Shown here in pieces: positions 1 through 64,000 of a stretch of 64,000 nucleotides of DNA. Location of the stretch: assembly GCF_003334405.1 (NCBI RefSeq), contig NZ_QOWM01000004.1; one strand, given 5' to 3'. The position numbers were made by a program, and so were the translations under genes. The notes beneath the pieces were generated by a model. That model was not told where the DNA came from. It searched no databases and worked only from the letters and a program-made list of their open reading frames with translations. Positions within the stretch are counted from its first letter, which is position 1. Every line of letters begins with the position of its first letter. Source of the stretch: Escherichia coli. GTDB taxonomy: Bacteria; Pseudomonadota; Gammaproteobacteria; Enterobacterales; Enterobacteriaceae.

Positions 1-406
1 AGGCGACGATCAGATAGGCCGCCTGCATGGAACTGTTGCGAAACGCTGTTTCTTCGGCAAGTTGTGGGCTGGAGGTAAACCAACTGCGGGCATCACCGTG
101 GGGAAACAGTAGTGGTAACCGTTCATAAAATTCACTGTCCCAGGCGACGATAGCGGTGACGGGCGCGGTCAGGGTTTTTTGCAGATTGCCGCTGGAAAGT
201 GCCGGGCGCAGACGTTCTTTTCCTTCTGCCGTGCGGGTAAACACGATCCGTGCCGGAGAACAGTTAGCTGATGTCGGCCCCCATTTCATCAGGGCATAAA
301 TCTCCCGTAACGTCTCATCGCTGACGGGGGTCTCCCGCCAGCCGTTGTGAGTGCGGGCATCGGTGAACAGGGTGCTAAGCGCACCTGGGCTAACGGCTTC
401 GTTCAT
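1..406 (-). CDS. rutE: RutE, putative malonic semialdehyde reductase (nitroreductase family); N-terminal part only, gene continues beyond window start
   Basis: Reverse-strand ATG near 404-406 translates [14 protein letters not shown]...; sits immediately downstream of rutD in the rut operon; ORF runs off the window edge. Confidence 0.8.
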
Positions 407-415
407 AGCAATTCC

Positions 416-1216
416 TTACAGGGCGGCTTCACGGTGATGTAACAGGCTGGCAAGCCCGTTGAGTAACAGAGCATTAAACGTTTCGGGATCGGTCACGTTG
501 CAGGCGTGTCCGCCATAGGGCATCACCATTTTCTGGCTATCGGGCAGGGCGGCATGAAGTTCACTGGAACATGCTGTTGGCACCAGCAGATCATCACTGG
601 CGCAGATGATTTGCACCGGGCAGCGGATGCGATCCGCATGGTGACTAAAGTCAGCGCGTTTGAGGGCGTTAAGTCGACGCAGTAAATTATTTTTGCCCTG
701 AAAATGCGCCAGTGCCAGCGCGTCTTCTGCCTCCAGGCGAGGTGCGCGGGCCGCCATCCAGTCGGCGGGATAGAGGAACAACGGCTGCGCTTCCACCCAT
801 GCCTGCGCGCCGCCGCTATACAGTAATCGTTCGCGAACCTGAAAACAGCGGCGCGTATGGGCGTTTATTCGTAGCCAGCCGTTAACGCTGATCAGCACAG
901 TTACCGACGCGGGATAATCCAGCGCCAGCTGCATTCCCACCAGCGCACCGAGCGCATGGCCGACCACTGCGTAATGCTCAATCCCTGCGGCTACCAGCGC
1001 CTGATGCAGTTCCGCTGCCATCTGGGCGATACTGTAATCTTCTGCCAGCGTGTCGGGATTATTGCCGGTGCCGCGCTGGTCGTAACAGACTACCTGATAC
1101 TCCTGCTCCAGCACCGCCAGTTGCGGTAACCAGTAACTGCCGCTACCCCCAAGACCCGAAATCAACACCACTACGGGCGCATCAGCATAAGGGGGAGGTG
1201 AGAGTGAAAGTTTCAT
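416..1216 (-). CDS. rutD: RutD, alpha/beta-hydrolase of pyrimidine (Rut) degradation pathway
   Basis: ORF track 416..1243 (275 aa); start trimmed to [26 protein letters not shown] (266 aa); alpha/beta hydrolase motifs. Confidence 0.93.
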
Positions 1217-1223
1217 CGCGGCC

Positions 1224-1610
1224 TCACTTGGCGATATGCGCAATTGTGGCGATTTCCACCAGCGCGTCAGGTTTTACCAGTCCGCACTGAATGCAGAATC
1301 GCGCCGGTTTATCACCCGGAAAAAACTCGGCGTAGATTTCGTTAATCGCGGCGTAATTTTTCCAGTCGGTAATAAAGATGCTGTTGAAGGTCACATCCGC
1401 CATCGTGCCACCCGCCGTCTCGATCACCTTGCGGATAGTTTCCAGAACGTGGCGGGTTTGCGCCTTTGGGTCATCGGCAAACAGCACGTTATTATGTTGA
1501 TCAAAAGCCAGCGTACCGGAGACATACACCACGCCATCAGCCAGCGTGCCGGGAACGAAGGGGGCCAGCGGTGCGCTGCTGCCAGCGGGAATAATTACGG
1601 ATTTTGGCAT
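1224..1610 (-). CDS. rutC: RutC, RidA/YjgF-family aminoacrylate peracid reductase
   Basis: ORF track 128 aa [32 protein letters not shown]...; RidA-like. Confidence 0.95.
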
Positions 1611-1621
1611 CGTTAAACTCC

Positions 1622-3462
<1,841 letters not shown>

Positions 3463-3490
3463 ATCCTTTTCAGCCGCGTATTGGCTTGTT

Positions 3491-3507
3491 TGCAAAGCGG
3501 ATGCCAG
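3491..3507 (-). promoter_or_regulatory. sigma54 (-24/-12) promoter of rutA operon
   Basis: Reverse strand reads TGGCAT-ccgct-TTGCA (GG-N10-GC spacing) about 30 nt upstream of rutA ATG. Confidence 0.7.
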
Positions 3508-3569
3508 TTTTTAAAAAGTTAATGTTATTAATCTGTTAACATTACGTTATCTAAAATATCTGGTAAAAA

Positions 3570-3587
3570 GTGGACTAAACGGTCAAA
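3570..3587. promoter_or_regulatory. RutR operator-like palindrome in rutA-rutR intergenic region
   Basis: tggactaaacggtcaa, reverse complement TTGACCgtTTAGTCCA, resembles the RutR box TTGACCAnnTGGTCAA. Confidence 0.55.
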
Positions 3588-3692
3588 ACAGTTGCACATA
3601 AAACATGCATCTGTGCGCGATGAGAGTGCAGAAGGTCGAGGCCGGGCGGGGGTTTTGCTATCCTGTTGCCAATCTACAAGAGGGGAGAGCGC

Positions 3693-4331
3693 ATGACGCA
3701 AGGCGCAGTGAAAACAACGGGTAAACGTTCGCGCGCAGTAAGCGCGAAGAAAAAAGCGATTCTTAGCGCAGCACTGGACACTTTTTCACAATTCGGTTTT
3801 CACGGCACAAGGCTGGAGCAGATCGCAGAGTTGGCGGGTGTTTCAAAAACCAATCTGCTGTATTACTTTCCGTCAAAAGAGGCGCTGTATATTGCCGTGC
3901 TGCGGCAGATTCTCGATATCTGGCTGGCACCGTTAAAAGCGTTTCGTGAAGATTTCGCCCCGCTGGCGGCGATCAAAGAGTACATCCGTCTGAAGCTGGA
4001 AGTCTCACGCGATTATCCGCAGGCTTCGCGCCTGTTCTGTATGGAGATGCTGGCAGGCGCGCCGCTGTTAATGGATGAACTGACGGGCGATTTGAAGGCA
4101 TTAATTGATGAGAAATCGGCGCTGATTGCCGGTTGGGTCAAAAGCGGCAAACTCGCGCCGATTGATCCGCAGCATTTGATTTTTATGATTTGGGCTTCCA
4201 CTCAACATTACGCCGATTTCGCCCCTCAGGTGGAGGCGGTGACAGGCGCGACGTTGCGCGATGAGGTATTTTTCAATCAAACGGTTGAAAACGTGCAGCG
4301 GATTATTATTGAGGGGATTCGACCACGTTAA
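3693..4331 (+). CDS. rutR: RutR, TetR-family transcriptional regulator of rut operon
   Basis: ORF track 3666..4331; start trimmed to MTQGAVKTTGKRSRAVSAKKK (212 aa) with AGGGGAGAG SD; TetR HTH. Confidence 0.93.
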   Translation: MTQGAVKTTGKRSRAVSAKKKAILSAALDTFSQFGFHGTRLEQIAELAGVSKTNLLYYFPSKEALYIAVLRQILDIWLAPLKAFREDFAPLAAIKEYIRLKLEVSRDYPQASRLFCMEMLAGAPLLMDELTGDLKALIDEKSALIAGWVKSGKLAPIDPQHLIFMIWASTQHYADFAPQVEAVTGATLRDEVFFNQTVENVQRIIIEGIRPR

Positions 4332-4336
4332 AGATG

Positions 4337-4364
4337 CCGGAGGAGGTTGTAACATCCTCCGGCT
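4337..4364. terminator. Hairpin between convergent rutR and putA 3' ends (likely bidirectional terminator)
   Basis: gccggagga-N10-tcctccggc inverted repeat directly after both stop codons. Confidence 0.5.
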
Positions 4365-4370
4365 ACCTGT

Positions 4371-7300
4371 TTAACCTATAGTCATTAAGCTGGCGTTACC
4401 GCCAGCGGCAGCGGTATTCACACTCAGCGAACGCTCGATATACAGCCGTTCCAGAAGGATATTGCTTTCGCCACGGGCAAAACCCTGCACCGAAACAATT
4501 GTGCCATCCCGCGCGGCAACTGCTTCACACAATGCGCGAAGCTGATCCGAATCACCGTGGAAGATCACCGCATCAAACGGTTGAGCGGTTATATTTTCCG
4601 CTTTCGCCAGTTGAATACGTTCGCTGACTGCCGATGGCAATGCCTTCACTAACTGACGATGCAGCGCGTCATCCGGCCACAGTACCTGGCTGCCCACCGC
4701 CAGCACGGCGGCGAGCTGAGTCAGCGCATCCTGCTCATCATCGGCAATACACAACACGCGCTCACGCGGCAGCAGCGTCCAGGTGTTGCGTTCACCCGTC
4801 GGCCCCGGCAGCAATCGTTGTGTTCCTGCCTGCGCCAGCTCGCCATATTGCGTACATAACGCCTGCAATTCTGGACGATTTGCTGCCCATTCCCGCAGTG
4901 CATTTAGCGGCTGAGTCAATGCGGCTTTCAACTGCGCATCGACCGGATACTTTGCATCCTGACGCGCGAGCGTCACTGCCAGCGCACTTTCCGGGCGATT
5001 CGCCAGCAGACGGTAGAGATAGAGCGGACCGCCTGCTTTCGGCCCGGTACCGGACAACCCTTCGCCGCCGAACGGCTGCACACCAACCACTGCGCCCACC
5101 ATATTACGGTTAACATACAGGTTACCAACATGGGCCGAGCCAGTGACCTGGGCGATGGTTTCATCAATGCGCGTATGGACGCCAAGCGTCAGACCATAAC
5201 CGGAAGCGTTAATCTGCTCGATCAGCTCTGGTAGCTGGTTACGGTTGTAACGCACCACATGCAGCACCGGACCAAAGACCTCTTTTTGCAATTCGGCAAA
5301 GTCATCCAGTTCGATCAGCGTCGGGGCGACAAAGGTGCCGCTTTGCCATTCACGGGCATCTTCGCTGTTTTCCCGCACCGCCTGGAACACCGGACGGCCT
5401 TTGCTACGCATGGTCTGAATATGGCGCTCAATATTGGCTTTCGCTTCGCTATCAATCACTGGACCGATATCGGTGGTCAGGCGACCCGGATTACCTATCC
5501 GGCATTCGGCCATTGCGCCGCGCAGCATTTTCAACGTGTGGTCGGCAATCTCATCTTGCAGGCACAGCACGCGCAGCGCCGAACAACGCTGACCCGCACT
5601 GTCGAACGCCGAGGCCAGTACATCCACGACGACCTGTTCGGTCAGTGCTGAAGAATCGACAATCATCGCGTTCATGCCGCCGGTTTCAGCGATGAGCGGA
5701 ATAGGGCGACCCTGAGCGTCCAGGCGGCTGGCGATATTGCGCTGCAGTAACGTAGCGACTTCGGTTGAACCGGTAAACATCACCCCGCGCACGCGATCAT
5801 CACCCGTCAGTTGCGCGCCCACGGTTTCACCCCGACCTGGCAGCAATTGCACCACGCCTGGCGGTACACCCGCTTCCAGCAAAATGGCGATCCCTTGCGC
5901 GGCAATCAGCGGCGTTTGTTCTGCCGGTTTTGCCAGCACGCTGTTACCTGCCGCCAGTGCGGCGGCGATCTGCCCGGTGAAAATAGCCAGCGGGAAGTTC
6001 CACGGACTGATACACACCACAGGCCCTAATGGACGGTGGGTTTCGTTAGCGAAATCATCCCGCACCTGTCCGGCGTAGTAGTGGAGAAAATCGACCGCTT
6101 CGCGCACTTCGGCAATGGCGTTACTGAAGGTTTTTCCGGCCTCACGCACCAGAATACCAATCAGTTGCTGCATCTGGCTTTCCATCAGCACGGCAGCGCG
6201 GTGCAAAATCGCTGCGCGTTCAGCCGGAGGCGTGGCAAACCAGATTGGCGCGTTATTAACCGCACTTTCCAGCGCCTGTTCTACTTCACGCGGCGTGGCT
6301 TCACGCACATAGCCCACAATATCTTTCGGTTCCGCAGGGTTAATAACGGGCGACATCTCACCTGCCGCTACCGGTTGTTCCAGCATTGGCAAGGCCTGCC
6401 ATTTTTGCAGTGCACTATTGAGCAGGGCAGAGGAGAGCGAGGCCAGGCGGTGTTCGTTAGCGAGATCCAGCCCTGCCGAGTTGTCGCGCCCGTGACCGTA
6501 AAGATCGCGCGGCAGGGGAATTTTCGGATGCGGTAATCCAGTTTGCCCTTCCTGTTGCGCCAGTTTTTCTACAGCAGTGACCGGATCGGCGACCAGTTCA
6601 TCCAGTGGCAAAGAGGTGTCGGCAATACGGTTAACAAACGAGGTGTTAGCACCGTTTTCCAGCAGGCGACGCACCAGATACGCCAACAGCGTTTCATGTG
6701 TGCCAACCGGAGCATAAATACGACACGGACGGTTAAGTTTGCCGTCGGCAACTTTCCCGGTGACCTGCTCATACAGTGGCTCGCCCATACCATGCAGGCA
6801 CTGGAACTCGTACTGACCCGGGTAGTAGTTCTGCCCCGCCAGTTGATAAATCGCCGCCAGCGTATGGGCGTTGTGCGTCGCGAACTGCGGGTAGATTAGA
6901 TTCGGCACCGCCAGCAGCTTTTTCGCACAGGCGAGATAAGAAACGTCGGTATACACCTTGCGGGTATAAACCGGATAACCTTCAAGGCCGTCCATCTGCG
7001 CACGCTTAATTTCACTATCCCAGTACGCGCCTTTCACCAGGCGAATCATCAGACGGCGACGGCTGCGGGTGGCGAGATCAATCAGGTAATCGATCACCAA
7101 CGGGCAGCGTTTTTGATAAGCCTGAATAACAAAACCGATGCCGTTCCAGCCTGCCAGTTCCGGCTCGAAACAGAGTTTTTCCAGCAGATCGAGGGAGATC
7201 TCCAGGCGATCGGACTCTTCGGCGTCAATGTTGATACCAATATCGTACTGACGCGCCAGCAGGGTGAGTGATTTCAGACGCGGGTAAAGCTCTTCCATTA

Positions 7301-8333
7301 CCCGGTCATACTGGGCGCGGCTATAACGCGGATGCAGCGCCGACAGTTTGATTGAAATGCCCGGCCCTTCATAGATGCCACGACCGTTAGACGCTTTACC
7401 GATGGCGTGAATCGCCTGCTGATAGGAAACCATATACGCCTGTGCATCTGCGGCGGTCAGCGCGGCTTCGCCCAGCATATCGTAAGAGTAACGGAAACCT
7501 TTCTCTTCCAGCTTGCGGGCATTGGCTAACGCTTCCGCGATGGTTTCGCCAGTGACGAACTGCTCACCCATCAGGCGCATCGCCATATCCACACCTTTGC
7601 GGATCAGCGGTTCACCGCTTTTACCGATAATGCGGTTCAGCGAGCGGGAGAGGCTGGCTTCGTTATGGGTGGAAACCAGTTTGCCAGTAAACAGCAGCCC
7701 CCAGGTGGCGGCATTAACAAACAGTGACGGGCTACGACCAATGTGTGACTGCCAGTTACCGTTGCTGATTTTGTCGCGAATTAACGCGTCGCGGGTGGCT
7801 TTGTCGGGAATACGCAACAACGCTTCCGCCAGACACATCAGCGCCACGCCTTCCTGCGATGACAGCGAAAACTCCTGCAATAACCCCTGGACCATACCTG
7901 CGCGACCACTGGCATTTTTTTGATTACGCAGTTTATCGGCCAGCTGATACGCCAGTTTGTGCGCCTGTTCAGCAACTGGCTGCGGCAGGCGGGCTTGTTC
8001 CAGCAGCATAGAAACCGCTTCGGTTTCCGGGCGGCGATAGGCCGCGGTGATCGCGGCGCGGGAAACCGACTGGGGCAATATTTGCTCGGCAAAGTCGAGG
8101 AATGGCTGGTGTGGTTCCTCTGCCGGAGTCGGTGCTTCATCGCTCTCATTGGCCGCGCCAGAAAGCAGCGCAGGTAGCTCCGGCAGAGTATCGCTGTTTT
8201 CCAGTTGTTCGAGATAAGAAAAAATCGCCTGCTTAATTAACCAGTGTGGTGTGCGATCGATACGTGTCGCGGCAGACTTAATACGCTCACGCGTCGCGTC
8301 GTCCAGCTTAACCCCCATGGTGGTGGTTCCCAT
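4371..8333 (-). CDS. putA: PutA, bifunctional proline dehydrogenase / P5C dehydrogenase and transcriptional repressor
   Basis: ORF track 4371..8399; start trimmed to MGTTTMGVKLDDATRERIKSAA (1320 aa, RHH N-terminus). Confidence 0.96.
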   Translation of the reverse strand: MGTTTMGVKLDDATRERIKSAATRIDRTPHWLIKQAIFSYLEQLENSDTLPELPALLSGAANESDEAPTPAEEPHQPFLDFAEQILPQSVSRAAITAAYRRPETEAVSMLLEQARLPQPVAEQAHKLAYQLADKLRNQKNASGRAGMVQGLLQEFSLSSQEGVALMCLAEALLRIPDKATRDALIRDKISNGNWQSHIGRSPSLFVNAATWGLLFTGKLVSTHNEASLSRSLNRIIGKSGEPLIRKGVDMAMRLMGEQFVTGETIAEALANARKLEEKGFRYSYDMLGEAALTAADAQAYMVSYQQAIHAIGKASNGRGIYEGPGISIKLSALHPRYSRAQYDRVMEELYPRLKSLTLLARQYDIGINIDAEESDRLEISLDLLEKLCFEPELAGWNGIGFVIQAYQKRCPLVIDYLIDLATRSRRRLMIRLVKGAYWDSEIKRAQMDGLEGYPVYTRKVYTDVSYLACAKKLLAVPNLIYPQFATHNAHTLAAIYQLAGQNYYPGQYEFQCLHGMGEPLYEQVTGKVADGKLNRPCRIYAPVGTHETLLAYLVRRLLENGANTSFVNRIADTSLPLDELVADPVTAVEKLAQQEGQTGLPHPKIPLPRDLYGHGRDNSAGLDLANEHRLASLSSALLNSALQKWQALPMLEQPVAAGEMSPVINPAEPKDIVGYVREATPREVEQALESAVNNAPIWFATPPAERAAILHRAAVLMESQMQQLIGILVREAGKTFSNAIAEVREAVDFLHYYAGQVRDDFANETHRPLGPVVCISPWNFPLAIFTGQIAAALAAGNSVLAKPAEQTPLIAAQGIAILLEAGVPPGVVQLLPGRGETVGAQLTGDDRVRGVMFTGSTEVATLLQRNIASRLDAQGRPIPLIAETGGMNAMIVDSSALTEQVVVDVLASAFDSAGQRCSALRVLCLQDEIADHTLKMLRGAMAECRIGNPGRLTTDIGPVIDSEAKANIERHIQTMRSKGRPVFQAVRENSEDAREWQSGTFVAPTLIELDDFAELQKEVFGPVLHVVRYNRNQLPELIEQINASGYGLTLGVHTRIDETIAQVTGSAHVGNLYVNRNMVGAVVGVQPFGGEGLSGTGPKAGGPLYLYRLLANRPESALAVTLARQDAKYPVDAQLKAALTQPLNALREWAANRPELQALCTQYGELAQAGTQRLLPGPTGERNTWTLLPRERVLCIADDEQDALTQLAAVLAVGSQVLWPDDALHRQLVKALPSAVSERIQLAKAENITAQPFDAVIFHGDSDQLRALCEAVAARDGTIVSVQGFARGESNILLERLYIERSLSVNTAAAGGNASLMTIG

Positions 8334-8367
8334 GCCATTACTCCTGTTGTTCAGAAAGGTGCAACTT

Positions 8368-8568
8368 AACGTTATCGTGAAATATCCATGATGTTGCAAC
8401 TTTGTGCAACCATGTTAAATGTGACATGCGTAGCAAGCTTAAAAATGAATGAAATGTTAATAAAAGAAATCGATATGACAGGGATTAAAAAAATAACTCA
8501 GACTTTTTCTCTGCGGCAGTTAACATTTTTGAAAGGTGCAACCGCAAAAAATGTGAGAGAGTGCAACC
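8368..8568. promoter_or_regulatory. put control region with clustered PutA operator motifs (GTTGCA / GTGCAAC) between divergent putA and putP
   Basis: At least five copies of GTTGCA-type motif (ggtgcaac, gttgcaac, gtgcaacc, ggtgcaacc, gtgcaacc) in the ~420-bp divergent intergenic region. Confidence 0.7.
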
Positions 8569-8755
8569 TGATGAAAAATAGTGTCGCTGAGCACTAAAAT
8601 TTAATGTAAATGGTGTGTTAAATCGATTGTGAATAACCAGCGCTTCCGGCAGGATACGGTCGCCCTGGTAAAACATAAACTCTGTTACCCCGTTCCGGTG
8701 GCAGATATAACGGCAAGTTTCGACATTGCCGATAATAATTTTTTGGAGACTTTAG

Positions 8756-10264
<1,509 letters not shown>

Positions 10265-10301
10265 GGGACTTAGCCTGCGGCGGTTTTGTTTGGCTTCAGC
10301 A

Positions 10302-10390
10302 GCGGGTTGCGCTCCCTTAATGTGCCTCGCCATATAAATTGAATGGTGCAGGGAGCGCGCAGGGGGCGGCCAATCGCCGCCGCCCCCTGC
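10302..10390 (+). terminator. GC-rich stem-loops downstream of putP (probable terminator / structured element)
   Basis: Inverted repeat agggggcggc-caatc-gccgccccct plus gcgctccc...gggagcgc about 40-125 nt after putP stop; no clean T-tract so terminator role uncertain. Confidence 0.4.
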
Positions 10391-10564
10391 TGTCCCGGCC
10401 TTCGGGGAACGCTTCAGCGATTTTGACGCCACCAACACCCGAGCTGTTATTATGTTCCGGGCAAAAAGTTAGATTTGATAATCGCGGATGGACGAAATTG
10501 CTTGATACACCCGCTTATCAGTTTTACATGGAAGCTCTGATGCATTGAGTCTGGACAGTTTTGT

Positions 10565-10598
10565 CGGCTGGATACGGCGTTTACGCGGCATCCGGCAA
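10565..10598. repeat. REP (repetitive extragenic palindrome) element
   Basis: ggctggatacggcgtttacgcggcatccggcaag matches the GCCGGATGCGGCGT-type REP consensus. Confidence 0.7.
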
Positions 10599-10729
10599 GA
10601 ACACATGGTTCTTTGCAAACAATCCCATCTTTCTACCCTGGAATAATCGTTTATATCCCTTGGCATTACCTCTCTTTGTTTACATTCCAACATCATTTTA
10701 TAAACATTCCGCTTGTGTTTTTCTTTGCC

Positions 10730-10749
10730 GTAATGATAATCGCTATCAC
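10730..10749. promoter_or_regulatory. Fur box upstream of efeU
   Basis: gtaatgataatcgctatcac resembles the GATAATGATAATCATTATC Fur consensus, ~60 nt upstream of efeU ATG. Confidence 0.65.
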
Positions 10750-10806
10750 TGCGATTTACTTTTCTTTGCATAGATTGACTCAGAAAAACGTTTAAGGGTG
10801 GGTGGC

Positions 10807-11637
10807 ATGTTTGTTCCGTTTCTCATTATGTTGCGCGAAGGACTTGAAGCCGCGCTGATTGTCAGTTTGATTGCCAGCTATCTTAAGCGTACCCAGCGAG
10901 GCCGATGGATTGGTGTGATGTGGATTGGCGTGTTGCTTGCCGCTGCGTTGTGCCTGGGCTTGGGTATCTTCATTAACGAAACCACCGGCGAATTTCCGCA
11001 AAAAGAACAGGAACTGTTTGAAGGTATCGTGGCGGTGATCGCCGTGGTGATCCTTACCTGGATGGTTTTCTGGATGCGCAAAGTGTCGCGCAACGTCAAA
11101 GTGCAACTGGAACAGGCAGTCGATAGCGCATTGCAGCGTGGAAATCATCATGGCTGGGCGCTGGTGATGATGGTCTTTTTTGCCGTTGCAAGGGAAGGGC
11201 TGGAGTCGGTCTTTTTCCTGCTGGCGGCATTTCAACAAGATGTCGGGATCTGGCCGCCGCTGGGTGCAATGCTCGGTCTTGCTACTGCCGTGGTGCTAGG
11301 CTTCCTGCTCTACTGGGGCGGTATTCGCCTCAATCTTGGTGCATTTTTTAAATGGACCAGCCTGTTTATTCTCTTCGTCGCCGCAGGGCTGGCAGCTGGT
11401 GCCATTCGCGCATTTCATGAAGCCGGATTGTGGAACCACTTTCAGGAAATCGCCTTCGATATGAGTGCGGTGCTCTCAACTCACTCGCTGTTTGGCACGC
11501 TGATGGAAGGGATTTTTGGCTATCAGGAAGCGCCGAGCGTCAGCGAAGTCGCCGTCTGGTTTATTTATCTCATCCCGGCGCTGGTGGCATTTGCTCTGCC
11601 ACCACGCGCAGGGGCGACAGCGTCTCGCTCCGCGTAA
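10807..11637 (+). CDS. efeU: EfeU, FTR1-family ferrous iron permease (intact reading frame, two REGLE motifs)
   Basis: ORF track 10798..11637 (GTG-extended); ATG at 10807 gives MFVPFLIMLREGLEAALIV...; second REGLES motif present; uninterrupted 276 aa. Confidence 0.93.
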   Translation: MFVPFLIMLREGLEAALIVSLIASYLKRTQRGRWIGVMWIGVLLAAALCLGLGIFINETTGEFPQKEQELFEGIVAVIAVVILTWMVFWMRKVSRNVKVQLEQAVDSALQRGNHHGWALVMMVFFAVAREGLESVFFLLAAFQQDVGIWPPLGAMLGLATAVVLGFLLYWGGIRLNLGAFFKWTSLFILFVAAGLAAGAIRAFHEAGLWNHFQEIAFDMSAVLSTHSLFGTLMEGIFGYQEAPSVSEVAVWFIYLIPALVAFALPPRAGATASRSA

Positions 11638-11694
11638 CAAATACGACGCAAACTCTTGCTTAGTTACAACATACTTTAAAGGGATAGTCTCGTC

Positions 11695-12822
11695 ATGACC
11701 ATTAACTTCCGCCGTAACGCATTGCAGTTGAGCGTGGCTGCGCTGTTTTCTTCTGCTTTTATGGCTAACGCCGCTGATGTGCCGCAGGTCAAAGTGACCG
11801 TGACGGATAAGCAGTGCGAACCGATGACCATTACGGTTAACGCCGGGAAAACACAGTTCATTATTCAGAACCACAGCCAGAAGGCGCTGGAGTGGGAGAT
11901 CCTCAAAGGCGTGATGGTGGTGGAAGAGCGGGAAAATATCGCCCCTGGCTTTAGCCAGAAAATGACGGCGAATTTACAGCCTGGCGAATACGATATGACC
12001 TGCGGTCTGCTGACTAACCCGAAAGGGAAGTTGATCGTCAAAGGTGAGGCAACGGCGGATGCGGCGCAAAGTGATGCGCTGTTAAGTCTTGGTGGTGCAA
12101 TTACTGCATATAAAGCGTATGTCATGGCGGAAACCACGCAGCTGGTGACCGACACCAAAGCCTTTACCGACGCGATTAAAGCAGGCGATATCGAAAAAGC
12201 GAAAGCACTGTATGCACCGACGCGCCAGCACTATGAGCGTATTGAACCGATTGCTGAACTGTTCTCCGATCTGGATGGCAGCATTGACGCCCGTGAAGAT
12301 GATTACGAGCAAAAAGCCGCCGACCCAAAATTCACTGGTTTCCACCGTCTGGAAAAAGCATTGTTTGGCGACAACACCACCAAAGGGATGGATCAGTACG
12401 CTGAGCAGCTTTATACCGATGTGGTCGATTTGCAAAAACGCATCAGTGAACTGGCTTTCCCACCTTCAAAAGTGGTCGGCGGCGCAGCCGGACTGATTGA
12501 GGAAGTGGCAGCCAGCAAAATTAGCGGTGAAGAAGATCGCTACAGCCACACCGATCTGTGGGATTTCCAGGCTAACGTTGAAGGCTCGCAGAAAATTGTC
12601 GATTTGCTGCGTCCACAACTGCAAAAAGCCAACCCGGAACTGCTGGCAAAAGTCGATGCCAACTTTAAAAAGGTCGATACCATTCTGGCGAAATACCGTA
12701 CTAAAGACGGTTTTGAAACCTACGACAAATTGACCGATGCCGACCGGAATGCACTGAAAGGACCGATTACTGCGCTGGCGGAAGATCTGGCGCAACTTCG
12801 CGGTGTGCTGGGACTGGATTAA
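11695..12822 (+). CDS. efeO: EfeO, periplasmic iron-binding component (cupredoxin + M75 peptidase-like domains)
   Basis: ORF track 375 aa [26 protein letters not shown] with signal peptide. Confidence 0.95.
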
Positions 12823-12827
12823 GCGTT

Positions 12828-14099
12828 ATGCAGTATAAAGATGAAAACGGCGTGAATGAACCGTCACGCCGACGTTTACTGAAAGTGATAGGTGCACTGG
12901 CGCTGGCGGGAAGTTGTCCGGTCGCTCATGCACAAAAAACGCAAAGTGCGCCGGGTACGCTTTCACCGGATGCTCGCAATGAGAAACAGCCGTTTTATGG
13001 TGAGCATCAGGCAGGGATCCTGACGCCACAACAGGCCGCAATGATGCTGGTGGCGTTTGATGTGCTTGCCAGCGATAAAGCCGATCTTGAGCGGTTGTTT
13101 CGCTTGTTGACTCAGCGTTTTGCTTTTCTGACTCAGGGCGGAGCAGCACCAGAAACGCCAAATCCGCGCCTGCCACCACTCGATTCCGGCATTCTTGGCG
13201 GCTACATTGCGCCCGATAATCTCACCATCACGTTATCGGTGGGTCACTCATTGTTTGATGAGCGCTTTGGCCTTGCGCCACAGATGCCAAAAAAGCTGCA
13301 GAAGATGACGCGTTTCCCCAACGACTCGCTGGATGCGGCGTTATGTCATGGTGATGTGTTGCTACAGATTTGCGCCAACACCCAGGACACGGTTATCCAT
13401 GCGCTGCGCGATATCATCAAACACACGCCGGATTTGCTCAGTGTGCGCTGGAAGCGGGAAGGGTTTATTTCCGATCACGCGGCGCGTAGTAAAGGCAAAG
13501 AGACGCCGATTAATTTGCTGGGTTTCAAAGACGGCACTGCCAATCCCGATAGCCAGAATGATAAGTTGATGCAAAAAGTGGTGTGGGTAACGGCAGATCA
13601 GCAGGAGCCTGCGTGGACAATCGGTGGCAGCTATCAGGCAGTACGCTTGATTCAGTTTCGAGTGGAATTTTGGGACAGAACGCCGCTGAAAGAACAGCAG
13701 ACGATTTTTGGCCGTGATAAGCAAACCGGTGCGCCGCTGGGAATGCAGCATGAGCATGATGTGCCTGATTACGCCAGCGACCCGGAAGGGAAGGTGATCG
13801 CGCTGGACAGCCATATCCGGCTGGCGAATCCCCGCACGGCGGAGAGTGAGTCCAGCCTGATGCTGCGTCGTGGCTACAGTTATTCACTGGGCGTCACCAA
13901 CTCCGGGCAACTGGATATGGGGTTGCTGTTTGTCTGCTACCAACACGATCTGGAAAAAGGCTTCCTGACAGTACAAAAAAGGCTCAATGGCGAAGCGCTG
14001 GAGGAATACGTTAAACCTATCGGCGGCGGTTATTTTTTTGCGCTGCCGGGGGTGAAGGACGCGAACGATTATTTCGGAAGCGCGTTATTGCGGGTTTAA
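12828..14099 (+). CDS. efeB: EfeB, Tat-exported dye-decolorizing (DyP) haem peroxidase / deferrochelatase
   Basis: ORF track 423 aa; twin-arginine motif SRRRLLK in N-terminus. Confidence 0.95.
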
Positions 14100-14104
14100 T
14101 GTTT

Positions 14105-14248
14105 TTAGGCGGATAAGGCATTTGTGCGCAGATGCCTGATGCGACGCTTGCGCGTCTTATCATGCCTACAATCAGTGCGGGTTTGGTAGGCTGGATAAGG
14201 CGTTCACGCCGCATCCGGCGATCGTGCACTGATGCCTGATGCAAATCC
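14105..14248. repeat. BIME / cluster of REP elements
   Basis: Three or more REP-like units (aggcggataaggc..., gcctgatgcgacgcttgcgcgtcttatcatgcctaca, ggctggataaggcgttcacgccgcatccggcg). Confidence 0.75.
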
Positions 14249-14267
14249 TGCTGAAAGCACACAGCTT

Positions 14268-14298
14268 TTTTCATCACTGTCATCACTCTGTCATCTTT
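14268..14298 (+). promoter_or_regulatory. Pho box (PhoB binding site) upstream of phoH
   Basis: Direct heptamer repeats tcatcaCTGTCATcactCTGTCATc matching the CTGTCAT-N4-CTGTCAT Pho box. Confidence 0.7.
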
Positions 14299-14443
14299 CC
14301 AGTAGAAACTAATGTCACTGAAATGGTGTTTTATAGTTAAATATAAGTAAATATATTGTTGCAATAAATGCGAGATCTGTTGTACTTATTAAGTAGCAGC
14401 GGAAGTTCCCGGCAGTGATAGTCAGTCACTATGGAGATCGCGG

Positions 14444-15508
14444 ATGGTAACGTCCTGTACTGGACATGTTTTAGATAATCAACGCGCCACCACTCGCGGA
14501 GTTTTCTCCTCCGGTAGTCATCTCGTCACTTTGCATTTTCAACCTCATCCTTTCTTTTCATGTGTTACCGACGCCGTAAACGGTGCGCGTAGCCGTTTTT
14601 CGGCATTTTATCCAAAAGCAAACTATGGCTTACAAGGAAGCCAACCCTCTGATGTTCGTGCGCATAATCGCGCTGCCAACGGCGCGTGTGATGAATACAA
14701 ACAACTCAAGGTGCTCTCCATGGGAAGACAAAAAGCAGTGATCAAAGCTCGTCGCGAGGCAAAACGTGTGCTGAGACGGGATTCGCGCAGCCATAAGCAG
14801 CGTGAAGAAGAATCGGTCACCTCGCTTGTGCAGATGGGCGGCGTAGAAGCCATTGGTATGGCCCGCGACAGTCGCGATACTTCGCCCATCCTCGCGCGAA
14901 ATGAAGCGCAATTGCACTATCTGAAGGCTATTGAGAGTAAGCAGCTGATATTCGCCACGGGCGAAGCCGGGTGCGGAAAAACCTGGATCAGCGCAGCAAA
15001 AGCGGCAGAGGCCCTGATACATAAGGATGTCGACAGGATTATCGTCACCCGTCCAGTTCTGCAAGCCGATGAAGATCTTGGCTTCTTACCTGGAGATATC
15101 GCAGAAAAGTTTGCTCCCTATTTTCGCCCGGTCTACGACGTGCTGGTCCGGCGCTTAGGGGCTTCCTTTATGCAGTACTGCCTGCGACCGGAAATAGGGA
15201 AGGTGGAAATTGCGCCGTTCGCCTATATGCGTGGACGTACCTTTGAAAATGCAGTCGTCATTCTTGACGAGGCGCAGAATGTGACTGCCGCGCAAATGAA
15301 AATGTTTTTAACCCGCCTCGGGGAGAACGTGACGGTTATCGTCAACGGTGATATCACGCAATGCGATTTGCCTCGCGGCGTGTGCTCCGGATTAAGTGAC
15401 GCGCTGGAACGTTTCGAAGAAGATGAAATGGTTGGGATCGTCCGGTTCGGTAAAGAGGACTGCGTACGTTCGGCACTTTGCCAACGTACGCTGCATGCCT
15501 ACAGTTAA
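14444..15508 (+). CDS. phoH: PhoH, phosphate-starvation-inducible ATPase (PhoH-like)
   Basis: ORF track 354 aa with Walker A GEAGCGKT. Confidence 0.93.
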   Translation: MVTSCTGHVLDNQRATTRGVFSSGSHLVTLHFQPHPFFSCVTDAVNGARSRFSAFYPKANYGLQGSQPSDVRAHNRAANGACDEYKQLKVLSMGRQKAVIKARREAKRVLRRDSRSHKQREEESVTSLVQMGGVEAIGMARDSRDTSPILARNEAQLHYLKAIESKQLIFATGEAGCGKTWISAAKAAEALIHKDVDRIIVTRPVLQADEDLGFLPGDIAEKFAPYFRPVYDVLVRRLGASFMQYCLRPEIGKVEIAPFAYMRGRTFENAVVILDEAQNVTAAQMKMFLTRLGENVTVIVNGDITQCDLPRGVCSGLSDALERFEEDEMVGIVRFGKEDCVRSALCQRTLHAYS

Positions 15509-15557
15509 GTGTGTTATCGGTGCAGAGCCCGGGCGAACCGGGCTTTGTTTTGGGTGT

Positions 15558-15971
15558 TTATGCCCGGACTAGCGCTTTTTCTGAAACAACCATTTTTATT
15601 TGCCCCTGGCTGGTGAAGTGTACGCTCATCCTGTGGCTTTTTTGTAGTTGCTGATAGAGCTCATCAGGTATTGCTAAGCTCTCTGCATATTCTTGCGGCG
15701 TATATTGGTAGGCTGCATGATGCTGCTGTTTTTGAAAACGCAGCTTATTGTACAGCGCCCAGACAATTAACACGACGGCATTCGCCACTGCCAGCAAAAA
15801 ATAGAACTGAAGTCGGCTTCTGGCCTCGCTTTGCCAGTAATAACCCGTCAGCAGATCCATGGCGAATAAGAATATGAACAACGCAAATAATGTCCACAAG
15901 ATGGTTGTGGCAACATAATCAACCAGTAAACGTACTGGTGATTGTCGGGTCGTAATAATTAAATTGTTCAT
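15558..15971 (-). CDS. pgaD: PgaD, PGA (poly-beta-1,6-GlcNAc) synthesis accessory membrane protein
   Basis: ORF track 137 aa [26 protein letters not shown]; last gene of pgaABCD. Confidence 0.93.
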
Positions 15972-15972
15972 A

Positions 15973-17298
15973 TTAACCTCTCAGAATCCCGCGATCGGGA
16001 CTTACCCAACGGGCGCGTTGCTTTTTAGGCATCAACATGACTCGTGTAAATGATACCAATGTCGTTGCCAGGCTCAGCATCCAGAAAATAACCGGGAACC
16101 AAATAATCCAGAAAAGCGATGAAGTCAGATTATGCTCATAGCGATTCTCGATCATCAGGCTGACAATAAATTGCAGTAAACATAACGTACACAATAATAT
16201 TCCGGCAGTATGTGTCGCAGCGATATGTGTCAATTCAATATTTAACGGTACACCGGCAAGTTGGACTGCGTAAATAATGAAACCGACCAGGCAGGTGAAG
16301 GCCCATATTGTCGTCAGGCAGTATTCAAAAAACAGCGGCCACATTCGAAAGTTTTCTTTGCGCCACAACCTTGTCATATTTTTGAGGAATACTTCTGCAC
16401 CGCCCTGAGCCCAGCGCAGGCGCTGTTTCCACAGCCCTTTTAACGTTTCAGGCATTAATATCCAGCACAGTGCCCGTGGCTCGTAAAAAATCGTCCACTG
16501 ATTCAACTGCAGCTTCCAGCTAATATCAATATCTTCGGTGATCATATCGTCACTCCAGTAACCCACTTCTGCCAGGGCGCTGCGACGAAATGCGGCAATA
16601 ACACCGGAAACGGTAAATACGTTTCCATAGATACGCTGGGTTCGCTTGATCAAACCAATAATTGAGGAATACTCGCCAACCTGAATTTTACCCACCAGGG
16701 TAGAACGTGTTCGAATACGAGGATTACCGGTTACGGCACCCACACGCGGGTTGTACAACATCGGTTCCACAATATATGCCGCCGCATCGCGGTCTAATAA
16801 CGCATCGCCATCAATGCACACCAGATATTCACTTTTCGCCGCGGCAGCTCCGGTTTTAAGCGCAATGGCTTTCCCCTGGTTTTGCGCCAGATGAATGACC
16901 CGCAAATGGGGAATTTGTGCAGCCATGCGATCCAGGATGGCACGGGTTTTATCTGTTGAACCGTCATTTACGGCAATAACTTCAATGTTCTCATAACGCT
17001 GTGCTAAAGCGGCGTGTATGGTTTCCTCAACGTTTTTCTCCTCATTAAAACAGGGAATGATAATGGAGATAGACGGATTATCTTTCAACTGGGGAGCTGG
17101 TGCGTTTTCTCCCCACGGCCAGTGGCGTTCACGATAGACCCAGAAATAGACGCCGCCAACAATCCACATAATGGACATAAAAAACGGCCAGAAGAAAACG
17201 AACCTCATCATCAGTTCACCAGAGTGAAAGTACGCTACGCATAGGGGTATGCATAACACCAGACATAATATAAAAAACGATACGATGCGATTAATCAT
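15973..17298 (-). CDS. pgaC: PgaC, GT2-family poly-beta-1,6-N-acetylglucosamine synthase
   Basis: ORF track 441 aa; glycosyltransferase family 2 motifs ([13 protein letters not shown]-like). Confidence 0.95.
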
Positions 17299-19309
17299 TT
17301 TTCGGATACCAGGCTGTTGAAAACTCAGGACGAATAAGGTCTATTTCAGGTTGGTTATGCAGAAAATTGTCGGGATAATAACCATAGTTTTTCACTCCAT
17401 TCAGTTGTAATAGGCTCATCCAGTGAGCGAGTTGTTGCGAAGAAATAGCCTGATGCTGACCATTTTTCTGCCAGTTTTGTGCCTGTAATTCTAAAATAGA
17501 TTTGTCTTTAGCCTGAGGGATGTTTTTAATTTGATTGGTCAATTGTATTAACCATTGGTCAGCCGATTTTTCTGCGACACCTTCCAGATAAGGCATAGCC
17601 ATAATAGCGGTCCAGTCATAGCTTTTTAGGAAATCAGCATAATTCTGTGCAAACCAGGCTTCACTTTCAGGTTGTATTACCGGAAGTGCAAAAATATTTC
17701 GTGCAGTTTTAATATGTGGACCGCGAATGGCTTTTACGCGCGCACTAAGTTCTAAAGTGAAGTCAGTTAACGCACGACTTTTAAAGCGGGCCCACTGTTT
17801 AAATTGCTCCGGGTTTTGTCGAATTTCGCTCAGACTCCCGCTAAAGCCTGCTTGCTGATAAGCCGTGATAGCCGGTGCACTGGCATCTTCATAATCTGAA
17901 AGCAAAGCATCATCGTGGAACAATATGCCATCAAAAGCAGCATGTCCGGCAAGATCTTCATATAACATGCCAACTTGTGCTCTGACTCTGTCATCGAAAG
18001 GAGAGAGACGGTGATATTGTTCAGGATGAATTTGTGCTTTTTTCTCCCCTGTTGGTAAGTATTTTACTCGCGTTAATGTGGGATCTAAATCCCAGCTTAA
18101 TACCGGCATCCACGCATAGATGTTTACACCTGAGCGGGTACGTAATTGCCAGGCAACCCGACTAAAAATATCTGCTTTCATTGGTAGCAAACGATTTGGA
18201 AACCAGACCTCTTTGACCAGCCCATCACCATCGGGATCAGCAAATGCCTGCAAATACACGGTTGATATTTGCATATCTTTCACCCGCTGAATTAGCACAT
18301 CAATATTGCGATCCATTTGCTGGAGGTTTTCGTCATAAACGTAATCAAGATCGATATGCATTATCCGTTGTGGTGATTTTTCCTGTACGGTAATAATTTG
18401 CTGGGCAAACTCTTTTAATGAGGGATTATTGGCGATTAATACCCGCGGAATGGAATCCAATTGCGACGCATTTGCCAAACCTGATTCAAGGGTGAAGAAC
18501 ATGTCATAACCGATTTTTTTTAATTCCTCTATCGCTATGCCATTCGCTTCGCCATAAGGCCAAACAAAAACGTGTGGATTTACCTCAACCTTTGTACGCA
18601 GGTATTCCGTCATTTTTACAGCATCCAGACGAATTCTTTCCCGGTATTCTGCTGCGGTTTCATACCGTGCGTGGTCAGTAAAATATGCACGATTTACATA
18701 TACAGGCAATAAGCTGCCGGTGGCATTAGCCTGAATACCGTAGTGAGAATTCCATGTATGAGAAGCGAGCTCAACGAGCCGGGAACGCGCAACTTCTCGC
18801 ACTTGTTGCCACGTGGCAAAATATTCTCGATCGACCAACTCATCGCCAAATTTTACTTGTTTATCCGCTGGCGTATCGACCCAACTGCCGACGGGGGCCC
18901 ATACAGCAGGCCACTGGAAGGCCTGAAGAATTGGGAAGACGCGGGTATAAAAACTCTGGTAGCCGTCATCAAAAGTCAGCACTACAGCTTTTTCCGGTAG
19001 CGGTTTTCCTCCTCGATGTGCTTCACGAATTTGAGCAATACTGACCGGTTGATAACCGTTCTCGCGCAGCCAGGCAAATTGTTCACGCAGTGCTGATGTC
19101 CGCACTGACATAAAACGCTGGTCGGCAGCTTCGTCTTCAACGTTATGCCATGAAATCGCTACAAAACCATTATGCGGCCACGGTTGCTCGGCGAGTAAAG
19201 ATTCGCGATCCTGTGGCGGTATAAATGATGTTCTTGACTGGCTAATGCACGCGGTGAGCATAATTATACTCACCAGCATCAGGAGATATTTATTTCCATT
19301 ACGTAACAT
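17291..19309 (-). CDS. pgaB: PgaB, PGA N-deacetylase / export lipoprotein
   Basis: ORF track 672 aa with lipoprotein signal (LTAC); overlaps pgaC start by 8 nt. Confidence 0.95.
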
Positions 19310-19317
19310 ATTTATCC

Positions 19318-21741
19318 TTAAAATCTGAATGTCATATCGAATTCAACGTATAAGTTGTGTTCTCTGTCACCGTCATAAGGTCGTTTTTCCCAGCGTAGCG
19401 TTGCGCCAGCATCAATCACGTCATTCCAACTAATGCGTTGCCCGTAGCCGAGTTGGGTGACGACATCCGTGCCATAATGTTTTTGCCAGGAGGCACCAAC
19501 ACCTGCGCTGAATATTTGCTCCCAGCTATTTTCATAGCTTCGCCATAACAAATGGCTTGCCTCAAATGCCGGAACAATATCGAACGTTTTTATAGGGTTG
19601 TAGTATGGGGTATCGTGTTCTGTATTTTGTTCGTAATACAGACTGGGTAGGAAATCGACAATCAAATATGGTGAAGACCAGATGCGTTCCTGACCCTCAA
19701 GTGAGACTTCATGACGCTGGTTACTGTCGGAAAAATCAGTGAAAGCCCAGGAGACACCGTACTTACGCCGCTCATTTTGATACCAGCGAACATAAGCCTG
19801 AGCACTGTTGCCTGTAACACCATTTTTCATTGCCCGTAATGGAACGCGGTGAGAGAGGCGTTCCAGTTGCGAACCAATACGCCAGTTATCATTAAAATCA
19901 TACCAGCCAGACAGGCGCGCGCCGGGTTTATGCTCATGATTGAAAACGCGTTCAGCGTACTCTGCCTCGAGCCAGATATTACGTGACCGCCACTCAACAC
20001 CCGCAAGCCAGTCGCGAACAATCCCTTTTCCTTCGCTAAATTGTCCATCGGCATAACCGAATCCAGCAAAACCGCGCCAGTTATCCTTCAGCGGTGGTGA
20101 ATAAACGATGGTGGTTAAGTCGACATCATGTTTACCACTATCCGGGCCTTCGGCATCAATTCCTGTTGAGCCAGCGATACGAAGCTCTGCAAGATTATGT
20201 ACATCAACCGCACGTTTTAATCGTACAACGCCGGGATCTTGCGGTTCACGTTCGACAACATCGTGCGTTAAGACAGCTGCCTGCTGCCATTCTTGTAACG
20301 TTAATGCTGTCCAGGCTTGTTCAACCTCCAGATTAATATTACGTGGCTCGATCACTTCTGCTTTTTTTAATTCATTTTCTGCTGCACGAGGCCAACCGCG
20401 GGCTTGTAACACACTCGCGTAATCAATGCGCAGTCCCTGATTTCCTGGTGCGTTATAAGCAAGCTCTCTGGCTGTCATTTCAGCCTGAGGAAGATCATTA
20501 CTATATTTTGCTACGGTTGAGAGAAACGAATGCCCCTGTAACCAGGTATCATTCGGGATGCTCGTAGGCGTGCCCATTAACCGAAGGAAAGGCGGCGAAG
20601 TATTAATGGTATGTTGGGTGACAGTTAGCGCGCCCGGATAATTTTCACTCTCCAGGTGGCTGTAAAAGAGATCCGCAAGTTCTTCATCGGATAAATCCGG
20701 GGCAATGGTCTCCTTGTGATAAAAGAGCTCGGTCATTATTGACTGTGCTTTTTTCGGCTGATGATCTTTGAGATAAGCCGATGCAACCCAATATTGCCCC
20801 CAGGGCGGAATAATTTGCCCCGTCTTTTTTAATCGCTGATAGTGAGAAATAACGTCTTTATAACGATCGCGAGTTAATAACGCGCCAAGATGATCAACCT
20901 GAATACGCTGGTACTGGGCAGTGCGGTCTGGGTTATCGTGCCACAGAATTTCTAATGCAGCGTATTGGGCGAGGGCGCGATCGGCAATGGCATAACGTTC
21001 ACTTTCACTGCGCGTAGGCATAAACGACAGTCTGACCAGTTCGGCATGAATATCAGCGCGAATATCTGGCGTTAAATTGGCATCGTCAATCGCGGCAGCA
21101 AGTTGATTATTACGTAATGCCTGCACGTATTCTGTGGGATATTGTTGCGTAGATGCATTTTCAGGTAATGACTCTGTCATCGCCCGTAATTCATCCTGAT
21201 GACGCCCCGCCAGTTTATAGATATAGGCTTCTGCGAGTAAATTGGCTTTGTCCGGTGCTCCAGAGTTAAGCTGCTTAAGTTTAACCAGCGCAGTATCATA
21301 GTGACCAGCATCTGCCAGGGTTAAAATTTGTCCCCGTTGATAATCCTTATTTTGCGGCTCCAGAGAGAGCGCCTTTTGCCACAGTGTAAGCGAGTTTTGC
21401 CATTGTTGCAGGTTACGATAAGCGACGGCGACAGCTGCATAACCACGCGCTGGTAATTGCTGATGACGGTAGCGGTTGTAAACGGTAATAACCTGTTTAT
21501 CTTGCCCGGCCCATAAGGCAATCTGTAACCAGTCAGCAATTTGGTTATTGCTGAGTGCTGATTTTAGTGCAAACCATGACAAAGCTGGCTGAGTATTACC
21601 CTTGCGAGCTTCAATAATCAATGCATCATAGGCGTTATTAACAGCACTCTTCGCCGCGGGACTCGCTGCTAAAAATGCGGCAGTAAGAAGTTTCAAAGCC
21701 CATTTGGTTTTCGGGCACCTTTTTCTGCTACTTGAATACAT
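19318..21741 (-). CDS. pgaA: PgaA, outer-membrane PGA export porin (TPR + beta-barrel)
   Basis: ORF track 807 aa MYSSSRKRCPKTKWALKLLTAAFLAASPAAKS. Confidence 0.95.
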   Translation of the reverse strand: MYSSSRKRCPKTKWALKLLTAAFLAASPAAKSAVNNAYDALIIEARKGNTQPALSWFALKSALSNNQIADWLQIALWAGQDKQVITVYNRYRHQQLPARGYAAVAVAYRNLQQWQNSLTLWQKALSLEPQNKDYQRGQILTLADAGHYDTALVKLKQLNSGAPDKANLLAEAYIYKLAGRHQDELRAMTESLPENASTQQYPTEYVQALRNNQLAAAIDDANLTPDIRADIHAELVRLSFMPTRSESERYAIADRALAQYAALEILWHDNPDRTAQYQRIQVDHLGALLTRDRYKDVISHYQRLKKTGQIIPPWGQYWVASAYLKDHQPKKAQSIMTELFYHKETIAPDLSDEELADLFYSHLESENYPGALTVTQHTINTSPPFLRLMGTPTSIPNDTWLQGHSFLSTVAKYSNDLPQAEMTARELAYNAPGNQGLRIDYASVLQARGWPRAAENELKKAEVIEPRNINLEVEQAWTALTLQEWQQAAVLTHDVVEREPQDPGVVRLKRAVDVHNLAELRIAGSTGIDAEGPDSGKHDVDLTTIVYSPPLKDNWRGFAGFGYADGQFSEGKGIVRDWLAGVEWRSRNIWLEAEYAERVFNHEHKPGARLSGWYDFNDNWRIGSQLERLSHRVPLRAMKNGVTGNSAQAYVRWYQNERRKYGVSWAFTDFSDSNQRHEVSLEGQERIWSSPYLIVDFLPSLYYEQNTEHDTPYYNPIKTFDIVPAFEASHLLWRSYENSWEQIFSAGVGASWQKHYGTDVVTQLGYGQRISWNDVIDAGATLRWEKRPYDGDREHNLYVEFDMTFRF

Positions 21742-21980
21742 CCTGTATTACTCCATGTATTGCCAAAATCTCTCTCTGTATCTAATTACAGGTAACTGAA
21801 AAGAAAGATATTTTTGCACCTCATAATCCGTTATTAAACGCGGAAGAGAGACGTGAATTGTTGATGATGAGAAGAAGAAATGATGAGCAGAGTGTCCATA
21901 TAAAATCCTTTTCTCGCCCGAAAATCCATTCCAATGATGAGGATCTTCAGGAATACGGCATAAATCCCAATGCCTTTTTC
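21742..21980 (-). promoter_or_regulatory. pgaA 5' leader region (site of CsrA-mediated translational repression)
   Basis: Long untranslated region upstream of pgaA with multiple GGA motifs on the transcribed strand; extent approximate. Confidence 0.5.
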
Positions 21981-22327
21981 AAAATAAATTAGGATTAAAA
22001 TAATTAAATCAGTAAATTCCGATGCATGATTTCGGATTTTTCGAAAGTCCTGATGAAAGGCTGCGCTACGGCACTCACGGATTTAATTGTTATTCCTAAT
22101 GTATCTATGAATTAATGTTTTATAAGGATTTTCTATAACCATTTATAAGTATTTTCAAGCCTGGCTTGTTGCAAACAATGTATAAAGCACTTAGGCAATA
22201 ATAATTACATTCAGCAACTATCATCATCGGTATTGTTTGTGGGCGGAATTTCATATTGACAACAGTACAGTTCTTATATCTATTAATAATAGAAAGGGAT
22301 CTACAACCTACAGATTGGTGTAGCTTT

Positions 22328-23686
22328 ATGGAAAAAGACTATTTGAGAATTAGTAGTACTGTATTAGTGAGCTTATTGTTTGGGCTTGCTTTGGTTTTGG
22401 TGAATAGTTGGTTTAATCAGCCAGGCGTTGAGGAAGTTGTTCCACGATCAACCTATCTGATGGTAATGATTGCTTTATTTTTTATCGATACTGTTGCATT
22501 TATTTTTATGCAGTTGTATTTCATTTATGACCGTAGGCAATTTTCAAACTGTGTACTTAGTTTGGCTTTTCTGAGTTGTTTGATTTACTTTGTTATAACC
22601 GTCATTATCATTCAGCAAATTATTGAGGAGCGTTTGACAAGCAGTGTTGTCCAAAATGACATTGCAATCTATTATTTGTTTCGTCAGATGAGTTTGTGCA
22701 TATTAATATTTCTGGCATTGGTGAATAAAGTTAGTGAAAACACAAAACAGCGCAATTTATTTTCCAAAAAAATGACTTTGTGCATAAGTTTGTTTTTTGT
22801 TTTTGGGGGGCCGATAGTTGCTCACATACTTTCTAGTCATTATGAGAGCTACAATTTACACATTGCCGAGTTAACCAATGAAAATGGTCAGGTGGTTTGG
22901 AAAGCCTCATATGTTACCATAATGATTTTCATGTGGTTAACCTTGCTTTCGGTTAATCTATACTTTAATGGTTTACGCTATGATATCTGGAATGGAGTGA
23001 CGGTGATTGCTTTTTGTGCCGTACTGTACAATATCTCTCTGTTATTTATGAGCAGGTATAGCGTGTCCACTTGGTATATTAGTCGCACTATTGAAGTAGT
23101 CAGTAAGTTAACCGTTATGGTAATATTTATGTGCCATATATTCAGTGCGCTACGAGTAACAAAGAACATTGCACATCGCGATCCCTTAACCAATATATTT
23201 AACAGAAATTATTTTTTTAATGAACTGACAGTTCAATCAGCATCAGCCCAAAAAACGCCTTATTGCGTCATGATTATGGATATCGACCACTTCAAAAAAG
23301 TCAACGACACCTGGGGGCATCCGGTTGGCGATCAGGTGATAAAAACAGTGGTGAATATCATTGGGAAAAGCATACGACCAGATGACCTTTTAGCGCGCGT
23401 CGGCGGCGAAGAGTTTGGCGTCTTGCTGACGGACATCGATACTGAACGTGCGAAAGCTTTAGCGGAAAGGATTCGGGAAAATGTTGAGCGTTTAACTGGC
23501 GATAATCCTGAATACGCTATACCACAAAAAGTGACGATTAGTATTGGCGCTGTTGTGACTCAGGAAAATGCGTTAAACCCAAATGAGATCTATCGACTGG
23601 CTGATAACGCACTTTACGAGGCGAAAGAGACCGGGCGTAATAAGGTGGTTGTGAGGGATGTGGTGAATTTTTGTGAGTCACCATAA
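22328..23686 (+). CDS. dgcT: DgcT (YcdT), membrane-anchored GGDEF diguanylate cyclase
   Basis: ORF track 22256..23686; start trimmed to MEKDYLRISSTVLV (452 aa); C-terminal GGEEF motif (RVGGEEFGVLL). Confidence 0.93.
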   Translation: MEKDYLRISSTVLVSLLFGLALVLVNSWFNQPGVEEVVPRSTYLMVMIALFFIDTVAFIFMQLYFIYDRRQFSNCVLSLAFLSCLIYFVITVIIIQQIIEERLTSSVVQNDIAIYYLFRQMSLCILIFLALVNKVSENTKQRNLFSKKMTLCISLFFVFGGPIVAHILSSHYESYNLHIAELTNENGQVVWKASYVTIMIFMWLTLLSVNLYFNGLRYDIWNGVTVIAFCAVLYNISLLFMSRYSVSTWYISRTIEVVSKLTVMVIFMCHIFSALRVTKNIAHRDPLTNIFNRNYFFNELTVQSASAQKTPYCVMIMDIDHFKKVNDTWGHPVGDQVIKTVVNIIGKSIRPDDLLARVGGEEFGVLLTDIDTERAKALAERIRENVERLTGDNPEYAIPQKVTISIGAVVTQENALNPNEIYRLADNALYEAKETGRNKVVVRDVVNFCESP

Positions 23687-23726
23687 AGCGGCATTTTGAT
23701 CCTACCCACGTAATATGGACACAGGC

Positions 23727-24593
23727 CTAAGCGAGGTTCTTGTTTTCAAATTGTTCCGGACTGAGGCCGCCACACCAACTGTGCCGCCGCCACCGATTGT
23801 AATCACATTCGATATAATTAAACACCGTTGCCCGCATTATTTCCCGGCTGATAAAGTGTTCTCCATGGATACATTCCACTTTCAGCGAATGAAAGAAGCT
23901 TTCCACGCAGGCATTATCGTAGCAGCAACCTTTTGCGCTCATACTTCCACGCAGATTATGCCGCTTCAGTTGCGCCTGATAATCTGCTGAACAGTACTGG
24001 CCTCCACGGTCCGTGTGAACGATAACGTTCCGGGGCCTCTTACGCCGCCACAGCGCCATCTGCAGGGCATCGCAGGCCAGTTGCGCCGTCATGCGTGGCG
24101 ACATTGACCAGCCAATAACGGCACGTGACCACAGGTCAATGACCACTGCCAGATACAGCCAGCCTTCATCTGTACGTAAGTACGTGATGTCTCCTGCCCA
24201 CTTCTGGTTCGGGCCACTGGCGTAAAAATCCTGCTCCAACAGATTTTCTGACACAGGCAGGCCGTGTGCGCGGTAGCTGACCGGGCTGAACTTCCGGGAG
24301 GCCTTTGCCCTCAGTCCCTGACGGCGCAGGCTTGCCGCCACGGTTTTTACGTTAAAGGGGTAACCCTGAGCACGCAGTTCATCCGTCAGGCGTGGGGCAC
24401 CGTAACGCTGTTTTGACCGGGTAAAAGCCGCGAGGACAACGCTGTCGCAGTGTTGGCGGAACTGCTGACGCGTGCTTATCCTTGTCCGCCGCTGACACCA
24501 CGTATACCAGCCGCTGCGGGCCACCCGGAGCACGCGGCACATTGCTTTGATGCTGAACTCAGCCTGATGTTTTTCAATAAAGACATACTTCAT
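23727..24593 (-). CDS. insF: IS3 OrfB (InsF) transposase, DDE catalytic domain
   Basis: ORF track 288 aa [32 protein letters not shown]; overlaps orfA (ATGA). Confidence 0.95.
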
Positions 24594-24889
24594 TTCAGGC
24601 GCTTCGCGAAGTATGTCGCGGCCTTTTGGAGGATAGCCAGCTCTTCATCCCGTTCTGCCAGCTGGCGTTTGAGACGTGCAATCTCGGTAGACATCTCCAG
24701 TTCACGTTCAGAAGACGTCTGCTGATTTTGCTGTTTACTGCGCCAGTTGTAGAGTTGTGATTCATACAGGCTGAGTTCACGGGCTGCGGCAGTAACACCG
24801 ATGCGTTCAGCAAGCTTCAGGGCTTCACTGCGAAATTCAGGCGAATGCTGTTTACGGGGTTTTTTACTGGTTGATACTGTTTTTGTCAT
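24590..24889 (-). CDS. insE: IS3 OrfA (InsE), HTH DNA-binding transposase subunit
   Basis: ORF track 24590..24898 (GTG-extended); ATG gives [31 protein letters not shown] (99 aa). Confidence 0.93.
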
Positions 24890-24954
24890 GTGAGTCACCT
24901 CTGACTGAGAGTTTACTCACTTAGCCGCGTGTCCACTATTGCTGGGTAAGATCA

Positions 24955-25298
24955 GTGCCTGGCACACGCGTTTGATGGAAGACGGCGTTCAGGCAATGCG
25001 CGATTATCTTGCCGGACTGGATATCGCTTCGCCAGAGCATCAGGTTCTGATGAACGTAACAGCAAAAAGCGAGGTCGCTCCGTCAATTATCAAAGAAAAT
25101 CTCTCATTACACTTAACTCATACGGTGAAATGGACTGAATCTCTCGATACATTTCTGAATATGCCAACCCCGGTAGCTTTCCTTGAAATAAGTAATAAGC
25201 CCTATTTGGGGAATATGTTAAATGATTTTGCTGGCGTGGATCAGCAACGAGTTATGCATTGTCGTAAAGCATTTAGTGATGCAAAGGTATTCAAATGA
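24955..25298 (+). pseudogene. ymdE: Truncated C-terminal fragment of an acyltransferase (malonyl-CoA:ACP transacylase-like) gene abutting IS3
   Basis: ORF track 24939..25298 begins inside the IS3 inverted repeat; no plausible N-terminal domain; translation resembles the C-terminal lobe of FabD-like acyltransferases. Confidence 0.6.
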
Positions 25299-26281
25299 TT
25301 CCTGATTATTTAACTTTTATTCGCTTTCAGGATAAACGAAATCTGATATACATTTATGCTATTGGACTTATTCTGATAGGCTTTTATTGGAAGAATGCAG
25401 GGTTTACTTTTCCATCAGAGGATATTGGTGTAGTTAGTGGGATTCTGGCTCTGGTGCTGTATAATTTTATTTTTGATCTCAAGGCGTACTGGGCTTATAA
25501 ATGCGTCACGAAGAATATCGATTTTTCGTGGTTTAAGAAAAAGCAGAACCACAAAATAGAATTATTTCTTACACAACCTCTGGTGGCAGGATTTCTGTCG
25601 TTAATCATGTTGAGTGCAATGAGTTGGGGGCTATACCAGCTTCTACCCTCGTTATATGCGCTGTTCCTGATTTCGTTACTTGGGCCGTTGGTCATCTTTC
25701 TGCTGTTTCGGATGATCCGCACCAGTTATGTCAAGCAGGTCGCTATTTCAGTAGCGAAAAAAGTAAAATATAAAAGTCTGACTCGCTATGTGCTGCTTTC
25801 GGTGTGCATCTCAACGGTTGTTAACCTGCTTACTATCAGCCCGTTGCGTAACAGTGATTCTTTTGTGACAGAGGGGCAGTGGTTAACGTTTAAATCGATA
25901 ATTGCATTGCTCATTCTTTGTGGCGTAGTGTTGGCGATTAATCTGTTTTTTCTGCGCTTCTCCAAGCGGTACGCTTTTCTGGGCAGGCTTTTTTTGCAGG
26001 AAATCGATCTGTTTTTCTCCAGTGAAAATGCGTTGTCGACCTTTTTTGCCAAGCCGCTTTGGCTTCGGTTATTCATATTGCTGGTTATTGAAGTGATGTG
26101 GATTACGCTGGTGTCGGTATTGGCAACGCTTGTAGAATGGCGGATTTGGTTTGAAGCCTATTTTTTACTCTGCTATGTACCGTGCTTAATTTACTATTTT
26201 TTCTATTGTCGATTCCTCTGGCATAACGATTTTATGATGGCATGTGACATGTATTTCCGTTGGGGGCATTTTAATAAGTGA
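25295..26281 (+). CDS. ycdU: YcdU, predicted polytopic inner-membrane protein of unknown function
   Basis: ORF track 328 aa [32 protein letters not shown]; many hydrophobic segments; AT-rich. Confidence 0.9.
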
Positions 26282-26413
26282 GGAAGTGATAGGAAGTGAC
26301 CAGATAATACATATATGTTCTGTACTCTCTTGCGCATTTTGATTGTTGACTGAGTAACCAGACAGTTGATGTGCACGATTTCCCCTCGCCCTAACAGACG
26401 TGGGCGGGGGCAC

Positions 26414-26835
26414 CCGGTGTGTGCAATATACGAAAAAAAAGCCCGTACTTTCGTACGAGCTCTTCTTTAAATATGGCGGTGAGGGGGGGATTGACTCGCT
26501 TCGCTCGCCCTGCGGGCAGCCCGCTCACTGCGTTCACGGTCTGTCCAACTGGCTGTCGCCAGTTGTCGAACCCCGGTCGGGGCTTCTCATCCCCCCGGTG
26601 TGTGCAATATACGAAAAAAAAGCCCGTACTTTCGTACGAGCTCTTCTTTAAATATGGCGGTGAGGGGGGGATTGACTCGCTTCGCTCGCCCTGCGGGCAG
26701 CCCGCTCACTGCGTTCACGGTCTGTCCAACTGGCTGTCGCCAGTTGTCGAACCCCGGTCGGGGCTTCTCATCCCCCCGGTGTGTGCAATATACGAAAAAA
26801 AAGCCCGTACTTTCGTACGAGCTCTTCTTTAAATA
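26414..26835. repeat. Tandem direct repeat, 181-bp unit x ~2.3, each unit carrying a copy of the serX 3' end and its terminator
   Basis: Identical ORF-track fragments begin at 26419, 26600 and 26781 (period 181); sequence ccggtgtgtgcaatatacgaaaaaaaagcccgtactttcgtacgagctcttctttaaatatggcggtgaggggggatt... repeats exactly. Confidence 0.92.
26781..26835 (-). terminator. serX rho-independent terminator (copies recur in each repeat unit)
   Basis: Reverse strand immediately after tRNA CCA: GAGCTCGTACGAAAGTACGGGC hairpin followed by TTTTTTTT. Confidence 0.75.
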
Positions 26836-26923
26836 TGGCGGTGAGGGGGGGATTCGAACCCCCGATACGTTGCCGTATACACACTTTCCAGGCGTGCTCC
26901 TTCAGCCACTCGGACACCTCACC
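26836..26923 (-). tRNA. serX: tRNA-Ser (GGA anticodon), 88 nt with long variable arm and encoded CCA
   Basis: Reverse strand reads GGTGAGGTGTCCGAGTGGCTGAAGGAGCACGCCTGGAAAGTGTGTATACGGCAACGTATCGGGGGTTCGAATCCCCCCCTCACCGCCA. Confidence 0.95.
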
Positions 26924-27117
26924 AAATTGTCGTTCCTGTCTTGCTGGAACGGGCGCTAATTTAGGGAAATCATGACCTGAGGTCAACAAACTTTTTGAAA
27001 AAATCGCGCGTTTATTCAAACTTCAATCAATGTGTGGTTTTAATAAGCGAAATCTGCTTTTTTTGCCACCGACCACGGATTTGTTATGCTGGTGGCCTTT
27101 GTAGATCATAATGATAA

Positions 27118-28095
<978 letters not shown>

Positions 28096-28149
28096 TAAAG
28101 CATCAGGATTCCTGCTATCCTTGGCGGGAATTGAATACAGGAGAGAGTT

Positions 28150-28887
28150 ATGTATCCCGTCGACCTTCATATGCATACCGTTGCCAGCACACATGCATAT
28201 AGCACATTAAGTGATTACATTGCCCAGGCCAAACAAAAGGGCATTAAACTTTTTGCGATCACCGATCATGGCCCGGATATGGAAGATGCGCCGCATCACT
28301 GGCACTTCATTAACATGCGTATCTGGCCGCGAGTGGTTGATGGGGTAGGGATCCTGCGCGGCATCGAAGCTAACATTAAAAATGTTGATGGTGAAATTGA
28401 CTGCAGCGGTAAAATGTTTGACTCGCTGGATCTAATTATTGCCGGTTTTCATGAGCCGGTTTTTGCGCCACATGACAAAGCGACCAATACACAAGCGATG
28501 ATCGCCACTATCGCCAGCGGCAATGTGCATATAATAAGCCATCCCGGAAATCCCAAATATGAAATAGATGTGAAAGCCGTTGCTGAAGCAGCCGCGAAAC
28601 ATCAGGTGGCGCTGGAAATCAATAATTCCTCATTTTTACACTCACGTAAGGGCAGTGAAGACAACTGTCGTGAGGTAGCCGCAGCGGTACGTGATGCTGG
28701 AGGTTGGGTGGCATTAGGCTCGGATTCTCACACCGCGTTTACCATGGGGGAATTTGAAGAGTGTCTTAAAATCCTCGACGCGGTAGATTTTCCGCCAGAG
28801 CGCATTTTGAATGTTTCTCCGCGCCGCTTACTGAACTTCCTTGAATCTCGCGGTATGGCACCGATTGCGGAATTTGCAGACCTTTAA
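28150..28887 (+). CDS. ycdX: YcdX, PHP-family zinc phosphatase
   Basis: ORF track 245 aa [23 protein letters not shown] (PHP domain HxH motif). Confidence 0.94.
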
Positions 28888-28910
28888 TTACTAGTAATGG
28901 AAATATATTA

Positions 28911-29465
28911 ATGAACGAGTTTTCTATCCTCTGTCGTGTGCTGGGTTCGCTCTATTACCGCCAACCACAAGATCCTTTACTGGTGCCGCTGTTTACCCTG
29001 ATTCGTGAGGGGAAACTGGCTGCGAACTGGCCACTGGAGCAGGATGAGTTGCTGACACGTTTGCAGAAAAGCTGTGATATGACGCAAGTCTCTGCCGATT
29101 ACAATGCGTTGTTTATCGGCGATGAATGTGCTGTGCCGCCATATCGTAGCGCATGGGTTGAGGGCGCGACGGAAGCGGAAGTGCGCGCTTTTCTTTCTGA
29201 GCGAGGGATGCCATTAGCGGATACGCCAGCCGATCACATCGGCACATTGCTGCTCGCAGCTTCCTGGCTGGAAGATCAGTCAACGGAAGATGAGAGCGAA
29301 GCACTGGAAACACTGTTCAGTGAGTATCTGTTACCCTGGTGTGGTGCGTTCCTTGGCAAAGTGGAGGCCCATGCAACCACGCCTTTCTGGCGCACCATGG
29401 CACCGCTAACCCGCGATGCCATTAGTGCAATGTGGGACGAGCTGGAAGAAGATTCTGAAGAATAA
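28911..29465 (+). CDS. ycdY: YcdY, TorD-family redox-enzyme maturation chaperone (partner of YcdX)
   Basis: ORF track 184 aa MNEFSILCRVLGSLYYRQPQDPLLVPLF. Confidence 0.93.
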   Translation: MNEFSILCRVLGSLYYRQPQDPLLVPLFTLIREGKLAANWPLEQDELLTRLQKSCDMTQVSADYNALFIGDECAVPPYRSAWVEGATEAEVRAFLSERGMPLADTPADHIGTLLLAASWLEDQSTEDESEALETLFSEYLLPWCGAFLGKVEAHATTPFWRTMAPLTRDAISAMWDELEEDSEE

Positions 29466-29566
29466 GTGTGATCTACGTCACTCATAACTGCAACGGATAA
29501 TTTGTTGTTGCATAAAATGTGTGCTCGATCTCATTCATGGCCGCGTTTTCTGCTATCATGCGCGGC

Positions 29567-30058
29567 ATGAACATACTTCTCTCTATTGCAATCACAACAG
29601 GCATTCTCTCCGGTATCTGGGGATGGGTGGCTGTTTCCCTGGGCTTACTAAGCTGGGCGGGCTTCCTGGGCTGTACGGCCTACTTTGCCTGCCCGCAAGG
29701 TGGGCTGAAAGGGCTGGCGATCTCCGCTGCAACCCTGCTTAGTGGCGTGGTGTGGGCGATGGTCATTATTTACGGTAGTGCACTGGCACCACATCTGGAA
29801 ATTCTCGGTTATGTCATAACCGGTATTGTCGCGTTTCTGATGTGTATTCAGGCCAAACAGCTGCTGCTTTCATTTGTTCCGGGGACGTTTATAGGCGCAT
29901 GCGCGACGTTTGCCGGGCAGGGTGACTGGAAACTGGTGTTACCTTCGCTGGCGCTTGGGCTGATATTTGGTTACGCAATGAAAAACAGTGGCCTGTGGCT
30001 GGCGGCGCGTAGTGCAAAGACGGCGCACCGTGAGCAGGAAATCAAAAATAAAGCGTGA
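29567..30058 (+). CDS. ycdZ: YcdZ, DUF1097 inner-membrane protein
   Basis: ORF track 29519..30058; start trimmed to MNILLSIAITTGILSGIWGW (163 aa). Confidence 0.9.
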   Translation: MNILLSIAITTGILSGIWGWVAVSLGLLSWAGFLGCTAYFACPQGGLKGLAISAATLLSGVVWAMVIIYGSALAPHLEILGYVITGIVAFLMCIQAKQLLLSFVPGTFIGACATFAGQGDWKLVLPSLALGLIFGYAMKNSGLWLAARSAKTAHREQEIKNKA

Positions 30059-30089
30059 GGGGCACTCACGCTTTCGCTTAAACAGTAAA

Positions 30090-30118
30090 ATGCCGGATGA
30101 TAATTCCGGCTTTTTTAT
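30090..30118 (+). terminator. Rho-independent terminator after ycdZ, between convergent ycdZ and csgG
   Basis: tgccggatgataattccggc hairpin followed by ttttttat. Confidence 0.7.
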
Positions 30119-30121
30119 CTG

Positions 30122-30955
30122 TCAGGATTCCGGTGGAACCGACATATGGCGGTATTTCACCAGAATGTCATTCTGCCGTTCTGCTTTATTTTGCAAATCC
30201 CACAGACCACGGTCGATACCATCATTAATCAGGAAAATGACCCCTGTTTCGATAGCCGACATCAGGCACAGCATAACAGGTTCGTTCGAGGTGTAACCCA
30301 CTTCCCCTTCAAGCAAGCGCTGGTAGTCAATAAAGCGGAAAACCCCGGCCTGAACTTCATAGGAAAGTATCGTCTTACTGGTGTTCACCGAAGAAAGGAT
30401 CTCGCCGGTACTCACATTGACGACGCGCAGGTTCACGGCAATCTGATCGAGCTGGTATTGCGTGTCGGCACCGATGCCAAAATATCTTGCCCCAACCCCG
30501 CCAGATTTGACGTTGCTTTCATAACCGATAATCGAACCTTCAACCATGATATTTGCCGCCGTTAAAGATTGCAGCGGGATTCGGTTATTAATGGCAACCG
30601 TGCCGTTTTCTTGTGCCGCACGAATAATCTTGCGCTCGTTAAGCAGGTTTTGTAAGCCCTGGCGCTCCAGCGGTATAAACCAGCGAGAATCTTTCAGTGC
30701 CGTGACCAGCATTGCCGTGGCGCTTTGCGGAACAGCAGTGGAGAAGTTACTTGCCGGGTAGGGTTTAAATTGCCCGGTTTCGTCCTGAATGTTGTATACC
30801 GAAACAAAGATTTTACCCGTCGGCGCTGGCAGATGGGTCAAATCTTTGTAGCTCTGAGCACGAGGCATTAATGTCGGTCTGGCGGCTTCTTTAGGCGGGG
30901 CGGTTAAGCATCCGCTCAGTAACATGACGGCAACCAAAAGAAATAAGCGCTGCAT
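30122..30955 (-). CDS. csgG: CsgG, curli secretion outer-membrane lipoprotein channel
   Basis: ORF track 277 aa MQRLFLLVAVMLLSGCLTAPPKEA. Confidence 0.97.
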   Translation of the reverse strand: MQRLFLLVAVMLLSGCLTAPPKEAARPTLMPRAQSYKDLTHLPAPTGKIFVSVYNIQDETGQFKPYPASNFSTAVPQSATAMLVTALKDSRWFIPLERQGLQNLLNERKIIRAAQENGTVAINNRIPLQSLTAANIMVEGSIIGYESNVKSGGVGARYFGIGADTQYQLDQIAVNLRVVNVSTGEILSSVNTSKTILSYEVQAGVFRFIDYQRLLEGEVGYTSNEPVMLCLMSAIETGVIFLINDGIDRGLWDLQNKAERQNDILVKYRHMSVPPES

Positions 30956-30981
30956 GATTATTTTCCTTATGAAGCTGGGGC

Positions 30982-31398
30982 TTAAAAATCGGTTGAGTTA
31001 TTTTGTAAACCCGAAACCTGGATGGTCGAGGTTTGTCCGGTTTTACGATCTGTCACGTTCAACTGCAATTGACCATCGCGGTTGGCAATATCGACAATAT
31101 AATCGTTGGTCACCATGCGGCCCGGTTTACCGGTATTAATATTCGACAGTAGCCCACCTAAAATTTGTGACTGGATGGCCTGAGTAAAGTTATCTAACGC
31201 TGAGGGTGTTTCAATACCAAAGTCATCGTTATAGCTCGGATCTTTATAAGAGTTTTGGGCCTGAGCGCTATTTAATAAAAAAGCGCCATTATTTGGGTTA
31301 CCACCAAAGTTTGGATTACGGAACTGGAAAGTCATGGTTCCAGCCCAACTTAATGGCGAAATAAGCATGAGTAGAACTACTGCATGTTTGACACGCAT
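30982..31398 (-). CDS. csgF: CsgF, curli assembly/nucleation accessory protein
   Basis: ORF track 138 aa [33 protein letters not shown]. Confidence 0.96.
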
Positions 31399-31422
31399 TG
31401 CAGCCTCCGAACAATTTTTTAT

Positions 31423-31812
31423 TTAGAATTCATCATGCGCCAAATCGCCCGTACTTAATAACGCCTGATTTATCTGGCGACGATTTAGTGCTTCTTCAGT
31501 TTGAATCAGTGCAAAGACGACAGTTTTCTCGAAGTCTCTTTTCAACGGAAATAAAAAAGTCTGGAAAATAACGTCCTGATTGACCGTTATAGTGATCCAG
31601 CTTCCCCATCGTGCACTGGGCCTTTCATTAATCGTTAAGTTACCCGTATAGTCACTTTCCCATTTATCACTAAAGGCTCGGTAAAAATCATGGCCAATAG
31701 ATGAAACAGTATGGTCAGTTAGCAATCCCGGGACTTCTACCTCAACGGCGTGAAGATTCCCTGCGGCGAACAGAAATTCTGCCGCCACAATCCAGCGTAA
31801 ATAACGTTTCAT
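31423..31812 (-). CDS. csgE: CsgE, curli secretion specificity factor
   Basis: ORF track 129 aa [31 protein letters not shown]. Confidence 0.96.
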
Positions 31813-31816
31813 GGCT

Positions 31817-32467
<651 letters not shown>

Positions 32468-33221
32468 GATGAAACCCCGCTTTTTTTATTGATCGCACAC
32501 CTGACAGCTGCCTCTAAAATAGAAGCACCAGAAGTACTGACAGATGTTGCACTGCTGTGTGTAGTAATAAATCAGCCCTAAATGGGTAAAATATAAAACT
32601 AATGGATTACATCTGATTTCAATCTAGCCATTACAAATCTTAAATCAAGTGTTAAACATGTAACTAAATGTAACTCGTTATATTAAAATGTTAACCTTAA
32701 GGTTTTGTTAAGTTTAGAAATGATAGAAAAGTTGTACATTTGGTTTTTATTGCACAATTTTAAAAAATCATACAAATGGTGATAACTTACTAATAATGCA
32801 TATAAAAAATATTTCGGTGTAGTCCTTTCGTCATGTAAAACGTTCTTGTTTTTTCTCCACACCTCCGTGGACAATTTTTTACTGCAAAAAGACGAGGTTT
32901 GTCACGGCTTGTGCGCAAGACATATCGCAGCAATCAGCGACGGGCAAGAAGAATGACTGTCTGGTGCTTTTTGATAGCGGAAAGCGGAGATTTAAAAGAA
33001 AACAAAATATTTTTTTGCGTAGATAACAGCGTATTTACGTGGGTTTTAATACTTTGGTATGAACTAAAAAAGAAAAATACAACGCGCGGGTGAGTTATTA
33101 AAAATATTTCCGCAGACATACTTTCCATCGTAACGCAGCGTTAACAAAATACAGGTTGCGTTAACAACCAAGTTGAAATGATTTAATTTCTTAAATGTAC
33201 GACCAGGTCCAGGGTGACAAC
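32468..33221. promoter_or_regulatory. csgD-csgB divergent intergenic regulatory region (csgDEFG and csgBAC promoters)
   Basis: 754-bp AT-rich non-coding region between divergently transcribed csgD and csgB; only short spurious ORFs. Confidence 0.8.
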
Positions 33222-33677
33222 ATGAAAAACAAATTGTTATTTATGATGTTAACAATACTGGGTGCGCCTGGGATTGCAGCCGCAGCAGGTTATGATTTAG
33301 CTAATTCAGAATATAACTTCGCGGTAAATGAATTGAGTAAGTCTTCATTTAATCAGGCAGCCATAATTGGTCAAGCTGGGACTAATAATAGTGCTCAGTT
33401 ACGGCAGGGAGGCTCAAAACTTTTGGCGGTTGTTGCGCAAGAAGGTAGTAGCAACCGGGCAAAGATTGACCAGACAGGAGATTATAACCTTGCATATATT
33501 GATCAGGCGGGCAGTGCCAACGATGCCAGTATTTCGCAAGGTGCTTATGGTAATACTGCGATGATTATCCAGAAAGGTTCTGGTAATAAAGCAAATATTA
33601 CACAGTATGGTACTCAAAAAACGGCAATTGTAGTGCAGAGACAGTCGCAAATGGCTATTCGCGTGACACAACGTTAA
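33222..33677 (+). CDS. csgB: CsgB, curli minor subunit / nucleator
   Basis: ORF track 33195..33677; start trimmed to MKNKLLFMMLTILGAPGIAAA (151 aa); Q/N-rich repeats. Confidence 0.96.
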   Translation: MKNKLLFMMLTILGAPGIAAAAGYDLANSEYNFAVNELSKSSFNQAAIIGQAGTNNSAQLRQGGSKLLAVVAQEGSSNRAKIDQTGDYNLAYIDQAGSANDASISQGAYGNTAMIIQKGSGNKANITQYGTQKTAIVVQRQSQMAIRVTQR

Positions 33678-33717
33678 TTTCCATTCGACTTTTAAATCAA
33701 TCCGATGGGGGTTTTAC

Positions 33718-34173
33718 ATGAAACTTTTAAAAGTAGCAGCAATTGCAGCAATCGTATTCTCCGGTAGCGCTCTGGCAGGTGTTGTTCCTCAGTACGGCGG
33801 CGGCGGTAACCACGGTGGTGGCGGTAATAATAGCGGCCCAAATTCTGAGCTGAACATTTACCAGTACGGTGGCGGTAACTCTGCACTTGCTCTGCAAACT
33901 GATGCCCGTAACTCTGACTTGACTATTACCCAGCATGGCGGCGGTAATGGTGCAGATGTTGGTCAGGGCTCAGATGACAGCTCAATCGATCTGACCCAAC
34001 GTGGCTTCGGTAACAGCGCTACTCTTGATCAGTGGAACGGCAAAAATTCTGAAATGACGGTTAAACAGTTCGGTGGTGGCAACGGTGCTGCAGTTGACCA
34101 GACTGCATCTAACTCCTCCGTCAACGTGACTCAGGTTGGCTTTGGTAACAACGCGACCGCTCATCAGTACTAA
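33718..34173 (+). CDS. csgA: CsgA, curli major subunit (amyloid, five imperfect repeats)
   Basis: ORF track 151 aa MKLLKVAAIAAIVFSGSALAGVVPQYGGGGNHGGGGNNSGPNSELNIYQYGGGNSALALQ. Confidence 0.97.
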   Translation: MKLLKVAAIAAIVFSGSALAGVVPQYGGGGNHGGGGNNSGPNSELNIYQYGGGNSALALQTDARNSDLTITQHGGGNGADVGQGSDDSSIDLTQRGFGNSATLDQWNGKNSEMTVKQFGGGNGAAVDQTASNSSVNVTQVGFGNNATAHQY

Positions 34174-34192
34174 TACATCATTTGTATTACAG

Positions 34193-34220
34193 AAACAGGG
34201 CGCAAGCCCTGTTTTTTTTC
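34193..34220 (+). terminator. Rho-independent terminator after csgA
   Basis: aacagggcgcaagccctgtt hairpin followed by T8. Confidence 0.75.
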
Positions 34221-34231
34221 GGGAGAAGAAT

Positions 34232-34996
<765 letters not shown>

Positions 34997-35090
34997 GTTT
35001 CTGAACAACTCACGTTGCTGAGCAGAAAAATGCGATTTAACCAAAAAGCCTGCTGTACACTTAAGAAACAAGAAGGTGTAAGGAGGCGTT

Positions 35091-35624
35091 ATGAAAACGC
35101 GTATTCATGTTGTGCAGGGTGATATTACCAAACTGGCCGTTGATGTGATTGTGAATGCGGCTAATCCGTCATTAATGGGAGGCGGCGGCGTCGATGGGGC
35201 CATTCATCGCGCAGCGGGTCCGGCCCTGCTGGATGCTTGTTTAAAAGTCAGGCAACAGCAGGGCGATTGCCCTACGGGGCATGCCGTTATTACGCTTGCA
35301 GGCGATCTTCCCGCTAAAGCCGTAGTGCACACCGTCGGGCCAGTCTGGCGTGGTGGTGAACAAAACGAAGACCAGCTTTTGCAGGATGCCTATCTCAATA
35401 GCCTACGACTGGTGGCGGCAAACAGCTATACGTCAGTGGCTTTTCCTGCAATCAGTACTGGGGTTTATGGTTACCCTCGTGCGGCAGCGGCTGAAATCGC
35501 AGTAAAAACCGTTTCAGAATTTATTACCCGTCACGCTTTACCCGAACAGGTATACTTTGTCTGTTATGATGAAGAAAACGCCCACCTCTACGAAAGACTC
35601 CTTACCCAACAAGGAGATGAATGA
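35091..35624 (+). CDS. ymdB: YmdB, macrodomain O-acetyl-ADP-ribose deacetylase / RNase III regulator
   Basis: ORF track 177 aa [43 protein letters not shown] (macro domain). Confidence 0.95.
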
Positions 35625-37047
35625 TTTGCCCCGGCTGGCGAGCGCGGTGCTGCCACTGTGTTCGCAACATCCCGGTCAGTGTGGCCTTTTTCCTCTGGAG
35701 AAAAGTCTGGATGCGTTTGCCGCCCGGTATCGTCTGGCCGAAATGGCAGAGCATACGCTCGATGTTCAGTATTACATCTGGCAGGACGATATGTCGGGTC
35801 GGTTACTGTTTTCCGCCCTGTTAGCCGCAGCAAAGCGTGGCGTTCGCGTCCGTTTGTTGCTGGACGACAACAATACGCCCGGACTTGACGACATTTTACG
35901 CTTGCTTGACAGTCATCCACGCATTGAAGTCCGGCTTTTTAATCCTTTCTCGTTTCGCTTGCTGCGTCCGCTTGGTTATATCACCGACTTTTCCCGTCTT
36001 AATCGCCGTATGCACAATAAAAGTTTCACTGTCGATGGCGTGGTGACCCTGGTGGGAGGACGAAATATTGGTGATGCCTATTTTGGAGCAGGGGAGGAGC
36101 CACTTTTTTCGGATTTAGATGTCATGGCAATAGGACCCGTGGTAGAGGACGTTGCCGATGATTTCGCCCGCTACTGGTATTGCAAATCGGTTTCACCCTT
36201 ACAGCAGGTGCTGGATGTCCCGGAGGGTGAAATGGCGGATCGCATCGAGTTACCCGCCTCCTGGCATAACGATGCCATGACGCATCGTTATTTACGCAAA
36301 ATGGAATCCAGTCCATTTATAAATCATCTGGTTGATGGAACATTGCCGCTTATCTGGGCGAAGACACGTTTATTAAGTGATGATCCGGCGAAAGGGGAGG
36401 GCAAGGCAAAACGGCATTCACTGTTACCGCAGCGCCTGTTCGATATCATGGGCTCACCCAGTGAACGCATCGATATTATCTCTTCCTATTTTGTACCGAC
36501 ACGCGCAGGTGTGGCGCAACTCTTACGGATGGTGAGAAAAGGGGTAAAGATTGCGATCCTAACCAATTCTCTTGCCGCTAACGATGTTGCTGTCGTCCAT
36601 GCCGGATACGCGCGCTGGCGCAAAAAATTGCTCCGCTATGGCGTGGAATTATATGAACTCAAGCCGACGCGTGAACAAAGTAGTACGTTACACGATCGCG
36701 GCATAACCGGTAATTCCGGAGCCAGCCTGCATGCTAAAACCTTTAGCATCGATGGTAAAACGGTGTTTATCGGCTCTTTCAATTTCGATCCGCGTTCAAC
36801 ATTGCTCAATACTGAAATGGGCTTCGTGATAGAGAGCGAAACGCTGGCACAGTTAATTGATAAACGCTTTATTCAGAGCCAGTATGATGCGGCCTGGCAG
36901 CTCCGTCTGGACAGGTGGGGACGGATCAACTGGGTTGATCGTCATGCAAAGAAAGAGATTATTCTCAAAAAAGAACCCGCCACCAGTTTCTGGAAGCGGG
37001 TTATGGTCAGACTGGCGTCGATATTGCCCGTGGAATGGTTATTGTAA
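35617..37047 (+). CDS. clsC: ClsC, phospholipase-D-family cardiolipin synthase C
   Basis: ORF track 35557..37047; two HKD motifs (HNKSF..., HAKTFSIDG); start ambiguous (ATG at 35617 overlapping ymdB stop, or TTG at ~35626 giving 473 aa). Confidence 0.9.
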
Positions 37048-37054
37048 ATGTGGC

Positions 37055-38212
37055 TTAACGGGCTGGTGCTTTATCGTTCTCACGCTTAACAACCGGTTTA
37101 CCAGAGAACAAAAACTTCAGTAACGGGATGCGCAAATGAATTTCATACAGAATTATCGCAATCCCTACTACAAATATCAGGCCACAGAGAAAACCAAGCC
37201 AGTTGGAGGTGATGTGCGGTGTAATGTATGCGCCGAAAAACAGCGTTAACGGGTGGTGAACCAGATAGATAAACAGCGATGCGTTAACAAAATAAGTCAC
37301 CCGCGCTGACTGGAAGTTAAGCAAACGGTGGCCAAAGGAGAAGACCACATTCACCATCCACAGACCGAGGACCATGGTGATCACCGACTCGGTTTCGTAC
37401 ATCCAGGCATCGCCACTGCCATAGCGCTGGTTGAGTAAATAAGCGACAAACGCCAATGCTGCTGCAAGGGTACAGCCACGAGACGGCGTGGTAAACAAGG
37501 CTTTAAGATGAGGGAAAATGAAAGCCAGTGCGCCGAGGATAAAGAACGGCAAATAAAACAGCGTTTGCATGACAATAAAATTGAACATGCCATTACTCAG
37601 AATGGGCGGATACACAATAAAAATCGTTCTTCTTATTACCGCATAACCGATGCCGAGGCATAAAAAAATCACCGATAGTTTTACCATCGAGAATTTTTTA
37701 TTCGTTTTATCAGAATTTTCTAAATTATTTCTGATGCGCTTAAATATCCATACGCACAGCGTCGTCATGACCACTAACACCAGTAAAAACCACAGGTGTG
37801 ATATTAATTCCCAGGCCAACGTATTATATTTGTCATACAATGACAGCCCAGGCCAACTTTCCGCTTTTCCTTTGACATATTGCAGCATAATAAATTGCGG
37901 TAATGTCAGTAGGGGGATGGCTGTTAACATCGGGATACCTACACGTTCGACACGTACTTTCCACCATTTTTTCAAGGGATAGCGTAAAAAAAGCATGTAG
38001 GAAAAGTAGCCGGATATAACGAAAAATACCTGCATGCGGAACGAGTGGATGAAGTCATTAAAAAGGGTCAGCCACAATGATGATTCGGCGCTATTCACAT
38101 GCCATGTATGGCTCGAATAGATTAAAGAAATATGAAAAGGTATCCCTAACAACATCAGCCAGGCGCGGATGGAGTCGAGGAAATATTCACGTTGCGCGGG
38201 TACTGGGTTCAT
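37055..38212 (-). CDS. opgC: OpgC (MdoC), membrane acyltransferase succinylating osmoregulated periplasmic glucans
   Basis: ORF track 385 aa [27 protein letters not shown], acyltransferase-3 family. Confidence 0.94.
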
Positions 38213-38494
38213 ATATGGTTAACTAATCTCGGATTTTTCGTCTTATCCCTGTCGGGTTATGCCTTTAGGCTTGTTGCCATAGTGACACCGACCTGACCGC
38301 GCCAGGCGCAGGCTTCAAGGTTTTTATGCATAGCATCATCGCTACCACTAACCAGAATGGAAGCGTCTGTAAGACGGTTGATAAATAAATTTGCTGGCAA
38401 ACCCTACACGAAGTCGATGCTTCTGTCTTTAGGAGAAGCACGGAAAGTGAAAACGGTTGCAATCAGGTGCTTAATCCATGAGCCAGCGTGCTGA

Positions 38495-42677
<4,183 letters not shown>

Positions 42678-42685
42678 AAACGTAG

Positions 42686-42786
42686 TTGCCTGATGCGCTA
42701 CGCTTATCAGGCCTACATCGTTCCTGCAATTTATTGATTTTGCAAGACTTTGTGGGTCGGATAAGGCGTTCACGCCGCATCCGGCA
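42686..42786. repeat. REP elements (two units) downstream of opgH
   Basis: gcctgatgcgctacgcttatcaggcctaca and ggtcggataaggcgttcacgccgcatccggcaa. Confidence 0.75.
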
Positions 42787-42804
42787 AAAACAACGAGCCA
42801 ATAA

Positions 42805-42836
42805 AAATACCGGCGTTATGCCGGTATTTTTTTACG
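42805..42836 (+). terminator. Rho-independent terminator-like hairpin between opgH and yceK
   Basis: accggcgttatgccggt hairpin followed by attttttt. Confidence 0.65.
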
Positions 42837-42849
42837 AAAGAGGTATCAA

Positions 42850-43077
42850 ATGCGTTTAATTGTGGTGAGCATCATGGTGACCTTGCTGAGTGGCTGTGGC
42901 AGCATTATTAGTCGCACTATACCGGGGCAGGGGCATGGCAACCAATATTATCCCGGTGTGCAATGGGATGTGCGTGACTCCGCCTGGCGTTATGTCACGA
43001 TCCTTGATCTGCCATTCTCTCTGGTTTTTGATACTTTACTGCTGCCGATCGACATTCATCATGGCCCGTATGAGTGA
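42850..43077 (+). CDS. yceK: YceK, small outer-membrane lipoprotein (DUF1375)
   Basis: ORF track 75 aa MRLIVVSIMVTLLSGCGSIISRT (lipobox LSGC). Confidence 0.9.
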   Translation: MRLIVVSIMVTLLSGCGSIISRTIPGQGHGNQYYPGVQWDVRDSAWRYVTILDLPFSLVFDTLLLPIDIHHGPYE

Positions 43078-43452
43078 TTAACGTTCATCCCACTCATCAG
43101 CTGCTGCGCGTCCTTCCTCGGTATCCAGCGGTGGCTCAAGCTGAAATTCCCCCTCGTCCCATTCATGTAATGTATTCTCTTCCTGCCACTCCTGGCGTAT
43201 CTCTATCTCATCATAGTCGCCATCAAAAACACTTTGCGCGGCTTCACCGCTAAGCATAGGTAAACATTCACCTTCTTCCCCTTCGTCGGCAAAAAACTCA
43301 ACTTGCCACATGATGTCGCCGTCCTGCAAAACGTATTTTTGGGCATTGAACTGTTGCACATTCGCATCTTCGGCGTCGATGCCGGGGTTGTCTGCAAGAA
43401 ATTCTTCGCGTGCAGCGTCAATGGCTTCTTCAAGCGTTGCGTACATGGTCAT
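43078..43452 (-). CDS. msyB: MsyB, acidic protein (multicopy suppressor of secY)
   Basis: ORF track 43078..43455; ATG gives MTMYATLEEAIDAAREEFLADNPG (124 aa, highly acidic). Confidence 0.93.
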   Translation of the reverse strand: MTMYATLEEAIDAAREEFLADNPGIDAEDANVQQFNAQKYVLQDGDIMWQVEFFADEGEEGECLPMLSGEAAQSVFDGDYDEIEIRQEWQEENTLHEWDEGEFQLEPPLDTEEGRAAADEWDER

Positions 43453-43534
43453 CACGATTCTCCCTTTGAGTTGATGAGGTTTCAGGGAAAAGGATAGCTG
43501 ATTCTCCGCTTTTGCAAGTATGAAAGGCGAAAAA

Positions 43535-44761
43535 TCAGTTCGATACCTGGGGTATTCGACGACGACGTAGACTGTTCCATGAATAGACTGCGTTGAATAA
43601 CACTACGCCAGCGGTGACGAGAAATACCGCTCTGAAACCGTAGTTCGCTGAAATCGCTGCTCCCATCAATGGTCCGGTAACGTTGCCAATATCACGAAAC
43701 GATTGGTTATAGCTGAAGATACGCCCGGCGATCTGGTTGCTCGAGTTGTAAACCAACAGTGTCTGTACGGCGGGGAGTAGTGCACCATCGGCGGCACCGA
43801 GCAAAAAACGTAAAATCCCAAGTTGCAATGGCGTCTGAACGTAAGACATTGGGATCAACAGCAGTACAGAAAAGATCAGCGCTGTAATCAGGATCTTTTC
43901 GGGTCCGATACGATCGCCAAGTTTGCCGAGTCGTGGTGCACTTAGCAGAGCCGCCACGCCTGGCACCGAGGCGATCATGCCACTGATAAAGGCGACGTTA
44001 CTGACGTTACCCGCCAGTTCGCGGACATACAGCGTCAGAATGGGGGCAATTGAGCCCGTCGCCACCTGGATGATTAACGTAGTGACAAACAGGCTGAGTA
44101 CCAGTTTCGGGTTTTTAAGTGATGTCACCACTTCCCGCATGTGCAGCATCTCTTTTTTGCTGACCGGCTGGAATTTTTCTCTGATGCAAAACAGGGTGAC
44201 GAAAAAGCAGAGTATGAGCACACTGGCGGTAATAAAGAATACCGGACGTAAGCCGTAGCTATCGGCGAGCAGGCCGCCAGCCATTGGGCCGAGCAACGCA
44301 CCACTAACGCCGCCTGTGGAGAGCGTACCCAGCGCCCAGCCGCTTTTATTACGCGGTACTTGTGTGGCGATAAGAGCATTAGCGTTGGGGACAAATCCGC
44401 CAAGTAACCCAAGAAGCGCCCGCAGGATCAAAAACTGCCAGATATTTTGTGCCAGCCCCATCAACACCATCACGATGCCCATGCCGAGGGCAGAGCGTAA
44501 TAGCATGAGTTTTCGGCCTTTACGGTCGGCGAGTCCACCCCAAAACGGTGAGGCGATGGCCGAAAATAAAAATGTAATGCTGAAGACAATACCGGACCAC
44601 ATATTCAGGGCGGAGTGACCGGTAACGCCAAGCTGCTCAACGTAGAGGGGTAAGAAGGGCATTACCAGACTGAAGGCGGCACCGGTAAGAAAACAGCCTA
44701 GCCAGGCGACGATCAGGTTTCGTTTCCAGTTTATAGGGGTGTCATTTTCACAGGGTGACAT
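43535..44761 (-). CDS. mdtG: MdtG, MFS multidrug efflux transporter
   Basis: ORF track 408 aa [41 protein letters not shown]. Confidence 0.95.
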
Positions 44762-44895
44762 AGCAATCCGCTGTTGGTGCGCCAGGCGCGGTGAACATAA
44801 GAAGAAAAGATAAGCACACTAATTATGCGCCCGACTTCCAGGGGGCGCAATCCAGAGAGCTTTTATCGCTAAATCAGGGGGATTTGCTGTGGTAA

Positions 44896-44924
44896 TGCCG
44901 GATGCCATTCTGAAGCATCCGGCA
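44896..44924. repeat. REP-like palindrome downstream of lpxL
   Basis: gccggatgccattctgaagcatccggc perfect inverted repeat. Confidence 0.65.
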
Positions 44925-44932
44925 TGGGAGAT

Positions 44933-45853
44933 TTAATAGCGTGAAGGAACGCCTTCCGGGCGTGTTTTAAAGCGACGGTGTAACCACATATACTGCTCTG
45001 GTGCCATCATGATGCATTTTTCGACCACTTTGTTCATCCACGCGGCGGTAGTTTCGGCATCATCCAGTGGCGGAGAACACTCTGGCGGCAGCATAATCAA
45101 TTGATACCCTTTGCCATCTGGCTTACGGCGTGGAACGAAGGGCACCAGACATGCGCCGGACATCCGTGCCAGCATCCAGGTTCCGGTCGTGGTCGCAGCC
45201 TGCTCAACGGCAAACAACGGGACGAAAACGCTTGAGCGCGGGCCGTAATCATGATCCGGTGCGTACCAGACCACTTCGCCTTTTTTCAGGGCTTTAATCA
45301 TGCCTTTTAAATCTTTGCGGTCGAGCATCGATTTATTTGAGCGCAAACGGCCCCAGGTTTGTAGCCAGTCAATCAGTGGATTATCGTTCGGGCGATAAAC
45401 GCCAATACCCGGTTCCTGCATACCAAACTGCCGCGCACCCAGCTCCAGTGTCAGAAAATGGATGCCAACTAACAGGATGCCGCGTTTTTGCGCCTGCACG
45501 TCACGAATGTGTTCCATGCCGATCACTTCCGTCCAGCGGGCGATTCGGCGGTCCGGCCAGAACCACGCCATGCCGGTTTCCATCAGGCCCATGCCAACGG
45601 ATTCGAAATTCTTCACCACCATTTTACGGCGTTCTTGTTCGCTCATTTCCGGGAAGCACAGTTCCAGGTTGCGATGCACAATTTTTGCGCGTCGTTTCAT
45701 AAAACGTAACGCCAGTTTTCCTAATCCACAACCGAGGCGGTAGATAACCGGGTAGGGCAATTGCACGACTAACCAAAGTACGCCAATACCCAACCAGGTT
45801 AACCAATAACGCGGATGAAGCAGTGCGGTGGAGAACTTGGGTAGATTCGTCAT
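44933..45853 (-). CDS. lpxL: LpxL (HtrB), lipid A lauroyl acyltransferase
   Basis: ORF track 44933..45916; start trimmed to [24 protein letters not shown] (306 aa). Confidence 0.95.
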
Positions 45854-46077
45854 ATCAATCCTGTTTTTCAACCTATTCGGGCAATTGTATGTATTGTCGC
45901 ATTTTTTCGCCCGCAACCAAAATTTGTGGCTGAAGACTGGGCGAAATTGCCGCGCTTGTAAATAACAAATAATTTTTAATGCGCAAATGTAGCGTAAAAT
46001 GTGTGGATGTTAATTATCGATAATTGCTATATCATGCCGCGGATTTTTACTTTCCCATCTCGCAGGAACCGTACACC

Positions 46078-47130
46078 ATGCCAGTGTTACACAACCGCAT
46101 TTCCAACGACGCGCTAAAAGCCAAAATGTTGGCTGAGAGCGAACCGCGAACCACCATTTCGTTTTACAAGTATTTCCACATCGCCGATCCTAAGGCGACC
46201 CGTGACGCTTTATATCAGCTGTTTACCGCGCTGAATGTTTTTGGGCGAGTGTATCTGGCGCATGAGGGCATTAACGCGCAAATCAGCGTACCTGCGAGCA
46301 ATGTTGAAACATTTCGCGCGCAGCTCTATGCCTTCGACCCGGCTTTAGAGGGTTTACGCCTGAATATCGCGTTGGATGATGACGGGAAATCCTTCTGGGT
46401 ACTGCGCATGAAGGTACGCGATCGCATTGTTGCCGACGGTATTGACGATCCTCACTTTGATGCCAGCAATGTTGGTGAGTATCTGCAAGCGGCGGAAGTG
46501 AACGCCATGCTTGACGATCCCGATGCACTATTTATCGACATGCGTAACCACTATGAGTATGAAGTGGGGCACTTTGAAAACGCGCTCGAAATTCCGGCAG
46601 ATACCTTCCGTGAGCAGCTGCCAAAAGCAGTCGAGATGATGCAGGCACATAAAGATAAAAAAATCGTCATGTACTGCACCGGCGGCATTCGTTGTGAAAA
46701 GGCCAGTGCCTGGATGAAACATAACGGATTCAACAAAGTCTGGCATATCGAGGGCGGAATTATTGAATACGCCCGTAAGGCGCGCGAGCAGGGCTTGCCG
46801 GTGCGTTTTATTGGCAAAAATTTTGTTTTTGACGAGCGGATGGGCGAACGTATATCGGATGAGATTATCGCGCATTGCCACCAGTGCGGCGCGCCGTGCG
46901 ACAGCCATACCAACTGTAAAAATGATGGCTGCCACCTGCTGTTTATTCAGTGTCCAGTATGCGCGGAAAAATACAAAGGTTGTTGTAGTGAGATTTGCTG
47001 CGAAGAAAGCGCGTTACCGCCAGAAGAACAGCGACGCCGTCGGGCAGGACGTGAAAATGGCAATAAGATCTTTAATAAGTCTCGTGGACGTCTGAATACA
47101 ACACTGTGCATTCCTGATCCAACAGAATAA
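46078..47130 (+). CDS. trhO: TrhO (YceA), rhodanese-domain tRNA U34 hydroxylase
   Basis: ORF track 46024..47130; start trimmed to [23 protein letters not shown] (350 aa); rhodanese CTGGIRC motif. Confidence 0.93.
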
Positions 47131-47136
47131 ATATCA

Positions 47137-47161
47137 TTGCCGGATGCGTGCCATCCGGCAA
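47137..47161. terminator. Hairpin between convergent trhO and yceI (bidirectional terminator-like)
   Basis: ttgccggatg-cgtg-ccatccggcaa palindrome. Confidence 0.5.
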
Positions 47162-47171
47162 CATTTCACGC

Positions 47172-47747
47172 TTACTTCTGCTGTACGCCTTCCACTGAAA
47201 TAATCAGATCCACTTCCTGAGAAGCTGGACCTAAATCTGTCTTGATATTGAAGTCCTTGAGCTTAATTTTGCCTTCGGCCTCGAAGCCTGCACGTTTACC
47301 ACCCCATGGGTCGTCGCCCTGACCAATTAATTTCGCTTCCAGCGTGACGGGTTTGGTTACGCCATTCAGCGTCAGATCGCCGGTAATATCCAGTTCGTCA
47401 CCGTCTTTCTTCACGCTGGTGGAGGTGAATGTTGCCTGTGGATATTTTGCGGTATTGAGGAAATCTGCACTGCGAAGATGTTTATCGCGTTCGGCGTGAT
47501 TAGTATCGACGCTGGTGGTGTTAATTGTCACATTCACTTTATCGGCAGCCGGATTTTTTTCGTCAAAGGTAAAAGTACCGTCGAAATCTTTAAAGGTGCC
47601 GTATAACCAGCTATAGCCAAGGTGCTGGATGCGGAAATTAACAAAGGTGTGCTGACCTTCTTTGTCAATTTTGTAATCGGCGGCAACCGCTGAACCGGCA
47701 GAGAACATCAGGGACGCGAAGGTTAAACCAAGCAGGCTTTTTTTCAT
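47172..47747 (-). CDS. yceI: YceI, periplasmic polyisoprenoid-binding protein (YceI family)
   Basis: ORF track 191 aa [38 protein letters not shown]. Confidence 0.95.
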
Positions 47748-47750
47748 TTT

Positions 47751-48317
47751 TTATACTCCATAGTCAGATGACGACTTTCCCAGCATGCGCTTCAGAGTGT
47801 CGTCTTTATCGATGAAATGATGCTTCAGGGCCATAAATCCGTGCATAACGGACAGTACTACGACGCTCCACGCGAGCCAAAAATGCAGGGCACCGGCAAA
47901 GTCTGCCTGTGCGCCAGCGTCGGCAAGGGTCGCGGGGACGTCAAACCAGCCAAAAACGCTGATCGGTTTACCATCGGCAGTTGAGATCAGATAGCCGCTG
48001 ATGCCGATGGCGAAAAGCAATAGGTACAATGCGAGATGTCCAGCTCTTGCGGCAAGACGAGTCATGGGCGAATAACTCGGCAGCGGACCCGGCGGTGGAG
48101 ATATGACACGCCACAGAACGCGAATAACCAGCCCCATCATTAACAAAATACCGATGCTTTTATGCAGTTCGGGTGCTTTGTGATACCAGCCATCGTAATA
48201 ACTGAGCGTGACCATCCACAGACCTAAAGCAAACATGCCGTAGACAATAATTGCGCTTAGCCAATGGAAGGCCGCAGATATAACACCATAGCGTTCAGGG
48301 GTATTTGTGAATGACAT
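47751..48317 (-). CDS. yceJ: YceJ, cytochrome b561 family membrane protein
   Basis: ORF track 47751..48392; start trimmed to MSFTNTPERYGVISAAFHWLSAIIVYG (188 aa). Confidence 0.92.
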   Translation of the reverse strand: MSFTNTPERYGVISAAFHWLSAIIVYGMFALGLWMVTLSYYDGWYHKAPELHKSIGILLMMGLVIRVLWRVISPPPGPLPSYSPMTRLAARAGHLALYLLLFAIGISGYLISTADGKPISVFGWFDVPATLADAGAQADFAGALHFWLAWSVVVLSVMHGFMALKHHFIDKDDTLKRMLGKSSSDYGV

Positions 48318-48577
48318 AAGTGCATCCAAAACGAATTTGCGAGAGAAAGAAAATGGCGTGTCGGAGAATGAATTGCAACACAAAAATAACAAATTGAATG
48401 ATATTTATTTTTATTTCAATAATTTTGAATTAATAATGAAAGAATCTTCATAAGTTTAGTGGGTTCAGCATCAGAGATGTCTGGTGAGTGCTGTAGAAGC
48501 AGGAATAATCTCATTCAATTTTTCACGCTAAATGAAAGGGAGATTAAATATTTGTCAGTTTATGTCAGTGCGGAAAA

Positions 48578-48718
48578 CTAAAAATAAAACACATAGATCA
48601 GATCCATAATTGCCAACAATCCCCAGAGAAAAAGATAAAGCATCAGATGCTCGCGAATATTATTGATGAGATAGTGCAACAGCCGACGCATTAAATACTC
48701 CTGTAAAAACGGCCTCAT
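48578..48718 (-). CDS. yceO: YceO, 46-aa hydrophobic small protein (below the 60-aa ORF-track cutoff)
   Basis: Manual reverse-strand translation [46 protein letters not shown]; 20 nt downstream of solA stop on same strand. Confidence 0.75.
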
Positions 48719-48738
48719 TCTGGAGGCCGTAATGATGA

Positions 48739-49857
48739 TTATTGGAAGCGGGAAAGCCTGAATGGCGTCAAATCAAAATCGCTTTTTTTGTCTTGCGCAA
48801 AATCGGCAGCTATTTCCCCTAAAACTGACGCAAATTTAAAACCGTGCCCACTCAGGCCGGTAATGAGCAGTGTATTATCGTGGCCGGGTAGGGTATCGAT
48901 AATAAAATCTTCGTCAGGCGAATTATCATAGGTGCAGGCAGCGCCGTACAGGCAGCAACCGATACCCGGCAATACATTGCGCAAGAACGGGAAGGCTTCT
49001 GACCCATCACTGGCCACTTCGGCAAACGGAACTCGTTCATCCGCTGAATGGATAACCTGGCCTCCGTTATGTTTGCCAATCTTCAACGCGTCGTTTTCTG
49101 CCGGAAAACCATAATATTGATCGCCATTGGGCAGTTCACCGGTAAACGCCGGGAATTTATTCTTCACGCTATAGCGGCCATCGGCCTGATACCAGGCAAA
49201 TACTTTGCGTACGGGCTGGACAGGCAGCTCCGGGAGCAGGTCTTTTACCCATGTTCCCGCGCAGACAATCGCTTTTTTCGCCTGATACTCACCGTCAGCC
49301 GTTTCAATAGTTACGCCATCATCGTCATGACGAATTGCGGTGACCGGGCAGTTGAACAGTTGCGCACAGCCCGCTTCCTTCGCCAGTTGGATCCAGGTTT
49401 TAATCGCCAGTTCGCTGCGCAAAAAACCGGAATCAGTTTCAAATAAGCCGATGTAGTTGTCCGGGACGCGTATTTCCGGCCAGCGGGCCATAATCCCTTG
49501 CGCATCGAGCTTTTCAACGTTGAGTTGCCATTGTTCGGCGCTGTGGGCGACGTTGGCGAGAAATGTGGAATCAGCCGGGCCAAGGTTAATGACGCCAGAG
49601 CGTACAAAAATGGGATCTTCTTCGTTGTGGCGGGAGAGTTCATCCCACAGCGTTTGCGCGCGGAGGACCAGCGGGACATACTTTTCGCCTTCACCATAAG
49701 CATGGCGAATTAATCGCGTATCGCCGTGGTGGCTGCCGTGTTGATGCGGTGGCATATGGGCGTCGGTCATTAGCACGTTTAAACCGGCGCGGGTTGCATA
49801 ATACCCGGCGGCAGCGCCTACGGAACCGCTGCCAATAATGATGAGATCGTATTTCAT
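48739..49857 (-). CDS. solA: SolA, FAD-dependent N-methyl-L-tryptophan oxidase
   Basis: ORF track 372 aa [34 protein letters not shown] (FAD-binding GxGxxG). Confidence 0.96.
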
Positions 49858-49971
49858 TTTTTTCTCTCTGCTCTCATGGTTTAAGCAGAGTAATTAACTG
49901 AATGCAGATATACAACCCAGAAATGGTAAAGGCACCGGTGAGGTGCCTTTTGGGTGGATGGTCATGTCATG

Positions 49972-50226
49972 TTAATGACGCCGATACTCGTTTACCTGGA
50001 AATCACCGGATTCAATTTTGGCGATTCCTGCTTCTAATATCGAAATAAATTGTCTGGCAACATCAGTGGTTAACCAGAGCGTCTGACCAACTTCAGTCCC
50101 TTCCTGCTCGGACTTATTTGGGGTCTGGTAGTGCAAACGCAACATCAGCGCATCATAGCTATCAACGGTGCTGATGTCCCACCCTACGAGCGGATGAGTC
50201 TGAATGACTTCATTATTTTTTTCCAT
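49972..50226 (-). CDS. bssS: BssS, biofilm regulator
   Basis: ORF track 49972..50229; ATG gives MEKNNEVIQTHPLVGWDISTVDSYDAL (84 aa). Confidence 0.93.
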   Translation of the reverse strand: MEKNNEVIQTHPLVGWDISTVDSYDALMLRLHYQTPNKSEQEGTEVGQTLWLTTDVARQFISILEAGIAKIESGDFQVNEYRRH

Positions 50227-50474
50227 CATGGCCCCCTAATTCGTGTTACTAGACAACGTTATTCGAGGTTCAATGCGTTTTTATCTGAAGCAACTTCAGT
50301 ATACCAATAAGTAAGGGTATTCACCGAATTTTTAAAGGGGGAAACAGATAAATTTCTGCTTTTAAGATTTATATGAACAATAAAACAGCATGTCATTCAT
50401 ATTTTTTTAGCATATTGTGCAATTATTTTGAGGAAGTGTAGAAATTTTGTACTCAAAATTCGTAAGTAAAATAA

Positions 50475-50505
50475 AAAAGCCGGGGCGACCCGGCAAAAAA
50501 AAATC
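50475..50505 (-). terminator. Bidirectional-type terminator after dinI (hairpin flanked by A/T runs)
   Basis: aaaaaagccggggcgacccggcaaaaaaaaa immediately downstream of dinI stop. Confidence 0.7.
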
Positions 50506-50513
50506 ACTGCATA

Positions 50514-50759
50514 TTATTCGCTGACAAACCAGTCATCGGCGCTTTCCCACGTTTCCTGGAGAATTTCACTAATGCGCTGTTTATCTTCTTTTGTCGCGCC
50601 AATAACCGATAAATTATTCGCTGCGGCATAACGTACCGATACGTGGCCTTCATTATCAGGAAACGCATACTGAATACGGCGGGAAAGTTCGCCAGCCAGG
50701 GCGTCAATAGCCCCAGCTGGCAATGGAGAAGTTTTCGCTATGGTGACTTCAATTCGCAT
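50514..50759 (-). CDS. dinI: DinI, DNA-damage-inducible SOS modulator (RecA filament regulator)
   Basis: ORF track 50514..50891; start trimmed to MRIEVTIAKTSPLPAGAIDALAGEL (81 aa) preceded by AGGGGG SD. Confidence 0.94.
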   Translation of the reverse strand: MRIEVTIAKTSPLPAGAIDALAGELSRRIQYAFPDNEGHVSVRYAAANNLSVIGATKEDKQRISEILQETWESADDWFVSE

Positions 50760-50778
50760 AATAGCCCCCTGTTGAATA

Positions 50779-50798
50779 TACTGGTTATTTATACAGGT
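50779..50798 (-). promoter_or_regulatory. LexA (SOS) box in dinI promoter
   Basis: Reverse strand aCCTGTATAAATAACCAGta fits CTG-N10-CAG LexA consensus, ~25-40 nt upstream of dinI ATG. Confidence 0.8.
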
Positions 50799-50832
50799 AA
50801 AATAACCTAATGACAACAGGAAGCTACGATTT

Positions 50833-51879
50833 TTATTGTTTAACGGACCAGCGTACCGTTTCCCCGGCGAGGAATGGCACCAGCGTGTCATCAGTCAGTG
50901 CGATGCTTTCAGCAACCTGTTGCTCTTCACGTACCAGTTCGATGAATGTGTCGTTGACCGGCAACCCATAGAACTGCGGGCCGTTTACAGAACAGAATGC
51001 TTCAAAGTGCTGCAAAGCATTCATTTCTTCAAAGACGGTAGCGTAACTGCCCAGCGCGGTTGGGGCGTTGAAGCAGCCCGCGCAGCCGCAACTGCTCTCT
51101 TTGCGATGACGTGCATGTGGCGCAGAATCCGTACCGAGGAATACTCGATTAAAACCGCTGGCGACCAGTTCACGCAATGCCTGTTGGTGAATATTACGTT
51201 TGAGGATGGGTAGACAATACAGGTGCGGACGCACGCCTCCAACCAGCATATGGTTGCGGTTAAACATCAGATGCTGCGGAGTGATGGTGGCAGCCAGCCG
51301 TTCATTTCCGTCACGGACATAGTCGGCAGCATCTTTGGTGGTGATGTGCTCAAAAACGACTTTCAGCGCAGTCAGGCGCTGGCGCAGAGGTTCCATCACG
51401 CTTTCTATAAAGCGCGCTTCACGATCAAAAATGTCGATATCTGCATGTGTCACTTCACCATGCACCAGTAGCGGCATACCGATTTTTTCCATGCGCTCAA
51501 GTACCGGCATGATTGCGTCAATTGACGTCACGCCGTGGCTGGAGTTAGTGGTTGCGTTTGCCGGGTAAAGTTTTGCAGCGGTGAACACGCCTTCGTTAAA
51601 TCCGCGCTCCAGCTCATTAGGATCCAGCGAATCTGTTAAATAACAGGTCATCAATGGGGTGAAATCGTGCCCGGCAGGTACGGCGTCAAGAATACGCTGG
51701 CGATACGCCACGGCAGCCTCAACGGTGGTCACGGGCGGAGCCAGATTGGGCATTACGATAGCCCGTCCATAAATTTCGCTGGTATATGGCACGACAGTTT
51801 TTAACATGTCGCCATCGCGGAGGTGAAGGTGCCAGTCGTCTGGGCGGCGGATCTTTAATACCTGGGATGGTGCAGTCAT
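50833..51879 (-). CDS. pyrC: PyrC, dihydroorotase
   Basis: ORF track 348 aa [46 protein letters not shown]. Confidence 0.97.
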
Positions 51880-51928
51880 TAATCTCTATGCTCCGGCTGA
51901 AGGGATGTTTTTGCCGGACACAAAGGAT

Positions 51929-64000: not shown

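Follow-up and report, generated by a model that had tools for sequence, protein, structure and literature searches.

The 64,000-nucleotide stretch of Escherichia coli DNA analysed here (the window) carries the curli genes in two divergent groups. On the plus strand lie csgB (33222..33677), encoding the 151-aa minor (nucleator) subunit of curli, csgA (33718..34173), encoding the major subunit, and csgC (34232..34564), encoding the 110-aa curli assembly chaperone. On the minus strand, the csgDEFG operon (30122..32467) comprises csgG (30122-30955), csgF (30982-31398), csgE (31423-31812) and csgD (31817-32467). The csgA open reading frame runs from ATG to TAA, 151 codons plus the stop, and its translation is MKLLKVAAIAAIVFSGSALAGVVPQYGGGGNHGGGGNNSGPNSELNIYQYGGGNSALALQTDARNSDLTITQHGGGNGADVGQGSDDSSIDLTQRGFGNSATLDQWNGKNSEMTVKQFGGGNGAAVDQTASNSSVNVTQVGFGNNATAHQY.

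Integrity of the csg locus

All seven csg coding sequences are free of frameshifts and internal stops. Those of csgB, csgC and the four genes of the csgDEFG operon match the annotated reference with 0 nucleotide differences, and each of csgD, csgE, csgF and csgG begins with ATG, ends in a stop codon and is uninterrupted by stops. The csgA sequence is identical, in nucleotides and in amino acids, to the gene annotated in NZ_CP030240.1 (WP_000771437.1, 'curli major subunit CsgA'), and neither a frameshift, nor a premature stop, nor a missing repeat was found in 33718-34173. The order and orientation of csgB-csgA-csgC and of the divergent csgDEFG operon are those of the RefSeq annotation, and CsgC scores 171.6 bits on NF007507 (cut-off 75). 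By megablast, the csgB-csgC stretch (33195-34564) is present in 5386 of 5426 complete E. coli genomes, many of the matches being 100% identical and annotated as csgB, csgA and csgC; with csgA alone as the query, the gene was found in 5383 of 5426 E. coli genomes. The csg locus of the window contains no insertion sequence, unlike that of several E. coli genomes retrieved with the csgB-csgC stretch. A first-pass annotation of this DNA had taken the repeats of csgA as confirmation of an intact curli structural operon. The repeats alone cannot provide this, but the separate comparison of coding sequences shows that csgB, csgA and csgC are indeed intact.

Other features of the window were noted alongside the csg genes. 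The list of open reading frames starts csgB, clsC and ycdZ upstream of their RefSeq starts (33222, 35566 and 29567), adding 33195-33221, 35557-35565 and 29519-29566, respectively, and the ymdB and clsC genes share 59 nt (35566-35624). At 26413-26854, directly downstream of tRNA-Ser(GGA) (26836-26923, minus strand), a 181-nt unit is repeated in perfect tandem (2.4 copies, 100% matches), and two Rfam RtT matches (46.3 bits, gathering score 45) lie inside this array. Over a 24-kb stretch that includes it, some genomes that are identical in other respects match in two pieces and are exactly 181 nt shorter, which suggests copy-number variation of this tandem repeat. Elsewhere, all on the minus strand, Rfam models match at 15310-15503 (Ysr251, Yersinia antisense sRNA 251, full length, 189.1 bits, gathering score 100), at 42709-42751 (ES036, CssrF sRNA, 47.9 bits) and at 51880-51929 (PyrC leader, 68.7 bits), the last two being ordinary E. 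coli features.

Intergenic regions and the expression of curli

The 58-nt spacer between csgA and csgC folds into an intrinsic-terminator-like hairpin with a T-run (34192..34219, plus strand), in which a 10-bp stem (GAAACAGGGC/GCCCUGUUUU) closes a GCAA loop and is followed by eight T. The minimum free energy of the spacer is -20 kcal/mol (z = -5.7), and 0 of 200 shuffled sequences fold as well. This hairpin implies limited read-through into csgC. A consensus terminator scan of 32400-34700 missed the hairpin at 34192-34219, though it apparently conforms to the stated criteria of the scan, and a promoter consensus scan of the same interval returned promoter-like sites at or below the expectation from shuffles.

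The regulatory region between csgD and csgB spans 754 nt (32468..33221) and differs from that of the reference strain ER1709 by two SNPs and one extra T in the T-run at 32475-32481. This T-run lies just upstream of the csgD start and comprises 7 T in the window and 6 T in ER1709, a K-12-sized strain; on the minus strand it reads as an A-run ahead of the ribosome-binding region. The Rfam model of the sRNA ES056 matches the csgD leader at 32523-32614 on the minus strand (119.7 bits, gathering score 43), and the match probably represents the csgD 5' untranslated region and not an independent gene.

Many laboratory strains express curli in a manner that depends on temperature and on RpoS. The csg genes could be intact, yet curli not be made under ordinary conditions, through an rpoS defect, temperature restriction or the state of the csgD promoter, and we give this possibility a minor, if appreciable, chance. 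Such regulation would qualify the reading of csgA as an ordinary intact gene and does not exclude it, an 'intact operon' then being something other than a curli-positive phenotype. The window attests to coding integrity only, three positions between csgD and csgB depart from one reference, and the regulators of this region lie outside the region examined, all of which leave room for a regulatory block; set against these points, the 80-nt stretch of the csgD leader around the T-run is in its majority state, the form seen in the window being at least 99% identical in 4583 of 5343 E. coli genomes, and the region is without insertion sequences.

Architecture of CsgA

The CsgA protein begins with a predicted Sec signal peptide, MKLLKVAAIAAIVFSGSALA (aa 1-20, 33718..33777, plus strand), recognised by eye from its basic N-terminus, its hydrophobic core and the A-L-A sequence ahead of G21. 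The published signal peptide of CsgA is likewise its first 20 residues (PMC11414021), and the alignment to the mature chain of PDB 8ENQ begins at G21. It is followed by the N22 segment, GVVPQYGGGGNHGGGGNNSGPN (aa 21-42, 33778..33843, plus strand), which lies outside the amyloid core, has a published role in secretion targeting (PMC7217966) and corresponds to the entire 22-residue CsgA peptide chain 6l7c_S (E = 2.5e-6). N22 contains two 18-nt half-repeats that code for GGGGN (33792-33827), and is the only site at which csgA alleles differ in length: some have one extra Gly codon there, and the resulting 152-aa alleles include that of O157:H7.

Beyond N22, the first-pass annotation had described five units of the form S-x5-Q-x-G-x-G-N-x-A-x3-Q in the translation. 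Written as the regular expression S.{5}Q.G.GN.A.{3}Q, the motif has exactly five matches in CsgA, and both example strings quoted in that annotation occur verbatim in the protein. CsgA is described in the literature as having five imperfect repeats of 19-23 residues with the consensus Ser-X5-Gln-X4-Asn-X5-Gln (PMC11414021, PMC7217966), of which this motif is a stricter version. The matches, all on the plus strand, are SELNIYQYGGGNSALALQ (aa 43-60, nt 33844-33897), SDLTITQHGGGNGADVGQ (aa 66-83, nt 33913-33966), SSIDLTQRGFGNSATLDQ (aa 88-105, nt 33979-34032), SEMTVKQFGGGNGAAVDQ (aa 111-128, nt 34048-34101) and SSVNVTQVGFGNNATAHQ (aa 133-150, nt 34114-34167); their starts at aa 43, 66, 88, 111 and 133 are spaced by 23, 22, 23 and 22 residues. 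No other match to the strict motif occurs in any of the six reading frames of the 64-kb window.

The complete repeat units, each with one match to the Pfam family Curlin_rpt (PF07012), also lie on the plus strand. R1 is SELNIYQYGGGNSALALQTDARN (aa 43-65, 33844..33912; Curlin_rpt match 40-74), R2 is SDLTITQHGGGNGADVGQGSDD (aa 66-87, 33913..33978; match 65-83, E = 0.0054), R3 is SSIDLTQRGFGNSATLDQWNGKN (aa 88-110, 33979..34047; match 86-119), R4 is SEMTVKQFGGGNGAAVDQTASN (aa 111-132, 34048..34113; match 114-141) and the C-terminal R5 is SSVNVTQVGFGNNATAHQY (aa 133-151, 34114..34170; match 132-151, E = 0.005). The unit lengths of 23, 22, 23, 22 and 19 aa lie within the published range of 19-23 residues for the five repeats. 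The coordinates 33718-34173 that had been attached to the repeats are thus right for the csgA open reading frame but describe the whole coding sequence with its stop, the repeats themselves being confined to 33844-34170. The core has 18 columns, seven of them invariant (S1, Q7, G9, G11, N12, A14 and Q18), the pairwise amino acid identity of the cores is 44-61%, and GGG and GFG turns alternate from R2 on. The closest resemblance is that of R2 to R4 and of R3 to R5 (61% in amino acids, 67% in nucleotides).

The PDB entries 8ENQ and 8ENR ('Major curlin subunit') align to residues 21-151 of CsgA, with 129 of 131 mature residues identical and the engineered changes A63C and V140C as the only differences from the window protein. 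At its C-terminus the deposited chain has 6 additional residues, which fits the C-terminal 6xHis tag mentioned in PMC11005368. This cryo-EM fibril model has a beta-helical architecture with a strand spacing of 4.8 A and a helix height of 19.1 A, and its authors state that the map leaves detailed inter-subunit interactions to higher-resolution structures (PMC11005368). Each CsgA repeat is described as a beta-hairpin, the hairpins stacking into a compact amyloid unit (PMC11414021). The assignment of the five units as the amyloid-core repeats R1-R5 of curli, made in the first-pass annotation, is supported by the Curlin_rpt matches, by 8ENQ/8ENR and by the published consensus.

The Gln and Asn residues of the Q-X4-N-X5-Q pattern drive polymerisation, and Asp and Gly residues of R2-R4 are gatekeepers that slow nucleation (PMC9900396); those named are D91, D104, G123 and D127 (PMC7217966). 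All four are present in the window protein, D91 and D104 in R3 and G123 and D127 in R4. R2 has G78, D80 and G82, as read from the sequence, which are reportedly gatekeepers (Wang et al. 2010). A single-sequence AlphaFold2 model of CsgA is of low confidence (mean pLDDT 58.5) and predicts strands at 44-50, 67-73, 89-95, 112-118 and 134-140, each beginning one residue past the Ser of its repeat; this predicted register may be read as weak corroboration of the repeat fold, which such a model would not suffice to establish by itself.

The repeats at the DNA level

The repeats had been called visible at sequence level and had been offered as the explanation of periodicity in this stretch. They are visible in the translation, and the periodicity of the protein is explained by them, but in the DNA they appear only weakly, with a signal that comes wholly from amino acid constraint. 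Tandem Repeats Finder, applied to 33100-34300 with a minimum score of 30, reported no tandem repeat. A DNA repeat search recovered a 51-nt family of 67-73% identity that links R1, R2 and R4 together with short families of Gly codons, the partial families having 67-78% identity overall. Between the 54-nt repeat cores, nucleotide identity ranges from 39 to 67% and averages 55%. The best nucleotide lag is 135 nt, at which 45.9% of positions match, a significant excess over codon shuffles, in which the mean of maxima is 34.7% and the highest value 40.8%; matches at this lag amount to 49%, 53% and 36% at codon positions 1, 2 and 3, respectively.

Where the same amino acid occupies the same column in different repeats, it is encoded by the same codon in 40 of 90 cases, and synonymous reassignment within the gene gives 42.1 +/- 4.3. 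Codon sharing is thus at random expectation, and constraint on the protein accounts in full for the periodicity of the DNA. This comparison reveals no codon bias towards identity between repeats, as would follow from recent duplication or conversion, and none against identity, as would follow from avoidance of recombination. No DNA homology between the csgA repeats is left beyond that imposed by the protein.

These results bear on another explanation, in which the units are a tandem duplication of DNA that is either recent or unstable (a VNTR or contingency-locus array), slippage or recombination changing the number of copies. The head-to-tail arrangement of the units would fit such an array, and the resemblance of R2 to R4 and of R3 to R5 suggests that a unit of two repeats was duplicated long ago; the empty Tandem Repeats Finder result, the low nucleotide identity of the cores and the random level of codon sharing nevertheless speak against it, as do the lengths of csgA alleles. 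In a sample of 30 matches spread across the 5383 E. coli genomes, csgA is full-length, at 456 or 459 nt, in 29, the single exception being a match that covers only 29% of the query. The sole length change seen affects a single Gly codon in N22 and not an entire repeat, and no allele with 4 or 6 repeats was seen among these 30 matches. We consider a tandem array at the DNA level highly improbable, refuted as it is by the Tandem Repeats Finder result, core identity, allele lengths and the codon test.

Allelic variation in csgA

Four csgA alleles from other E. coli genomes, 91.5-97.6% identical to the window gene in DNA, were compared with it. Their proteins are 97-99% identical, with no change in any motif column. 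The three that are furthest from the window gene in DNA (91.5-93% identity) differ from it in 22-30 synonymous and 3-4 nonsynonymous codons. CsgA and its repeat sequence are under strong purifying selection. Gain or loss of a repeat was seen in no allele of the 30-match sample, which argues further against a slippage-prone array.

Polymorphism among E. coli genomes was also seen to form a local hot spot at csgA, where it is almost entirely synonymous. With csgA alone as the query, 2111 of 5383 genomes (about 39%) fall in the 90-95% identity band, whereas csgB, csgA and csgC together as the query place only 15 records in that band. Relative to strain 82.0312, csgA is 91.5% identical (8.5% divergence, with 30 synonymous and 3 nonsynonymous codon changes), and the flanking csgG, csgF, csgE, csgD, csgB, csgC, ymdA, ymdB, clsC and csgD-csgB intergenic region are 97.4-99.6% identical (0.4-2.6% divergence). 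Synonymous codon differences from this strain number 2 in the 152 codons of csgB versus 30 in the 151 of csgA. It is conceivable, if rather doubtful, that the hot spot has a specific cause at the level of the repeat-coding DNA or mRNA, such as the import of alleles into csgA alone, allele classes maintained over long periods, or short-patch conversion between the repeats. Alternatively, it may represent the ordinary heterogeneity of synonymous diversity from gene to gene in E. coli. Since E. coli genes differ more than 20-fold in their synonymous diversity (PMC4651231), the csgA hot spot may be ordinary. A literature search on synonymous diversity in csgA found nothing specific to this gene.

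Significance of the repeats and identity of the gene

CsgA is rich in G, N, Q, S and A, and GGGGN motifs also occur in N22, outside the repeats. Both facts might be held to favour the view that the repeats are a by-product of a low-complexity composition rich in Gly, Asn, Gln and Ser, with no true internal repetition. In composition-preserving shuffles of CsgA, by contrast, 19,999 of 20,000 sequences lacked the motif that the protein contains five times, and the remaining one had a single match. The spacing of 23, 22, 23 and 22 aa is regular, and a curated repeat HMM, Curlin_rpt, matches the protein five times (E = 1.3e-10, 2.4e-9, 5e-6, 0.005 and 0.0054). The BLOSUM62 self-similarity of CsgA peaks at a lag of 45 aa with a value of 1.41, above the maximum of 0.51 reached over 2000 shuffles and all lags. 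The lag of 45 surpasses those of 22 and 23 because the unit lengths alternate between 23 and 22, and only the two-unit lag keeps every repeat in register; it is also favoured because R2/R4 and R3/R5 are the most similar pairs. A compositional artefact, refuted by the motif-shuffle and self-similarity-shuffle controls, is in our estimation even less probable than a tandem array.

The identification of the gene as csgA in the first-pass annotation is borne out by DNA identity with the annotated gene, by the Curlin_rpt and 8ENQ/8ENR matches, and by the CsgA equivalog NCBIfam NF007470, on which the open reading frame scores 239.8 bits (cut-off 160) in an alignment that spans residues 1-151 of the protein and positions 1-150 of the 150 in the profile. 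The chance that it is instead the nucleator CsgB or another Curlin_rpt paralogue, an idea that draws on the homologous repeats carried by CsgB, its membership of the same Pfam repeat family and its 30% identity with the open reading frame, is vanishingly small and is refuted by the NCBIfam equivalog scores: the csgA product reaches 33.9 bits on the CsgB equivalog (cut-off 165) against 239.8 on that of CsgA, the upstream open reading frame at 33222-33677 passes the CsgB model itself (NF007506, 270.3 bits, cut-off 165), and the identical sequence is csgA in RefSeq.

Discussion

We conclude, with a probability of about 0.98, that the stretch at 33718-34173 is an ordinary intact E. coli csgA whose product has the five textbook curli amyloid repeats. 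None of the results speaks against this reading. The observation of five repeats in csgA is already fully known, and the repeats offer nothing new. The window is confirmed as a piece of E. coli chromosome with complete, undisrupted csgDEFG and csgBAC, which gives the strain the coding capacity for curli amyloid. Curli is a major component of the biofilm matrix and the CsgA repeats are a textbook model of a functional amyloid, a picture that is unchanged by this analysis. The repeat is a feature of the protein level: it is missed by DNA repeat finders, and synonymous sites between repeats are fully randomised.

The following sequence of events would apply to the CsgA of the window. The protein would be exported by Sec by means of its 20-residue signal peptide and would be held disordered in the periplasm by CsgC (PMC7217966). 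N22 (aa 21-42) would target it to the CsgG outer-membrane channel, with CsgE and CsgF assisting secretion (PMC7217966), and CsgB would nucleate its polymerisation into curli fibres on the cell surface. R1-R5 (aa 43-151) would form the amyloid core as a beta-solenoid, each repeat contributing one strand-turn-strand rung and the five rungs stacking 4.8 A apart, such that the invariant Ser, Gln, Gly, Asn, Ala and Gln columns would line up along the fibril axis. The Asp and Gly gatekeepers of R2-R4 would slow spontaneous nucleation. In this scheme, published work on the identical protein (PMC11414021, PMC7217966, PMC9900396) is the source for how CsgA folds, is secreted and is nucleated and for what the gatekeepers do, and the present analysis contributes the identity of the gene, the repeats and their significance, family membership, the integrity of the seven csg genes and purifying selection.

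Known systems resemble the CsgA of the window to very different degrees. FapC of Pseudomonas is, like CsgA, a secreted subunit whose imperfect repeats build a cross-beta fibril by stacking (PMC12392863, PMC12822426), but it belongs to an unrelated sequence family and to the fap operon, and had no match in any search made here. The protein of PDB 8C50 also carries the Curlin repeat (E = 1.7e-13 over CsgA residues 28-129) and is a distant homologue, not an orthologue; its chain has 363 aa in contrast to the 151 aa of CsgA, from which we infer that it has more than five repeats. CsgB (33222-33677) is closer, with the same Curlin_rpt family and the same Q-x4-N-x5-Q spacing, for which it has six matches. 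BLASTP aligns CsgA and CsgB at 30% identity (E = 1.6e-5), and there is a cross-hit between the equivalog models, yet CsgB falls far below the CsgA equivalog cut-off and does not have the strict S-x5-Q-x-G-x-G-N form, strict and relaxed regular expressions giving 0 matches in csgB. According to the literature it is a membrane-associated nucleator and not the bulk fibre subunit. The CsgA of E. coli K-12 (WP_000771437.1; PDB 8ENQ/8ENR), finally, does not differ from that of the window: the whole coding sequence is identical in DNA and protein, with the same R1-R5, signal peptide and N22 and the same csgBAC/csgDEFG context.

Follow-up and report, generated by a model that had tools for sequence, protein, structure and literature searches.

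Candidate start codons of clsC within and next to ymdB in Escherichia coli

Translationally coupled operon pairs, such as trpE–trpD and trpB–trpA, are marked by the overlap of the upstream stop with the downstream start, as in ATGA or TGATG junctions. Longer predicted overlaps between genes on the same strand, on the other hand, often reflect mis-called start codons, and this counts as a general reservation against any start placed well inside an upstream gene. Two further kinds of systems offer precedence. In-frame alternative starts that generate N-terminal proteoforms have been catalogued in Escherichia coli by TetRP and Ribo-RET (PMC4909307; bioRxiv 10.1101/520783), and initiation independent of a Shine-Dalgarno sequence is described at AU-rich, unstructured start regions (PMC7043885).

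The window considered here, the whole 64,000-nucleotide stretch of DNA that was analysed, is the csg–ymdA–ymdB–clsC–opgC region of E. coli. Its ymdB and clsC genes are 100% identical to the RefSeq E. coli genes so annotated, and the orthologous loci match the Pfam models Macro and PLDc_2. With csgC and ymdA upstream and opgC/mdoC downstream on the opposite strand, ymdB and clsC have the arrangement of an operon. The ymdB coding sequence (35091–35624, + strand) specifies the O-acetyl-ADP-ribose deacetylase, a macrodomain protein of 177 aa, and ends with the TGA at 35622–35624. The clsC frame is +1 relative to ymdB and its longest ORF, annotated as the PLD-type cardiolipin synthase ClsC (35557–37047, + strand), would yield 496 aa from TTG35557, 60 nt upstream of ATG35617; the upstream reach of the frame into ymdB had thus been correctly noted in the original prediction. 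No NCBIfam model specific to ClsC that could define its N-terminus was found, and the region has no Rfam match.

Several codons on the + strand compete as the clsC start. The original prediction weighed two of these close to the ymdB stop: ATG35617 (35617–35619), giving 476 aa and an 8-nt overlap, and TTG35626 (35626–35628), 9 nt further downstream, giving 473 aa after a 1-nt gap. The latter is indeed the curated K-12 product. However, this set was incomplete, since it passed over two in-frame codons within ymdB, ATG35566 (35566–35568; 493 aa, 59-nt overlap) and ATG35569 (35569–35571; 492 aa, 56-nt overlap), as well as GTG35647 (35647–35649; 466 aa), an unlikely start which would drop the conserved RL-x-x-A N-terminal motif. 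Consequently, the 60-nt upstream extension cannot be set aside as an artefact of the ORF track, as it contains the best-supported start, ATG35566/35569.

The suspected ambiguity is borne out by the annotations themselves, which disagree. ClsC proteins have been deposited in 473-, 476-, 492- and 493-aa versions, so the ambiguity is real and already visible in public records. RefSeq/PGAP places the start at ATG35566 in every E. coli record that we inspected except the curated K-12 MG1655 entry, which was deliberately revised to the 473-aa form from TTG35626 (NP_415564.2), while 72 contigs carry the 476-aa annotation. Population variation is uninformative in this regard: about 62% of 5424 E. coli genomes are identical across 35536–35655, and six variants sampled from these show no change in the candidate start codons.

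Set against the described systems, the locus resembles the trp pairs in being formed by same-strand operon genes with candidate starts a few bases from the stop and a Shine-Dalgarno-like sequence inside the upstream gene. It departs from them in that its ATGA is out of the clsC frame, its stop-proximal starts are limited to one lineage and are without profiling support, and its best start lies 56–59 nt inside ymdB. As with mis-called out-of-frame overlaps, a pipeline predicted a long overlap (59 nt) that a curator cut to none; unlike in such cases, there are genera in which clsC has no other start and a clade in which the overlap has been resolved with the 5′ coding part retained. The two plausible in-frame starts, 57–60 nt apart and yielding 493/492-aa and 473-aa products, recall the catalogued proteoforms, but dual start use in clsC is only putative and the additional tail displays no recognizable function. 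Finally, ATG35566 and ATG35569 resemble the starts described in PMC7043885 in having no well-placed Shine-Dalgarno and in lying in a U/A-rich stretch followed by AAG AAA.

We consider it reasonably probable that clsC is translated mainly from ATG35566/35569, within ymdB, to give a 493- or 492-aa protein. Part of the case for this is comparative. In Salmonella enterica, Lelliottia, Leclercia, Enterobacter ENT03 and Intestinirhabdus, the stretch from the ATG cluster to the conserved TRL motif contains no ATG, GTG or TTG; having no other canonical start, their ClsC must begin inside ymdB. At least one ATG of the cluster is retained in all overlap-type species examined except Citrobacter werkmanii, which has an in-frame stop at −12 along with an ATG at position 0. 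Conservation thus extends to both the start codon and the open frame through the overlap, the +1 frame being open in 21 of 21 species across the aligned part of the overlap, although openness of this frame along ymdB is not unusual and is not significant by itself. Amino-acid identity in the +1 frame is elevated too, but equally so in the +2 frame, which points to conservation at the nucleotide level and not to a signal specific to the frame.

Further evidence comes from the Phytobacter/Yokenella clade (seven loci), in which a complete ymdB ends 90–230 nt upstream and the genes do not overlap. Here stops abound in the old ymdB frame, yet the homologous ATG is kept in 7/7 loci and the clsC frame has zero stops as against 1–3 in each of the other frames. 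The tails measure 66 nt in five loci and 63 nt in two, pointing to indels in multiples of three, and the 30 nt 5′ of the ATG are conserved at 0.81 as compared to 0.63 for the tail. Hence, the coding signature has outlived the constraint imposed by ymdB.

Constraint is also apparent where ymdB is intact. When E. coli and Salmonella are compared, no other 36-nt window of ymdB is as conserved as the block around the ATG pair, CCCGAACAGGTATACTTTGTCTGTTATGATGAAGAA (35541–35576, + strand), which is 97% identical as against 73% gene-wide. Across the last 16 aligned ymdB codons the third-position entropy is 1.09, below the minimum (1.25) and mean (1.40) of control windows. This reduction in synonymous variation is modest and concentrated at a few sites. 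Y155 TAC, Y159 TAT and E162 GAA are nearly frozen; at Y155, two synonymous differences are observed versus 59 expected. The conservation of start codons, proposed earlier as a check, favors the widely kept ATG pair over the lineage-restricted TTG35626 and ATG35617. The earlier contention that sequence alone cannot settle the start holds for E. coli itself, which still needs experiment, but understates how strongly informative the comparative sequence is. We infer that the upstream pair is most likely the main start in E. coli as well.

Initiation profiling, the other proposed check, points in the same direction. Tetracycline profiling of K-12 lists ymdC (clsC) with a new start ATG at a shift of −57, i.e., ATG35569 (PMC4909307, Table S2, row 99), with reads of 0/30.1/16.1 as opposed to 0/0/5.7 at the annotated TTG. 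The study's authors marked this signal "not conclusive" because it sits within a strongly expressed upstream gene. In INRI-seq, an in vitro retapamulin approach in which an abundant synthetic RNA covered −30 to +153 around the TTG, TTG35626 gathered zero reads in five of five replicates, and ATG35617, though present on the fragment, showed no alternative peak. In vivo Ribo-RET, likewise retapamulin-based, also gave zero at TTG35626. Both data sets did register the ymdB start, and INRI-seq detects about 72% of annotated starts. The supplements of TRAINSPOTTER N-terminomics, Stringer et al. 2021 and a Salmonella riboproteogenomics paper hold no entries for clsC, ymdC or ymdB, and hence no ClsC N-terminal peptide.

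We propose that the initiation region would be the conserved AU-rich block GGUAUACUUUGUCUGUU–AUGAUGAAGAAA, inside the ymdB coding sequence and without a well-placed Shine-Dalgarno; there is none at a usable distance from ATG35566, the closest AGG being 15 nt away. Predicted opening energies did not convincingly separate the clsC candidates, even the ymdB start, itself well detected, scoring no better than TTG35626. The first approximately 20 residues of ClsC would constitute a weakly constrained tail, with no targeting signal or other recognizable function, preceding the conserved (T/P)RL motif. Several observations run counter to this proposal. The conserved YmdB motif C-(Y/F)-D-(E/D) in part dictates the upstream ATGs, and T>I, K>R and P>L substitutions in the tail are tolerated within E. 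coli. Moreover, ClsC proteins of Pluralibacter and some Citrobacter are as short as the 473-aa form, implying that the tail is dispensable for function. As a separate observation, an AACAG/CTGTT stem may form before ATG35566; by eye, the pairing is feasible in only 13 of 21 species.

The most serious alternative is that curated K-12 is right, with a 473-aa ClsC beginning at TTG35626 by reinitiation of ribosomes that end at the ymdB UGA, helped by the Shine-Dalgarno-like AAGGAG (35611–35616, + strand). We regard this as rather unlikely as the principal route. The hexamer has a predicted duplex with the 16S 3′ end of −8.5 kcal/mol and lies 9 nt before TTG35626, in the 5–10 nt range expected of coupling and close to the 8–9 nt spacing cited in its favor. 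It could further be buried in a hairpin, CUCCUU-ACCCAAC-AAGGAG (35598–35616, + strand), in the minimum-energy fold; translation of ymdB would melt this hairpin, making the TTG35626 start dependent on it, while the upstream ATGs would be by-products of the YmdB sequence. Such ymdB-dependent opening would also account for the absent TTG signal on an isolated RNA fragment. Apart from the curated annotation, five Citrobacter species have ATG at the equivalent codon, which is the sole possible start in C. werkmanii, while E. fergusonii retains both AAGGAG and TTG. Against this stand the absence of a peak in vivo (Ribo-RET) or in vitro and a tetracycline-profiling signal below that of ATG35569. The codon is TTA in E. 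albertii, where the hexamer reads AAGGCG, and a start is missing at this position from Salmonella and at least five further genera. More generally, E. albertii and Citrobacter have AAGGCG or AAGGTG in place of AAGGAG, and TTG35626 with AAGGAG 9 nt before it is limited to Escherichia and some Citrobacter. The hairpin is intact only in Escherichia loci, its lower arm not being complementary in other genera, and hence we do not regard it as being under selection; the fold of 35580–35660 is no more stable than that of shuffled sequences (z = −0.09).

These results bear directly on the tight stop/start coupling at GGAGATGAATGA (35613–35624) that was put forward as the key feature of the junction. 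In-frame starts do lie within a few bases of the stop, with ATG35617 beginning 5 nt before the TGA, and TTG35626 2 nt after it. The reported overlap of the stop with an in-frame ATG stands insofar as ATG35617 is in the clsC frame and overlaps ymdB by 8 nt, but this codon ends 2 nt short of the TGA, and the actual ATGA (35621–35624, + strand) is out of the clsC frame, opening only a 67-aa ORF (35621–35824) which is probably meaningless. Furthermore, AAGGAG adjoins ATG35617 with a spacing of 0 nt and the junction starts are not conserved in relatives, being absent from Salmonella, Lelliottia, Leclercia, Enterobacter and Intestinirhabdus, with TTA in E. albertii. Taken with the missing TTG35626 peaks, this speaks against tight coupling as the central feature; TTG35626 may nonetheless serve as a coupled start of secondary importance.

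A mechanistic refinement of the ATG-pair explanation, rather than a separate start site, concerns the hexamer TATACT (35551–35556, + strand), 9 nt 5′ of ATG35566. It might be part of the initiation region or, speculatively, a −10 element. If the latter, a promoter inside ymdB, possibly a stationary-phase one, would generate a leaderless or nearly leaderless clsC mRNA from AUG35566, a scenario that we consider quite improbable. The hexamer is retained at synonymous sites of ymdB (Y155 TAC) and recurs as TATACT or TATAAT 8–9 nt 5′ of the ATG in the non-coding ymdB relic of the Phytobacter clade. Likewise in keeping with a promoter, the start at ATG35566 is strictly ATG and without a Shine-Dalgarno, and the literature reports induction of ClsC in late log and stationary phase. 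However, TATACT is accompanied by neither a −35 element nor an extended −10, a consensus scan found no + strand promoter here, the A of the ATG follows the hexamer at a long distance (9–10 nt), and Cedecea and Buttiauxella do not have the hexamer.

A 476-aa ClsC from ATG35617, 8 nt inside ymdB and the candidate highlighted in the original prediction, is the least supported and in our estimate barely credible: although it is an ATG reachable by terminating ribosomes, persists in E. coli, E. albertii and E. fergusonii as well as in certain Citrobacter proteins (MNE/MND/MSD), and is the annotated start in the 72 contigs mentioned above, it directly adjoins AAGGAG, has no INRI-seq peak, is dictated by the YmdB codons GAT GAA, reads ACG in C. 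sedlakii and is missing in most genera. A programmed +1 frameshift at GAA-UGA giving a YmdB–ClsC fusion was rejected, as GAA-to-AAU re-pairing would be poor and the 651–653-aa macro+PLD proteins that might be taken for such fusions come from ymdB alleles frameshifted at different, unrelated places.

Returning to the preferred reading of main initiation at ATG35566/35569, a start inside ymdB would represent the ancestral arrangement in Enterobacteriaceae. A second start would have arisen later, just past the ymdB stop, in the Escherichia/Citrobacter branch, as ATG in Citrobacter and as TTG35626 in E. coli, where reinitiation by ribosomes finishing ymdB may yield an additional, shorter form of 473 aa.

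This placement has consequences for the reported relationship of the two genes. Higher ClsC levels have been described in the literature from clones carrying ymdB, the mechanism being a stated puzzle. If the real start and initiation region lie within the final approximately 80 nt of ymdB, a clone designed on the 473-aa annotation to carry clsC alone would be deprived of the native initiation region as well as of the first 20 residues, and adding ymdB would restore both. Loss of the initiation region in such clones could explain the boost. As described, the dependence is at least as compatible with an effect in cis as with a partnership between the proteins. The stronger version, namely that the ymdB "requirement" arises in cis from a mis-set start, with the YmdB protein playing no part, strikes us as possible but on balance doubtful. 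The cis explanation is nevertheless simple and testable, and the constructs of Tan et al. 2012 and Sawasato and Bogdanov 2024 may already demonstrate or exclude it.

The clsC start problem is an ordinary annotation issue that is already largely known. However, cloning, tagging, deleting or modelling ClsC needs the correct N-terminus, over which the two main annotations differ by 20 residues, and the locus offers a case where a long predicted overlap is probably right and a curated short model probably wrong. In practical terms the question is of limited but genuine value: a ymdB deletion or ymdB::kan allele that removes the last approximately 80 nt would also remove the probable clsC start, in which case part of a ymdB phenotype could be due to clsC, and vice versa.

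The window carries the E. coli csgC-ymdA-ymdB-clsC-opgC locus, and 5424 of the 5426 complete E. coli genomes match a 2.1-kb query around the ymdB-clsC junction, with ymdB, clsC and mdoC annotated. Five of the 5427 matching places are on plasmids, and in strain AH21 (NZ_CP081711.1) an ISKpn26 element (IS5-like) is inserted within clsC. The macrodomain deacetylase gene ymdB occupies 35091-35624, its TGA stop lying at 35622-24, and the reading frame of clsC, a PLD-type cardiolipin synthase gene, is open in the +1 frame relative to ymdB from TTG35557 to a stop ending at 37047. The in-frame start candidates, named by codon and first base, are TTG35557 (496 aa, overlapping ymdB by 68 nt), ATG35566 (493 aa, 59 nt), ATG35569 (492 aa, 56 nt), ATG35617 (476 aa, 8 nt), TTG35626 (473 aa, 1 nt past the ymdB stop) and GTG35647 (466 aa, downstream of ymdB). 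The original prediction gave the coordinates, the string GGAGATGAATGA, the 60-nt upstream extension and the 473-aa TTG product correctly; it also placed an in-frame ATG at the ymdB stop, which exists as ATG35617, ending two bases short of the TGA, whereas the ATG that overlaps the stop codon itself (ATGA, 35621-24) lies in the third frame. The 67-aa ORF that opens there (35621-35824) shows no sign of meaning. Missing from its candidates was the ATG pair 35566/35569, which matters for annotation. In all E. coli records opened, RefSeq/PGAP places the clsC start at 35566, except in that of K-12 MG1655, where the curated version begins at TTG35626 (NP_415564.2). Versions of 473, 476, 492 and 493 aa are all deposited as ClsC, as an exact-sequence look-up showed; thus, the ambiguity is real and already public.

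We consider the ATG pair within ymdB, as in RefSeq, to be the probable main clsC start in E. coli. Tetracycline-inhibited ribosome profiling in K-12 reported a new start for ymdC (i.e., clsC), an ATG at -57 (PMC4909307), which corresponds to 35569 and a product beginning MKKTPTSTK. Reads in the three samples were 0, 30.1 and 16.1 at this site, as against 0, 0 and 5.7 at the annotated TTG (PMC4909307). For ymdC, as for surE, the authors could not decide whether the signal was genuine, given that the site sits within a strongly expressed upstream gene (PMC4909307), and this inconclusive marking counts against the pair. While 35569 is the profiling site, 35566 is the position aligned with the conserved homologue in other clades, and these data do not separate the two.

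The comparison covered 80 clsC loci from species-representative genomes, with Salmonella enterica and E. fergusonii added, and took as anchor the conserved (T/P)RL motif at which the alignable protein begins. Salmonella enterica, Lelliottia, Leclercia, Enterobacter ENT03 and Intestinirhabdus lack ATG, GTG and TTG codons altogether in the stretch that separates the homologue of the 35566/35569 cluster from TRL; hence, their ClsC must start 54-69 nt upstream, within ymdB. Several further genera have only GTG or TTG codons lacking a Shine-Dalgarno sequence (SD) in this interval. At least one ATG of the cluster is kept in every overlap-type species but Citrobacter werkmanii, in which the frame is interrupted by a stop at -12 and an ATG occupies the very position of E. 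coli TTG35626. The remaining Citrobacter species also have ATG at that position (TTG in C. sedlakii), E. fergusonii agrees there with E. coli, and in E. albertii the codon is TTA, with AAGGCG. This distribution marks the stop-proximal start as a feature of the Escherichia/Citrobacter branch, and in at least one species the old start has given way to it completely. In Mixta (L033, L034) ymdB and clsC are adjacent without overlap (gap of about 30 nt), clsC having its own good SD and an Erwinia-type N-terminus (MAEAL...), and other Erwiniaceae have clsC without ymdB.

In seven Phytobacter/Yokenella loci (L021, L093-L098) a complete ymdB stops 90-230 nt short of clsC, which is preceded by a decayed relic of an older ymdB 3′ end (1900-1998 in L021, about 1140-1267 in L093-L098) with the YmdB frame broken by stops, for example QIYLSCYDNKNARRIDLAFR*. 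Here the overlap looks to have been resolved with the shared segment kept for the downstream gene and, the relic frame being broken, no YmdB constraint is possible. All seven nevertheless retain the ATG homologous to 35566. From this ATG to TRL the clsC frame has no stops as compared to 1-3 in each of the other two frames, and five loci have a tail of 66 nt and the other two one of 63 nt, both length changes being multiples of three. The tails are very divergent (MTIKMPEES..., MRQKTAHLQN..., MKRHAAKNKS..., MKKNTAQHVP...), and in column conservation the 30 nt before the ATG are on a par with the enzyme core (0.81 vs 0.83; tail, 0.63). Such a pattern would be expected if the start codon is real, its initiation region conserved and the N-terminal tail weakly constrained.

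The upstream ATGs are partly forced by the YmdB sequence, since they arise from its motif C-(Y/F)-D-(E/D) (codons TAT GAT GAA). However, third-position entropy across the last 16 aligned ymdB codons is 1.09, lower than in any 16-codon control window from codons 1-147 (minimum 1.25, mean 1.40), and 35541-35576 is the most conserved 36-nt ymdB window between E. coli and Salmonella (97% vs 73% gene-wide); together these argue for constraint beyond the motif. Synonymous pairwise differences number 7 against 39 expected at Y159 TAT (the source of the AT in ATG35566), 0 against 81 at E162 GAA, 5 against 69 at T172 ACC and 2 against 59 at Y155 TAC. Both alternative frames show elevated amino-acid identity, so this is nucleotide-level conservation and no proof of selection on the ClsC tail. 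AACAG (35545-49) and CTGTT (35561-65) are perfect reverse complements flanking a TATACT hexamer and ending right before ATG35566; some relatives have AGCAG/CTGCT there, a possible compensatory pair, and pairing is possible in only 13 of 21 species by eye. Four ORFs of 651-653 aa from Logan assemblies with Macro and PLD domains (E. coli-like P0089 and P0090, Salmonella-like P0038 and P0039) are ymdB alleles frameshifted internally and then running in the +1 frame into clsC, P0089 and P0090 also being without the TAA at 35503-05. As the frameshift positions differ, we rejected programmed fusion in favor of pseudogenized lineages or assembly errors.

Against the pair, there is no SD at usable distance, the tail varies within E. 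coli (e.g., P>L at 35606), and an equally short ClsC is natural in Citrobacter and Pluralibacter. The 35606 C>T change, a common polymorphism (3 of 6 variant records fetched), is silent in ymdB (ACC>ACT) and alters a Pro otherwise well conserved across genera. That TTG35626 is instead the main start seems unlikely to us, though from sequence alone it looks a decent coupled start: AAGGAG (35611-16) lies 9 nt before it, with a predicted 16S 3′-end pairing of -8.5 kcal/mol. A 6-bp CUCCUU/AAGGAG hairpin (35598-35616) would bury AAGGAG, but the local fold is not better than shuffled sequence (z -0.09), the hairpin arms are not complementary outside Escherichia in the loci compared, and Rfam has no match in the junction region. 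In INRI-seq, synthetic RNAs covering positions -30 to +153 relative to every annotated start were translated (PMC9825163); that of clsC begins GACTCCTTACCC and holds the hairpin, AAGGAG, ATG35617 and TTG35626 without the upstream pair. This RNA was abundant (316 reads per million vs a median of 125), and the TTG drew 0 reads in 5/5 replicates, the sole alternative listed being a CTG at +69 in one replicate (PMC9825163). In-vivo Ribo-RET likewise gave 0 at the TTG, and the ymdB start was detected by both methods (PMC9825163). INRI-seq detects about 72% of annotated starts (3059/4225), so that absence at the TTG is weak evidence only, and an isolated fragment would fail to reveal a coupling-dependent start as well. 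ATG35617, the weakest candidate, directly abuts AAGGAG (spacer 0), looks poor, and is very improbable as the main start. Neither is supported by any data set, while ATG35569 is supported by one, with its caveat.

We return to the ATG pair, which would be the ancestral clsC start and probably still the main one, with SD-poor initiation at an AU-rich block followed by AAG AAA; TTG35626 would be a lineage-specific addition that may yield a shorter form through reinitiation. An overlap of operon genes with an uncertain start is a familiar kind of feature. Classic stop/start coupling is resembled only by the secondary candidates, whereas genuine long out-of-frame overlaps, a rarer class, are a better fit.

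About 20-50 codons before the TRLG motif, most non-enterobacterial beta- and gammaproteobacterial homologues (L044-L084) have an N-terminal hydrophobic signal containing a lipobox-like Cys (e.g., LLAGC-ALPPLEDR); 21 of 40 match a strict pattern, and further ones nearly match or show a single hydrophobic helix. No Enterobacterales ClsC has this signal, which bears on the question of ClsC topology: the enterobacterial enzyme may lie on the other membrane side or be anchored differently.

The start discrepancy, visible in databases and the tetracycline-profiling supplement, is already known; the comparative argument and the following cis hypothesis are of modest added value. Clones that include ymdB are reported to have higher ClsC levels, by a mechanism that the literature names as an open question. 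With the ATG pair as start, the final ~80 nt of ymdB would contain the start and its initiation region, and a clone of clsC alone designed from the 473-aa model would lack both, which adding ymdB would restore in cis. We infer that the reported YmdB dependence may have such a cis origin.

Follow-up and report, generated by a model that had tools for sequence, protein, structure and literature searches.

The open reading frame (ORF) found at 48578..48718 on the minus strand of an Escherichia coli contig corresponds to yceO (b1058). This gene of enterobacteria is already known and is passed on vertically; it is thus not an overlooked ORF, and it is a translated gene that is under purifying selection as a protein. 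The explanation that best accounts for the observations, to which we assign as a whole a probability of roughly three in four, is that this known gene has a start giving 37 codons, is transcribed by read-through from solA and encodes a protein with a single membrane helix that would act by binding a partner. As yceO has already been named, annotated, classified in Pfam and detected as a protein, the discovery value is small, and the additions to what was known of the gene are a corrected start, a conserved hairpin in front of yceO and the exclusion of YceJ and YceI as obligate partners.

The window, i.e. the whole stretch of 64 000 nucleotides that was analysed (E. coli assembly GCF_003334405.1, contig NZ_QOWM01000004.1), was listed for ORFs with the cut-off lowered to 20 amino acids, whereby a frame of 46 codons with an ATG start was obtained at the above position. 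Its coordinates and translation agree exactly with those of a reverse-strand ORF proposed in an earlier reading made from the sequence alone. This sequence-only reading had also placed the frame 20 nt after solA and had described an AT-rich gap before yceJ; the solA stop codon (TAA, 48739..48741) is indeed followed by 20 nt up to the first ATG, and the gap comprises 260 nt up to the yceJ ATG with a GC content of 32%, as compared with 50% for the whole window. What had been termed ‘yceO-like’ turned out to be yceO itself. The region 48300..48800 is identical to E. coli K-12 MG1655, in whose curated record (NC_000913.3) the same ORF is given as yceO, b1058, 1119307..1119447, ‘DUF2770 domain-containing protein YceO’, so that 1070729 has to be added to a window position to obtain the MG1655 coordinate, and exact matches were found both for the 46-amino-acid sequence (UniRef YCEO_ECOLI, UniProt) and for the 37-amino-acid sequence (RefSeq ‘YceO family protein’, WP_001253418.1). 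Compared with the YceO of K-12 (b1058; PF10968; WP_001253418.1), the feature is thus the same gene without any sequence difference, and it is the gene models that disagree, with 46 codons in K-12 and UniProt versus 37 in PGAP and Pfam. The yceO region was present in 5419 of the 5426 complete E. coli genomes, where PGAP labels it ‘YceO family protein’, and the match to Pfam DUF2770 (PF10968; E 3e-22, score 78.7) aligned positions 1–36 of the 36-position model with residues 10–45 of the 46-amino-acid form. The view that the gene is under-annotated was consequently not borne out, given the b1058 entry in the curated MG1655 record, the PGAP CDS, the Pfam family and the detection of the protein. 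The gene order around the site in the window is pyrC-dinI-bssS-solA-yceO-yceJ-yceI / trhO, and the features that are discussed below are compiled in Table 1.

Table 1. Position of yceO, its putative control elements and solA in the window.
Feature	Coordinates	Strand	Basis
Conserved yceO CDS, 37 codons + TAG	48578..48691	−	PGAP CDS WP_001253418.1; Pfam DUF2770; MRR start; pN/pS
Nine-codon N-terminal extension MRPFLQEYL, probably untranslated leader	48692..48718	−	b1058 model in NC_000913.3
Shine-Dalgarno sequence AGGAG, 6 nt before the second ATG	48698..48702	−	Sequence; anti-SD pairing
GC-rich hairpin ACGGCCUC-CAGAAU-GAGGCCGU in the solA-yceO spacer	48709..48730	−	Folding; shuffle test
T-run (UUUUU) overlapping the last hairpin pair, weak terminator tail	48705..48709	−	Sequence
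solA (N-methyl-L-tryptophan oxidase), upstream gene and probable source of yceO transcription	48739..49857	−	Annotation

Conservation and synonymous-site analysis, which had been named as a check on the proposed ORF, showed the frame to be kept across genera. A pattern scan using one genome per species yielded 16 loci, distributed over Escherichia species, Lelliottia, Atlantibacter, Enterobacter, Intestinirhabdus and an unclassified Enterobacteriaceae bacterium. When 1.84 billion representative proteins were searched with a profile at a cut-off of E < 1e-3, 57 relatives were returned, which were short gene calls or fragments save for a few read-through calls of up to 145 amino acids, and the core motif M-R-R-L...NN[IV]REH...LW..LA..D..Y...F was found in all 27 relatives whose sequences were read. 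Twenty-one loci were examined in detail, namely the 17 of the first set and four more distant ones on the contigs of four of the most divergent members (L019, L020, L021 and L023), and neither stops nor frameshifts interrupted the yceO frame in any of the 21; a few frameshifted alleles and alleles with in-frame expansions do occur among thousands of E. coli assemblies. The order bssS-solA-yceO was preserved in every locus examined, with a single copy of yceO at a fixed position across genera and solA always on its strand, and solA and yceO were directly adjacent in all loci other than L023 and L024, in which one GerE-family gene is inserted between them. In ten representative lineages pN/pS averaged 0.27 in the yceO frame, whereas shifting the frame gave 1.21 and 2.37. 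Of the 37 sites per codon position, 20, 10 and 35 were variable at positions 1, 2 and 3, respectively. Between genera, where synonymous sites are saturated, the YceO peptide is 59–73% identical. Such a frame-specific substitution pattern, taken together with the conserved length and start, is the signature of a translated gene under selection.

Some length variation was seen within the part encoding the transmembrane (TM) helix. In-frame Leu-Tyr expansions by one or two units (MLYLYLFLW and MLYLYLYLFLW; P0036, P0052) affect the codons for LMLYLFL at ∼48625..48642, a two-residue deletion is present in P0010, and C-terminal frameshifts occur in several E. coli assemblies. The CTTTATCTTTTT stretch appears to be prone to slippage, and the variants may represent either sequencing errors or real alleles.

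The spacer between solA and yceO contains a GC-rich hairpin, the stem of which starts 8 nt past the solA stop codon and which is followed by a U-run. The stem comprises 8 bp, six of them G-C pairs, and was present in both the minimum free energy (MFE) and the centroid fold; the MFE of the 47-nt spacer was −14.5 kcal/mol versus −6.2 ± 2.2 kcal/mol for dinucleotide shuffles (z −3.7). A GC-rich hairpin was found in the solA-yceO spacer of every lineage examined with wholly different stem sequences, for instance CAGGCUCCG/CGGAGCCUG in Enterobacter, GCUCCGG/CCGGAGC in Lelliottia and GCCCGG/CCGGGC in strain RIT691, and the hairpin was more stable than shuffles in eight of ten lineages (Fisher combined p 2e-9, the lineages not being fully independent). 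A good or reasonable T-tail is seen in Escherichia, Lelliottia, L020 and L021, whereas that of Enterobacter is short and Intestinirhabdus and RIT691 have none; the E. coli run consists of five T residues including the terminal paired T. A consensus terminator scan did not call the E. coli hairpin, which direct folding does show. Taken together, these features suggest an element that is conserved in structure and not in sequence and that is terminator-like.

Neither solA nor yceO is listed in the curated Term-seq 3′-end table of PMC7815308, which low expression could explain, and no 5′ or 3′ end near yceO was found in the searchable curated Term-seq tables. The sole solA entry in supplementary file 2 of that paper is a Rho-termination region inside solA (MG1655 1120419, 167 nt from the solA start; PMC7815308), which corresponds to ∼49690 (−) in the window; if real, premature termination at this site would further limit read-through into yceO. 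In L019, the hairpin is preceded by an A-run but not followed by a T-run and thus reads as a terminator for the trhO strand. This locus lacks the yceJ-yceI pair, and the last 15 nt of yceO are shared with the convergent trhO gene (locus 2929..3114 and 3100..4164), and a trhO transcript ending at that hairpin would be antisense to the whole of yceO.

With respect to transcription of yceO, the minus strand from 48200 to 49100 did not yield any sigma-70-like promoter. The possibility that the 3′ end of solA harbours a conserved promoter was also considered and rejected: third-position identity was 0.40–0.47 in the last 50 codons as against a gene-wide mean of 0.50, i.e. there was no excess of synonymous conservation. 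We infer that read-through from the solA promoter is the most economical reading. Devoid of a promoter of its own, yceO would be transcribed at a low level by RNA polymerase reading from solA through the leaky terminator-like hairpin, and this would explain the very low level of YceO in LB. Co-transcription with solA had previously been called probable, and the shared strand and the lack of a detectable promoter for yceO are in line with this; the hairpin and T-run had, however, gone unnoticed. As the first ATG lies inside a terminator-like hairpin between the two genes, co-transcription requires read-through of the terminator, and in this modified form it is plausible judging from the sequence.

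An alternative that concerns transcription only is that yceO possesses its own promoter and is independent of solA, the hairpin serving as an efficient solA terminator. This is the less probable arrangement, albeit one that deserves to be kept in mind, since a stable hairpin with a T-run separates the two genes in most lineages, L023 and L024 keep yceO despite the gene between it and solA, and a TATAAT-like box precedes the yceO ATG by 30 nt in Atlantibacter. It is nevertheless difficult to reconcile with the mere 17 nt that lie between hairpin and ATG in E. coli, the lack of a sigma-70-like site on this strand, the absence of synonymous-site constraint at the solA 3′ end and the T-tails that are weak or absent in several genera. 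As to Atlantibacter (L010, L013 and L015), its solA-yceO spacer measures 87–89 nt and is ∼40 nt longer than in other genera, and the box past the hairpin (TATAAT or TAAAAT, ∼30 nt before the yceO ATG) may be a lineage-specific promoter; the SD of yceO is weak in this genus.

The PGAP CDS of 114 nt (48578..48691) begins at the second ATG of the frame, and several lines of evidence indicate that this is where translation starts. An ATG-CGN-MGN (‘MRR’) start equivalent to that at 48691 was present in all 17 loci of the first set, giving a length of 37 codons (38 in one locus), and the more distant members have 37–41 codons and start with MRRL, MIRF or MIFRKL. All 21 loci examined in detail have a start at the ATG equivalent to 48691, preceded by unrelated sequence. 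Possession of the first ATG is confined to E. coli, E. albertii and a single related strain; its position is occupied by TTG in L005–L007 (E. whittamii and two other lineages), and in the detailed loci it has no counterpart outside Escherichia, where the in-frame upstream peptides are unrelated and the upstream frame runs into a stop after 1–44 codons (one codon upstream in Intestinirhabdus). Nor is there any homology among the N-terminal extensions of those gene calls from the profile search that are too long. Calculated anti-SD pairing amounts to −6.9 kcal/mol for the second ATG (AGGAG, 6-nt spacing) versus −1.7 kcal/mol for the first, which has no SD, and a purine-rich SD-like sequence occurs at the same place in Enterobacter, RIT691 and L021. 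The A and U of the first AUG (48716..48718) end the hairpin loop, and its G opens the 3′ arm. Opening energies of the local structure, calculated for a 181-nt context, were 16.5 and 13.7 kcal/mol for the two ATGs, values that are similar and thus uninformative.

There is therefore good support for a predicted start at the second ATG (48691; MG1655 1119420) and a protein of 37 residues, and YceO is likely to be made mainly or exclusively in this form. The placing of the K-12 start at 48718 most likely reflects the choice of the longest ORF and would be an artefact of annotation. The extension MRPFLQEYL would make the longer form heavier by about 1178 Da. Accordingly, the 46 codons of the sequence-only reading are open as it stated, but the conserved unit consists of the 37 codons from the second ATG, the nine N-terminal codons being without counterpart outside Escherichia. 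The opposing possibility that the 46-codon K-12/UniProt model is right in E. coli, either by a start at 48718 or by dual starts producing Escherichia-specific isoforms of 46 and 37 amino acids, seems to us improbable. From the first ATG onwards no stop interrupts the frame in the window or in the other Escherichia loci, the longer model is used by the curated MG1655 record and by UniProt, the TTG of three Escherichia lineages can still initiate, and the hairpin could conceivably be melted by ribosomes that end solA translation 20 nt further upstream and then re-initiate at this ATG. Set against this are the lack of an SD at the first ATG (−1.7 kcal/mol) and its embedding in the 8-bp GC hairpin, its replacement by TTG in L005–L007 and its absence outside Escherichia, the start of both the Pfam and the PGAP model at residue 10, and replacements within the extension (E to G, Y to I or L) that reveal no clear constraint.

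In published work, an 11-residue peptide of the 46-codon form was recorded, but solely with a plasmid designed for expression of the 46-codon ORF (PMC12529367); because the construct was engineered it says nothing about the native start, and the first ATG could thus still be used in E. coli. There was no mention of yceO in the TRAINSPOTTER supplements or in the text of the Onc112 preprint. The disagreement between 46 amino acids (K-12/UniProt) and 37 amino acids (RefSeq/PGAP, Pfam) is of practical consequence as it affects the design of peptides, tags and expression constructs, and the N-terminal peptide of the 2025 proteomics study is possibly absent from native YceO. The correction of the start to 37 codons is well supported and one of the few additions to this known gene.

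The sequence-only reading had predicted a single TM helix, and a Kyte-Doolittle profile with a 19-residue window is consistent with this, as it peaked at 2.15 for residues 25–43 of the 46-amino-acid form. AlphaFold2, run with a family alignment of 22 sequences, modelled one continuous helix from residue 2 to 36 with a mean pLDDT of 93.6, in which the first ∼15 residues are basic or polar and residues ∼16–37 are hydrophobic up to the C-terminus. With its 37 (or 46) residues and one predicted TM helix, YceO fits the size and helix limits of the class of small inner-membrane proteins, reportedly defined by Hemm et al. in 2008 as having no more than 50 residues and one TM helix. According to the positive-inside rule, the basic N-terminal part of the model implies an N-in, C-out orientation resembling that of a tail anchor: the short stretch MRR...NNIREH would be placed within or next to the cytoplasmic face, residues ∼16–37 would span the inner membrane and the C-terminus would be located at the periplasmic face. 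In 22 diverse sequences N11, R13, W23 and D30 are invariant, and N10, H15 and L22 are nearly so. The invariance of an Asp two-thirds along the membrane helix, and of the N-x-R at the cytoplasmic boundary, is indicative of a specific contact and not of generic hydrophobicity. Contact is likely to be made by N11 and R13 on the cytoplasmic side and, within the membrane, by W23 and the buried D30; these four are also the residues to mutate in order to probe function. By analogy with other small membrane proteins, we tentatively propose, at somewhat less than even odds, that YceO binds a larger inner-membrane protein by helix-helix contact and changes its activity or stability, the resulting phenotype of which would be acid or envelope stress tolerance. 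The searches gave no family match for YceO in NCBIfam, PADLOC or PHROGs, and no relatives were obtained in the PDB by a family-profile search of its sequences.

The gene neighbourhood in 24 loci did not indicate a partner for YceO. Although yceJ, encoding a cytochrome b561 homologue, and yceI adjoin yceO in most genera, both are absent in six of the 24 loci, all of which keep yceO; among the six are E. albertii (L004), RIT691 (L017), L019 and L023/L024. YceJ and YceI as obligate partners were rejected on the grounds of these six loci, and as yceO is kept in lineages that lost yceJ-yceI, a partner is to be sought elsewhere. The most constant neighbour of yceO is solA, and since its product is a soluble oxidase, the linkage between solA and yceO is probably transcriptional and not physical. 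In the most divergent loci, L023 and L024 (41 amino acids, MIFRKL...), the gene between solA and yceO is of the GerE/LuxR type (locus 2223..2852), and a convergent gene for an AI-2E-family transporter is located past yceO.

At 48553..48567 (−), 10 nt past the yceO stop codon, there is a direct repeat in tandem, cTGACAtaaacTGACA, behind which a conserved TTTAA is found. The cTGACAtaaacTGACA repeat was found in 17 of the 18 loci with yceJ-yceI downstream and in none of the six without; in the window two matches were found versus 0.41 expected, the other lying inside pyrC. As this tandem TGACR motif tracks yceJ-yceI, its assignment to yceO was rejected. The repeat, which precedes the yceJ ATG by ∼235 nt, has the look of a cis element belonging to the region upstream of yceJ-yceI and may be an operator for a regulator binding direct repeats or a pair of tandem −35 boxes.

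In a proteomics paper of 2025, a markerless yceO deletion, a chromosomal SPA-tag and pBAD strains were constructed, and chromosomal YceO-SPA was visible by Western blot in LB at a level estimated to be at least 10 000-fold below that of pBAD induction; YceO was also among the proteins detected by top-down mass spectrometry (PMC12529367). The gene is dispensable under laboratory conditions. A 26.5 kb deletion that includes yceO arose in a benzalkonium-evolved clone, and E. coli strain S9 (L002, locus 1748..2574) represents a natural yceO knock-out, in which an IS1 at the solA 3′ end truncates solA and removes the N-terminus of yceO, the remainder being marked by PGAP as an incomplete DUF2770 pseudogene. 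YceO has been referred to as an ‘acid stress small protein’ (PMC8765455; PMC12997748; PMC10680302). One database source labels a variant as ‘small protein involved in biofilm formation and acid stress response’. The acid label is said to go back to work of 2010 by Hobbs, Astarita and Storz, who screened bar-coded deletion strains. Further entries in published lists comprise a reduced yceO transcript in intracellular communities of UPEC, the occurrence of yceO in the gene table of one paper's gallium-sensitivity screen and a yceO mutation in a motility-evolution experiment.

A more far-reaching combination of these elements, which we regard as speculative and doubtful in its entirety, is that the hairpin is a translation-sensitive leaky terminator, YceO is coupled to SolA and made from the second ATG, the K-12/UniProt model is wrong by nine residues and D30 is the acid-responsive element of a putative membrane complex. 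A ribosome finishing solA, 8 nt before the stem, would hinder folding of the hairpin, and the output of YceO would be either proportional to SolA translation or restricted to conditions of tight coupling between transcription and translation.

It was also considered whether YceO might be a membrane-damaging peptide resembling a type I toxin and silenced by an antisense RNA or by mRNA structure, given its small size, hydrophobicity, very low expression and the hairpin near the translation start. We hold this to be very improbable. The gene is single-copy, vertically inherited and fixed in position across genera; it has no match in PADLOC or PHROGs and none in Rfam on either strand apart from a spurious sub-threshold match to a lncRNA; and promoter-like sites on the opposite strand are at chance level, with one found versus 2.1 expected. 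Moreover, YceO was overexpressed from pBAD for mass spectrometry and Western blotting without reported toxicity (PMC12529367), and a specific interaction accounts better for the purifying selection that acts on particular polar residues. Least credible of all, and counted as already refuted, is a chance open frame in the solA 3′ UTR or the yceJ upstream region without a functional product, since, even if ORFs of this size are common (the window has 220 ATG-initiated ORFs of at least 46 codons, so that ORF length carries no evidential weight), the frame-specific substitutions, the length and start conserved across genera, the Pfam family and the published detection of both tagged and native YceO all argue against it.

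Among known systems, the cTGACAtaaacTGACA repeat past yceO resembles a Pho box on the opposite strand, from which it differs in having a period of 10 bp in place of 11 bp. Leaky intrinsic terminators are known between genes of one operon, and the yceO hairpin shares with them a GC-rich stem-loop and a short U-run that are placed just past a stop codon and just before the next SD; it differs in that the U-tract is weak or absent in some genera and in that no 3′ end was present in the Term-seq tables searched. The type I toxins TisB, IbsC, ShoB, Ldr and Hok are similar to YceO as regards a small hydrophobic helix and mRNA structure near the start codon, whereas yceO differs by its single copy, fixed synteny, conserved polar residues and tolerated overexpression, with no antisense RNA having been detected. 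The closest parallel to the proposed partner-binding role is provided by AcrZ, MgtS, MgrB, CydX and KdpF, small single-pass inner-membrane proteins of E. coli that are accessory or regulatory subunits. Of these, MgtS and MgrB have been described as small membrane proteins in the same study in which YceO was detected (PMC12529367). YceO lacks sequence similarity to this group (no NCBIfam or PDB match) and has no adjoining conserved partner gene, but it has in common with its members a length of less than 50 residues, one hydrophobic helix, a low or condition-dependent abundance and a link to stress.
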